Under the pieces are notes generated by a model. That model worked only from the letters and a program-made list of their open reading frames with translations, ran no database searches and was not told the origin of the DNA. Below are positions 1 through 56,468 of a stretch of 56,468 nucleotides of DNA, in pieces; the first letter of the stretch is position 1; the number at the start of each line of letters is the position of its first letter. The position numbers and the translations under genes were made by a program. The stretch comes from Dehalococcoidia bacterium (GTDB lineage: Bacteria; Chloroflexota; Dehalococcoidia; GIF9; AB-539-J10): NCBI GenBank assembly GCA_021157895.1, contig JAGGVQ010000007.1, positions 1 to 56,468 of the forward strand, in the 5' to 3' direction.

Positions 1-43
1 CTTGCGTGTGAAGCAAGCGCTCTAACCACTGAGCTAACCGCCC
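1..43 (-). tRNA. tRNA-Val (anticodon CAC), 5' half; 3' part lies outside the window
   Basis: Reverse complement reads GGGCGGTTAGCTCAGTGGTTAGAGCG-CTTGC-TTCACAC-GCAAG: acceptor start, D-arm, and 5-bp anticodon stem with CAC in a 7-nt loop. Confidence 0.92.
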
Positions 44-55
44 TGGAGCGTAGTT

Positions 56-84
56 ATTTTAGCGGCGAGGGATCTATTTGTAAA
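56..84 (-). promoter_or_regulatory. sigma70-type promoter of tRNA-Val
   Basis: TTTACA-N17-TAAAAT on the minus strand, 12 nt upstream of the tRNA 5' end. Confidence 0.6.
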
Positions 85-320
85 ACCGCAGGTCCTGCTG
101 AAGCCGTTGAGGAAGTATCTTTTGCTGTCAGTTATGATTTGTGTTCTTTGTCCTGTTGTGTGCCGGGAATTGGAAAGTCTGGTCTTTGCTTGAGAAAGAT
201 AGTGTTTGCTGACAAGGCACTTGTTGGGTCGTGAGGTTTTGGGTTTTAGCTTTGTGATTGGCTATAACAAGTCAAAGTGTGGTTTAATGTGTGTCGGAAT
301 TAATCTTGAAGGAGAAATAG

Positions 321-965
321 ATGGCTCAAGTGAATTTGAATGTTGCCAAGCGCGATGTTTTGGGGAAAAAGGTGAGATTTTTACGTCGCCAGGGGCAGAC
401 CCCGGTGCATATTTTCGGTCATGGGGTGAAGTCTATGGCGGCACAGTGTGATACTGAGCAGCTTCAGCACATATTGGCTGAGCGTGGGCGGACGAAGGTT
501 CTTGCGCTTAATGTGGAGGGGGAAAAACGATCGAGGCATGTTTTAGTAGGTGAAGTCCAGAAGGATTTCCTGAGAGGCATATTGCTTCATGTGGATTTTC
601 ACCAGGTCAGGAAGACAGAGATGGTGAAGGTGGAGGTCCCGATAGTTCTGGTTGGGGAAGCTCCAGCGTTGAAGTTTCAGGAAAATACCCTGATGCATGC
701 GATTAGGTCTCTGGAGGTTGAATGTCTTCCCGACGATATTCCTGGAGAGGTTGAGCTGGATATTAGCTCTCTCACGGATAGAGGACAGATGATTAGAGTC
801 AAGGAGATTAAGCTGGGAAAGAATATTACTGTTCTTGATGATCCTGAGCAGGTTATAATTGAAGTTGAATCTCCTGCCGTAGAGAAAGAGGTGGAAGAAG
901 TGATAGAGGAGGCGGAGGTGAAGGTGGTGGGAGAGGCGCCTGAAGTGACTGAGGAAGAAGCCTAG
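321..965 (+). CDS. rplY: 50S ribosomal protein L25/Ctc (long form)
   Basis: R..G.K...LRRQG..P..IFG N-terminus, LLHVDF motif, Ctc beta-domain, acidic tail; GAAGGAG RBS. Confidence 0.95.
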   Translation: MAQVNLNVAKRDVLGKKVRFLRRQGQTPVHIFGHGVKSMAAQCDTEQLQHILAERGRTKVLALNVEGEKRSRHVLVGEVQKDFLRGILLHVDFHQVRKTEMVKVEVPIVLVGEAPALKFQENTLMHAIRSLEVECLPDDIPGEVELDISSLTDRGQMIRVKEIKLGKNITVLDDPEQVIIEVESPAVEKEVEEVIEEAEVKVVGEAPEVTEEEA

Positions 966-1063
966 AGATAACGCCAGATTTATCCTGGTTACTGCTAGGG
1001 GTCAGGTCATTTACCATGTTGTATGTTTCTTGTTGAGTCAGTCCCTGCGTGGGATGTATTTTT

Positions 1064-3367
1064 TTAGGAATACAGGTCTACCTCTTTGATTTGTTTCTGC
1101 TTGCCGTTGTATTCTACGCGGTATACTTGCAGATCGTCAGCGAAGTCTCGCACCCAACCATCGAGAGGGAAATCCGCGGTTTCTTTTACTGATAGTATGT
1201 ACTGGACATCATAGTTGGCAGCAAACTCCTTTACCAGGGAGACGAAGTGCTGCAGGTGGTTCTTGTCCAGGTTGTTGGCGGCTTCATCAATGATGACGGG
1301 CAACTGAAAGTATGTCGCCAGGGCAGTGAGTGTAGCCAGGCTGAAGAAGGACCTCTCGGCGCCGCAGGGATGGGTGATTTCCCTGTCTTTGTAGGTGGTC
1401 TTGCTGAGTCGCAGGCTCCCCTCACCGATCTCTATCCTGGAGTTGATCAGGCCTTCGGCAGCCAGTTTATCGTTGATCTCCATGATGATTTCCTGCATTC
1501 CCTGTACCAGCTCTTGTTCCTCGAAGGCGTTGTCCAGGATGGCATCGAGGGTTTTGTCCATGCCGTCTGCCACGGCAGGCACATGTGTTAGATCGACGTG
1601 CTCGGCATCATTCCGTTCCCACCTGCCCCTTTCCTGCCGTGTCAATTCCATCCATATATTTCTGTAGAGTGGTATGGCTTTTTCCATGTCTGTGAGCTGC
1701 TGCAACAGGAGATTAACTTCGTGAGTAGTGAACCTGCTTGCTTGTATGTTCAGGGGTCTTACCCTGTCGTTGATCTCCTTCAGGAAAACTGCATTCTTGC
1801 GAGATGCAATTTGTGCTATGTCAGACAGGAATGGCTTCACATCCTCCTCGGATTCGAGTTTGAGTATCTCGATATGCTCGTGGGTCAACAGTGTCAGCTT
1901 GGAGGACAGGGTATTGGTGAAATTAGATATTTTTTCTTGCTCTTCCCTCTCCCTATTCATCAGGAAAGCCTGGTATCTGCTGAGCTTGCTCAGCCTCTCG
2001 ATGAATTCACCGGAAAAGAAATTTTCTGCCCTGTTTTTGTCGTCCGCCATGCGCGCGATATTAGCTATTTTTTTACTCAGTGCCTGGACGTACTGTCTTT
2101 TGTCCTCTTCAGGTGCGTCGGGAATAGGTTCTGCGCTTAACCTGGTGAAAGCAGGGTCTTTGTCCATCATCTGTAGCGGAATGAGTGCGTGTACGGAGTT
2201 ATCAATTTTGACCAGGTCAACCCTTATCCTGGGAGCGTCCGTAGTGCTAATTTTTCTGGTTAATAGCTGTAATACTTTCTCCTTATCGCCCTTGATCCTG
2301 GCGGGGTTTTCATTAAAGTCAATCTTCTCCAGTTGTGCCAGGGCCATGGCGTTGGCATAGCGAGCCTGAGCCTCCTTGATTTCGCGGTACATGTTCTTTA
2401 CATAATTATCAAGTTTGGTATCATGAAAGCTTTCTGGTTCTGGTGGCATGGGGTTGCCTCTCCTTACCTGTCTCAGTACCGACTCGAGCGTGGCCAGGTG
2501 TTTCCTGTCTGCTCGTATCTCCTTTATTTGCTCAAAGTGCTGCTTGATCTTTTCCCCTTTCTGGAGCGAGGCCTCTATGTCTTCTCCTACCGCAGCTTGC
2601 CGTTTCATGCTCTCCAGCCATGTTTTTAGCTCACCTCTCTCCAGGCTATCGATGTGTCTCTTTAGTCTTTCGGCGACGTCGTTTATCCTGTCACATGTCT
2701 TGCCCGGTTCATATGAGGCGAAGTTGCCCACGTCGATGGATAGTTCTTCTAACTTTGATTTCAGGTCACCGACGAAGGACTCATAGTCCTTTTCTATGGT
2801 GGAGACCCTTGTTTGGGCTTCCTCCCGTAACCGTTCGGTGCGCTCTTTGAAATCCTTGGCCAGCACCTTGGCGTTTCCTGTCTCCTTGAATAACTCCCGG
2901 ATGACGGCATCAATATTTTTCTCATTCAGGTGTTTGAACCCCATGGCGCTATCGGGGGCGAACAGGGCATCGAGCAATCCTGCCTTTAGCTCCCTGGAGA
3001 TGGTACTGTTGAAATCAATTTCCCTGGGGCCGGTAGCTTCTGTTTGCAGCAGCTTGTTGGCATCCTTGTGCTGGTCTACTTCACGGCGGATTTCGAAGTG
3101 TTTTCCCTCGTGCTCAAACTCAACGGATATTTTGCCAACCCCTTCGGCTGGAGCTATCTCTCTTGTTGTGACCAGCTTGAGTTCATCATATCCCGGATTT
3201 TTTCTTGGCCTGATAACCTTGCTGAGGAAAGCGTATCTCAGAGCGTGGATGATGTTGGATTTTCCTGCTTTGTTCTCACCGTAAATCACCACGGTTTTGC
3301 CCTCGGGAAAGGCCATGGAACCTTCCATCTCCATGGCATGTTCGAAACTTACTCTGGTTAATTTCAT
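1064..3367 (-). CDS. Rad50/SbcC-like SMC-family ABC ATPase
   Basis: Walker A GENKAGKS, long coiled-coil middle, signature-like HPCGAE, Walker B/D-loop VIIDEAANNLD; directly downstream of an Mre11-like gene. Confidence 0.85.
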   Translation of the reverse strand: MKLTRVSFEHAMEMEGSMAFPEGKTVVIYGENKAGKSNIIHALRYAFLSKVIRPRKNPGYDELKLVTTREIAPAEGVGKISVEFEHEGKHFEIRREVDQHKDANKLLQTEATGPREIDFNSTISRELKAGLLDALFAPDSAMGFKHLNEKNIDAVIRELFKETGNAKVLAKDFKERTERLREEAQTRVSTIEKDYESFVGDLKSKLEELSIDVGNFASYEPGKTCDRINDVAERLKRHIDSLERGELKTWLESMKRQAAVGEDIEASLQKGEKIKQHFEQIKEIRADRKHLATLESVLRQVRRGNPMPPEPESFHDTKLDNYVKNMYREIKEAQARYANAMALAQLEKIDFNENPARIKGDKEKVLQLLTRKISTTDAPRIRVDLVKIDNSVHALIPLQMMDKDPAFTRLSAEPIPDAPEEDKRQYVQALSKKIANIARMADDKNRAENFFSGEFIERLSKLSRYQAFLMNREREEQEKISNFTNTLSSKLTLLTHEHIEILKLESEEDVKPFLSDIAQIASRKNAVFLKEINDRVRPLNIQASRFTTHEVNLLLQQLTDMEKAIPLYRNIWMELTRQERGRWERNDAEHVDLTHVPAVADGMDKTLDAILDNAFEEQELVQGMQEIIMEINDKLAAEGLINSRIEIGEGSLRLSKTTYKDREITHPCGAERSFFSLATLTALATYFQLPVIIDEAANNLDKNHLQHFVSLVKEFAANYDVQYILSVKETADFPLDGWVRDFADDLQVYRVEYNGKQKQIKEVDLYS

Positions 3368-3373
3368 CCTGCT

Positions 3374-4648
3374 TTATCTCTTCTTCCACAGTGGTTCGAC
3401 TTTCTGGAGAAAGCCAGGAAGATTTTCTTGTGATACTCCATAGTCAGTGGCGGATAATTCCAGGAGTCTCTGGAAGAGGTACCTGCTGAGGTTACTGTCC
3501 GGTCTCTTAGATAGATTGCTGGCAGTGAAGATTTCATCAAATACTTTTTGTGCCACTTCTCTATCTGGCCAGGGCATGGAGGACAACACCTTGGCTTGCA
3601 GATCAGACAGGCTGATGATCTTATCCATTCCCTTCAGTTCTGCTGGCTTCCTGGTATCTTTCTTCGCCCTGACATCTATATCCATGGTGTTTATTTCGAG
3701 ATATTTATTAGCTTCCCTTGCCACAGTATCTTTGAAGCTCACTCCTTCAGCTGAAATCCAGACCCAGATGTTGTTTCTGTCCTCCCGTTCCATGAGCCTG
3801 GAGTAGATCTCGTCGACGCCACTGATGACATCAGCAGGGGTATCGCCTTTGATCTCCATCCGCACTATGCTTTGTATCGGCGTGTATCTACGGAAGGAGA
3901 GTTCACCATTCAGCATCACGTAGCCGAAAGGGGAATTTCTGACCTCGGGCTGTAAATCGCCGGGCCACTGGTATTTTACGGTGAAGTTGTTTTTCAACTG
4001 GCGTGATGGGATTAACGCAGGCAGGCTATAGAGGTTGTCTATGTCCAATGGGCCGTGAGCATAATGGTGCATGTGCCCGTTGAGTACCATGACGAATCTT
4101 TGCCCCAGCTTCTGGAATATCTCCTGCTCCAATCCTGGTATGCCCCGGGGTATAGTCTCGTGCATGATGAGGATTTCTCCCTCTCCGGGGAGTTCCTCGT
4201 CAGGGATTCGATAATTACCCTGGCGGTAGCGGGTTTCCAGGAAATATACCTGGCGACCGCAGATTTCCCGTGCTTCATCTCGCACAAACTGGAATCCATC
4301 CCCGAGGAAGTCCTGGAGTTCCTTTAGCACCGAGGCAGAGTCATGATTTCCTCTCAATGCGTATATTCCGTATTTGGTGGATGACATCAGTCGTTTTATC
4401 TCGCTGCGGATCTCAGGCCAGTACTTGGCGGCCTCTGAATCTGCTATCAGTTCTCCGCCCTTTTCCCGCTCGTCAAACATGTCGCCGGCAAGGATGATTG
4501 CCTGGGGCTCCTCTGCTATGATTTGGCTGATAACCCTGTTGAAGTTTTGCAGCGATAGCTCACCGCGCGGTGAGCGCGTGTTTTCATCCTTGTAGCGTTC
4601 AGCCTGTATTAGAAGGTGGGCGTCGCTGAGAATGGCTATCTTGCACAT
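3374..4648 (-). CDS. Mre11/SbcD-like metallophosphoesterase nuclease
   Basis: All five calcineurin-like motifs: SDAH, AGDMFD, RGNHD, MHE, NGHMH. Confidence 0.88.
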   Translation of the reverse strand: MCKIAILSDAHLLIQAERYKDENTRSPRGELSLQNFNRVISQIIAEEPQAIILAGDMFDEREKGGELIADSEAAKYWPEIRSEIKRLMSSTKYGIYALRGNHDSASVLKELQDFLGDGFQFVRDEAREICGRQVYFLETRYRQGNYRIPDEELPGEGEILIMHETIPRGIPGLEQEIFQKLGQRFVMVLNGHMHHYAHGPLDIDNLYSLPALIPSRQLKNNFTVKYQWPGDLQPEVRNSPFGYVMLNGELSFRRYTPIQSIVRMEIKGDTPADVISGVDEIYSRLMEREDRNNIWVWISAEGVSFKDTVAREANKYLEINTMDIDVRAKKDTRKPAELKGMDKIISLSDLQAKVLSSMPWPDREVAQKVFDEIFTASNLSKRPDSNLSRYLFQRLLELSATDYGVSQENLPGFLQKVEPLWKKR

Positions 4649-4679
4649 GGACTGTTTTATGCACCTGTTTACTATTGGT

Positions 4680-4883
4680 TCAGTATATCATACGGCAATC
4701 GGGGATTACGTTGGATTGTGGTCGGCAGTTTTTCCAGCAGCACAAAAACTTGGCATAGCAGTAAAGACAGGCATGCTGGCAGCCTACATACTGGTTTATA
4801 GCGTATTTTATGCCAGGTATTTTTGTAGGCGTGAATATCTGTTTTGCCGTGATGTTGTAAATGTTGGGTGTTTGTTGCTGCAA
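4680..4883 (-). pseudogene. truncated radical SAM protein (spore photoproduct lyase-like family), N-terminal fragment
   Basis: YAINQYVGCQHACLYCYA contains the CxxxCxxC motif in the N-terminal context of SPL-like proteins, but the ORF stops at 67 aa with no TIM barrel. Confidence 0.75.
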
Positions 4884-4925
4884 TGTCTTGGTAAGTTCAG
4901 CGCAATTGCTTATGTAAGGCAGGTG

Positions 4926-5492
4926 TCATGTTTTAGGTTGTTGCTGTGCCTGTATGGAGATGATCTCGCTGCCTGCCTCAAATAGCTGCGACTTGATTTC
5001 GTGTACTAGCCCCCAGGACTGAGCCTCCTCGGGGTTCAGGGTTGTTCTTTCCAGCATTGCTGTTGTTACCTCGTCTACAGTCTTTCCTGTGTTTACTGCG
5101 ATTACCTTGGCGATATTCTCAATGTCAATCCTGAGTCCCTTTAACCTTTCTTCCAGTTGTTTTTCCTCCAGGCTTTGATTTGTGGGGAACTGCGCATTGA
5201 CGCCGTGGAGCAAGAATCTCGCCTGGGGCACAGATAGCCTTTTGGAGCCGGCACAATACAGGACAATTCCGATGGAGTCTACGCTGCCAAAATTATGTGT
5301 GGTGATGTTTGCTGGCAATCCCCTGAGGTAGTTGTATGTGCTTAAGCCGTGAATTACAGATCCACCAGGGGAGGATATGAGTATGGTGAAATCCCTCACC
5401 CCCTGTTTCATTTTCTGGTCGATAGCATTCATCAGGGCGTTAGCAGTGGCGTCTATGACGGGAGCAAAGAACTTAATTACTACTGGTTTCAT
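4926..5492 (-). CDS. ClpP-like serine protease (S14 family, divergent)
   Basis: ISSPGGSV, GSVDSIG (nucleophile Ser), RFLLHG (His), LNPEEAQSWGLV. Confidence 0.85.
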   Translation of the reverse strand: MKPVVIKFFAPVIDATANALMNAIDQKMKQGVRDFTILISSPGGSVIHGLSTYNYLRGLPANITTHNFGSVDSIGIVLYCAGSKRLSVPQARFLLHGVNAQFPTNQSLEEKQLEERLKGLRIDIENIAKVIAVNTGKTVDEVTTAMLERTTLNPEEAQSWGLVHEIKSQLFEAGSEIISIQAQQQPKT

Positions 5493-5609
5493 ATTTTACT
5501 TTATCCTATCACATGTGGTGAAGTTCGGTAACAGGTTGAGCCATAGCGAAGCAGCCTGCCGTTTCCCTGCTCATGCAAAACAAATTGTAGTGCAGGGACA
5601 GGGCTAGAA

Positions 5610-6443
5610 CTAAATGTTTTCCCCGAGCTCTTCTAGTTGCTGGTAGGAAAAGACAGGACCATCCAGACAGACGTATTTTTCACCAATGTTACAGTGGCCA
5701 CATTTCCCCAAGCCGCATTCCATCCTTCTTTCCATAGTGGTGATAATTCTGTCTTTCTTAAACCCCAACTTCAGTAAGTCCAGGATTATAAAATGTATCA
5801 TTATAGGAGGGCCACAGACAAAGGCTGTCGTATTTTCAATGTTCATATTGATTTTGGGCAAGAGCGATCCTACTACCCCTATATTGTTTTGCCAGCCATT
5901 ATCAGGGGCAGTGTCAACTGTAAGTAGAACTTCACTGTTTTTGAGCTCTGCCCATCTGCTAATATCGTCCCGGAAGCAGAGCAGGGCAGGATATCTGGCA
6001 CCATAGAGTATGCTTATTTTGCCAAATTTGTTTCTCTCGGAGAACATCTGGTTGATCAGGGAGCGAAGGGGGGCGAGCCCAATCCCTCCAGCTACAAAGA
6101 GGATATCGTTACTTTTCACTTCATCAAATGGAAACCCATTCCCGTAAGGGCCCCTGAACCCGATGATGTCTCCTTCCCGTTTAAGGTGCAGGGCCTGGGT
6201 AACCTTGCCTACTCCAGCTACGCTTAATTCAAAGTAGCCTTTATTTACAGGAGAGGAAGTAATAGAGATAGGAGCCTCTCCTGCTCCAAACACTGTTACC
6301 TCGCCGAACTGTCCCGGGCGATAATTAAAGGATTCTCTTTCCACTGGGTCTTTAAATGTTAGAGTGAAGGTCTTTACGCCTTCAGCTTCGTTTCTGATCT
6401 TTTCTATAGTTACTAGATGAGGAGCATAGATGTTCTCTGTCAT
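5610..6443 (-). CDS. FAD/NAD(P)-binding [2Fe-2S] subunit (sulfhydrogenase gamma/AsrB-like)
   Basis: PGQF, RGPYGNGF, AGGIGLAPLRS, CGPPIM, C-terminal CGLGKCGHC...C cluster motif. Confidence 0.9.
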   Translation of the reverse strand: MTENIYAPHLVTIEKIRNEAEGVKTFTLTFKDPVERESFNYRPGQFGEVTVFGAGEAPISITSSPVNKGYFELSVAGVGKVTQALHLKREGDIIGFRGPYGNGFPFDEVKSNDILFVAGGIGLAPLRSLINQMFSERNKFGKISILYGARYPALLCFRDDISRWAELKNSEVLLTVDTAPDNGWQNNIGVVGSLLPKINMNIENTTAFVCGPPIMIHFIILDLLKLGFKKDRIITTMERRMECGLGKCGHCNIGEKYVCLDGPVFSYQQLEELGENI

Positions 6444-7477
6444 TTCTGCCTCCCTAAGATTCCCAAGATATGAGTAATATTAATCTCACTGGGACAAACT
6501 TCTGTGCATCTTCCACAGCCTGTGCATCCTATTGCCCCATTATGTCTGGCTGGGACGTAGGAAAACTTGTCGTATATTCTCTGGCGCAATCTCTCTGCCT
6601 GAGTCTTTCGGGTGTTTTCAGCTGCCATCTGGGTATATCCGCCGAGCTGGCAGCTATCCCAGTATCTTACTCTCGTAGAATTTTGCTCGTGTTCATCGGC
6701 TATATCCTCAATATTGAAGCAGTAACATGTGGGGCAGATGAAATTACAACCCCCGCAAAGGATGCAGTTTTTTGACTCTTCAGCCCAAAGGGGATCGTCC
6801 CATGCTTTAGTCAATGCTGCTTTCACCCTGTCCTGATCCACAGAGTACAGGAAGGCCTGCTTACACTGTTTTTCTATTTCATTGGATTTATTTTTCTCCT
6901 CATCTGAGGCAGTGGCAAAGAGGTTGGCTCTTCTTTCTATCAATTCCTCACCCGCCTTGCTACCAATTTCCACCAGAAATTGGTTACCTAGATTGGTAAA
7001 GAGGAGGTCAAAAGCATTTGAATTAGTGGCGAAAGGGCCTGTTCCCATGGAGCTACAGAAGCCTGCCTCGCAGGGCTCATTGCAATTCAGCCCCATAAGG
7101 ATAGTATTTTCTCGCCGCGCGTGATAATAGCTATCAACATAGCGGGATAAAAAGACACTATCTAGTGTTTTGATCCCGTAGAGGTCACAAGGCCTGATTC
7201 CCCAGATGACTCGCTTGTCTTTGTTTATGTGAGCTTTGATTGTTGCCTTTCCCTCCTTGGTGGCAAAGGTGAACATCTCCTCCTGTTGTGGGAAAAAGTA
7301 TTCTTTGGGAGGGACTAAAGGTCTGCCGGCGAAATCAATCTCTGGCCTGGCATGAGCCATGCTGCTAAATGATAAGTTTCCATTGTTGTAGCTGGGCACG
7401 GTAACCTCAAAGTCGGGCATTAACTTCTCCAGGAATTCAACAAGTTTTGTTTTATCCAGTATCTTCATTTCGCTCAT
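6440..7477 (-). CDS. 4Fe-4S dicluster protein (sulfhydrogenase beta/AsrA-like)
   Basis: GIRPCD, CILCGGCNFICPTCYCF, RYWDSC, CTGCGRCTEVCP; overlaps the AsrB-like gene by 4 nt. Confidence 0.9.
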   Translation of the reverse strand: MSEMKILDKTKLVEFLEKLMPDFEVTVPSYNNGNLSFSSMAHARPEIDFAGRPLVPPKEYFFPQQEEMFTFATKEGKATIKAHINKDKRVIWGIRPCDLYGIKTLDSVFLSRYVDSYYHARRENTILMGLNCNEPCEAGFCSSMGTGPFATNSNAFDLLFTNLGNQFLVEIGSKAGEELIERRANLFATASDEEKNKSNEIEKQCKQAFLYSVDQDRVKAALTKAWDDPLWAEESKNCILCGGCNFICPTCYCFNIEDIADEHEQNSTRVRYWDSCQLGGYTQMAAENTRKTQAERLRQRIYDKFSYVPARHNGAIGCTGCGRCTEVCPSEINITHILGILGRQK

Positions 7478-7482
7478 GGTTT

Positions 7483-9516
7483 CTACCCTCTCTCCAGCTT
7501 AACGGCACATACTTTGTATTCGGGGATTTCGGCTACCGGGTCCAGGTTAGCTGCTGTGAGCTTGTTGGCTGCTGCCTCAGCAAAGTGGAAGGGGATGAAC
7601 ACTAATCCCTCCTGGATTGTATCAACAACTTTGGCTTGTAGAGAAATGTCTCCCCTTCTTGAGGAAACTTTTACTGTCGCTTTATTTCGTATTCCTACCT
7701 TCGCAGCGTCTTGAGGATTAATCTCTACAAATCCTTCAGGGATTTCTCTATTCAGTGCCCAGTCTTTCCGTGTCATTGTCCCTGTGTGCCAGTGGAAGCC
7801 AACCCGCCCGGTGGTAAGAGTAAAAGGATAGTTGGCATCTGGTAATTCGACTGGTGGACGATAGGGTATAGCAAAGAGCTTGCCCTGTCCTCCGGCGCGG
7901 CTAAATTTCTCCTTGTGAAGATAAGGTGTGCCTGGATGGTCTGGTGAGGGGCAAGGCCAGCTTAGCCCTCCGCCTTCCAGGCGATTATAGCTAATGCCCG
8001 CGTAGCTTGGGGTTAGCTTCGCTATTTCATCCATCACTTCGCTAGGAGAGGGATAAGCCATTTTATAGCCAAGATGGGAAGATAGCTCAGTTATTATTTT
8101 CCAATCGGGTCTACTTTCACCTATGGGGTCAATAGCCTTCCTCACTCGCTGCACCTTCCTCTCGGTAGAGGTAAAAGTGCCGTCCTTTTCGGCGAAGGAA
8201 ACCCCGGGAAGAACTATGTGGGCTAGCTTGGCGGTCTCAGTTAGGAAGATGTCCTGTACAACCAGAAAATCCAGCTTCTTCAGGGCTTTCTCAGTATGGT
8301 TTATGTCAGGGTCAGATATCATAGGATTCTCTCCCATGATGTAGAGTGCCTTGATACTACCATCTATAAATTTATTCATTGCCCCGGTCACAGTAGCCCC
8401 CGGTTTTGAGGGCAATTTCACCCCCCACGCTTTCTCGAACTTCTGCCGTAATTCATCGTTGGCTACTGCTTGATAGCCAGGGAAGACATTGGGCAGGGCT
8501 CCCATATCACAAGCACCCTGAACATTATTCTGTCCTCGCAATGGATTCACCCCGGTAGATTCTTTGCCTACATTACCTGTTACCATGGCAAGGTTGGCAC
8601 ATGACATGACATTATCAACCCCGGTGGTGTGTTGGGTAATTCCCATAGCGTATATAATGCTACTGCTTTTACCTGTAGCGTAAATGCGGGCTGCCTCTAT
8701 GATTTGTTCTGCAGGCACTCCAGTAATTCGAGATGTTTTCTGTGGGGTGAATTTGGCTACTTCCTCTCTGAGTGCCCCGAAACCTTCGGTGCGACCACTG
8801 ATGAATTTTTTATCTATCAAGCCCTCGGTGATAATTACATTAAGCATACCGTTGATGAGAGCCACATCCGTTCCTACTTTGTGACTGAGGTGGATAGTGG
8901 CTATCTTGGTTAGCTGAATTTGCCGTGGGTCGGCGATAATTAACTTGGCTCCCCCTTTTACTGCCTTTATTATCTGATTGGCGACCAGTGGGTGCTGCTC
9001 ACTGGTATTTGAGCCAATCACAAAAATTACATCAGCATTACCAATCTCGGGAATAGAATTGGTCATAGCCCCACTGCCAAAAGTCTGGGCGAGGCCGATG
9101 ACTGTAGATGAGTGACATAAGCGGGCACATTGGTCAATATTATTGGTTCCGATAGCAGCTCGAGCGAGCTTTTGCAACAGGTAGTTCTCCTCGTTGGTAC
9201 ATTTCGACGAGGAGAAGACAGCGATAGAATCACTTCCATGCTGCTCTTTTATTTGCTGGAGTTTATTTGCAATCAGCTTGTAGCTTTCATCCCAGGATGC
9301 TTCTCTAAATTTATCCCCTTGCCTGATTAAGGGTGTTTTTAGTCTTTCCGGGCTATGGATATAGTCGTGTCCCCTCCATCCCTTAATGCACAGTTTACCC
9401 TGGCTCACCGGGTGTGAAGGGCAAGGATAAACAGCAACAACTCTATTATTCTCAACCCCTAAGTAGAAATTGCAGCCGCACCCACAAAATTCGCAGGTAG
9501 TCAGTACCTTCTTCAA
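7483..9516 (-). CDS. fdhF: Mo/W-bisPGD formate dehydrogenase catalytic subunit (Cys-type, no Tat signal)
   Basis: N-terminal CEFCGCGC...C [4Fe-4S] motif, active site CARLCH, LRGQNNVQG, C-terminal PEYKVCAV; TTG start after GAAGGAGG. Confidence 0.93.
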   Translation of the reverse strand: MKKVLTTCEFCGCGCNFYLGVENNRVVAVYPCPSHPVSQGKLCIKGWRGHDYIHSPERLKTPLIRQGDKFREASWDESYKLIANKLQQIKEQHGSDSIAVFSSSKCTNEENYLLQKLARAAIGTNNIDQCARLCHSSTVIGLAQTFGSGAMTNSIPEIGNADVIFVIGSNTSEQHPLVANQIIKAVKGGAKLIIADPRQIQLTKIATIHLSHKVGTDVALINGMLNVIITEGLIDKKFISGRTEGFGALREEVAKFTPQKTSRITGVPAEQIIEAARIYATGKSSSIIYAMGITQHTTGVDNVMSCANLAMVTGNVGKESTGVNPLRGQNNVQGACDMGALPNVFPGYQAVANDELRQKFEKAWGVKLPSKPGATVTGAMNKFIDGSIKALYIMGENPMISDPDINHTEKALKKLDFLVVQDIFLTETAKLAHIVLPGVSFAEKDGTFTSTERKVQRVRKAIDPIGESRPDWKIITELSSHLGYKMAYPSPSEVMDEIAKLTPSYAGISYNRLEGGGLSWPCPSPDHPGTPYLHKEKFSRAGGQGKLFAIPYRPPVELPDANYPFTLTTGRVGFHWHTGTMTRKDWALNREIPEGFVEINPQDAAKVGIRNKATVKVSSRRGDISLQAKVVDTIQEGLVFIPFHFAEAAANKLTAANLDPVAEIPEYKVCAVKLERG

Positions 9517-9569
9517 TATTGGCCTCCTTCACTCCTATACCCCGAAGATTGGATTCCTTGCGCTTGTGA

Positions 9570-9722
9570 TTATCCTTCGCTGCCCCTAAAAGCAGCAAGC
9601 AAGATTGACAGCATGCCAAGGAGACTCAGCACTATCACCAGATAGTTATTCCAGCATGCACAGCATGCTCCAGCGAATACTAGCAGCATGCCGCCCAGAA
9701 AGCTTTTCTCTCCTATACTCAT
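9570..9722 (-). CDS. small two-helix membrane protein (50 aa) with CCxC motif, not in the ORF track
   Basis: MSIGEKSFLGGMLLVFAGACCACWNNYLVIVLSLLGMLSILLAAFRGSEG; ATG 1 nt after the upstream stop, AAGGAG 7 nt upstream, fills the operon gap. Confidence 0.7.
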   Translation of the reverse strand: MSIGEKSFLGGMLLVFAGACCACWNNYLVIVLSLLGMLSILLAAFRGSEG

Positions 9723-9723
9723 G

Positions 9724-10191
9724 TCATCTCTCCTTAATATCAGGTATCTTGCTGATACTCATACCCGAAATTGCTGGATTTCCCCGCAGCAACATCTTTC
9801 GCATTATCATTCCCACGACCTGTATTTTATCACCGACCATTACATCTGATGGGAATGAGGTAAATATGATCACGGGGATGGTTCCTGTATTATCCCTTAT
9901 GCTTAGTAGTGGGCGATTCATCCATCTGAATGAGATCTTTTCTACAGTGCCTATTACCTTGACTGGCTCGCCTATTCTACTCATATTGATGTTCTGTATT
10001 TTTTCAAGCTTTAATCTAGCGGCATGGGCCTCGTCTATTTCAGAGGATACTTGCTGGTTTAAGCTGGAGAAAATCATTGGTATAACTAGAAGCGCCAGAA
10101 GCATAGGAATAGCCAGTGTCAAGAGGTGGTAATCCCTGGTATTTACAATAGCGATAATTGTTGCTACCACCCCGAGCCCAAAGGCTATCAT
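9724..10191 (-). CDS. membrane-anchored OB-fold protein (may start at ATT 10230)
   Basis: Two N-terminal hydrophobic helices, then V.V.GTV...L.IRDNTGTI.V.....VGDKIQVVG, an OB-fold pattern. Confidence 0.75.
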   Translation of the reverse strand: MIAFGLGVVATIIAIVNTRDYHLLTLAIPMLLALLVIPMIFSSLNQQVSSEIDEAHAARLKLEKIQNINMSRIGEPVKVIGTVEKISFRWMNRPLLSIRDNTGTIPVIIFTSFPSDVMVGDKIQVVGMIMRKMLLRGNPAISGMSISKIPDIKER

Positions 10192-10225
10192 GGCTGGCAG
10201 CGATATTCTTGGTAGTCTTATTATC

Positions 10226-11113
10226 TTAATTGCTCGATTCCTTGGGTAGTTCCTTTCTGAAGGCGTAGAAGTAAAAGACAGCTATAAAAAGAAAACCACC
10301 GATTATATTACCTATGGTAGTTGGCAGTTCATTCCAGTACCACATGTCAACCATGGTGATTCCCCCATAATGTGATAACAGTCCGCCTACCTTATCGATA
10401 ACGTCAGGGTATTTGTTTACCAGCATCATTCCTGTTGGTATGAAGTACATGTTGGCTACACAGTGCTCAAATCCTGATGAAACGAAGGCCATGATAGGGA
10501 ACCATACCCCAAAGAATTTTCCGACGACATTGTCCGCGGTAAGAGCCAGTAAGATCGCAATATTGACCAGGAAGTTACAGCCTATCGCTTTCCAGAAGCA
10601 GGACCACAGGCCCCATCCCCCGGCCATCTTATAAGTTAGTGTTTTGGCGGCGGCGATGCCGACAGCATGCTCACCAAAGGCATTAACGGCCATCCCCGTT
10701 TCAGTTGCGCTGACAAAGGGTCCAGATGCCATCAGATAGGCGTAGAAAACTGAACCAACGATGTTGCCAATATATACCCATAACCAGACTCTTAGTACTT
10801 TTGACCAAGGGGTTTTTTTCATCATGGCTGCCATGGGCACTAGCATACAATCTCCGGTAAACAGCTCAGCCCCGGTTAGTACTATAGCGATCAATCCTAC
10901 GGGGAAAACTGCTCCGGCGATCAGCTGGGAAATGCCAGGCCCCATGATGCTGGCTACACCCGTACTGCAAACAGTGGCTAAGGCTCCCCCAATAGCGATA
11001 TATGCTCCTGCGAGGAAACCTCGCAGGAGCAATTGAAATACTGGAAGATTTGATTTGTAGACCCCTGCATTTCCTGCCATGAGGGTCATTTTTGCTGGTG
11101 GATTAAAGGCCAT
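10226..11113 (-). CDS. fdhC: formate/nitrite transporter (FNT channel)
   Basis: GFLAGAYI, FPVGL, GAELFTG, AIGCNFLV, FVSSGFEHCVANM, TIGNIIGG; AAGGAG RBS; heads the fdh operon. Confidence 0.92.
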   Translation of the reverse strand: MAFNPPAKMTLMAGNAGVYKSNLPVFQLLLRGFLAGAYIAIGGALATVCSTGVASIMGPGISQLIAGAVFPVGLIAIVLTGAELFTGDCMLVPMAAMMKKTPWSKVLRVWLWVYIGNIVGSVFYAYLMASGPFVSATETGMAVNAFGEHAVGIAAAKTLTYKMAGGWGLWSCFWKAIGCNFLVNIAILLALTADNVVGKFFGVWFPIMAFVSSGFEHCVANMYFIPTGMMLVNKYPDVIDKVGGLLSHYGGITMVDMWYWNELPTTIGNIIGGFLFIAVFYFYAFRKELPKESSN

Positions 11114-11254
11114 GAGTTAAAATTCTCCTTTCTGGTGATTTAGATCGGCAGGCCCACTGAACAGCGATGGCATCAAGAGTAAAGAAGGTCGATGATTGTC
11201 TCTGTCTATCGGATGTACATTGACGACATAGCCTCAATCTTTTTGTTGCCTGAG

Positions 11255-11283
11255 ATTTTATCACAGGGTAGATTGCTATTAAA
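11255..11283 (-). promoter_or_regulatory. putative promoter of the formate operon
   Basis: TTTAAT-N17-TAAAAT with TG extension (TGA-TAAAAT), about 140 nt upstream of fdhC. Confidence 0.45.
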
Positions 11284-11374
11284 GAGGTACCTTTTCTTAA
11301 AGAGCTGGTTTTTGTTTTTTGTGCCCTGCGAATTTACGTTTACTTAGCATCTCCTTTCCTGTTTTCTGGTGTGA

Positions 11375-13468
<2,094 letters not shown>

Positions 13469-13495
13469 GTTATGTTAAAAGGCTCTTTTTACATT

Positions 13496-14017
13496 CTATT
13501 GTAAGGGAAGTTCCTCTTGGATTTCTGCGATGGTGGTCTGGAACAAGTTGGTGTAATAGCTTGGTAATTCTGGGATGTTGAAGAATCTGGCATCCTCCAC
13601 TTCATCATTTGGGATTAGCTTGTCGTCGGTTACTTTTACGAGATATTGAACAATTAACATGTCTCCATAGATTTCCTTGTCCTCTCGCCGTGCTATGCCG
13701 ATCAGCTTTACTATTTCTCCCGAGGTTCCCGTTTCTTCCTTTAGCTCTCTCAGGCAAGCTTGCTCTGAAGTCTCTCCGCTCTCGATGAAACCTGAAGGGG
13801 AGGCCCATATTCCTTTTTTGGGAGGGATGCCTCTCTTGATTAACAGTAGCTGTTTGCCTTTTACTGCGACTGCTAGAGCTACCGGCAGAGGATTCTTATA
13901 ATCGACGAAGTCGCAGTTGGAGCAGCATTTTCTTGTCTTACCATCGATGAATCCTGCATGTAGAGGAGCTCCACAGATAGGGCAATAGTTATATTCTTTC
14001 ATCCTTGGAAGGGGCAA
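13496..14017 (-). CDS. NUDIX hydrolase with N-terminal zinc ribbon
   Basis: CPICG...CSNC plus Nudix box GFIESGETSEQACLRELKEETG; start TTG 14017 or ATG 14002. Confidence 0.9.
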   Translation of the reverse strand: MPLPRMKEYNYCPICGAPLHAGFIDGKTRKCCSNCDFVDYKNPLPVALAVAVKGKQLLLIKRGIPPKKGIWASPSGFIESGETSEQACLRELKEETGTSGEIVKLIGIARREDKEIYGDMLIVQYLVKVTDDKLIPNDEVEDARFFNIPELPSYYTNLFQTTIAEIQEELPLQ

Positions 14018-14068
14018 AGTCTATACTATAGTTTAGTTTATAATATAACATAAAGTGGGGAGACGTTC

Positions 14069-14644
14069 ATGAAGTTAATTGTTGGTTTGGGAAATCGGGG
14101 GAGGATATATGCGCATAATCGTCATAATATTGGGTTTCACTGCCTGAACTATTTCGCTAGGGTTCATGATATCCATTTTGACCGGCAGCAGTGTCGGGCC
14201 AGGGTAGGATTTGATAAAACTGGTGAATTGTTGTTGGTCAAGCCCAGCACTTTTATCAACCTCAGTGGTGAATCCGTTGCTTCCCTGGCACACAGGTATC
14301 ATGTTGCTGTCGAGGATATCCTGGTAATTTGTGACGACCTGGATTTACCCCTGGGTAAAGTTCGCTTGCGCCAAAATGGTGGGTCTGGAGGCCATAAGGG
14401 GATGAGATCTATTATATCTGAACTGGGTAGTGATGAGTTCCCTCGCATCAGGGTAGGTATTGGCCGACCGGCTGATTTCACGGGTGTGTCCACCACTGAC
14501 ACCGACATGATAGTTGATTATGTGCTTGGTGATATTACTTCACAGGAAGAGGAAATACTCAAGCCGGCGATTCTTAAGGTATCTGAAGCTATCGATTGTT
14601 TTCTCCAGCAGGGGATGGAGATAGCTATGAGCAGGTTTAACTAG
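14069..14644 (+). CDS. pth: peptidyl-tRNA hydrolase
   Basis: LIVGLGN, NRHNIGF, DDLDL, GGHKG, RIRVGIGRP, DYVL. Confidence 0.96.
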   Translation: MKLIVGLGNRGRIYAHNRHNIGFHCLNYFARVHDIHFDRQQCRARVGFDKTGELLLVKPSTFINLSGESVASLAHRYHVAVEDILVICDDLDLPLGKVRLRQNGGSGGHKGMRSIISELGSDEFPRIRVGIGRPADFTGVSTTDTDMIVDYVLGDITSQEEEILKPAILKVSEAIDCFLQQGMEIAMSRFN

Positions 14645-14686
14645 AAACGAGGATTTGGCAGGCACAGGTAGTGTATACTTTGTACT

Positions 14687-17464
<2,778 letters not shown>

Positions 17465-17486
17465 TGATATATCAGGAGGTAAGTAA

Positions 17487-18506
17487 ATGACGACGATTGG
17501 TATTAATGGATTTGGCCGTATCGGAAGGTTAACCCTCAGGGCAATCAAGCAATTGCATGGTAGGGATCTGGAAGTTGTCGCGGTGAATGATCTCACAGAT
17601 GTTAAAACTAGTGCGCACCTGTTTAAATATGATAGCACCTACGGTGTTTATCCTGGCACAGTGGAAGCCAAGGGAGATGCTATTGTAGTGGATGGGAGGG
17701 CAATCAAGGTGTTAGCAGAACGTGAGCCAGAAAAATTGCCCTGGCGAAAGCTGGGTGCTGAGATAATTCTGGAATCCACGGGAATATTTACTGGAATTCC
17801 AGATGCTCTTCGTCACCTTGATGCTGGCGCCAAGAGGGTAATTTTGACTGCTCGGTACAAGGGCAGTGCGGTAAATGCGGTTATGGTTAATATGGGAGTT
17901 AACCAGGATGATTACAATCCTGACCAGCACCAGCTGATTTCTATGGCTTCCTGCACTACGAATAGTTTGACTCCGCTTATGAAGGTCTTGCTGGATAATC
18001 TTGGTATTGAAAAAGCATTGATGACCACCATTCATTCTTACACCAATGATCAGAGAATTCTGGATTTTGGCCATAAAGATTTACGCCGAGCTCGTGCTGC
18101 TGCACTGTCAATAATTCCTACCACCACTAATGCTGCAGTAGCAGTCACTGAGGTTATCCCGGCGCTCAAAGGGAAGTTTGATGGAATGTCGATGCGGGTG
18201 CCGACACCTACAGGTTCACTCTCGGATGTCACTGCTATTGTTGGGCGCGATACTACCGCCGAGGAAGTAAATAGCCTGCTGAAGAAGGCTTCAGAGAATG
18301 AGATGAAGGGGATACTGGGATATACTGAAGAGCCGCTGGTATCCCGAGACATAGTGGGAACCACATATTCAGCGATTGTCGATGCCCTGTCTACGAGGGT
18401 GATGGATGGGAACATGGTTAAGGTGTTGACCTGGTATGATAACGAGTGGGCCTATAGTGCTCGGATTGCTGATCTTGCCATCTATATTGCCAGCAAAGGC
18501 CTGTAG
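17487..18506 (+). CDS. gap: glyceraldehyde-3-phosphate dehydrogenase (type I)
   Basis: INGFGRIGR, ASCTTN, RRARAAA, WYDNEW; AGGAGG RBS. Confidence 0.97.
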   Translation: MTTIGINGFGRIGRLTLRAIKQLHGRDLEVVAVNDLTDVKTSAHLFKYDSTYGVYPGTVEAKGDAIVVDGRAIKVLAEREPEKLPWRKLGAEIILESTGIFTGIPDALRHLDAGAKRVILTARYKGSAVNAVMVNMGVNQDDYNPDQHQLISMASCTTNSLTPLMKVLLDNLGIEKALMTTIHSYTNDQRILDFGHKDLRRARAAALSIIPTTTNAAVAVTEVIPALKGKFDGMSMRVPTPTGSLSDVTAIVGRDTTAEEVNSLLKKASENEMKGILGYTEEPLVSRDIVGTTYSAIVDALSTRVMDGNMVKVLTWYDNEWAYSARIADLAIYIASKGL

Positions 18507-18563
18507 AATGTCCTGGTAGCAGTGGGTACTGTTTGGGCGGGAATGCGTTATATATTAGCCCAA

Positions 18564-18588
18564 TAAACTTTTCCTTATTCCTTTCGTT
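18564..18588 (+). promoter_or_regulatory. possible autoregulatory ECF promoter
   Basis: TAAAC-N16-CGTT upstream of the ECF sigma gene; a TATAAT also lies at 18595-18600. Confidence 0.4.
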
Positions 18589-18613
18589 TTTCACTATAAT
18601 AGACATCACGCCG

Positions 18614-19153
18614 ATGTCTAGTGAGAAAGATGTAGTCGCTCGAGCAATAAAGGGGGATGGGGAAGCTTTTACTCAGCTCTATGAGGCAAACTTCGATAGG
18701 ATATATCGCTATATTTACCTGAGAGTAGGAAATATATCTGAAGCTGAGGATTTAACCCAAGAGGTGTTTGTTAAGGCTATGGGAGCGCTTTCCTCATATC
18801 GCTGGCGGAATTTGCCCTTTATCTCCTGGCTGTTTCGCATTGCTCGCAACCAGGTTATTGATTACCTGAGGAAGAGGGATAAAGTGGTGACACAGGAACT
18901 GGATGACAATATTACTCTGCATGCAGAGTCGGGTCCTGCGGATATCACTGAACGGAAGCTTGAGATTGAGAAACTGGCGGGGTTAATCGACAAATTGTCT
19001 CCAGCGCAAAAGGAAGTGATTATCCTCCGTTTTAGCTCCGAACTCTCCATCATCGAGACAGCTACTGCCTTGGGGAAAAAACAAGGAACGATTAAGGCTT
19101 TACAGTATACAGGGATAATGGCGCTGAGGAATATGGTGTTTGAGGATAAATAG
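18614..19153 (+). CDS. ECF-family RNA polymerase sigma factor
   Basis: GDGEAF..LY, AEDLTQEVF, WLFRIARN..IDY, region 4 LSPAQKEVIILRF; start placed at ATG 18614. Confidence 0.92.
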   Translation: MSSEKDVVARAIKGDGEAFTQLYEANFDRIYRYIYLRVGNISEAEDLTQEVFVKAMGALSSYRWRNLPFISWLFRIARNQVIDYLRKRDKVVTQELDDNITLHAESGPADITERKLEIEKLAGLIDKLSPAQKEVIILRFSSELSIIETATALGKKQGTIKALQYTGIMALRNMVFEDK

Positions 19154-19156
19154 TTG

Positions 19157-19969
19157 ATGACACAGCAAATGCAGGATGTATTGGTTCGGTGTATAGAGCG
19201 GTTATCTGCCGGGGATAGAGTGGAAAATTGCCTTAGGGATTATCCGGAGCAGGCTTCTGAGTTGAAGCCGTTGTTGCAGACTACCATTGCTGTTCGACGA
19301 AGTTGCTCTGCCGTTAAACCACGGGCGGAGTATAAAGCTAAGGTTTATGACTATCTGGAACAGTTATATTGTGATAGACAAGCCAGGAAGGGAAGAGGAT
19401 GGAGCTTTTTCGCCTGGCATAGGCATTGGGCTGTGGCTATGATAGCTGTTGTGATGGTGTTATTTTCTGGCATGGGGATAGTCGTGGCATCTTCTGGGGC
19501 TTTGCCTGGTGAGTCCCTTTATACGATAAAGCTGGTCACGGAGAAAGTAAAGCTGGCGACCTCTGTATCTGATATGCATAAGGCGAAATTGCACATTCAA
19601 TTTGCCGAAAGGAGAGCAGATGAGATCGCGCGGTTGGTTCGAGAGGGCAAAACTGAATCTATACCTGCTTTGACCGATGAAATTGGGAATCAGTTGAATT
19701 GTGTAATTTTTGGGTCTCGGGCAATGAAGAATTTTCAGGCAGGAGATTCCCAATTGCCTTCTACTGAGAATTTCTGGATGGGGAGTGCGGAAGAAAGTGA
19801 AGTTACCGAGATAATAGAATTGTTACACCAAAGTCGAGAGCGAAGCCTGCATGAATTGAATGATGCCTTGTCTCAAAGTTCATTGACGGCCTTACCCAGT
19901 CTGGAACAGGCCATAAGAGATACAAGTCAGGCTTATGATGATACACTGCTCATACTGGAGGGTGACTAG
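19157..19969 (+). CDS. putative anti-sigma factor (single TM, DUF5667-like extracytoplasmic domain)
   Basis: Follows the ECF sigma; VENCL..YP...EL.PLL N-terminus, TM helix, ALPGESLYTIKL..E motif. Confidence 0.75.
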   Translation: MTQQMQDVLVRCIERLSAGDRVENCLRDYPEQASELKPLLQTTIAVRRSCSAVKPRAEYKAKVYDYLEQLYCDRQARKGRGWSFFAWHRHWAVAMIAVVMVLFSGMGIVVASSGALPGESLYTIKLVTEKVKLATSVSDMHKAKLHIQFAERRADEIARLVREGKTESIPALTDEIGNQLNCVIFGSRAMKNFQAGDSQLPSTENFWMGSAEESEVTEIIELLHQSRERSLHELNDALSQSSLTALPSLEQAIRDTSQAYDDTLLILEGD

Positions 19970-20005
19970 CCTTTTGGAGAGGTAGTAACCAGGGTATAAT
20001 AAGCG

Positions 20006-21607
20006 GTGTCTATGGAATGGGAAGTTCTTTATCGTAAGTGGCGCCCGCAAACCTTGGCTCAGGTTGTGGGACAGCATGTGGTGACTGAGACTTTGTGTCA
20101 TGCTGTTGAGAAGGGAGAAATAGGGCATGCATATCTCTTTTGCGGTCCTCGAGGTACAGGGAAAACCAGCACGGCTCGTATTTTGGCCAAGGCCGTGAAT
20201 TGCCCCCAGCAGAAGGGGGGAGAGCCGTGCAATGCTTGTGATATTTGCACCTCAATCACTGAAGGCAGGGCTTTGGACGTGATTGAGATAGATGCTGCCA
20301 GCAATCGCGGCATTGATGATATTCGTAGTCTCAGGGAGAAGGTCAATTACTCGCCGCAGCGGGCCAGGTACAAGGTATATATCATAGATGAAGTACACAT
20401 GCTTACTGAGGCAGCGGCCAATGCGTTATTGAAAACCCTGGAGGAGCCTCCAGAGCATGTTATTTTCATCTTGGCCACAACGGAGCCTCACAAAGTCATA
20501 TCCACTATCATGTCGCGATGCCAGAGATTTGATTTTCGCCGTTTACCGCAGGATACTATAGCCACCAAGTTGGAGGGGATAAGTCATAGTGAAAACATAA
20601 CTATCGCTCCTGAGTCGTTGAGACTCATTGCCCATGTAGCTGGTGGAAGTCTTCGAGACGCGGAGAACATATTACAGCAGTTAATTGCTTATCATGGGCA
20701 CGAGGTTGATGCTGGTCAAGTTGAAGAGATGCTTGGAGTTAGTGAAGATTCGAGGATCGGACCTCTAGTCGCAAGCATAGTTAATAAGGATGTTTCCACT
20801 GGTTTGAAGATTATCAATATGGTTGGCAGTGATGCTGTGAATCTGCGCCAATTTACCCAGGGATTAGTGAAGGAGCTACGCGGCTTGTTATTAGCCAAGA
20901 CTCGATGTGGTGAGATTCTGGACGTCGCAGCTGATGATCTGGCAGAGATGGAACGATTGGTGACTGGAGTCGACGTTGGTTTCTTGCTGCGAGCGGTCAA
21001 GCGCTTTGCTGATATTGATTTTCGTGGCAATGGCTATTCCACGTTGCCTTTGGAATTAGCCCTGGTGGAGTGCACGTTGTCTCCAGTTGTAGTCTATGGT
21101 GAGTCTTCGGACTCGAGTTCAGAGAAGATAGAGCAAGCGGTGAAGGGGGAAGAGAAGAAGGAGGTTGTTGTCTTATCACCAGGCTCTACCGTATCTTCTT
21201 CGCTGAGCAAGCCTCCTGTTTCCGAGGATATTTCCAGTACTGTAGGTGAAAGCGATGCTAGTGATATCGATTATTTTCATGGTCAATGGGGGAGGTTCAT
21301 CGATTCTTTGCGGGGGGAGGGCTCAGGAGGTACTCTGGATGCGTTTTTACGGAGTGCCTGCGAACCGATAGGTATTGATAATGACACTCTGGTATTGGGA
21401 TTTTATTATCCTTTTCACAAGGAAAAGATCGAGGAGCCCAAGTATAAGAGTTTGGTGGAGAAAAAAATCAAGGAGATTTTTGGCAAGCCTTATGCTGTAA
21501 AGTGTGTATTAATTGATTCTAAGAAAGACACGTCGCTGAAGCGCAGTAAAGGTAGTCCCTTAATTCAGGCGGCGCTGGAAATGGGGGGTAAAATCGAAAA
21601 TGGATAA
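20006..21607 (+). CDS. dnaX: DNA polymerase III subunit gamma/tau
   Basis: LYRKWRP, GPRGTGKT, Zn motif, IDEVHML, SRC. Confidence 0.97.
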   Translation: MSMEWEVLYRKWRPQTLAQVVGQHVVTETLCHAVEKGEIGHAYLFCGPRGTGKTSTARILAKAVNCPQQKGGEPCNACDICTSITEGRALDVIEIDAASNRGIDDIRSLREKVNYSPQRARYKVYIIDEVHMLTEAAANALLKTLEEPPEHVIFILATTEPHKVISTIMSRCQRFDFRRLPQDTIATKLEGISHSENITIAPESLRLIAHVAGGSLRDAENILQQLIAYHGHEVDAGQVEEMLGVSEDSRIGPLVASIVNKDVSTGLKIINMVGSDAVNLRQFTQGLVKELRGLLLAKTRCGEILDVAADDLAEMERLVTGVDVGFLLRAVKRFADIDFRGNGYSTLPLELALVECTLSPVVVYGESSDSSSEKIEQAVKGEEKKEVVVLSPGSTVSSSLSKPPVSEDISSTVGESDASDIDYFHGQWGRFIDSLRGEGSGGTLDAFLRSACEPIGIDNDTLVLGFYYPFHKEKIEEPKYKSLVEKKIKEIFGKPYAVKCVLIDSKKDTSLKRSKGSPLIQAALEMGGKIENG

Positions 21608-21905
21608 GTCCTTATTGCGTCAGGCGCAGCAACTTCAGGAGAAAATGGCCAGGGTTCAACAGGAACTGGGTGAAGTTACGTTGGAGGCAAGTAGTGGAGG
21701 AGGGGCAGTGAAGGTTGTTATTGATGGACATCAAAAGGTTCGCTCGGTAGAAATAGCTCCTGGAGTAATTGTCGATAATGATATTGAGTTATTGCAGGAC
21801 ATGGTGATGACTGCTATGAATGAGGCCGTTCAGAAGTCTCAGGAGCTGGCCAGTAAACGATTCAGTAGCCTGAGTGGAGGGCTTAATATACCCGGCTTGA
21901 TGTAG
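21600..21905 (+). CDS. ybaB: YbaB/EbfC nucleoid-associated protein
   Basis: QAQQLQ, SGGGAVKV, LQDMV..A.NEA, GGLNIPG; overlaps the dnaX end. Confidence 0.93.
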   Translation: MDKSLLRQAQQLQEKMARVQQELGEVTLEASSGGGAVKVVIDGHQKVRSVEIAPGVIVDNDIELLQDMVMTAMNEAVQKSQELASKRFSSLSGGLNIPGLM

Positions 21906-21984
21906 TAAAGCACATCCACTATGGTTATTGGTCTTCTCATGGGCATGTTTGTCATTGTAATAATAATGTCGTCGGCATTTCATA

Positions 21985-22013
21985 TTGACAATGCCCGTGT
22001 AACAAATTACAAT
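21985..22013 (+). promoter_or_regulatory. sigma70-type promoter of the APC transporter operon
   Basis: TTGACA-N17-TACAAT. Confidence 0.7.
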
Positions 22014-22059
22014 CCCCCGCAATTGGGAACAGCATGATAAGTTGTAAGGTGATTTAAGC

Positions 22060-23556
22060 TTGCAAGCTGACTGGCAGCCCAAGCCCGGTGACAAGTTTGT
22101 TCATCGTCCTCGAACCAAAGCCCATCCTTTGATACGAGCCTTGGGGGTTTCTGGGTTGTTTGGCGCTGGCTATGGCAATGTTGGTTCTTCCATATATTAT
22201 GCCCTGGGACTAGTGGCGTTGGTTGCTCTGGGAGCAACCCCCATTTGCCTGCTTATTGCTGGCGTATTTTTTGTATTTACGGCTCTTTCCTATGCTGAGG
22301 GTACAGCCATGCTTCCTGGAGCTGGAGGCTCGGCCAGCTTCGCTCGTCACGGATTTAATGACTTGGCTGGTTCCATTGCTGGGTGGGCGTTGGCATTTAG
22401 CTATATTGTTACCATAGCCATTTCAGCCTATGCGGTGCCTTCCTATCTGGGGTATTTCTGGGCACCACTGAAAGATTCTGCCATCCTCGGGACATCTGCT
22501 GCCATAGCGATTGTCTTTTTCTTGATGTTGCTAAATATTGTTGGTATCAAGGAGTCTTCGATCTTGAACGTTGCTTTTGCCATTCTTGATGTGTGTACGC
22601 AGGTTATCATTATCGTCTTGGCAGTAGTATTTTTATTGCAGCCGCAGCTATTGTGGCATCGCGTGATTGACTATTGGCCCTCGTGGTCCAGTTTAGTTTT
22701 CGGCATTGCCATGGCCAGTATTGCCTATACCGGGGTGGAGACAATTTCTCAGCTGTCTGAGGAAACCAAGAGGCCTGCTGTTAATGCCCCCAGGGCACTA
22801 CTTTTAATGATGGTGGTAGTGCTGGTTCTGTTTGCTGGTATATCTGTGGCGGGCTTCTCGGCGATGACTCCATCAGAGTTAGCCATGGAGTGGGCGCGGG
22901 ATCCTGTGGCAGGCATCGCCCAGCAACTATCGGTTATCTTGATTGGGGAAGGCATGGCACAGGGCTTGTTGCTTGCGCTATGCAAGTTTTTACCTGTGCT
23001 GGTCGCTATACTGGCAGCTACCATATTAGTAGTGGCTACCAATGCCGGACTTATGGGTATATCGAGATTGACATTTTCCTTGGGCAGATTTCAGTTGATT
23101 CCGCTAGCTCTATCTCGAGTACACCATAAGTTTAAAACCCCGTACCGGGCTATAATTATTTTTGCTGTTATGGCTATGGCGTTGATTAGTTCCGGTTATT
23201 TTGCTCCAGACACTTTTATCATTCTGGGGGGCCTGTATGCCTTTGGTTCTTTGTTCTCCTTTGCTCTGTCGCATGCCTCGATATTGCGATTGCGGGTGAC
23301 GCAGCCTGAGCTTCCGCGTCCCTTTAAGCTAAGGGGTAATATTAAATTGCGGGGATATTATTTACCGATAACTGCTATTTTGGGCTTGATAGCTACTGTT
23401 GCTGTTTGGTTAGTGGTTGTGGTTGTGCAATTTGATACTGTCTGGATTGGATTTGGCTGGATGGCAATAGGTATGCTTGTATATTATCTGTTTCGGCGTC
23501 ACAAAAAGCTCCCACTGGTGGGAAGAGTCCAGGAGATTAAGGCCTCCGTTGACTAG
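22060..23556 (+). CDS. APC-superfamily permease
   Basis: About 12 TM segments, GNVGSSIYY in TM1, SYAE...P.AGG, AYTGVE in TM6. Confidence 0.9.
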   Translation: MQADWQPKPGDKFVHRPRTKAHPLIRALGVSGLFGAGYGNVGSSIYYALGLVALVALGATPICLLIAGVFFVFTALSYAEGTAMLPGAGGSASFARHGFNDLAGSIAGWALAFSYIVTIAISAYAVPSYLGYFWAPLKDSAILGTSAAIAIVFFLMLLNIVGIKESSILNVAFAILDVCTQVIIIVLAVVFLLQPQLLWHRVIDYWPSWSSLVFGIAMASIAYTGVETISQLSEETKRPAVNAPRALLLMMVVVLVLFAGISVAGFSAMTPSELAMEWARDPVAGIAQQLSVILIGEGMAQGLLLALCKFLPVLVAILAATILVVATNAGLMGISRLTFSLGRFQLIPLALSRVHHKFKTPYRAIIIFAVMAMALISSGYFAPDTFIILGGLYAFGSLFSFALSHASILRLRVTQPELPRPFKLRGNIKLRGYYLPITAILGLIATVAVWLVVVVVQFDTVWIGFGWMAIGMLVYYLFRRHKKLPLVGRVQEIKASVD

Positions 23557-23577
23557 AAAAAAAAAGCGGCGTAATAT
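23549..23577 (+). promoter_or_regulatory. internal promoter with an A9 tract in its spacer
   Basis: TTGACT-N17-TAATAT; A9 at 23557-23565; ATG 9 nt after the -10. Confidence 0.5.
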
Positions 23578-23586
23578 CACGAATCG

Positions 23587-24018
23587 ATGATGGTTAAGAA
23601 GATATTGGTCCCAGTGAGAGGACGTGGTGCTGATGATGATGCTTTAAAATTAGCTTGTACCGTGGCACAAAAGTCTAAGGCTGAGGTTTATGTGCTGTAT
23701 ATTATTGAGGTGGCAAGGGATCTTCCTCTGGATGCTCATGTTGACGAGGAAGTGGGGAAAGCAGAGGAAGTTCTGACTCATGCCGAGGATATTGCTGCTG
23801 ATATTGGTTATGACATCGACACTGATTTGATACAGTCCAGGGATATTGGTTCTGCCATTGTTGATGAAGTTGTCCAGAGAAATGTAGACCTGGTTGTGAT
23901 GGGGATTGGTTACCGTAATCCTCTGGGCAAGTTTGATTTGGGCGACATTATTCCTTATGTTCTCAAGGAGGCTCCCTGCCAAGTGCTGGTATATCGCGGA
24001 TATAAGCCTTCCGAATAA
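23587..24018 (+). CDS. universal stress protein
   Basis: KKILVPV, DLVVMG, G....YVLKEAPCQV. Confidence 0.9.
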   Translation: MMVKKILVPVRGRGADDDALKLACTVAQKSKAEVYVLYIIEVARDLPLDAHVDEEVGKAEEVLTHAEDIAADIGYDIDTDLIQSRDIGSAIVDEVVQRNVDLVVMGIGYRNPLGKFDLGDIIPYVLKEAPCQVLVYRGYKPSE

Positions 24019-24420
24019 GTGATGAAAGTTTTTGTCATAGGTTGTGGCCGTATGGGGGCTGAATTGGCCAGTAGATTGGATGCTGAGGGGCACCAGGTTG
24101 TTATCATAGATACCGATGCCAGCAGCTTTGATAAGCTCCCCTCTGATTTTAAGGGGACGACTTTGCTGGGAGATGCTACTGATGAGGAGGTGTTGAGGAA
24201 GGCAGGCATTGCAGATGCTGATGGGTTTGTTGCTATTACTAGGGAGGATGATAAAAATGCCATGACAGCTCAGATTGCCAAAGAGATATTTCATATACCC
24301 AGGGTTCTCTGTCGTATCTATGACCCTCTGCGCGAGGAATTTTATAAGACTCTAGGGCTTGAGGGGCTCAGTCCCACTAGCATCGTTGCCAATCTTCTCA
24401 AAGAGAAATTGGAGCAGTAG
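24019..24420 (+). CDS. TrkA-family RCK_N-only protein
   Basis: VIGCGRMG Rossmann motif, GDATD..VL.KAGI, no RCK_C domain (133 aa). Confidence 0.88.
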   Translation: MMKVFVIGCGRMGAELASRLDAEGHQVVIIDTDASSFDKLPSDFKGTTLLGDATDEEVLRKAGIADADGFVAITREDDKNAMTAQIAKEIFHIPRVLCRIYDPLREEFYKTLGLEGLSPTSIVANLLKEKLEQ

Positions 24421-25104
24421 ATGTATATCATGATTGTTGGGGGGGGAAAGACGGGTTATTATCTATGCCGGAAGCTGATAGCCCTGGAACACGAAGTGCT
24501 GATGGTTGAGAAAAGGCTGGATAGATGCGATGAGATTCGTGAAGAGCTTGGTAGCGTTGCCTTGTGTGGGGATGGCAGTGAAATATCTGTTTTGTCCAAG
24601 GCAGGGATATCCCGAGCAGAGATGTTGATTGCTGTTACTGATGAGGATGAGGACAACCTGGCAGTCTGCCAGATTGCCAAGCAAAAGTTTAAAGTTCCCC
24701 AGGTTATTGCCAAGATTAATAACCCGAGGAACGAGCATATTTTTGCTAAGCTCGGAATAGATCGCAGTGTGAATGTGGCTGAGCTTGTTTTGGAGCGAGT
24801 CGAATTGCAACTCTCGAGCTCTACCGTGGTCCATCTGCTGAGCTTTCCTGATAGTAGCCTGGATATTGTATTTGTCAGGGTAACTGAGGGTTCGGGGATA
24901 TTGGACAAATCTCCGAAGGAGCTATCCCTACCTTCAGGTTGTCTTACCTGCTTGTTCCGGATTCGCGGACAAGGGGCTGGTGTACTGAACCAAGACACTA
25001 TATTTGAAGTTGGTGACCAGCTGATTTGTTCTATTCCTAGTGGCAGTATGGGGGAGGTGCGAGCACTGCTTGCTGGCGGTCAAGTGACAGCGAGCAATGA
25101 CTAA
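24421..25104 (+). CDS. TrkA-family potassium transport regulatory protein (RCK_N + RCK_C)
   Basis: IVGGGKTG, GDG, VTDEDEDNL, C-terminal RCK_C-like beta domain. Confidence 0.88.
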   Translation: MYIMIVGGGKTGYYLCRKLIALEHEVLMVEKRLDRCDEIREELGSVALCGDGSEISVLSKAGISRAEMLIAVTDEDEDNLAVCQIAKQKFKVPQVIAKINNPRNEHIFAKLGIDRSVNVAELVLERVELQLSSSTVVHLLSFPDSSLDIVFVRVTEGSGILDKSPKELSLPSGCLTCLFRIRGQGAGVLNQDTIFEVGDQLICSIPSGSMGEVRALLAGGQVTASND

Positions 25105-25924
25105 GATCGCTTTTCAGGGAGAGAGGGGTGCTTTCAGCGAGGATGCTGCTACCAGATTTTTTGGTACGCATATCGATTTCTTGCCCTGTGCTTATTTAAG
25201 GGATGTCTTTCAAGCAGTGCTGACGGAGGAAGTCCCTTTTGGCATGGTTCCTGTAGAAAATTCTCAGGCAGGCAGCATCAATGATACCTATGATTTACTG
25301 TTGTCCTATCCTCTTAACATCTTTGCTGAGCTTATCCTGAGGGTGCATCATTGTCTTATGGCTTTGCCAGGACAATCCCTGGCAGAGATAACTGCAGTTT
25401 ATTCTCATCCCCAGGCGTTGGCTCAGTGTGACAAATTTTTGAGCCAGCTTCAAGTTGAGACTATTCCTGCTTATGATACTGCAGGCAGTGCCAAAATGAT
25501 AAAGGAAAAGCACTTACGTGATTGTGCTGCCATAGCTAATAGTAGGGCTGCTGATATTTATGGACTAGAGGTTTTGGCGTCGGGCATTGAAACCAACCCT
25601 CATAACTATACCAGGTTTTTTGCTATTTCCAAGCAGAAAACTCGACCCGCAAGGGAGAATAAAACTTCGCTGGTTTTTGCTGTCAAACACGTGTCCGGCG
25701 CATTATATTCTATCTTGGGCATTTTCGCTGCCAGGGATATAAATCTGACAAAGTTGGAGTCCAGACCCAGCAGGGATAAGCCCTGGGAGTATGTGTTTTA
25801 CGCTGATTTTGAGGGTCATGTGGATAGCGAGATATATCGGGGTGTCATTGAGGAGCTCCGGGAGAAAACTACTTTTCTTCGCTTGCTTGGCTCTTACCCC
25901 AAGTCTGAAGAGCGGCTAGCCTAG
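25097..25924 (+). CDS. pheA: prephenate dehydratase
   Basis: FQGERGAFSE, PVENS, SHPQALAQC, NYTRF, ACT domain NLTKLESRP. Confidence 0.95.
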   Translation: MTKIAFQGERGAFSEDAATRFFGTHIDFLPCAYLRDVFQAVLTEEVPFGMVPVENSQAGSINDTYDLLLSYPLNIFAELILRVHHCLMALPGQSLAEITAVYSHPQALAQCDKFLSQLQVETIPAYDTAGSAKMIKEKHLRDCAAIANSRAADIYGLEVLASGIETNPHNYTRFFAISKQKTRPARENKTSLVFAVKHVSGALYSILGIFAARDINLTKLESRPSRDKPWEYVFYADFEGHVDSEIYRGVIEELREKTTFLRLLGSYPKSEERLA

Positions 25925-26401
25925 CTCTGCTTTGAGTTTCCTGTATGTGGCAGCCAATGCCTCCGAAGTAACCTTGGTGTTGGATAGTATGGGCATGAAA
26001 TTGGTGTCGCCTTGCCATCGGGGGACTACATGAGTATGCATGTGGTCTTCTATTCCTGCCCCGGCCGCCTTGCCGATATTGATTCCAATGTTAAATCCAG
26101 CAGGTTTCAGCACGGCAGATAATAATTCGGTGCTTTTTTTCACAAGTTGAAAGTGTTCCATTACCTCTTGATTGGAGAGGTCCCCTAAGTTGGCTGAGTG
26201 TCGGTATGGGGCTATCATTAAATGACCAGGATTATAGGGGAAAGCGTTGAGCATAATGAAATTATATTGACCGCGATAGAGAATGAGGTTTGCCTCGTCC
26301 AGAGTTTCCTTAGGTTTTTGGCATAAAATGCAACCGTTACCCTTCGGTTTCTCTATGTACTCTATTCTCCAGGGGGCCCAGATATACTCCATTTGATCCA
26401 T
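25916..26401 (-). CDS. HIT family hydrolase
   Basis: WAPWR..YI, CILC, N.FPY..GH, HMHTH triad, PRW.GD.NF. Confidence 0.93.
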   Translation of the reverse strand: MDQMEYIWAPWRIEYIEKPKGNGCILCQKPKETLDEANLILYRGQYNFIMLNAFPYNPGHLMIAPYRHSANLGDLSNQEVMEHFQLVKKSTELLSAVLKPAGFNIGINIGKAAGAGIEDHMHTHVVPRWQGDTNFMPILSNTKVTSEALAATYRKLKAELG

Positions 26402-26604
26402 ATACTATGCTAAATAGTTTCTGGTTGCAATAACAGTATGGGGTTATTCTGAAGGAGGAACTCCAGTCGATTCCTTCGGGCTGGAGGCTGTTAACTGGAG
26501 ATAGTTGTGTTAGTGGAGACCTTTGCTTGGGCATGATGGAGTTATGCTACAATTTAAGCCCGGTATTATGATCGGAATGAATTAGTTGTCGGATTTTAAT
26601 AGAT

Positions 26605-27948
26605 ATGTTGGAAGTATTAACACAGAAGTTAACCGGAATATTTCGTAGCCTGGGAAAGAAGGGTAAGCTTACTGAAAAAGAAGTTGATGTCGCCTTGAGG
26701 GAGATACGGCTGGCTCTGCTTGAAGCGGATGTGAATTTTAAGGTGGTGCGGGAATTTTTGTCCACGGTAAGGGAACGCGCTGTTGAGACTGAGGTATTAC
26801 AAAGCCTGACATCGGTACAGCAGATCGTTAAAATCGTCAATGAAGAGATGGTTGGTATCCTGGGGAGGGAACCTGGTCAATTAAATCTTTCTCATCGGCC
26901 CTCGGTAATTCTGCTTGTTGGGTTACAGGGCTCAGGCAAGACAACCACTGTTGTAAAGTTGGCATCTCATCTGAAGCGTAGGGGGCAGAACTCGCTGCTG
27001 GTAGCAGCTGATACCAAGCGTCCTGCTGCTGTGGAGCAACTTAAGCTGTTAGGAGAACAGCAGAACATCCAGGTGTATAGCGAGGGCACCAGTGCTATAC
27101 CGGTAACTATTTGTCGCCATGCCTTGGGGAAGGCTAAGCAAATGATGGCAGATTGGCTGATTGTGGATACTCAGGGGCGTTTGCAGACCGATGAACATGT
27201 GATGGCAGAACTGAGTGATATGAAAGGTAAATTAGAACCTACTGAGGTGTTGTTGACGGTGGACGCGATGACGGGACAAGATGCTGTGAAAATAGCTCAA
27301 GAATTCCATCAGAGGATTGGACTTACCGGGCTTATCCTGACCAAGATGGATGGGGATGCTAGAGGTGGGGCTGCGCTATCTATCCGGTATGTTACCGGGG
27401 TTCCGATAAAGTTTATGGGGGTGGGAGAGAAGGTGGAGGATCTGGAGCTATTTTATCCTGATCGGCTGGCCTCTCGCATTTTGGGAATGGGTGACATGCT
27501 TACCCTTATTGAGAAAGCCGACAGGGCTATGGATCAACAGCAGCTTAAGCAGTGGCAGAAGAAAATGAGCACTGCTAGCCTTGATGTTGAAGATACTTTG
27601 GCTCAACTGCGCCAGGTAAGGAAGATGGGTTCATTGAGCCGTCTTGTTGAAATGCTCCCAGGATTTTCTCAATTTGCCTCACGGCTACCTGGAGATGCTG
27701 GGGAAAGCCAATTAAGGAAGGTGGAGGCTATTATTCTGTCTATGACTCCTGAGGAGCGGCGTAATCCTGCGGTGATTAATGGTAGCCGGCGCCATCGTAT
27801 TGCTGCTGGAAGTGGAACAACTACTAAGGATGTTAACCAATTTCTCAACCAGTTTTACCAGATACAGAAATTAACCAAGATGATGAAGCGAGGCCGGTTA
27901 CCAAAGGGCATGCAGGGCATATTTTTTCATCAGGGTCACTCCAGGTAA
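26605..27948 (+). CDS. ffh: signal recognition particle protein
   Basis: [32 protein letters not shown] domain. Confidence 0.97.
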
Positions 27949-29387
27949 TCTCTGAGCCTGCGGCTGAGTTTGGGATGGCGGAGCTTACGTAAAGCTTTTG
28001 CTTCGATTTGGCGAATTCTTTCTCTGGTGACATTGAATTCTTTGCCTACCTCTTCCAAAGTTCGGCCTCGTCCGTCTTGAAGGCCGAATCTAAGTTGTAG
28101 CACCCTCTTCTCCCTGGGACTTAATTCATCCAGCACGGACTCAATTTGTTCCTTGAGTAGTTGTTGAGAAACTGCGGATATGGGAGCCAGGCTAGTGTGA
28201 TCTTCTACAAAGTCACTCAGCCGGCTGTCCTCTTCTTCCCCGATAGGTGTTTCTAGGGAAGTGGGTTCATGATGGAATAAGTTCATGATCCCCTCGATTT
28301 TCTCCGGTGTTATATCCTGATGCTGGCAAATTTCATCGCGTGTTGGCTCACGTCCATACTCTTGAGTTAGCTCTCGCGTGGTTCTCAGTAACCTGTTAAT
28401 TGTCTCAATCATGTGAACAGGGATACGAATTGTGCGGGCGTGGTCGGCTATGGACCTGGTGATACCTTGCTTGATCCACCAAGTGGCATAGGTGCTGAAT
28501 TTATATCCTTTCCTGTACTGGAATTTGTGCACGGCCCTGATAAGTCCGATATTTCCTTCCTGGATAAGGTCAAGCAGAGACATGCCATGTCCAATATATT
28601 TCTTGGCTATACTTACTACCAGGCGTAGATTGGCCTGAATGAGATGTGTTTCAGCTCTTTCTGCTTCACTTTTTATCTTTTCAAAATGGTCTGCGAATGT
28701 GCTGGCATGTGAACTCACGGCGTGAAGAAATTCACTATCGGATAAGCAAGCTGGTATTTCCTGCCAGGGAATCTGTTCTTTGATGGATTTCAGTATCTGT
28801 GGAGACAGGAGATGACTGCTTATGGAGAGGGCGATAATAGCTTTTTCTGCAGCAGGAGTATCTCCATTTATTCTTTGTGCTACTTTGGTGAGGAGTGCTG
28901 GGTCGGTAACTTTATCAATAGCAGATTGGAATTCAGGGTTCATAGTTGTTTCCAGCAAATCACAAGAGCTACTATCAATGCCCAGATGCTCTCTTATCAC
29001 CTGAACCACGGGATAAGATTGATACAGCTGGTCAAGCAGGTATATTACGATGTCAGTTGTTGTGGGAGAGGTTTTGTATTTCTTGAAATGTGCCTCTTCT
29101 ATTCTCTTCAGATAATTCCCCTGCTCTGTTTTGTGGGACAGGATTTTTTCCTCAGCAGCCTTAAGTAATGGCACTTTGCCGATTTCGTGGAGGTACATGC
29201 GAGCTGAGTCATCACTTACCTCCTCTGGCTCGATTTGTGGTTTGATCTCTTTGGTAGAATCTTCCTCAGATATAACTTCATTATCAGAATCCAATTCACT
29301 ATCCGTTTCACTAAGGAGAATATTTTCTATTGCCCTCTCAGCGTTTTTCTTGCTGTTGGCAGGACTGCTATTTTTGACTGGTGTCAT
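27936..29387 (-). CDS. rpoD: primary sigma factor
   Basis: [52 protein letters not shown]. Confidence 0.96.
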
Positions 29388-31188
29388 TTTTATTCCTCCG
29401 ATTTCCTTCTCTGATGAAAATTTCCTGTAGTTGTTGGTCTGGAAGTATACCTTGCTCCTCCAACTTGGCTAATTCAGCAGCTATACCTTCTTTCTCGCGT
29501 GTTATGCTGAACATGAACTCTCTCTCTCTCTGAAAGCGTTTGGTTAGTCTCTCCTGTAAGCGCAGAATACAATCACTACATACAGCCTGTCTGTTACTGA
29601 AGTCTTTCTTGATGGCAGGGGGAAAGGATTTATGATATAGGTATTGTATGTGTTCTGCTAAGCCAGGGTCAAGTTTCTGGCTCAGGGTATTGATGTCGGG
29701 TGCACGTTGCCACGCGAGGAATAACTCGCGATTTTCAGTAGATTCGAAATGATCTGGTGATAATTCTTGAGCCATACTTCGCAAATCGGGATATTGTAGG
29801 AGCAGGGCCAAGCAATAGTCATCAAGCGGGCTGGCCAGATCAGGGCGCTGCGGATTAAAGCTTTCTCCAGCCATGGGATATGTCTGTCTTCTTCTATTCA
29901 CATGGAGATTCTTCAGGCTTGTTACCAGGGTTGCCTCGCTTACTTTCAGTATATTGGCTAGTTTTTGGATGTAATGAGCTTGATATATGGGGGCAGCAAT
30001 CTCGCTAAGAAGAGGAAGGAGCTTTTGAGCTGCTGTGGACTTATCTTTGGCTTTGTTGAGGTCGAGCTTACTCATTGTTACTTGGAAGGCGAAATCGAGA
30101 GATGGTAGTGCTTCTTGGACCAAATTTTGCCATGTAGATGGACTTTCTCCGATTACATCATCAGGGTCTTTGCCTTGAGGTAGAGATATGATCTTTAGTT
30201 CAGCATCGACGATACCTTTACCCAATGACTTTACCAGAGTTTCTATACCTCGAAGTGTTGCTTCCTCCCCGGCGGTGTCAGCATCAAGCGCCAGTGTGAT
30301 GTGCTTGGTTAATCGCTTGATAACTTCCACCTGTTTCTCAGTGAGGGATGTGCCCATTGAAGCAACCACATTGTTCCATCCATGCTGGTGGGCTTTGATA
30401 GTATCCATGTAGCCTTCCACGACAATAACCAGATTGTTTATCCGGATGGCATTCTTGGCCTTGTCGATGCCATAGGGAGTACTGCTTTTATCAAAAAGTG
30501 GTGTTTGGGGAGAGTTAATGTATTTGGGCTGTGAGTTGTCCAGGGCTCTGGCCCCGAATCCTGTGACTCTGCCTTGGATATCACATATGGGAAACATTAA
30601 CCGATTACGAAATCTGTCGTAGCTATTTCCCTCTTTCGAAATTATCAACCCAGCCTGCTTCATTTCCTCGTCCTTATATCCTTTGTTCTGGAGAAAAGTT
30701 TTCAGCACATCCCATCCGTTGGGGCTGTAACCTAGACGAAAGTCGCTTATAACCTCCGGGCTTATCTTTCTGGCGTTGAGATATTTTCTTGCGGCTTCCC
30801 CTGTAGCAGTACTTGTCAATATGTGGTGATAGTATTCGGCAGCGGCATCTGTTACATGGAATAACCGTTGTTGTGCTTCATTCTCAGCAACTCTTGTTGA
30901 CCCCTGAGAACTCAAAGATATGCCTGCCCTTTCAGCCAGTATGCGCAGGGATTGCCCAAATTCGACCCCCTCTTTTTTCATAATAAAGGAGAATACATCT
31001 CCTCCTGTGCCGCAAGCGCCAAAGCAATGCCATGTCTGCTGTTCTGGAAATACGAAGAACGAAGGATGCTTCTCGTTGTGGAAGGGGCACAGGGCCTTGA
31101 AGTTCTGTCCTGCTTTTTCCAGGTGGACACATTCGGAGATGACATCCACTATATCTATTTTGCGTTTTATATCTTCGGCCAGGCTCAA
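29368..31188 (-). CDS. dnaG: DNA primase
   Basis: CPFH..HCFGAC zinc finger, [28 protein letters not shown]. Confidence 0.97.
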
Positions 31189-31272
31189 TTTATACCTATT
31201 TCCTCATCTGACCATAATGTGTATTATCCGGATTGGATACAATCGGGGGGAGGGTAAATCGAACCCCTTTTT

Positions 31273-31398
31273 CTATCCTGGCCGAGGTTCCAGTATATTG
31301 ATATGATTCATTTCAGCCAGATTGGCTCCTTTGTTACCAGCGAGCGGAATGTCCTGTTTGCTGAACTCACTAAACCAGGCGATATACTTTATAGTTGT
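31273..31398 (-). pseudogene. ppsA: phosphoenolpyruvate synthase N-terminal remnant
   Basis: Minus frame from 31389: KYIAWFSEFSKQDIPLAGNKGANLAEMNHINILEPRPG*, matching the PEP synthase start (WF.E....D...VGGKGANLGEM); no start codon and an early stop. Confidence 0.75.
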
Positions 31399-31430
31399 TT
31401 ATGGAGTGTTTCTTTGTTAGGGATAGCAAA

Positions 31431-31459
31431 ATTATACCATATGCAGGGTAACTCAACAA
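31431..31459 (-). promoter_or_regulatory. promoter upstream of the ppsA remnant and dnaG-rpoD
   Basis: TTGTTG-N17-TATAAT with TGg extension. Confidence 0.55.
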
Positions 31460-31577
31460 AATATTTTGTCGAATGCGGTATCTTGAAGACGGCGCTGGCT
31501 TAGGCTAAAATGGTTGACTTGAATTGGCTGATTGATTAGGATTAGCAGGACAATATGGTGTTTATCTGGGGGGTAGT

Positions 31578-32111
31578 ATGGTAGAGATGACAATTGAGAG
31601 TATCCGCGTCAGCCTGATGAATTATCAGCGGGTGGTCATATTGAAAGAGAAAGATAATAATCGCTACCTGCCTATTTGGATTGGACCCAATGAAGCAGAT
31701 GCCATTGCAGTGAAGCTGCAGAATGTTGAGCTCAACCGTCCCCTGACGCATGATTTGTTACAATCAGTGATTACTACGCTGGGAGCTTCAGTCAACTTTG
31801 TTGTGGTGAGTGCGCTGCAGAACGATACTTTCTATGGCAAGCTTGATTTAAACGTTGGTGATGAAGAAGTAGAGATTGATTCGCGTCCCAGCGATGCGCT
31901 GGCTTTGGCTGTCAGGATGGGGGTGCCCATATACGCGGAAGAGGCAGTGCTGGCTAAAGCAGGCATCACGCTTGAAGAGGAGGCGCGCCAGCCTGGTTCT
32001 GAAGGTAAGGCAAAGGACAAGCTTGATGATAAGGAACTGAAAGGCCTATCTGCCTACGAAGATTTTGTCAACACTCTGGACCTAGAGGATTTCAAGAAGC
32101 GTAAGTCGTAG
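31578..32111 (+). CDS. bifunctional nuclease family protein (DUF151)
   Basis: LPIWIG..EA.AI, RPLTHDL, IDSRPSDALALA. Confidence 0.92.
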   Translation: MVEMTIESIRVSLMNYQRVVILKEKDNNRYLPIWIGPNEADAIAVKLQNVELNRPLTHDLLQSVITTLGASVNFVVVSALQNDTFYGKLDLNVGDEEVEIDSRPSDALALAVRMGVPIYAEEAVLAKAGITLEEEARQPGSEGKAKDKLDDKELKGLSAYEDFVNTLDLEDFKKRKS

Positions 32112-32130
32112 TGATTTATGAGAAGGAGTT

Positions 32131-32429
32131 GTGATGAAAACATGGCCGGCATCTATGCAATTGCTCACTGTTGGATTTTATGTTGCCCTGAGCCTTCTGA
32201 TACCAACAGGGATAGGGTTTTGGCTTGATCATAGAGCATCTCATGGTTTTCCGTGGCTTACGCTCGTTGGATTGGGACTGGGGACTATCATTATGGCTTA
32301 TGGGGTATATCGTATGATGGTGCCATTTTTACGACAGACTAAAGAAGAGGGAAGGGAAGATCAGCTTTATGGGCCGGTGAAGAAAATAGCTAAGATGACC
32401 TTCCGGGAAAAGAAACAAGAGCATAAATA

Positions 32430-32430
<1 letters not shown>
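32131..32430 (+). CDS. AtpZ/AtpI family ATP synthase accessory protein
   Basis: Two TM helices with G.G.WLD..., first gene before atpB. Confidence 0.8.
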
Positions 32431-33631
<1,201 letters not shown>

Positions 33632-33656
33632 TTTATATCCTGGAGTTAGTGAATTT

Positions 33657-34154
33657 ATGGGTTTAGGCTTAGATTTAGCAACCTTTGTAGGGCAACTTGT
33701 CAGCTTTCTCATATTGCTGGGGTTACTTACCTTTGTTGGCTATAAGCCGATCAGGAAGATGCTGGATCAGAGATCGGAAAAGATAAGGGAAAGCATGGAG
33801 CAAGCTGAGGCCACCAGACAGGAATATGAGAACGCTAAAGTAGCAGTCCAGGAGCAGATTAAGAAGGGTCGTGAGGAAGGACAAGCTATAATTGCTCAGG
33901 CGACGCAGACGGGAAACAGACTCAAGGAAGAGGCAAGGGAGGAGGCGAGGAAGGAAGCGCAGGTTATTGTGGAGCGGGCCCGGGTAGAATTACAGCATGA
34001 GCGGGACCAGATAGTTGATGATTTGCGCCGTGAGTTTGTGGATACTGCCATCTTGGCTGCGGGCAAAGTGATCAGTGAAACGCTGGATAAGAAGAAGCAT
34101 AGAGAGCTAATTGAAGAAGTGTTACAAGAGAGCGCTACTTTGAGGGGTAAATAG
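33657..34154 (+). CDS. atpF: F0 ATP synthase subunit b
   Basis: N-terminal TM (Q.VSFLIL...YKP), then a charged coiled coil. Confidence 0.95.
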   Translation: MGLGLDLATFVGQLVSFLILLGLLTFVGYKPIRKMLDQRSEKIRESMEQAEATRQEYENAKVAVQEQIKKGREEGQAIIAQATQTGNRLKEEAREEARKEAQVIVERARVELQHERDQIVDDLRREFVDTAILAAGKVISETLDKKKHRELIEEVLQESATLRGK

Positions 34155-34164
34155 GAGCTAACTG

Positions 34165-34701
34165 ATGCCACGAGGAGTTTCGGGCAGGAGATATGCTCAG
34201 GCTGCCTTTGATCTGGCTATGGAGAAAAATGAGCTGGACAGCTGGCAGAAGAGCCTGATGAAAGCTGCCGATCTCAGTAAGGATGAGAAGCTTATGGAAT
34301 TGCTGGAGAATCCCAAGATTCCCTTTGAATTTAAGCAGGGGATATTGAAAAAACAACTGAAGGGGATAAATCCTCTTGCGTTAAATTTAGTGGGACTTCT
34401 TATGGCCAGGGGGGGATTGAAAAGCGTTGGGGATATTTCCAGGGAATACGATAATTTATTAGATGCTCATCGTGGTGTTAGACATGCTGCTGTGATTACT
34501 GCTATCGCGTTGGATAGTGGTGCCAAAAAGGAGATGGCAGCTAGCATCGAGAAGGTTCTTGGAGGGGAGGTGGTTATTGATGCGCAGGTGGACCCGGCGA
34601 TAATTGGGGGAGTTCGTGCCAAGGTGGGGGATATGCTCATCGATGGTAGTGTAAGCAGCAGGTTGGAGTCTTTGAGGAATAGTCTGGCTGAAAGTAAATA
34701 G
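34165..34701 (+). CDS. atpH: F1 ATP synthase subunit delta
   Basis: [20 protein letters not shown]. Confidence 0.95.
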
Positions 34702-34718
34702 ATAGATTAGGGGGGCAA

Positions 34719-36230
34719 ATGGCAACTAGAGGACAAGATATAGTTTCGGTGCTTAAGGAAGAGATTGAACATTTTGGTGTTACCGTTGCTGTAGCCAATG
34801 TCGGCACAGTGGTAGAGGTGGGTGATGGCATCGCTCACATTCATGGGCTCAGTAGCGCTAAATACAATGAAATGCTGGAGTTTCCTCATGATATCATGGG
34901 AGTGGCCCTGAACCTGGAGGAAGATAATGTCGGTGCGGTTATCATGGGAGACTGTACCCGCATTAAGGAGGGGGATGAGGTCCGGGCGACCGGCAGAGTT
35001 ATTGAAGTTCCCGTGGGAGATGCTCTTATTGGTCGTGTGGTTGACCCCCTGGGGCGTCCTCTTGATGACAAAGGGCCTATCAAGACGGAGAAAACGCGAC
35101 CGATAGAGAGGGTGGCTCCTGGTGTTGTGGAGCGTGCTCCGGTGAATGTGCCGGTACACACAGGAATTAAGGCTGTTGATAGCATGGTTCCTATTGGCAG
35201 GGGTCAACGCGAGCTCATTATTGGAGATCGCTTCACTGGCAAGTCGGCCATCACCATTGATAGCATAATTGCCCAAAAGGGAGGAGACCTTATCTGTATA
35301 TATGTTGCCGTTGGGCAGAAGACATCCAAGGTGGCGCAGGTGGTGGCCACATTGGAGAAAAATGGTGCTATGGAACATACCATTGTTGTTGTTGCTGGCG
35401 CTTCAGATCCGGCCCCCTTGCAGTATATTGCGCCTTATTCTGGTTGTGCCATGGGCGAGGAATTTATGGAGCAGGGCAAGGATGCCTTGATTGTCTATGA
35501 TGACCTGTATAAACATGCCTGGGCTTACCGTCAACTCTCCCTGTTATTACGCCGCCCCCCGGGCAGAGAAGCTTATCCCGGAGATGTGTTCTATCTCCAC
35601 AGTCGTTTACTGGAGAGAGCCGCAAAATTGTCTCCTGAACGAGGAGGGGGTTCGCTCACTGCTTTGCCTATCATTGAGACTCAGGCAGGAGATATGTCGG
35701 CCTATATTCCCACGAATGTAATTTCCATCACTGATGGACAGATTTATCTTGAGCCTGATTTATTTAATGCTGGCATCCGACCGGCAATCAATGTCGGTTT
35801 ATCGGTATCTCGTGTAGGAGGTTCAGCGCAGCGCAAGGCTACCAGGCAGGTAGCGGGGACCCTGAGGCTGGAGTTGGCCCAGTTCCGTGAACTCCAGGCC
35901 TTTGCTCAGTTTGGTGCTGCTGACCTGGATAAGGCTACCAGAGGACAACTGGAGCGGGGTAGACGTATCACTGAAGTATTGAAGCAGCCGCAGTATTCCC
36001 CTATGTCATTGGGGCAGGAAGTTATGATTCTTTATGCCGTGACCAATGGATACCTCGATGATGTGCCCGTAGACAAGATTGTTGCCTGTGAGCAGAATTT
36101 CCATGAGTTTATGAAAAGCAGTCATCCTGATATTGAACAAAGGATCAACGCTGAGCATGAGATGAAATCTGAGGTCGAGGAAGCTCTGAAGGGGTCACTC
36201 GAAGAATTTAAACAGACCGCTAATTATTAG
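34719..36230 (+). CDS. atpA: F1 ATP synthase subunit alpha
   Basis: [37 protein letters not shown]. Confidence 0.98.
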
Positions 36231-36232
36231 AT

Positions 36233-37096
36233 ATGGCTAGTATTCAAGTTCTTCGTCGACGGATACGCAGTATCCAGGGGACTCAGAAGATATGTCGTGC
36301 AATGGAGATGATTGCTACCTCCAAGATGCGTCGTACCCAGGATAAAGCAATAGAGGGAAGACCTTACTCTGAGAAGATCAGCCAGGTGATTGCTGATCTT
36401 GCTGCACGTCCTCAGGCTGGCGAAGATCTAACGCCTTTATTGCAGAAGAGGGAAGCAGGTAGAATCGGCATAGTTTATTTCACCACTGATCGAGGTCTGT
36501 GCGGTGGTTTAAACGCCAATCTAAATCGGATGATGGCCAGGTTCATCCTGGAGCAGAGTGTGCCAATCAGCGTGGTAACTGTGGGGCGCAAGGGGCGAGC
36601 ATTCATGCTGCGGAGTGGGCAGAATATTCGTGCTGAGTTTTCTGGCATTAGTGATCGTCCGACCTTGTTAGAAACCTTACCCATATCACGTGTGGTTATA
36701 GAGGACTATGTGAAGGGCGAAGTGGATGTGGTGTACATGGTTTATCCTCGTTTTGTCACTACCATGGAGCAATGTCCGTCGATGGACATATTACTTCCTG
36801 TTGAGGTAGCACAGGCGTCATCATCTTCCTCGGTGGAGTATATCTATGAGCCCGGACCCGCTGCTGTCTTGAATGAGTTGCTGCCGAGGTATGTCGAGAT
36901 GAAAATATATCATACCATGCTGGAGCTTATTGCCAGTGAGCAATCGGCGAGAATGGTAGCCATGCGCAATGCCAGTGATAATGCCCAGGATGTAACTGAG
37001 GACTTAACCCTGATGTTGAATAAAGTGCGGCAGGAGATTATTACCAAGGAGATATGTGATATCAGCGGTGGGGCGGAAGCCTTAGCTGGCACTTAG
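36233..37096 (+). CDS. atpG: F1 ATP synthase subunit gamma
   Basis: KICRAMEMIA, DRGLCGG.N, SEQSARMVAM..A.DNA, RQEIITKEI. Confidence 0.97.
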   Translation: MASIQVLRRRIRSIQGTQKICRAMEMIATSKMRRTQDKAIEGRPYSEKISQVIADLAARPQAGEDLTPLLQKREAGRIGIVYFTTDRGLCGGLNANLNRMMARFILEQSVPISVVTVGRKGRAFMLRSGQNIRAEFSGISDRPTLLETLPISRVVIEDYVKGEVDVVYMVYPRFVTTMEQCPSMDILLPVEVAQASSSSSVEYIYEPGPAAVLNELLPRYVEMKIYHTMLELIASEQSARMVAMRNASDNAQDVTEDLTLMLNKVRQEIITKEICDISGGAEALAGT

Positions 37097-37114
37097 AAGG
37101 AGGTCATTAATTAG

Positions 37115-38508
<1,394 letters not shown>

Positions 38509-38509
<1 letters not shown>

Positions 38510-38940
38510 TGGCTACTATAAAGCTGGAAATAGTTACTGCGGAGAAGGTTATTTACTCCGACGATGTCAGTGAGGTAGTTGTCTGGGGAATTGAAGGGCA
38601 GATGGGCATTCTTCCCCATCATGCTCCGTTGGCAACGATACTCCGACCGGGAGATTTGCTCATCAAGAAGGATAATGAGGAGGAGTATTTCTTCGCCAGT
38701 GGAGGCTTTCTCGAGGTGACTGCTGATAAAATAATTATACTGGCTGATGCCTGTGAACGTGCTGAGGAGATAGATATCGCTCGTGCAGAAGAAGCCAAAC
38801 GTCGTGCAGAAGCTACCCTTAGGGAACAGCCATCCAGTGTTGATATGGCAGCTACCGAAGCTGCTCTACGCCGATCTTTAGTCAGGTTAAAAGTAGCGGA
38901 AAAAAGGCGCACCAGACGTACTAGCCGTAGCAACACATAA
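38509..38940 (+). CDS. atpC: F1 ATP synthase subunit epsilon
   Basis: G.MGILPHHAPL, SGGFLEV, C-terminal helical hairpin. Confidence 0.96.
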
Positions 38941-38975
38941 CTTTCCCACGTGAGGGGGGTATGTTGTTTCCGCGC

Positions 38976-39203
38976 TTAGATTATCTCTAACTTTACCTGG
39001 GTTTCTGCTCTGGCAGCTTTGACACGAAGTAAAGTACGCATTGCCTCAGCCACACGACCCTGTTTACCAATGACCCGACCCTTGTCGTCAGGGGCTACCT
39101 CGAGCTTAAGTATCAATCCCCTGTCGTCGGTCTCCTCAGTGAGGCTGACCTTGTCTGGCTCGGCCACAATGGATTTAACGATGTATTCTATGAGTTCCTT
39201 CAT
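38976..39203 (-). CDS. khpA: KH-domain RNA-binding protein
   Basis: MKELIEYIVKSIV..P, D.GRVIGKQG; follows rpsP. Confidence 0.92.
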   Translation of the reverse strand: MKELIEYIVKSIVAEPDKVSLTEETDDRGLILKLEVAPDDKGRVIGKQGRVAEAMRTLLRVKAARAETQVKLEII

Positions 39204-39225
39204 TTCTTCTCCTTGCTGGTTGAAT

Positions 39226-39498
39226 TTAGCTTAAGGCTCTCTTCTTCTGCTCAAATTTCTCCAGGATGCCCAGTTGACCCAGCAGGCTGCGAACAGTGTC
39301 TGTGGCTTGAGCTCCTTGGGTAAGCCAGTTCAGAGCCTTTTCCTCATTGATGTCAACATGGGCGGGATTGGCCAGGGGATCATAGTGACCAATGACCTCA
39401 ATAAACCTGCCATCCCGCGGTGAGCGGCTGTCAGCTACAACTATCCGGTAAGAGGGCTTGTGAATAGCTCCTACTCTGCGCAATCTAATCTTAACCAA
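39226..39498 (-). CDS. rpsP: 30S ribosomal protein S16
   Basis: VKIRLRR.G...[24 protein letters not shown]. Confidence 0.97.
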
Positions 39499-39506
39499 GG
39501 TGGCAT

Positions 39507-39535
39507 ATTATCTCTTAACTGCATGCACTTGTCAA
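39507..39535 (-). promoter_or_regulatory. promoter of rpsP (near-leaderless)
   Basis: TTGACA-N17-GATAAT, then 8 nt to the TTG start; no SD. Confidence 0.65.
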
Positions 39536-39669
39536 TGGCTTGTGGTGGTTAACCACAGAGGCGACACTGGGCTACGGATTTTAGCAAGTTCTTTTTCAAT
39601 GTGCTCTATGGGAGCAAGGTAGCCAAGAGATTAGCGCGGACGGTTGGAGTTATTCTCAATAAGCCAGTT
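39532..39669 (-). mobile_element. degenerate IS481/IS3-like transposase C-terminal remnant with probable IS end
   Basis: Minus frame NWLIENNSNRPR*SLGYLAPIEHIEKELAKIRSPVSPLWLTTT resembles the integrase-core tail (W...YN..RPH.SLGY..P); in-frame TAA at 39631-39633; ends ...ACA at 39541, like the TGT-type terminus of IS481. Confidence 0.65.
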
Positions 39670-39675
39670 TCTATC

Positions 39676-40803
39676 CTATGGAGTGTCCCTAGGCACCCGC
39701 ACGATCAAAGATGTCCCTCTTCCTGGTGTTGATTTCATTTCAATAGTGCCGTTCGCTAGCAGGGCTCGCTGTTTCATTCCAGCTAAACCAAGCTTCCCCA
39801 TACTAGTAAAGTCTCCTTGCTCAGGCAACTTAAACCCTTTGCCGTTGTCATTAACAGCTAAAACAATCTCATCATCTCCAAATTCTAGTGTAATCCAAGC
39901 ATGTGATGCTTCTGCATGTCTTCTGGTATTAGTTAATGCCTCTTGGGCAATGCGGAATAATAAGAGTTCTATCTCAGTGGGCAATCCTCTTTCACTACCT
40001 ATCATCTTAACCTGGATATCAAGTCCGTATTTTTGGGTTAGGTCTTCCGCCATCCACTCCAGTGTTGCTAATAAGCCGAGTTGGTCTAGTATGGGGGGTC
40101 TTAAGTCCTGAACACAGCGCCGCAAGTCTTCTAATGCCCCAATCGCCTGGCTGTGCAGCTTCTCTAAAGATTGTATAAGGGGCTCGCCAGATAACTTCTC
40201 TTCTTCAGTTGAAGTGAGAAAATCTAGGCCCTGCGTGAGAAGGAGCAGGGATTGAGCAAGCTCGTCATGCAATTCCCGGGCAATGCGCGCTCTTTCCTCC
40301 TCCTGCGCTTTGGTAATCTGCTGGACATAAAGACGAGATCTGTTCTCCATATGTCTCCGTTCAGTCACATCCTGTAAGGTCTCTATGGCTCCTATTATTT
40401 CTCCATCGTTATTCTTAACAGGGCTTGCCATAAAATGAAGCCATCTGCCGTTCTCTCCAAGCTGCGGGAAGAAATCTTCGGCTTCGTAGGCACCATCAAT
40501 CAAGGAAGATTTCTTGCCTTTATCCTGGTAGTATTGTTCTATTTCAGCAATAGAGGTTTTGTCTACTATTAAATCAGCCAGAGTTGGCCTCTTCTCAGTG
40601 TAGAATGCCACCCATTGCCTATCTGTCCCGACCACTTTTTCCCTTTTTGCGCCGGAGAGAGATTCGAGCGCTATATTCCAGTGAACGATTTTGTGCTGCT
40701 CATTGATGGTAAATGTCGGAATTGGGGAGCCATCAATGATTTTGCAGGTTATTTCTGACTCTGCTCCCTTTTGCTCAGTAAGTTTGATTTTTGATTCTGT
40801 CAA
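39676..40803 (-). CDS. soluble PAS-domain sensor histidine kinase (HisKA_3/NarX-DegS type)
   Basis: PAS (IVHWN..LE.LSG...VVG; IGAIETLQDVTER), EERARIARELHD H-box, QEALTN, DNGKGF, GLAGM; no TM segment; TTG 40803 after GGAGG. Confidence 0.92.
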   Translation of the reverse strand: MTESKIKLTEQKGAESEITCKIIDGSPIPTFTINEQHKIVHWNIALESLSGAKREKVVGTDRQWVAFYTEKRPTLADLIVDKTSIAEIEQYYQDKGKKSSLIDGAYEAEDFFPQLGENGRWLHFMASPVKNNDGEIIGAIETLQDVTERRHMENRSRLYVQQITKAQEEERARIARELHDELAQSLLLLTQGLDFLTSTEEEKLSGEPLIQSLEKLHSQAIGALEDLRRCVQDLRPPILDQLGLLATLEWMAEDLTQKYGLDIQVKMIGSERGLPTEIELLLFRIAQEALTNTRRHAEASHAWITLEFGDDEIVLAVNDNGKGFKLPEQGDFTSMGKLGLAGMKQRALLANGTIEMKSTPGRGTSLIVRVPRDTP

Positions 40804-41479
40804 CCTCTCCCTCCTCTTGGGGGATATCGTCAAGAGTAATATATCCTTCCCTAAATGCTTTAACTACCATCTCAGTACGGCATCTACAATTCATTTTGGT
40901 AAAGATGTTAGTCAAGTGAGCTTTTACGGTGCGCAAGCTGAGAAACAGATTGGTGGCAATTTCGTTGTTGTTCATCCCTCTAGCCGCTAGCCTCAGAATT
41001 TCAATTTCCTTAGTGGTTAGCTGCACATCAACCTGCTTTCCACCGGTCTCCTTTCCAGTTGCATGTTGCAAAAGCCGGCGGGTTACCGCCGGGTCAAGCA
41101 CAGCCTCACCGGAATAGGTAGCACGGATAGCCCTGGCAATCTCGCTGCTGCGTGCGCTCTTCAGTAAATAGCCACAGGCGCCGGCCTCCAGAAGGCCAAT
41201 AACGTAGTGGATATCGTTATAGGCAGTCAATACCAGTACTGCTGTAGGCGGGCTTGCCTGCTTAATTAATTTTGTAGCCTCAATGCCATTAAGCTTGGGC
41301 ATGACAATATCCATTAAGACTAAATCGGGCTTTAGCTCACTGCCTAACCTGGCCGCCTCCTCACCATCACCAGCCTCTCCGACTACTTCAAAGTCCTTTT
41401 CTCTCTCAAGCAGTTTACGCATGCCTTCCCTTAGCACGGCATGGTCATCGGCAATTAGAATACTTATCTTCGTCTTAAT
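40775..41479 (-). CDS. NarL/LuxR-family response regulator (probable ATT start)
   Basis: In-frame extension IKTKISILIADDHAVLREG supplies beta1 and the DD pocket; VLMDIVMP, GYLLK, LT.KE.EIL...G..N.EIA..L.LS.RTVK.H. Confidence 0.9.
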   Translation of the reverse strand: MKTKISILIADDHAVLREGMRKLLEREKDFEVVGEAGDGEEAARLGSELKPDLVLMDIVMPKLNGIEATKLIKQASPPTAVLVLTAYNDIHYVIGLLEAGACGYLLKSARSSEIARAIRATYSGEAVLDPAVTRRLLQHATGKETGGKQVDVQLTTKEIEILRLAARGMNNNEIATNLFLSLRTVKAHLTNIFTKMNCRCRTEMVVKAFREGYITLDDIPQEEGEVDRIKNQTY

Positions 41480-41549
41480 ATGGCCTTCCTTACGTTTGAT
41501 TACTCAGCTAATTCTAAACTATCCGGCGGATAATATCGACAAGATAGTG

Positions 41550-41601
41550 GACTTTAGGGCGCATGGAATTACGACTTTAGGGCGCATGGAATTACGACTT
41601 T
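41550..41601 (+). repeat. 23-bp tandem direct repeat (2 perfect copies plus a partial third)
   Basis: GACTTTAGGGCGCATGGAATTAC at 41550 and 41573, then GACTTT at 41596; lies in the divergent promoter region. Confidence 0.95.
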
Positions 41602-41645
41602 GGGACGCTGTATGGGGTCGTGTCGGCAAGTACTATATAAGTGAA

Positions 41646-41882
41646 ATGATGAATATGACATTGGTGGTGAAAAAGAGAGAGCCTATCACTAAGGATAGAA
41701 GGCTGAAACGGAAAATGAGAATCCTGACAATACTAGCCAGAGCTGCAGATGATAGCGAGTGCTTAATTTTAACCCGGGAGGAGATGGTGGCACTGGTTAG
41801 GGGGGACATAGGGAGAATAGAGAGTTGGCTGGATAAATTAGACAAACGGCATCCAATTAGGCTATGGCACCAATTAAGCTGA
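41646..41882 (+). CDS. hypothetical small protein (start 41646 or 41715)
   Basis: 3' part of the 41283..41882 frame, downstream of TACTAT at 41631; reads MRILTILARAADDSECLILTREEMVALVRG...; no homology recognised. Confidence 0.45.
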   Translation: MMNMTLVVKKREPITKDRRLKRKMRILTILARAADDSECLILTREEMVALVRGDIGRIESWLDKLDKRHPIRLWHQLS

Positions 41883-41953
41883 GAGAAATGAACGAACAAC
41901 TAGCCGTTAAGTGTCGAGGCCAAGGAAAAATACAAGGAAACAGGAGGTGAAAA

Positions 41954-42322
41954 ATGAAGGTTTTAGTGAAGGAGCCAGAAAGGATTGATGGGAGATCTGT
42001 TCAAACTGGGAGCCTTGTTGCTGCTAGATGGCAAAGTAGCAAAGACTATGCTGTGGGTATTGTAAGTGAGGATCCAGGCAGCCTGTTTAATGAAGAGCAT
42101 CTTAAGAGGGCGACACATGTTGTTCTGCTTAAGAAAGCTTCTGAAGTCACGGCGATAGTCAATAAAGCTAAGAAGGCTTTCTGGGAAAGCGTAGTCCAGG
42201 ACTTTCCGGAGGGAGAATCTAGGCCATATGCGCCATACTCAACCATAGATTTCGATGATGCTTGTAGGAGAGCTCTTCATAACTGGCTAAATCTGCAATA
42301 TTCTCTTTCCCTTAGCAATTAG
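41954..42322 (+). CDS. hypothetical protein (122 aa)
   Basis: Strong AGGAGGTG RBS; globular-looking sequence with C-terminal AFWESVVQDFPE...DFDDACRRALHNWL; no family recognised. Confidence 0.75.
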   Translation: MKVLVKEPERIDGRSVQTGSLVAARWQSSKDYAVGIVSEDPGSLFNEEHLKRATHVVLLKKASEVTAIVNKAKKAFWESVVQDFPEGESRPYAPYSTIDFDDACRRALHNWLNLQYSLSLSN

Positions 42323-42384
42323 CAGGAAGGCAAGAGTTAATGGAGCAACTAACCATGTGAACGCGCGACGGCAACAGCAAATGA

Positions 42385-42639
<255 letters not shown>

Positions 42640-42664
42640 GAAAGCGGTTGATGCTCTGGCACCA

Positions 42665-42703
42665 CAGAAAGGCGAGGTTATCCCTCGCCTTTCTGCTAAT
42701 TTT
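42665..42703 (+). terminator. intrinsic terminator after the orphan atpE
   Basis: 13-bp perfect stem CAGAAAGGCGAGG-TTATC-CCTCGCCTTTCTG followed by a T-rich tail. Confidence 0.8.
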
Positions 42704-42863
42704 AGAGGGTTTTGCTCTCGGTGCATGGGAACGAGCTCCCACCAATCTCAACTCAATTACTTGAAGCTAAATTAACCATACCGTAAGTGTTCCCCGTGTA
42801 TCTCAGCCTCTGCATGGCGTGATTGTTTGGGTATGCTACGGGGATAGTTTATAATTCGGCGGA

Positions 42864-43565
42864 ATGCAGGTACACCAATTACACCGCTGGGACATGTCAT
42901 ACACTGAGGCGAAACAAGTCCAGTCGAGTTTGGCCCGGAAGGTGATAATGGAGGGAGAGGATATCGCCCCTCATCTCATTGCGGGTGTGGATATCTCTAC
43001 CCATGGGCCCCAGAATATGGCGCAGGCAGCGGTGGTAGTACTCGACTATCCCTCTCTTAAATTAGTTGAGGTGGCAACCAGTCAGGCCATACCTGCTATA
43101 CCTTATATCCCGGGTCTGTTATCCTTTCGTGAATGTCCGTTGATTCTGGCAGCGTGTGAGAAGGTAATGAATATTCCTGATATCATGCTGGTTGATGGAC
43201 AGGGAGTGGCTCATCCCAGGAGGTTTGGCCTGGCGTCTCACCTGGGGCTTTTTTTGGATATTCCCACTGTGGGATGCGCCAAGTCCATCCTTTGTGGCCA
43301 GCATGGGGTTCTGGCTGATGAGGCTAGCGCACATGCCGATTTAATTGATAATGGCGAGCTTATTGGGGCAGCTTTGAGAACCAGGGCGAAGGTGAAACCG
43401 ATATATGTATCTGTGGGGCACAAGATCAGCCTGGCCTCCGCTTTATATTGGGTGATGAAAGTCTGTCGTGGCTATCGTCTTCCTGAACCAACTCGCCTGG
43501 CTCACCTTGCCGCCGGCGGCAATTTACCTGTCCAGCATCGGTATCAGCCGGATATATTTCATTAA
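42864..43565 (+). CDS. nfi: endonuclease V
   Basis: AGVD, YIPGLLSFRE, LVDGQG.AHPRRFGLASHLG, YRLPEPTRLAH. Confidence 0.96.
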   Translation: MQVHQLHRWDMSYTEAKQVQSSLARKVIMEGEDIAPHLIAGVDISTHGPQNMAQAAVVVLDYPSLKLVEVATSQAIPAIPYIPGLLSFRECPLILAACEKVMNIPDIMLVDGQGVAHPRRFGLASHLGLFLDIPTVGCAKSILCGQHGVLADEASAHADLIDNGELIGAALRTRAKVKPIYVSVGHKISLASALYWVMKVCRGYRLPEPTRLAHLAAGGNLPVQHRYQPDIFH

Positions 43566-43580
43566 CTGGAGGAGAGCATT

Positions 43581-44682
43581 ATGCAACAGCAACGAGACAT
43601 GTTAAGGGCCTTGCGCCGCAGGATTTCCGATATCATGGTGCATCTTTGACATCCCTGCTAAAGAAAAGGAAATTACCAGGATAGAGCAGGAGTCAGCCAG
43701 TCCTGACTTCTGGCACTCGCCGGCAAAGGCTCAGACTATCATGCGCCACCTGGGGACCATGAAGAACCAGGTTCACACCTGGCGTAGCCTGGAGAGGAAA
43801 GTTGCTGATCTCTATGATGTCGCTGCATTAGCGGTGGAGGAGGGTGACTCTTCCCTTGAGCCAGAAGTAGACCGGGAATTGAGCGAGTTAACTGCACAGT
43901 TTGATGGCCTTGAGAGTCAGCTAATGTTCAGCAGTGACTATGATAGACGCAATGCCATTATTTCTCTTCATTCTGGAGCTGGAGGGATAGAATCGCAGGA
44001 TTGGGCTAGCATGTTGCTCAGGATGTATCTCAGGTGGGCCGAGCGACACCATTACCAGACCGAGATCTTGGATAGCTCTCCCGGGGAAGAGGCTGGCATC
44101 AAAAGTGCTGTCGTCGAGGTCAAGGGAGAATATGCCTATGGCTATCTCAGGGGTGAACGTGGGGTGCATAGATTGGTACGGCTTTCTCCCTTTGATGCTG
44201 ATCATGCACGGCATACATCCTTTGCCCTGGCAGAGGTCATCCCTGAAGCGGAGGGGGTGCTGGATATTGACATAAACCCGGCAGACTTGAAGGTGGAAAC
44301 CTTTCGGTCGAGTGGGCCTGGAGGGCAACATATGCAAAAGACGAGCAGTGCTGTGAGAATAACTCACCTGCCCACGGGGATAGTGGCAACGTGCCAGGAA
44401 GGCCGGTCTCAGTACCAGAATAAGGAAGTTGCCCAGAGAATTCTTTATGCTCGGCTCCTGGACAGGGAAATAAAGATCAGGGAGAAAGAAAGTGATACGC
44501 TCAGGGGCGAGCATGTTGATGCTGCCTGGGGCAACCAGATCAGGAGTTATGTCCTGCACCCATACCAGATGGTGAAGGACCATCGCACGGGATATGAGAC
44601 TGGCAATGCGGAGGCGGTACTGGATGGGAACCTGGATAAACTTATCGATGCCTATCTGCGTTTTGAGGTTGGAGAGAAATGA
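43581..44682 (+). CDS. prfB: peptide chain release factor 2 (programmed +1 frameshift)
   Basis: ATG 43581 after GGAGGAG; 22 codons to CTT-TGA-C (43644-43650); the +1 frame continues DIPAKEKEI...PDFW into the tracked ORF; SPF and GGQ motifs. Confidence 0.96.
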
Positions 44683-45911
44683 TTAAGCGCATCATCGCAT
44701 TTTGCTTGAGCCTGCTATTCATGTTTCTTCTTGTTCCTGCCTCAACTCTGGCTGATAGCGGTATCTCCGTAGTAAACAGCAGCGTGGAACTGAATTTTCC
44801 CCATCAAATTACCTTCCATCTTGTATCTGAAAGCGATGCCAACATTACTGGCGCACGCCTTCACTATCAGGTGGACAAGATGAACTATGCCAATGTGACC
44901 AGTGAGGGCTGGGCAAATTTTGTTCCCGCTAAAAGGGTAGATACCACGTGGGAGTGGAACATGGCGTATTCCAGCCTGCCTCCGGGGGCAGCAGTAACAT
45001 ACTGGTGGACAATCGAGGATGCTGATGGAGATTACCTGGAGACCTCGCCTGCGATGGTATGTTTTAACGATACTCGCTATGAGTGGCAGAGCCTGACCGA
45101 GGACAATCTTAGTCTCTTCTGGTATGAAGGAAGCGAATCGTTTGGCCGGGAGTTGATGGCGGCCTGCCACCAGGGGCTGGCGCGGATACACCAGAACACT
45201 GGTGCCTATCCCCATGGCAATATCAAGGTGTATATCTATGACTCTGCTGCTGCTTTACAGGGAGCCATGCTTTACCCCCAGGAGTGGTTGGGGGGTGTAG
45301 CCTTCAGCCAGTTTGGTATTGTCGCCCTTGGTGCTTCCCCGGAAAACCTGGAGTGGGGCAAGAGAACCATAGCTCATGAATTAACACATGTGGTGGTACA
45401 TCAACTTACCTTTAGCCCTTACTGTGATCTGCCCACCTGGCTGGATGAAGGACTGGCCATGTACAGTGAAGGAAGGCTTGATCCTTTCTTGCAGTTGCGA
45501 TTGAATCAAGCTATCTCTAGCGATGAACTTATCTCGGTACGCACGCTATCCAGTCCCTTCCCTGCTGATATTGATATGGCCTATCTTTCCTATGCTGAGA
45601 GCTACAGCGTTGTACAGTATCTCATCAGCAACTATGGTCAGTACGACATGCTCCAGTTCCTCGGTGTGTTGAAACAGGGCAGCACCTGTGACCAGGCCTT
45701 GAGCCGGGTATATGGATTTGATGTCGATGGACTGGATAGTCAGTGGCAGGAGTCACTGTCAACTTCTCCCGTGAAAACGGATGATTCGTATCCTTATCCG
45801 GTCCTGATTGCTACTGTAGCGGCACTGGCTACTGCGCTGGCCCTGGCTGGAGCTTTAGCGCTGGAAGATTGGTCCTGGCGAAGGATGTCCCGGAAACGCG
45901 AGAAAAAATGA
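44679..45911 (+). CDS. secreted, membrane-anchored peptidase MA (gluzincin) metalloprotease
   Basis: Signal peptide, AHELTH...WLDEGLA zinc motif, C-terminal TM and basic tail. Confidence 0.85.
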   Translation: MIKRIIAFCLSLLFMFLLVPASTLADSGISVVNSSVELNFPHQITFHLVSESDANITGARLHYQVDKMNYANVTSEGWANFVPAKRVDTTWEWNMAYSSLPPGAAVTYWWTIEDADGDYLETSPAMVCFNDTRYEWQSLTEDNLSLFWYEGSESFGRELMAACHQGLARIHQNTGAYPHGNIKVYIYDSAAALQGAMLYPQEWLGGVAFSQFGIVALGASPENLEWGKRTIAHELTHVVVHQLTFSPYCDLPTWLDEGLAMYSEGRLDPFLQLRLNQAISSDELISVRTLSSPFPADIDMAYLSYAESYSVVQYLISNYGQYDMLQFLGVLKQGSTCDQALSRVYGFDVDGLDSQWQESLSTSPVKTDDSYPYPVLIATVAALATALALAGALALEDWSWRRMSRKREKK

Positions 45912-46600
45912 GAGACAGAAACAGCTTCACGGTACATGATCTCCCCCTTGATGAGCGTCCCCGGGAGAGATTGCTCAAGCTGGGCGGCGAAGCCCTGTCG
46001 GCCCAGGAAATACTGGCTCTGATCCTGGGGAGAGGGGGTAATGGCGAGTCGGTCATGGTCACGGCGCAAAGACTGTTGAGCCATTTTGGTAACCTTCGAA
46101 AGATTGCCGCTGCCCCCATCCAGGAATTGGTTGGAATAAAAGGCATTGGACTGGCAAAGGCCGCGCAGCTCAAGGCTGCCGGAGAGATGGGGAAGCGGTT
46201 AGAAGATGAGGGTCAGGGGATTAATCCAGTAATCAAATCTCCTGAGGCAGCCTTCAATTATGTGAAAGGGAGACTGAAGGGCAAGAAAAAGGAGCATTTT
46301 CTTGTTCTCTGCCTGGACACCAGGAAGAGGCTGATTGCCTGTAACACGATATCGGTTGGCAGCCTTGATACCAGCCTGGCTCATCCCCGGGAGGTGTTCC
46401 GGGATGCCATTTCTGCGAGCTCCGCTTCGGTGATTTTTGTGCACAACCATCCATCGGGAAGCACCGAGCCGTCGCGGGAGGATATTGAATTAACTCACCG
46501 GCTGGTCAAGGCGGGTGAGGTTATCGGAATTGAAGTCGTGGATCATGTTATCGTCTGCGATAGCAGCTACCTGAGTCTCAAATCCAGGCAATTGTTATAG
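45908..46600 (+). CDS. radC: RadC/JAB-domain protein
   Basis: ERPRERL...G.EALS..E.LA, HhH GIG.AKA, HPREVF, HNHPSG...PS.ED, DHVI. Confidence 0.95.
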   Translation: MRDRNSFTVHDLPLDERPRERLLKLGGEALSAQEILALILGRGGNGESVMVTAQRLLSHFGNLRKIAAAPIQELVGIKGIGLAKAAQLKAAGEMGKRLEDEGQGINPVIKSPEAAFNYVKGRLKGKKKEHFLVLCLDTRKRLIACNTISVGSLDTSLAHPREVFRDAISASSASVIFVHNHPSGSTEPSREDIELTHRLVKAGEVIGIEVVDHVIVCDSSYLSLKSRQLL

Positions 46601-46608
46601 GGGGGGGA

Positions 46609-47211
46609 ATGTATTATATCGAGGAGCATCCCAACAGGCGAATGAAGATAGTAGTCGGGGTTTTGATTGCTGTCTGTGTTTTTCTATCTGTCCTTCTTGC
46701 TGGTTCCTATAACAAGCTGGCATCAGCGGGAGCCATGTTTGCATCTATGCAGGAAGAGCAGGAGTCAATACAGGCGGAGCTGGTGTCAACCCAGGAAGAA
46801 TTGCTCTCGGTGCAGGCTGAATTATCCAGTTTGCAGGATAACTATGACAGCCTGGCCAGCGGTTATATATATCGAAATCCTACCTATGCAGAGATGAAAT
46901 CCTTCATTGCCACGGACCATACCAATTTGAATGAATATAAAGTTGGGCAATATACCTGCATAGATTTTGCCGCTGATGTCAAGCAACATGCCATGGGACA
47001 GAATTTTCGCTGTGCCCTGGTCGAGATTGAATTTCCTGGTGGTGCTCATGCTCTGGTAGCATTTGATACTACTGACCAGGGAAGGATTTACATAGAGCCT
47101 CAGAATGATAAAGAGGCGCAGGTGTTTATTGGTGAGAAATACTGGGAGCAGTGGTCAAGCTACTACTCTTCTTATGATGATACTATAGAGCGGATCCGGG
47201 TTATCTGGTAG
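46609..47211 (+). CDS. membrane-anchored coiled-coil protein with putative papain/transglutaminase-like C-terminal domain
   Basis: TM helix, heptad Q/E-rich stalk, YTCIDFA...GAHALVAF...YIEPQND (Cys/His/acid). Confidence 0.7.
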   Translation: MYYIEEHPNRRMKIVVGVLIAVCVFLSVLLAGSYNKLASAGAMFASMQEEQESIQAELVSTQEELLSVQAELSSLQDNYDSLASGYIYRNPTYAEMKSFIATDHTNLNEYKVGQYTCIDFAADVKQHAMGQNFRCALVEIEFPGGAHALVAFDTTDQGRIYIEPQNDKEAQVFIGEKYWEQWSSYYSSYDDTIERIRVIW

Positions 47212-47214
47212 ATA

Positions 47215-48798
47215 ATGATGAAGAGAACTGGATTTATATTATTAGCTTTACTGATTGGCCTGGCACTATTGCTGCTGGTGATGGGTTGCCAGCCCCAGCA
47301 GCTTTCTTCCCAGCAGGAAGCGCTTAACCTCTGGGGTGAAAATCCTATCACCCTGGACCCGGCAATCTCCAGTGAAAGCACTTCTCATGCCTATATCATG
47401 CAGATATTCAGCGGGCTGGTCCGGCTAAACGAAGAGATGGAAGTGGTGCCTGATATTGCCCGGAGCTGGGAAATAAGCCAGGACGGCATGACATATACCT
47501 TTTACCTGCGTCATGGCGTGAAGTTCCATGAAGGCCGCGAGGTAAAGGCGGCCGACTTCAAATATTCCTGGGAGCGAGCCTGCCGTCCGCAGTTGGCTTC
47601 CCAGACGGCAGCAATGTATCTGGGAGACATCATTGGTGCCCGGGAAATGCTGGCAGGTGAGGCGGAAAGCTTATCCGGCGTTGAGGTTATAGATAATTAC
47701 ACCCTCCGGGTTACCATCGAGGCTCCCCGGGCATATTTTCTCTCCAAGCTCACCTATCCCACGGCATTTGTGGTCAACCAGGATAATGTCGCTGCCGGGA
47801 GTGGGTGGTGGTATGCTCCTGATGGCACGGGACCCTTTCAGCTTGGCGAATGGCAACATGGTCAGCAGCTAATCCTGGAGCGAAACGAACTGTATTACGG
47901 TGAGAAGCCCCTGCTGGATAAGGTTGTCTTTCACCTGAGTGGCAACGCCAGGACGATGTATGAGAGAGGGCAGCTTGACGTTCTTCCGGTCTCGATATAC
48001 TACATCGATGAACTCCGGGATAAAAACAGTCCTCTTCACGACCAGCTAGCTGTCTTTCCTGAGCTGAGCCTTCATTATATTGGGTTTGATACTACGGCGC
48101 CGCCATTTGATGATGTCAATGTCCGCCGCGCCTTCTCTCATGCCGTAGATAAGGGGGCTGTCATTAATTCTACGGTGAAGTCCATGGTCCAGGAAGCTGG
48201 CGGCATTTTGCCTCCGGGCATGCCGGGATACAACAGCGGTCTTGAGCCTCTGGAATATAATGTCACTATGGCTCGAGTCTGTCTTGCCAACTCCAGGTAT
48301 GGAGGAGCTGACAACTTGCCCCCCATCACCCTCACCACCTCGGGATATGGCAATTCCATTACTGCCTCCCTGGGAGCCATAATTCAGCAGTGGCGGGAGA
48401 ACCTTGGTGTTGAAATCCAGGTAAGACAGGTGGAGCCGGGCAATTTTCTCTATCACCTGTCCCAGGAGAAGGATGAAATGTTTATACTGGGCTGGATAGC
48501 TGATTATCCCGACCCCGATAATTTTCTCGGTGCCCTGTTTCACTCGGGGAGCGAGAACGACATTTTTGGTTATAACAACTCACAGCTGGATGCCCTGCTG
48601 GATGAAGCTGCCGTGGAGCAGGATGAAGCTGTCAGGATTGCCATGTATCGCCAGGCAGAGCAGGGGGTGGTGGATCAGGCTCCCTGTTTGCCTTTATGGT
48701 TCGGCACCAACTATCTCCTGGTCAAGCCCTATGTCAAAGACTTTCAAATGAATCCCCTGGGAATTCCCAACCTGAGCCAGGTATACCTCGAGCACTGA
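47215..48798 (+). CDS. peptide ABC transporter substrate-binding lipoprotein (family 5)
   Basis: Lipobox LVMGC, TLDPA, YTFYLR.GVKFH.G..V.A.DF.YS, GTGPF, GWIADYPDP. Confidence 0.92.
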   Translation: MMKRTGFILLALLIGLALLLLVMGCQPQQLSSQQEALNLWGENPITLDPAISSESTSHAYIMQIFSGLVRLNEEMEVVPDIARSWEISQDGMTYTFYLRHGVKFHEGREVKAADFKYSWERACRPQLASQTAAMYLGDIIGAREMLAGEAESLSGVEVIDNYTLRVTIEAPRAYFLSKLTYPTAFVVNQDNVAAGSGWWYAPDGTGPFQLGEWQHGQQLILERNELYYGEKPLLDKVVFHLSGNARTMYERGQLDVLPVSIYYIDELRDKNSPLHDQLAVFPELSLHYIGFDTTAPPFDDVNVRRAFSHAVDKGAVINSTVKSMVQEAGGILPPGMPGYNSGLEPLEYNVTMARVCLANSRYGGADNLPPITLTTSGYGNSITASLGAIIQQWRENLGVEIQVRQVEPGNFLYHLSQEKDEMFILGWIADYPDPDNFLGALFHSGSENDIFGYNNSQLDALLDEAAVEQDEAVRIAMYRQAEQGVVDQAPCLPLWFGTNYLLVKPYVKDFQMNPLGIPNLSQVYLEH

Positions 48799-48801
48799 TT
48801 A

Positions 48802-49416
48802 TCACGATGACGGAGAGGCTTTGCCGGTGACGCGTTTCCAGGCCTTCTCTAGCTGGAGCCTCATCCGTGATTTATCCTCTGATTCCGCGTCTATGATGAC
48901 ATCAGCGTATCTCAGCTTTTCTGCCAGGGGCAATTGAGATTTAAGTCTGCTGGTTGCCTCCTCGCGGGAGAAGCCGGAGCGCTTTATCATGCGCTTGATG
49001 GAAGTATCCTCAGAGGTACTGATTACCCATACCTGGTCCACCATGCCGGTCCAGTTCGTTTCGATAAGCAGGGGAATCTCCACCACGACTGCCGGGCATC
49101 CCGCATGGCGATACTTCTCTATTCTTTCCTGTAATGCCTGTTGTATGTAGGGATGGGTGATTTTGTCCAGCTTTTTACGCTCCTCAGGCTGGTTGAATAT
49201 TATTTTTCCCAGCCTGGCCCGGTCGATCTGCTCATTCTCTCCCAGCACCCCCCTCCCCCAGGTCTGGATTATTTTCTGCCACACCTCGGTGCCCGGCTGC
49301 AACTGCTCGTGCCCGATCTTGTCGGCTTCGATTATGGCTGCCCCCATACCTGCCAGCATCTGCAGCGCCGTGCTCTTGCCGGAAGCCATATTTCCCGTGA
49401 GCCCTATTACCACCAT
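48802..49416 (-). CDS. coaE: dephospho-CoA kinase
   Basis: IGLTGNMASGKST, IDRARLG..IF, ITHP, EIPLL.E; start ATG 49416 or TTG 49440. Confidence 0.93.
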   Translation of the reverse strand: MVVIGLTGNMASGKSTALQMLAGMGAAIIEADKIGHEQLQPGTEVWQKIIQTWGRGVLGENEQIDRARLGKIIFNQPEERKKLDKITHPYIQQALQERIEKYRHAGCPAVVVEIPLLIETNWTGMVDQVWVISTSEDTSIKRMIKRSGFSREEATSRLKSQLPLAEKLRYADVIIDAESEDKSRMRLQLEKAWKRVTGKASPSS

Positions 49417-49444
49417 TTCATTACTACCGGTAAAATCCAAGAGT

Positions 49445-49534
49445 ATTATACCAGAGCTTATTTACCAGGAACGCGCGGCGTATATCCTGTAAGCACATAG
49501 ACAGGGTTCAGGCAGATGTTCCTGGTGCTATAAT
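49445..49534. promoter_or_regulatory. divergent extended -10 promoters for coaE and amrS
   Basis: TGgTATAAT on minus (-10 at 49445-49450) and TGcTATAAT on plus (-10 at 49529-49534). Confidence 0.6.
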
Positions 49535-49544
49535 TAATTTGTCT

Positions 49545-50570
49545 ATGGAAAAAGAAGCCATGCTGTATGACACCTTGCCTGGTGGCAGGGTGAGGTGCAA
49601 TATCTGCCAGTGGAGGTGTGTAATCAACCCCGGCAAGATGGGTGCCTGTCGCATGCGCGTTAACCGTGGTGGCAAACTATACACCATGAACTATGGCGAG
49701 GTGTCCTCGATAGCGGTGGACCACATAGAGAAAAAACCGGTATTCCATTTCTATCCCGGCAGCTATGCCCTTTCCCTGGGTGGGTGGGGGTGTAACTTCC
49801 ATTGCAGGGATTGCCAGAACTGGGAGATTGCCTGTGTGGATATTCCTGAGACCTCGCGATATATATCCCCGGAGAGGCAGGTGGAGCTGGCACGGGAGAA
49901 TGGCTGCCGTGGCATCGCCTGGACCTACAATGAGCCTACCGTGTGGTGGGAATATACCCTGGATTCTGCCCGGCTGGCCAGGGAAAATGGCCTATATACC
50001 GTGTATGTCACCAATGGCTATATTACTCCTGAGGCCCTGGATGCCATCGGCCCGTACCTGGACGTGTTCAGAGTGGACATCAAGGGATTTAGCGATAAGT
50101 TTTACCGGGACCTGGCCAACATCCCTCACCGGGAAGGCATACTGGAGGTGACCAGGCGCGCCCAGGAAAAGTGGCACATGCATGTCGAGGTGGTCACCAA
50201 TATCGTTCCCACCATGAATGATGATGATGAGCAGCTTCGTGGCATTGCTGCCTGGACCAGAGATAGCCTGGGAGAGCTGACCCCGTGGCATGTGACCCGT
50301 TTCTATCCGGCATATAAGCTAAAACACCTGCCCCCCACACCCGTCGCCACGCTGGAGAAAGCCTATCGCATTGGCAAAGAGGCTGGACTGAAGTTTGTTT
50401 ACCTGGGTAATGTTCCCGGGCATGACTATGAGAACACCAGATGCTACTCCTGTGGCAGAACCATCGTGCACCGCGTGGGCTACGAGACTGATGTCCGGGG
50501 ACTCGACGGCTCAAAATGCCGTTTTTGTGGAGCAGAGCTTAATTTCACTACCAGCAGGGAGGCATCTTAA
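49545..50570 (+). CDS. amrS: AmmeMemoRadiSam system radical SAM enzyme
   Basis: C.IC..RC.....[38 protein letters not shown]. Confidence 0.92.
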
Positions 50571-50572
50571 GA

Positions 50573-51094
50573 ATGGCTATGAAACAGGAAACTCATCCCA
50601 TCGTAAAACTGGCGCGAGATACAGTAGAGAACTATATTCGAACCGGGAAGGCACCTCAGCCAGGGGAACTGACTCCCGAGATGCGCAAGAAAGCCGGCGT
50701 GTTCGTTTCCATACATAAGCATGGTGAACTGAGGGGTTGTATTGGCACCTTCGCCCCCACCCGGGCGAATGTGGCCCAGGAAATTATAGCCAATGCTATC
50801 AGCTCTTCCACCCGGGACTCCCGCTTCCCCCCGGTTGTGGAATCTGAGCTTGGTGACCTGGAATACAGCGTGGACATACTCACCGAACCTGAGCCGGTGA
50901 CGGATGAAAGCCAGCTTGATGCCAGGACATACGGGGTGATCGTCGAGAGTGGTTGGAGGCGAGGACTTCTTCTTCCTGACCTGGAGGGAGTCGATACCCC
51001 TGAGAGACAAATCGAGATATGCCGCCTCAAGGCAGGGATTGCTCCTGGTGAACCTGTCAAGCTCTATCGCTTTCGTGTCGAGCGTTTCCGATAG
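50573..51094 (+). CDS. amrA: AmmeMemoRadiSam system protein A (AMMECR1 domain)
   Basis: GVFVS, LRGCIGT, D.RFPPV, SVDIL, GLLLPDL. Confidence 0.92.
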
Positions 51095-51191
51095 CTTAAT
51101 TTCAGGAATTCACCGTGTTATAATGATTTTTAGATGGAGATAGATAGCCGGCATATCCTCGAGTGCTTGCTTCTATTGAGGGAGGTGCATT

Positions 51192-51821
51192 CTGAGTAAG
51201 TTCTTTTTCCTTCCCCGCGATGTCAAGTTCTACGACCTTTTTGAGAAGGCCACCGCCAACCTGGTTACTGCTTCTGCCAGTCTTGCTGACATGTTTGATA
51301 ACTATACTGATGTCGAGAATAAGGCCCGGCATCTCAAGGAGATGGAGAACGCGGGTGATAGTATCACTCACGAGATAGTACAGCGACTGCATGGCACCTT
51401 CGTGACTCCCATTGACCGCGAGGACATAGCTCATCTCGCCCACACCCTGGATGATGTGATGGATTACATTGAGGCTGCGGGCAGAACTGCCTTCCTGTAC
51501 CGTGTAGAGCAACCGACGCAGCGAGCCCGGGAGCTGTGTACCGTCATAGTGGAGATGACCGACAAGTTAAATCAGGTGTTGCCGCTCTTGCGCCATCGTG
51601 AGAAATTCCCCCACATATTGAAGGGATGCGTGGAGATTAACCGTCTGGAAAACCAGGCTGATGATATCCACCATTCTGCCCAGGCGGAGCTGTTTGATGG
51701 CAGTCGTGATGCCTGTGATGTCATCAAGTGGCGTGAAATTTACCAGCACCTGGAAAATGCTACTGATAAGGGTGAGGGCGTGGCCAATATTCTCGAGGGC
51801 GTAGTATTAAAGAATGCCTGA
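51192..51821 (+). CDS. DUF47 phosphate transport regulator (Pit accessory protein), probable CTG/ATT start
   Basis: Upstream in-frame LSKFFFLPRDVKFYDLFEK N-terminus after GGAGG; TFVTPIDREDI, LENQAD, LENATD; precedes pit. Confidence 0.88.
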   Translation: MSKFFFLPRDVKFYDLFEKATANLVTASASLADMFDNYTDVENKARHLKEMENAGDSITHEIVQRLHGTFVTPIDREDIAHLAHTLDDVMDYIEAAGRTAFLYRVEQPTQRARELCTVIVEMTDKLNQVLPLLRHREKFPHILKGCVEINRLENQADDIHHSAQAELFDGSRDACDVIKWREIYQHLENATDKGEGVANILEGVVLKNA

Positions 51822-52806
51822 ATCTCCAGCACTGCTGGTTGTACTGATTGTTGTCGCTATAGCCTTTGGAGTTACCAATGGCTTTAATGATGCCGCCAAT
51901 GCCATTGCCACCGTGATTGGCACGCGCAGCCTTTCTCCCCGCAAAGCCATTCTCATGGCTGCTGCCTGTAACTTTGCTGGTGCTGCCACGGGCACTGCTG
52001 TGGCCATGACCATTGGCAAGGGGATTGTTGCTGCGGAATATGTGAATATGACCATTGTCCTCGCCGGGGTGGGAGCAATTGTTATCTGGGGAGTACTGGC
52101 CACATACAGTGGCATGCCCATTAGCCTGACACATGGACTGGTAGCGGGGTTGGTAGGGGCGGGCATCGCCCAGGCAGGCTCTGTTGCCATCGTGTGGCAG
52201 GTACTGACCCGGGTGTTGTCGGCGGTAGCCATTGCACCGATACTGGGATTTGGTGGAGGCTTTCTGGTTATGGTGGGTATTATGTGGGCCTTTCGCCATA
52301 AAGCGCCCAACAAGGTGCGCCTGTTCTTCGCCAATGCCCAAATCCTCTCTGCTGCCTTCCTGTCGTACAGTCATGGCAAGAATGATGGGCAGATGCCCAT
52401 TGGCGTTATTTCCATGGCACTGATGGCATATTATGGTTACAGCGAGTTCTATATTCCGGTGTGGGCTGTCCTGGTCTCGGCCACTGCCATCAGCATGGGA
52501 ACGGCATTTGGTGGCTGGCGGGTCATCCAGACCCTGGGATTGAAGATGACCACGCTGCGGCCTGCTGGCGGATTCGCTGCCAATCTATCTGCGGCAGTGG
52601 TTATTGAACTTGCCTCGCACTTTGGCATTCCTGTCAGCACCACGCACTGTGCCAGCTCCGCCATCATGGGGGTGGGGGCTACCAGGCGTCTATCTGCGGT
52701 AAAATGGGGCATAGTAAGGAATATCGTTCTTACCTGGATATTGACTTTTCCTGCCTGCGGCCTTCTCGGCTGGGGTATCGCCGAGCTACTGCAGGTGTTT
52801 TCCTAA
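51814..52806 (+). CDS. pit: inorganic phosphate transporter (PiT family)
   Basis: NGFNDAANAIAT, SHGKND, GIPVSTTH, IMGVG. Confidence 0.93.
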   Translation: MPESPALLVVLIVVAIAFGVTNGFNDAANAIATVIGTRSLSPRKAILMAAACNFAGAATGTAVAMTIGKGIVAAEYVNMTIVLAGVGAIVIWGVLATYSGMPISLTHGLVAGLVGAGIAQAGSVAIVWQVLTRVLSAVAIAPILGFGGGFLVMVGIMWAFRHKAPNKVRLFFANAQILSAAFLSYSHGKNDGQMPIGVISMALMAYYGYSEFYIPVWAVLVSATAISMGTAFGGWRVIQTLGLKMTTLRPAGGFAANLSAAVVIELASHFGIPVSTTHCASSAIMGVGATRRLSAVKWGIVRNIVLTWILTFPACGLLGWGIAELLQVFS

Positions 52807-52813
52807 CGCCTGG

Positions 52814-53989
52814 TTACAGTGTGGGCAGATCCTTGCCGAGCTGGGCCAGCGCATCTATCTTCCCGTGAATCTCATCCAGCTGTATCTGGTGGTCCTGCCC
52901 GTAAATCGTGCCCTTCTCATAGATTTCCTTGATGCGGGGCACGAAGGCCAGCTGGGATAATATCAGGGTGACATCGATGAAATGCTTTTCCCCGGGAAAA
53001 TCTCCTCCCCGGATAACGGCCTGGGGTGCGATCTCCTTGATATAGCTGCTGACACTCTGCACCATGTCCATGCTCATCTCTTTTGCTGGGCCGGCAGTGA
53101 GATACAGGGCAAGCCCGGCGTCCCTGGGGTTGACTGATACTGACATATCTCCCACGGTGGCTTCCAGCGCCTGTGTTCCCCGGGAGCTTTCCAGCGCCTT
53201 GTCACGGAAGTGTTTCTTATTGATTTCCCATGGAAAGCGGAAGCTGGGCAGGGTAACTCTGCCGGTGCTGATGGCGGTCCAGCCCTCCAGGGATGCCATG
53301 ATGTCACCGCCGTCAACGGTGCGCGTGCCGACATTCTTGGCCTGCGTTACCTCGCCGGCGCACATCAGGTCGTAGAACGGCTCGGCGATCTGGCGGTTAA
53401 TCTTCTCGATATTGTTGACCAGGCTGGCATCCTTCTCAACGTATCTCTGGTTATCGGCCAGAAATACCGCATCGACGATGTCAAAAGTGGACTTGAGGCA
53501 GGTAGCCGTGTTATACAGGGTGCGTGATTCGGTATCCTGCTCGTGCTCGAAGGGCAATACGGCGAGGACAAACAGGGGCTTATTGATATAGCGCTCCTTG
53601 ATCATCTGGGCCACCACGGGCAGTGAACCTGAGCCTGTGCCTCCGCCGGTGCCGGCGATGAGCAGGAAGGCGTGTGTCTGGTAGAAATAAGGGTTGGACT
53701 TGATGGCATCCACGATCTTATCGCCGTCTGCCCGGGCCAGTTCCGCTCCCAGCTCGTTTAGCTTGCCCACGCCGTGGCCATGCGTCTGGCGCAAGCCGAT
53801 GAGTATGCGGTGCTTGTGATCTGTCTGGATGTATTTCAGTCCGGTCAGGTCCGCCTGGTCGGCATTCACGGCGATGACATTGGGAGCGATGACGGCCTTG
53901 CGCTCGCGGCGGGCCTTGCTATTTAATCGAGCAAACTGGTCGGCAACACGCGAGCCGCACTGCCCTAACCCGATAACAGTTAATTTCAT
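52814..53989 (-). CDS. tubulin/FtsZ-superfamily GTPase of CetZ-like type
   Basis: MKLTVIGLGQCG (T1), GHGVGK, GTGGGTGSG (T4), LPFEHE, ADNQ, VDGGDI (T7), IRGGDFP; AGGAGG RBS. Confidence 0.9.
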   Translation of the reverse strand: MKLTVIGLGQCGSRVADQFARLNSKARRERKAVIAPNVIAVNADQADLTGLKYIQTDHKHRILIGLRQTHGHGVGKLNELGAELARADGDKIVDAIKSNPYFYQTHAFLLIAGTGGGTGSGSLPVVAQMIKERYINKPLFVLAVLPFEHEQDTESRTLYNTATCLKSTFDIVDAVFLADNQRYVEKDASLVNNIEKINRQIAEPFYDLMCAGEVTQAKNVGTRTVDGGDIMASLEGWTAISTGRVTLPSFRFPWEINKKHFRDKALESSRGTQALEATVGDMSVSVNPRDAGLALYLTAGPAKEMSMDMVQSVSSYIKEIAPQAVIRGGDFPGEKHFIDVTLILSQLAFVPRIKEIYEKGTIYGQDHQIQLDEIHGKIDALAQLGKDLPTL

Positions 53990-54018
53990 TATTTATTTCC
54001 TCCTGCGGTTATGCCAAG

Positions 54019-54048
54019 ATTATATCGTCATAGTGCCTCTCGCTGCAA
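54019..54048 (-). promoter_or_regulatory. promoter of the tubulin/FtsZ-like gene
   Basis: TTGCAG-N18-TATAAT. Confidence 0.5.
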
Positions 54049-54104
54049 GGGCAAGGGCATTTTTGAGAGAGACAACAAAAGTTTTGTGAACTGGCAGTGG
54101 GAGC

Positions 54105-55766
54105 TTAGTAGTAATATCTGCTCCTTGACCTGATGTAGAATACCAGCCCGACAATGAGTGCTATTGCCAGGACAACAACAGCGATGGCCGCCCACTGGGG
54201 CATATAGCCGGCGCGGAAGGTCTGGACATCCGACCACGAGCCGGTGTTCATGGCTCCATCAATGGCTCTTATTTGCCACTGGTAGCTGCCGTAGGGAAGG
54301 GAATACTCCCCTGCTAGGGAATAGCTGGTGCTGTTGGTGCCGGCCTGGGTAGCTGACGGCAGGATGACCAGGGGCGATGAAAATACGGGAGTGACATTGG
54401 TGGTGCCATTGACGACCCTCACCTGGTATATCTGCAGCTCATATTTATTGATTCCGCTGGTGTCGCTTATGGTGGTCCAGGTAAATGTGGGGCGGACCTT
54501 TCCGAGCAAATTGCCCAGGACGCCTGTTCGCTTGCCATTCAGGGGAGAGAGCGGAGTTATCTTGGCCGGCGCCGTCGATTCCATGACGAAGTTGGTGCTT
54601 GCAATGGCGCTGGCTCCATAGGTGGCCTGCACCGGGTGGTTTGTGGTGTGCGTGCTCTGGGTGTGGGTAGCGGTAAAGCTGACGCCGCTGAAGGTGCCGG
54701 TGGCGCTGGTGGTCACAGAGCCTATCGTGGCGCCATCATAGCTTAAAGTTAAGGGGATATTGGCACTGAAGCCACTTCCCGAGACATTTACTACCTGCCC
54801 CACGTGACCCGGAGAACTGGTGCTGGCGGCCGGGTTCAATATGATTTTTGGGCTCAGCGTGAACTCGGTTGATGCCACGGAAGTGGTGGCGCTGCCGAGG
54901 TAGGCCTCGATATCATAGGTGCCCTGTATGTGTGAGGGCACGACGAAGTTTACCGGTCCCCAGCTTCCCCTGCTATCGGATGCGATGTTGCTGAGCACGG
55001 TCTCGCCGTCGAACTTCAGCTTGATGTCAGTCCTCCCGCCACTGAAACCGGTGCCGGAAGCGGTGACGCTGTCACCAACGAAACCCGTGCTGGGGCTTGC
55101 CGTGATATCCCTCAGCACCTCGAAGTCAGGCGCAGACATGACCAGAACATCATCCTCGTACAGCTTCAGGTCATGTGAGCCCCTGGTGGAAGCGGGCACG
55201 GTGAAGGTTATGGTTAGTGAGCCATACTCGTCGGTCTCCAGGTTATCGGCCACTGTCTCGTAGCTGCTGCTGGTATAGTAGTAGCGCAGGCTGATGTCAT
55301 CGGCATCCGCCTCGCCGCCGGTTACCTTTAATGTGACCTGGTCCCCCACGTGTCCCTTGCCGGAGCTGGGAGATATTATCTCGGCACTGGATGTCACGGA
55401 GAAGGTCGTGTTTGCTATAATATCATATACGGGATTATTATACTGGCCGGCGCGGATCTCGTGGTCTCCATAGGCGCTCTCCGGGATATCGGCCAGGACG
55501 GACAGGTCATCTCCAGTTTCTGTGTATGTTCCCCCGGGATTCAGCAGGACCCAGTCGTCCTCAGCCCTCTCGTAGTGTATGTAGATTGTTGTTTCCGGGA
55601 CGAAGTTTTCCCCGGTGAGCACGACACTGGTTTCCACGGGGCCGGTGGCGGGAGAGACATTTATTTGAGCTTCTTCAGGCCCATCAGCCTGGACGGGGCT
55701 GGTGAAAAAGGGTACTGCCAGCACGCATAGCGCCAGCACGATAAACAGTCGGAATAGCAGTTTCAT
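54105..55766 (-). CDS. surface protein with Ig-like (IPT/TIG) repeats, FN3-like domain and C-terminal TM anchor
   Basis: Signal peptide MKLLFRLF...VQA after AAGGAG; four SP..G.VG..V...G.GF-type repeats; YQWQIRAIDGA.N...WS; PQW-TM-RSRSR tail. Confidence 0.85.
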   Translation of the reverse strand: MKLLFRLFIVLALCVLAVPFFTSPVQADGPEEAQINVSPATGPVETSVVLTGENFVPETTIYIHYERAEDDWVLLNPGGTYTETGDDLSVLADIPESAYGDHEIRAGQYNNPVYDIIANTTFSVTSSAEIISPSSGKGHVGDQVTLKVTGGEADADDISLRYYYTSSSYETVADNLETDEYGSLTITFTVPASTRGSHDLKLYEDDVLVMSAPDFEVLRDITASPSTGFVGDSVTASGTGFSGGRTDIKLKFDGETVLSNIASDSRGSWGPVNFVVPSHIQGTYDIEAYLGSATTSVASTEFTLSPKIILNPAASTSSPGHVGQVVNVSGSGFSANIPLTLSYDGATIGSVTTSATGTFSGVSFTATHTQSTHTTNHPVQATYGASAIASTNFVMESTAPAKITPLSPLNGKRTGVLGNLLGKVRPTFTWTTISDTSGINKYELQIYQVRVVNGTTNVTPVFSSPLVILPSATQAGTNSTSYSLAGEYSLPYGSYQWQIRAIDGAMNTGSWSDVQTFRAGYMPQWAAIAVVVLAIALIVGLVFYIRSRSRYYY

Positions 55767-55802
55767 TCGCGAACTCCTTGAATCGGTAAACATTTGCGCC
55801 AA

Positions 55803-55831
55803 AGTATAACCGTTCTTGAATATCAAGGCAA
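55803..55831 (-). promoter_or_regulatory. promoter of the Ig-like surface protein gene
   Basis: TTGCCT-N17-TATACT. Confidence 0.6.
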
Positions 55832-55837
55832 GAATAT

Positions 55838-55872
55838 AAAAGGAAAGGGGCGGGATTTACCCGCCCCTCTTT
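55838..55872 (-). terminator. intrinsic terminator after the S-layer-like gene
   Basis: Stem AGGGGCGGG-ATTTA-CCCGCCCCT (55846-55868) with T-rich tails on both strands. Confidence 0.8.
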
Positions 55873-55895
55873 TGCTAGCTTTAGCTAGCTGGTAA

Positions 55896-56468
55896 TTAGA
55901 CCCTGCGTGTCCTGAAAATGAGGACCAGGGTAACGATTACCAGTATCGCGCCGATAGCGATGACTACCCACACCCAGGAAGGAGTGGCAGGAGGTGCTGG
56001 CGGGGCAGCCGGTTCAGACTCGGTGGTGAAGGTGGAAGTGGCGCTGGTGGCAACAACGTTGCCGCTGGCGTCCTTGGCCGTGACGGTCCAGAAGTAAGTG
56101 GTGTCATAGGCCAGGTCGGAGGCACTGACGGAGAAGCTTTCGCTGGTCAGTCCGGTGCCCGAGGCAACCACGGCACCATCGGAGTCTGTCAGGGAGAAGT
56201 CATAGGTGGCATCAGGAACATTGGTCCAGGTGAAGCCCAGGGCGGCAGTTGTGCCGACCCCGGTCGCGCCGTTGTCGGGAGCGGTCAGAGACAGGATGCC
56301 CGCTTTGGGTGCGACGGAGAAGCTCCAGGTCTGAGACCAGGGGCTCCTAATAACTTCGCCGGTCTCGGCGTAGTGTGCCCTGACTCTCCAGTAGTATGTC
56401 TGTCCGGAGTCAAAGGTGTTTCCCGGTACCAGCAGTGTGGGAGTGCCCGGGTTGGAAGGCTTGTAGTA
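55896..56468 (-). CDS. C-terminal part of a large FN3-repeat surface (putative S-layer) protein; 5' end outside the window
   Basis: Frame open to the window edge (191 codons): TYYWRVRA...SPWS..WSF, TTYFWTVTA, Pro-rich linker, TPSWVWVVIAIGAILVIVTLVLIFRTRRV anchor. Confidence 0.8.
   Translation of the reverse strand, partial: YYKPSNPGTPTLLVPGNTFDSGQTYYWRVRAHYAETGEVIRSPWSQTWSFSVAPKAGILSLTAPDNGATGVGTTAALGFTWTNVPDATYDFSLTDSDGAVVASGTGLTSESFSVSASDLAYDTTYFWTVTAKDASGNVVATSATSTFTTESEPAAPPAPPATPSWVWVVIAIGAILVIVTLVLIFRTRRV

Follow-up and report, generated by a model that had tools for sequence, protein, structure and literature searches.

Three co-oriented genes lie at one end of the window, that is, the whole 56,468-nt stretch of the Dehalococcoidia contig JAGGVQ010000007.1 that was analysed: a gene for a tubulin-superfamily GTPase and, upstream of it, genes for an Ig-repeat membrane protein (the partner) and an FN3-type surface protein (Table 1). 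The two upstream genes had been named in the original prediction, and both are recovered by Pfam and transmembrane (TM) analysis, the FN3-type protein being TM-anchored. Other neighbours of the GTPase gene are PHO4, a PhoU-like gene, AMMECR1, a radical-SAM gene and CoaE. The window encodes NAD-dependent DNA ligase, DnaG, sigma-70, F-type ATP synthase, RF2 and DnaX, and these housekeeping genes confirm that the host is a bacterium. A scan of 45 window ORFs detected no dcw gene, in agreement with the original prediction for the surroundings of the GTPase gene, and likewise no ftsA and no TubR-like gene.

Table 1. Features at the GTPase locus, in window coordinates
Feature	Coordinates	Strand	Description
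CetZ-like tubulin-superfamily GTPase (P0001)	52814..53989	(-)	391 aa; Pfam, profile, PDB, alignment and model evidence
Partner-GTPase spacer	53990..54104	(-)	115 nt; AGGAGG before ATG; TTGCAG-18 nt-TATAAT read by eye
Partner gene	54105..55766	(-)	553-aa type-I membrane protein; Pfam, alignment, locus comparison
Terminator-like hairpin	55844..55870	(-)	11 pairs, 8 G-C, then T-rich run; in the gap between the FN3-type and partner genes
FN3-type surface-protein gene, 3' end	55896..56468	(-)	190 aa visible; cut by window end

Family assignment of the GTPase

The translated GTPase has the N-terminus MKLTVIGLGQCG and contains GTGGGTGSG and TVDGGDI. Its nucleotide-binding and T7 motifs are intact: the T1 loop is GLGQCG, at the very start of the protein and of the GQxG form that had been noted in place of the GGGG of FtsZ, the T4 loop is GGTGSG, and the T7 loop is TVDGGD, with its acidic last residue kept. 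An RFPWE loop (residues 251–255) and the end peptide KDLPTL complete the set. The T7 sequence had been read correctly but not its supposed divergence, since TVDGGDI aligns with VVDSSEI of CetZ1 and is therefore CetZ-typical rather than aberrant.

The GTPase scores 109.2 bits against the Tubulin/FtsZ GTPase domain (PF00091, cut-off 33) and 60.3 bits against CetZ_C (PF21011, gathering score 21.6), the latter value being below most rows of the haloarchaeal-anchor clade described in the next section (maximum 230.8 bits). It reaches only 63.6 bits with the FtsZ equivalog TIGR00065, for which the cut-off is 295.2, and only residues 2–186 are matched; in Pfam, there was no match to FtsZ_C, TubZ_C or TubZ-like_C. 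A phmmer search of the PDB matched the Haloferax volcanii CetZ structures 4b46, over the full length (E 6.7e-45), and 4b45 (E 2.3e-25), with the best FtsZ at 1.6e-9 and TubZ/RepX chains at about 5e-4. The AlphaFold model (pLDDT 92.8) has a helix at 351–384 followed by 7 residues, and the predicted ending thus leaves no room for a long FtsZ linker, in agreement with the original prediction. CetZ1, CetZ2 and two chains of Methanosaeta CetZ occupy Foldseek ranks 1–4 in the PDB; the TM-scores to Haloferax CetZ1 and CetZ2, normalised to target, are 0.93 and 0.90 at an identity of about 31%. Judged by sequence and predicted fold, the window GTPase is CetZ-type and neither FtsZ- nor TubZ-type, encoded in a bacterium and away from dcw genes, and the claim of a CetZ-like identity is thereby upheld.

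The GTPase and TubZ of pBtoxis or phage PhuZ are members of one superfamily and have a long C-terminal helix in common, and a terminase-like gene lies directly downstream of the GTPase gene in four related loci (L003, L006, L007 and L008), which would suit a GTPase that segregates plasmid or prophage DNA. That reading is close to refuted: the window protein lacks the TubZ C-terminal domain, its similarity to TubZ is far weaker than that to CetZ, no TubR-like gene occurs among the 45 window ORFs scanned, a plasmid context is lacking, and its neighbours in the window have housekeeping functions. A tblastn search against plasmids gave 33 matching records; their names are all haloarchaeal, and Bacillus TubZ is not among them. 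In a tree computed with LG+G4, TubZ also falls outside the CetZ-like group, while an LG+C20 tree leaves its position unresolved.

Relatives of the GTPase and its C-terminal peptide

A family alignment of 26 members has a mean column identity of 82%, and GxGQCG, GGTGSG, D226 and D229 of T7, RFPWE, and L388, P389 and L391 are invariant in 26 of 26 rows. The homologue search yielded 5556 matches among 8000 scored candidates, which may include other tubulin-superfamily proteins because they were not sorted by family; relatives are named Dehalococcoidia, Dehalococcoidales or Chloroflexota (MAGs). From these sequences, the GTPase family appears to be large and tightly conserved in Chloroflexota, with two subfamilies. 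Most likely, these are the proteins of the 'Chloroflexota-Dehalococcoidia' CetZ-like group of Santana-Molina et al. 2023 (PMC9871819), the available text of which reports bacterial Chloroflexota sequences matching the CetZ C-terminal HMM at about 1e-10. That group is described there as sparse and paraphyletic, in contrast to the family seen here, which appears large and tightly conserved, falls into two subfamilies and has a fixed neighbour.

Two quick trees contained two haloarchaeal CetZ-family anchors and no Thermococcales anchor; the boundary of the canonical CetZ clade is set by Thermococcales CetZ, according to the accessible part of PMC9856176. In both trees, with this anchor set lacking Thermococcales, the GTPase group is separate from the haloarchaeal-anchor clade (SH-aLRT 98 and 93 with LG+G4, 90 and 85 with LG+C20). 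Grouping with canonical FtsZ or with TubZ, which would have spoken against the original prediction, was seen neither in the scores nor in the LG+G4 tree. The predicted likeness to archaeal CetZ holds for score and fold, but the trees place the GTPase beside the archaeal-anchor clade and not within it, so that the role of CetZ1 in cell shape is not simply transferable.

With Haloferax volcanii CetZ1 and CetZ2, the GTPase has in common the two-domain fold, the full-length sequence match and CetZ_C, and archaeal CetZ proteins likewise start with MKLxxIGxGQxG, carry a T7 loop of the form xVDxx[DE]I and end in a short conserved peptide with no long linker. They differ from the GTPase in the host domain, in their higher CetZ_C scores and in the RFPWE loop, which is an invariant feature of the bacterial family. 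With bacterial FtsZ, the GTPase has in common membership of the tubulin/FtsZ superfamily, GGTGSG and the acidic T7 residue; it differs in having GQCG in T1 instead of GGGG and in lacking FtsZ_C, the long linker and an ftsA/dcw context.

The conserved C-terminal peptide K[DE]LPxL had not been part of the original prediction. Among the matches listed, [ILV]Px[LF] occurs within the last 15 residues in 120 of 120 sequences of the family homologue search, and K[DE][LIV]Px[LF] occurs in 120 of 120 sequences in each of two homologue searches; the latter peptide is also present in 15 of 22 other clade-A representatives. The peptide of the window GTPase, DLPxL, contains a proline and is FtsZ-like, as opposed to the D[IL][DE][SP]L[FL] found in 13 of 57 clade-B rows. 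Forms such as DLPTL and DIPSLL in the GTPase family compare with DIPAFL of E. coli FtsZ, and this likeness of D[LIV]PxL to the FtsZ peptide points to an anchor other than the Ig-TM partner. The FtsZ C-terminal peptide docks on FtsA, ZipA or SepF.

The GTPase could accordingly be a second, division-associated FtsZ-type protein whose filaments would be held at FtsA or SepF by the widespread end peptide and would aid constriction of wall-less cells, much like the two FtsZs of archaea without pseudomurein, with the Ig-TM neighbour being a divisome accessory or unrelated. The available text of PMC10608941 reports that Dehalococcoidales and SAR202 have lost peptidoglycan and dcw genes and kept mraZ-mraW-ftsA-ftsZ, so ftsA would be at hand and a separate canonical ftsZ is expected in Dehalococcoidales. 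In D. mccartyi BTF08, FtsZ and a 'tubulin/FtsZ GTPase', a candidate member of the present family, either had higher levels in pure cultures or were quantified there alone, and lower amounts of division proteins were tied by the authors to barrel-shaped cells in co-culture, as stated in the accessible part of PMC8163811. We nevertheless consider a division role unlikely, if well worth keeping in view: division genes were not found among the 45 window ORFs, every score (Pfam, NCBIfam, PDB sequence and fold) is CetZ-like, and the neighbour conserved in nine of nine loci has no known division role.

The Ig-repeat partner and its linkage to the GTPase

The partner starts at the ATG at 55766, which matches the starts of its homologues, and consists of a signal peptide, TIG/Ig-like repeats, a membrane-proximal FN3-like (Ig_Rha78A_N) domain, a G..P.W motif at the TM edge, the TM segment and the tail IRSRSRYYY. 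Its overall identity to homologues is 35–38% in eight of nine cases and 89% in L001; the membrane-proximal domain, G520, P523, W525, R548 and Y552 are kept throughout. The basic cytoplasmic tail, only about 9 residues long and ending in tyrosines, is conserved in homologues, and its YY[YD] end is absent from the other TM-anchored neighbour proteins. In 9 of 10 family members, the Pfam matches are confined to TIG and Ig_Rha78A_N; a PDB profile search with the family gave nothing below E 0.19, and no partner-family match in either resource was named as an S-layer or SLH protein. The label 'S-layer-type' that had been attached to these surface proteins is not supported for the partner.

The succession of an invariant G..P.W, a hydrophobic stretch and basic residues recalls tripartite sorting signals of the LPXTG, PEP-CTERM or PGF-CTERM kind, and the visible part of the FN3-type protein, composed of FN3-like/Ig_Rha78A_N repeats, has a similar end (P.W, TM segment and tail RTRRV). 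Cleavage at such a signal would leave the mature partner without a cytoplasmic tail to meet a filament, which would modify the explanation preferred below rather than replace it. We regard this as quite improbable, as NCBIfam gave no match at E <= 0.1 to a CTERM-type sorting model, the 45 window ORFs scanned include no member of a sortase, exosortase, archaeosortase or rhombosortase family, and the conserved YY[YD] end exceeds a plain basic stop-transfer tail.

Nine related loci were compared, all from one bacterial class and representing about four lineages; two are cut by contig ends. In all nine, the gene next upstream of the CetZ-like gene is a co-oriented partner homologue. For the FN3-type gene, none of the nine loci, including three with enough upstream DNA, shows a homologue; it is set apart by the terminator-like hairpin and is outside the conserved unit, so that of the three-gene cluster originally proposed only the link to the Ig-repeat partner persists. 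The spacer between partner and GTPase measures 19–41 nt in five of nine loci (19 nt in three of them) and 106–426 nt in the window and the other four. For the 115-nt window spacer, a promoter scanner listed only a weaker site overlapping the start codon; given its length and the good -10-like element, partner and GTPase may have separate transcripts.

Adjacency is explained in part by shared ancestry, because the nine loci come from one class and about four lineages and L001 has 93.6% DNA identity to the window. It is conceivable, albeit improbable, that the gene order is simply inherited and that the GTPase is cytoskeletal alone or with unlinked partners. The restriction of the nine loci to one class would fit such a reading, as would the longer block of CoaE, radical-SAM, AMMECR1, PhoU-like, PHO4 and cetZ-like genes common to the window, L002, L003 and L005, the spacers of up to 426 nt, and the much faster evolution of the partner relative to the GTPase, which is 67–75% identical to the window protein in eight of nine loci. 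However, PHO4 is directly downstream of the GTPase in only three of seven loci with at least 900 nt of downstream DNA, the upstream neighbour of the pair differs in all three testable loci, and the pair is kept where the flanks change (upstream in L003, L004 and L007; downstream in L003, L006, L007 and L008). The 19-nt spacers in three loci, and the conservation of the partner tail and TM-edge residues while the ectodomain drifts, likewise argue against mere inheritance of gene order.

Possible roles of the gene pair

Our preferred, still tentative, explanation is that a CetZ-like cytoskeletal GTPase and an Ig-TM receptor or cargo link a filament to the cell surface and help to organise the envelope or cell shape. 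The archaea-like morphogenesis module of the original prediction is likewise a hypothesis. Most likely, the GTPase binds GTP and forms head-to-tail polymers, as CetZ and FtsZ do, in which the T7 aspartate would complete the active site of the neighbouring subunit. It would most likely act on the cytoplasmic side of the membrane, apart from the canonical FtsZ/FtsA division pair of Dehalococcoidales, with the Ig-TM neighbour as membrane receptor or cargo of its filament; in a lineage that lacks peptidoglycan, the pair might thus tie the filament in the cytoplasm to the cell surface. In D. mccartyi 195, the FtsZ DET0343 is encoded beside FtsA, and two further 'FtsZ' genes are reported (PMC5102406, part of the text). 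The cytoplasmic tail of about 9 residues offers a small surface for specific contact, which counts against binding of the partner.

The original prediction had also invoked loss of peptidoglycan and an S-layer-like wall, a background that agrees with the available text of PMC10608941 for Dehalococcoidales and SAR202 and, as regards the S-layer-like wall, for D. mccartyi. A bolder version of the coupling explanation is that the filament and its bitopic Ig-like partner form a trans-membrane device that positions or patterns the surface protein layer and that, once peptidoglycan had been lost in the ancestor of Dehalococcoidales and SAR202, took over morphogenesis, including the making of disc-shaped cells in Dehalococcoides; we consider this doubtful.

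CetZ is called archaea-specific in the accessible parts of PMC9856176 and PMC11621097, whereas the window is bacterial and the relatives of the GTPase are from Chloroflexota. No membrane partner for CetZ is named in those parts of the two papers, and those of PMC9856176 give no conserved Ig-TM neighbour for archaeal CetZ. A description of the conserved GTPase/Ig-TM pair or of its function was not found in the literature searched. The view that homologues are functionally unstudied was nearly right: the Dehalococcoidia group receives one passing sentence, with no function or Ig-TM neighbour, in the available text of PMC9871819, and the candidate member in BTF08 was quantified (PMC8163811, part of the text). 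The family seen here, which is bacterial, under strong constraint and apparently sister to CetZ, has a fixed transmembrane neighbour, a hint that bacteria lacking peptidoglycan may have an archaeal-style cytoskeleton.

If the bolder version of the coupling explanation is true, no membrane receptor of a CetZ-type filament would have been identified before the partner's RxRRxYY[YD] tail, which would offer a handle on how archaeal CetZ gains access to the envelope. The pair is a testable candidate for setting shape in a wall-less, S-layer-coated bacterium, and the GTPase and the partner tail make up a defined peptide-protein pair for in vitro testing. Members of the Dehalococcoidia abound in sediments and aquifers, and the main organohalide-respiring organisms of bioremediation belong to this class, so insight into a basic part of its cell biology would be widely useful.

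Identity and affinities of the GTPase

The 391-aa product of the GTPase gene at the right end of the window begins with MKLTVIGLGQCG and contains GTGGGTGSG and TVDGGDI; its start and the TVDGGDI motif are as they had been read in the original prediction. In Pfam searches it scored 109.2 bits with the Tubulin model and 60.3 bits with CetZ_C (cut-off 21.6); the FtsZ equivalog model of NCBIfam gave 63.6 bits against the 295.2 required and covered the N-terminal domain only. The best match in a sequence search of the PDB was 4b46 (E 6.7e-45, residues 1–373), followed by 4b45 and 3zid, with the best FtsZ (1.6e-9), BtubB (6.7e-6) and TubZ/RepX (about 5e-4) lower down. AlphaFold on a shallow 26-row alignment gave a poor model (pLDDT 52), which was discarded; a 72-row alignment gave one with a pLDDT of 92.8 and a pTM of 0.90. 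With this model Foldseek ranked Haloferax volcanii CetZ1 first (E 4.2e-34, TM 0.93 to the target), then CetZ2 and two Methanosaeta CetZ chains, and FtsZs only below these. A tblastn search of 72,556 plasmids matched 33 records, each with a haloarchaeal name, and Bacillus TubZ was absent from these matches.

The assignment to the CetZ type rather than to FtsZ or TubZ is thus borne out by Pfam, NCBIfam, the PDB and plasmid searches and an LG+G4 tree. A canonical FtsZ was rejected because the equivalog score is far below its cut-off, and the PDB and the tree point to a CetZ-like protein. Likewise rejected was a TubZ or plasmid protein, given the TubZ/RepX matches of only about 5e-4, the lack of Bacillus TubZ among the plasmid matches and the position of TubZ outside the LG+G4 ingroup; a TubZ-like role in segregation is accordingly extremely improbable. 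The T7 loop had been described as divergent, but in the PDB sequence alignment TVDGGDI lies opposite VVDSSEI of CetZ1, so this is the CetZ form of the loop with its acidic last residue kept. We take that residue to be the catalytic one, after FtsZ D212, alpha-tubulin E254 and CetZ1 E218. The model ends in a helix (351–384) followed by a 7-residue tail, which means that the long FtsZ-type linker is absent, as predicted. We regard it as secure that this is a bacterial CetZ-like, probably polymerising GTPase.

A quick IQ-TREE phylogeny (LG+G4, rooted on E. coli FtsZ) was built from 88 rows: 79 representatives, the window protein, four of the nine proteins from related loci, two haloarchaeal plasmid CetZ-family proteins as anchors, E. 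coli FtsZ and pBtoxis TubZ. The proteins of L001, L004, L006, L008 and L009 and 71 shorter representatives were omitted, and only the first 400 residues of one representative, P0214, were used. An ingroup of 85 rows (SH-aLRT 94) excluded TubZ and one long row; it divided into two clades, one of 28 rows with the window family (98) and the other of 57 rows with both anchors (93). In a second quick tree, of 49 rows and made with the LG+C20 mixture model, the five rows of the window family held together (support 100) and once more grouped separately from the clade with the anchors (90 and 85); the base was a polytomy including TubZ, the deep branching not being separated under this model. In both trees the majority of rows are without an organism name. 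We conclude that the protein is CetZ-like, is neither FtsZ nor TubZ and, in these quick trees, stands beside the canonical clade. Of the proposed archaeal CetZ-like tubulin, the CetZ-like part stands; a place within the archaeal clade is not supported by either quick tree, in which the family lies beside and apart from the anchor clade.

A word-indexed search returned 5556 proteins at E <= 0.001 among 8000 scored candidates, a total that was not sorted into families. The best 120 of these are 391–405 aa long, one 98% and the rest 69–74% identical to the window protein, and those with names are called 'Dehalococcoidia bacterium', 'cell division GTPase FtsZ' or 'tubulin-like protein CetZ'. A library of 50%-identity representatives yielded 1199 matches at E <= 0.001 and 61 at E <= 1e-30, the protein's own cluster at 72% identity and then full-length representatives at no more than 44%. 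CetZ_C was detected at E <= 0.001 in 76 of the 79 roughly full-length representatives retained from the best 150 listed, and reached its cut-off in 74. Mean column identity in a 26-member family alignment was 82%, with GxGQCG, GGTGSG, the T7 residues D226 and D229, RFPWE (251–255) and the terminal L388, P389 and L391 invariant. RFPWE (window 53225–53239) belongs to a surface loop, modelled with lower confidence (pLDDT 67–76), that corresponds in position to the tubulin M-loop, and is a candidate site of lateral contact or partner binding.

A profile of the 36–44% identical relatives retrieved a second subfamily (P0273–P0392). Its proteins, 389–404 aa long, share 49–53% identity with the window protein, come under the names Dehalococcoidales or Chloroflexota and have KD[ILV]P[ST]L at their C-terminus. 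In the 49-row tree this subfamily is not the sister group of the window subfamily, and it may be a paralogue of it. P0214 (695 aa) has a CetZ-type GTPase (Tubulin and CetZ_C) fused to a C-terminal AAA ATPase domain. Chloroflexota-Dehalococcoidia CetZ-like proteins are among the matches of a CetZ C-terminal HMM in PMC9871819, and the part of that paper available to us gives neither a function nor a gene neighbour for them.

The gene pair and its genomic setting

Three co-oriented ORFs occupy the right end of the window. The partner ORF, listed from a TTG with its far end at 55826, was shortened because its homologues all start at the Met of MKLLxRL.

Coordinates of the genes at the window end and of the terminase-like genes of related loci
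Feature	Position	Strand or orientation	Remarks
CetZ-like GTPase gene	52814-53989	-	391 aa
Partner gene (Ig-repeat membrane protein)	54105-55766	-	553 aa, start corrected from homologues
FN3-type gene	55896-56468	-	190 aa visible, truncated by window end
Terminase-large-subunit-like gene	L003:5310-7449, L006:2125-3618, L007:5737-7475, L008:3090-3665	convergent, directly downstream of CetZ-like gene	Terminase_6C, E 1.4e-4 to 2e-7

Nine related loci (L001–L009) were collected by searching genome contigs with very specific peptide patterns. By tblastn of the window proteins, all nine have a co-oriented partner homologue directly upstream of the CetZ-like gene, those of L005 and L006 being cut by contig ends. 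In alignment with the window partner, that of L001 shows 89% identity and the other eight 35–38%. The spacer between the two genes measures 19 nt (L006, L007, L008), 39–41 nt (L005, L002), 106–115 nt (L001, L004, window) or 363–426 nt (L009, L003). The flanks are less well kept than the pair. Of the seven loci whose downstream DNA extends for 900 nt or more, three have PHO4 as the next downstream gene; L003 has it 2.8 kb off, beyond the terminase-like gene and a 113-aa ORF, both inserted after the CetZ-like gene. The terminase-like gene also adjoins the CetZ-like gene in L006, L007 and L008, and L007 has the 113-aa ORF as well. Upstream genes differ in the three loci with enough upstream DNA, which have a PKD-repeat anchored protein (L007), Uma2 and an InlB-B-repeat fragment (L003) and a CoA-transferase (L004). 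We consider it unlikely that the two genes are adjacent by inheritance with no functional coupling.

No homologue of the FN3-type gene was found by tblastn in the nine loci, and an 11-pair terminator-like hairpin lies 3' of this gene; the conserved unit therefore consists of two genes, not three. Of the three-gene cluster that had been proposed, linkage to the partner held in every related locus, but the FN3-type gene was in none of them and is set off by the hairpin.

Outside these three genes the window is plainly bacterial, with genes for NAD-dependent DNA ligase, DnaG, two sigma-70 factors, an F-type ATP synthase operon, RF2, DnaX, enolase and GAPDH. As predicted, no dcw gene was found nearby: a scan of 45 window ORFs revealed neither dcw genes nor ftsA. 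The closest record is L001, a 3.8-kb Dehalococcoidia MAG contig with 93.6% DNA identity over 3866 bases.

Third-position GC climbs along the contig (window 43000–56468), from about 0.44–0.61 (mostly 0.45–0.55) in genes up to 43 kb, through 0.49–0.66 between 43 and 52.8 kb, to 0.69–0.73 in the GTPase, partner and FN3-type genes. Elsewhere the pair stands no more than about 4 GC points above flanks of at least 1 kb. The rise might be explained by recombination with a relative of higher GC, by a chimeric assembly or by codon bias linked to expression. A recent arrival of the pair as an island, which the rise at the pair might suggest, finds no support in the synteny common to the window, L002, L003 and L005.

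The RF2 gene (43581–44682, plus strand) has the classic programmed +1 frameshift: the short frame MQQQRDMLRALRRRISDIMVHL stops at CTT TGA C (CTTTGA at 43644), and reading continues into PCRF/RF-1 in the +1 frame. A piece of a tRNA gene (Rfam RF00005, 32.2 bits) is cut by the window start at positions 1–43 of the minus strand; ARAGORN found no whole tRNA in the window.

The membrane-anchored partner

After its signal peptide the partner has TIG/Ig-like repeats and, next to the membrane, an FN3-like domain (Ig_Rha78A_N); a single C-terminal TM segment then leads to a tail of some nine residues. By its sequence it is an exposed Ig-like surface protein. In an alignment of homologues, invariant columns fall mostly in the C-terminal half, with conserved sites in the FN3-like domain, at the outer TM edge (G520, P523, W525) and in the tail (R548, Y552). 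Tails in the family, sampled together with their motif in 10 sequences, read IRSRSRYYY, TRRKGYYD, IKRRSDYD, IKRRRYYY, IRPRRYYYD and IRDRVGLYD; the tails of the window's FN3-type protein and of the L007 PKD protein are basic and lack the terminal tyrosines. Processing of the partner C-terminus as a sorting signal appears very improbable.

In each of the two window surface proteins (54105–54230; 55896–56010) P-x-W precedes a TM segment and a basic tail at the C-terminus, and the FN3-like modules of both carry the signature Y(Y/F/Q)W..(R/T)A.D; the YY[YD] end occurs only in the partner.

Apart from the query protein, a region-limited homologue search with the last 144 residues of the partner retrieved the L001 protein alone. 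The partner-family profile found nothing below E 0.19 in the PDB, and no Pfam or PDB match to the family is named an S-layer protein, so the label 'S-layer-type' that these surface proteins had been given is not upheld. Look-alikes in the ESM Atlas suggest several Chloroflexota clusters of TIG/Ig_Rha78A_N proteins, which we note as a lead only.

Possible roles and counterparts in Dehalococcoides

The FtsZ C-terminal peptide is the docking site for FtsA, ZipA and SepF; in E. coli FtsZ, our outgroup, the C-terminus reads ...DYLDIPAFLRKQAD. A comparable end peptide, scored as [ILV]Px[LF] within the last 15 residues, is present in 120/120 of the best-listed word-search matches of the window protein, in 120/120 listed matches of the second-subfamily profile and in 15 of the 22 other rows of the 28-row clade. 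It occurs in 3 of the 57 anchor-clade rows, where an end of the D[IL][DE][SP]L[FL] type is found in 13. The resemblance to the docking peptide keeps alive a division-linked reading, in which the protein would be a second FtsZ-type protein docking on FtsA or SepF; we consider this somewhat unlikely.

Tentatively, we prefer a reading in which the CetZ-like protein would assemble into filaments at the membrane that act independently of the retained FtsZ and FtsA. The conserved bitopic neighbour would couple these filaments to the cell surface, and filament and partner might together play a part in cell shape or in organising the envelope. In this reading we infer the polymerisation, the location at the membrane, the contact between the two proteins and the phenotype.

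CetZ has been called archaea-specific, and CetZ1 is tied to rod shape and motility (PMC9856176, PMC11621097). D. mccartyi is described as being without a dcw cluster and peptidoglycan and as having an S-layer-like wall; in every high-quality Dehalococcoidales and SAR202 genome investigated, mraZ, mraW, ftsA and ftsZ lie side by side (PMC10608941). Literature searches for CetZ in Chloroflexi, Dehalococcoidia or Chloroflexota and for Dehalococcoid tubulin found no paper on what these proteins do. PMC5102406 lists the FtsZ DET0343 beside the FtsA DET0342, plus two further 'FtsZ' proteins, DET0589 and DET0636. A 'tubulin/FtsZ GTPase', btf_0551, was quantified in pure cultures but not in co-cultures, in which the cells were barrel-like, not disc-shaped (PMC8163811). 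Membership of btf_0551, DET0589 and DET0636 in the CetZ-like family is for now a lead only.

The btf_0551 gene has three 'hypothetical' genes on one side and GAPDH on the other, with dnaX and recR close by (PMC8163811), the full order in D. mccartyi BTF08 being recR, hypothetical, dnaX, three hypotheticals, 'tubulin/FtsZ GTPase' and GAPDH (PMC8163811 supplement). We observed dnaX, recR and GAPDH near the CetZ-like locus in L002/L003 or the window as well (window 17487–21607; L002:8211–12289). This suggests that the BTF08 and window neighbourhoods are orthologous, and btf_0550 may be the Ig-TM partner.
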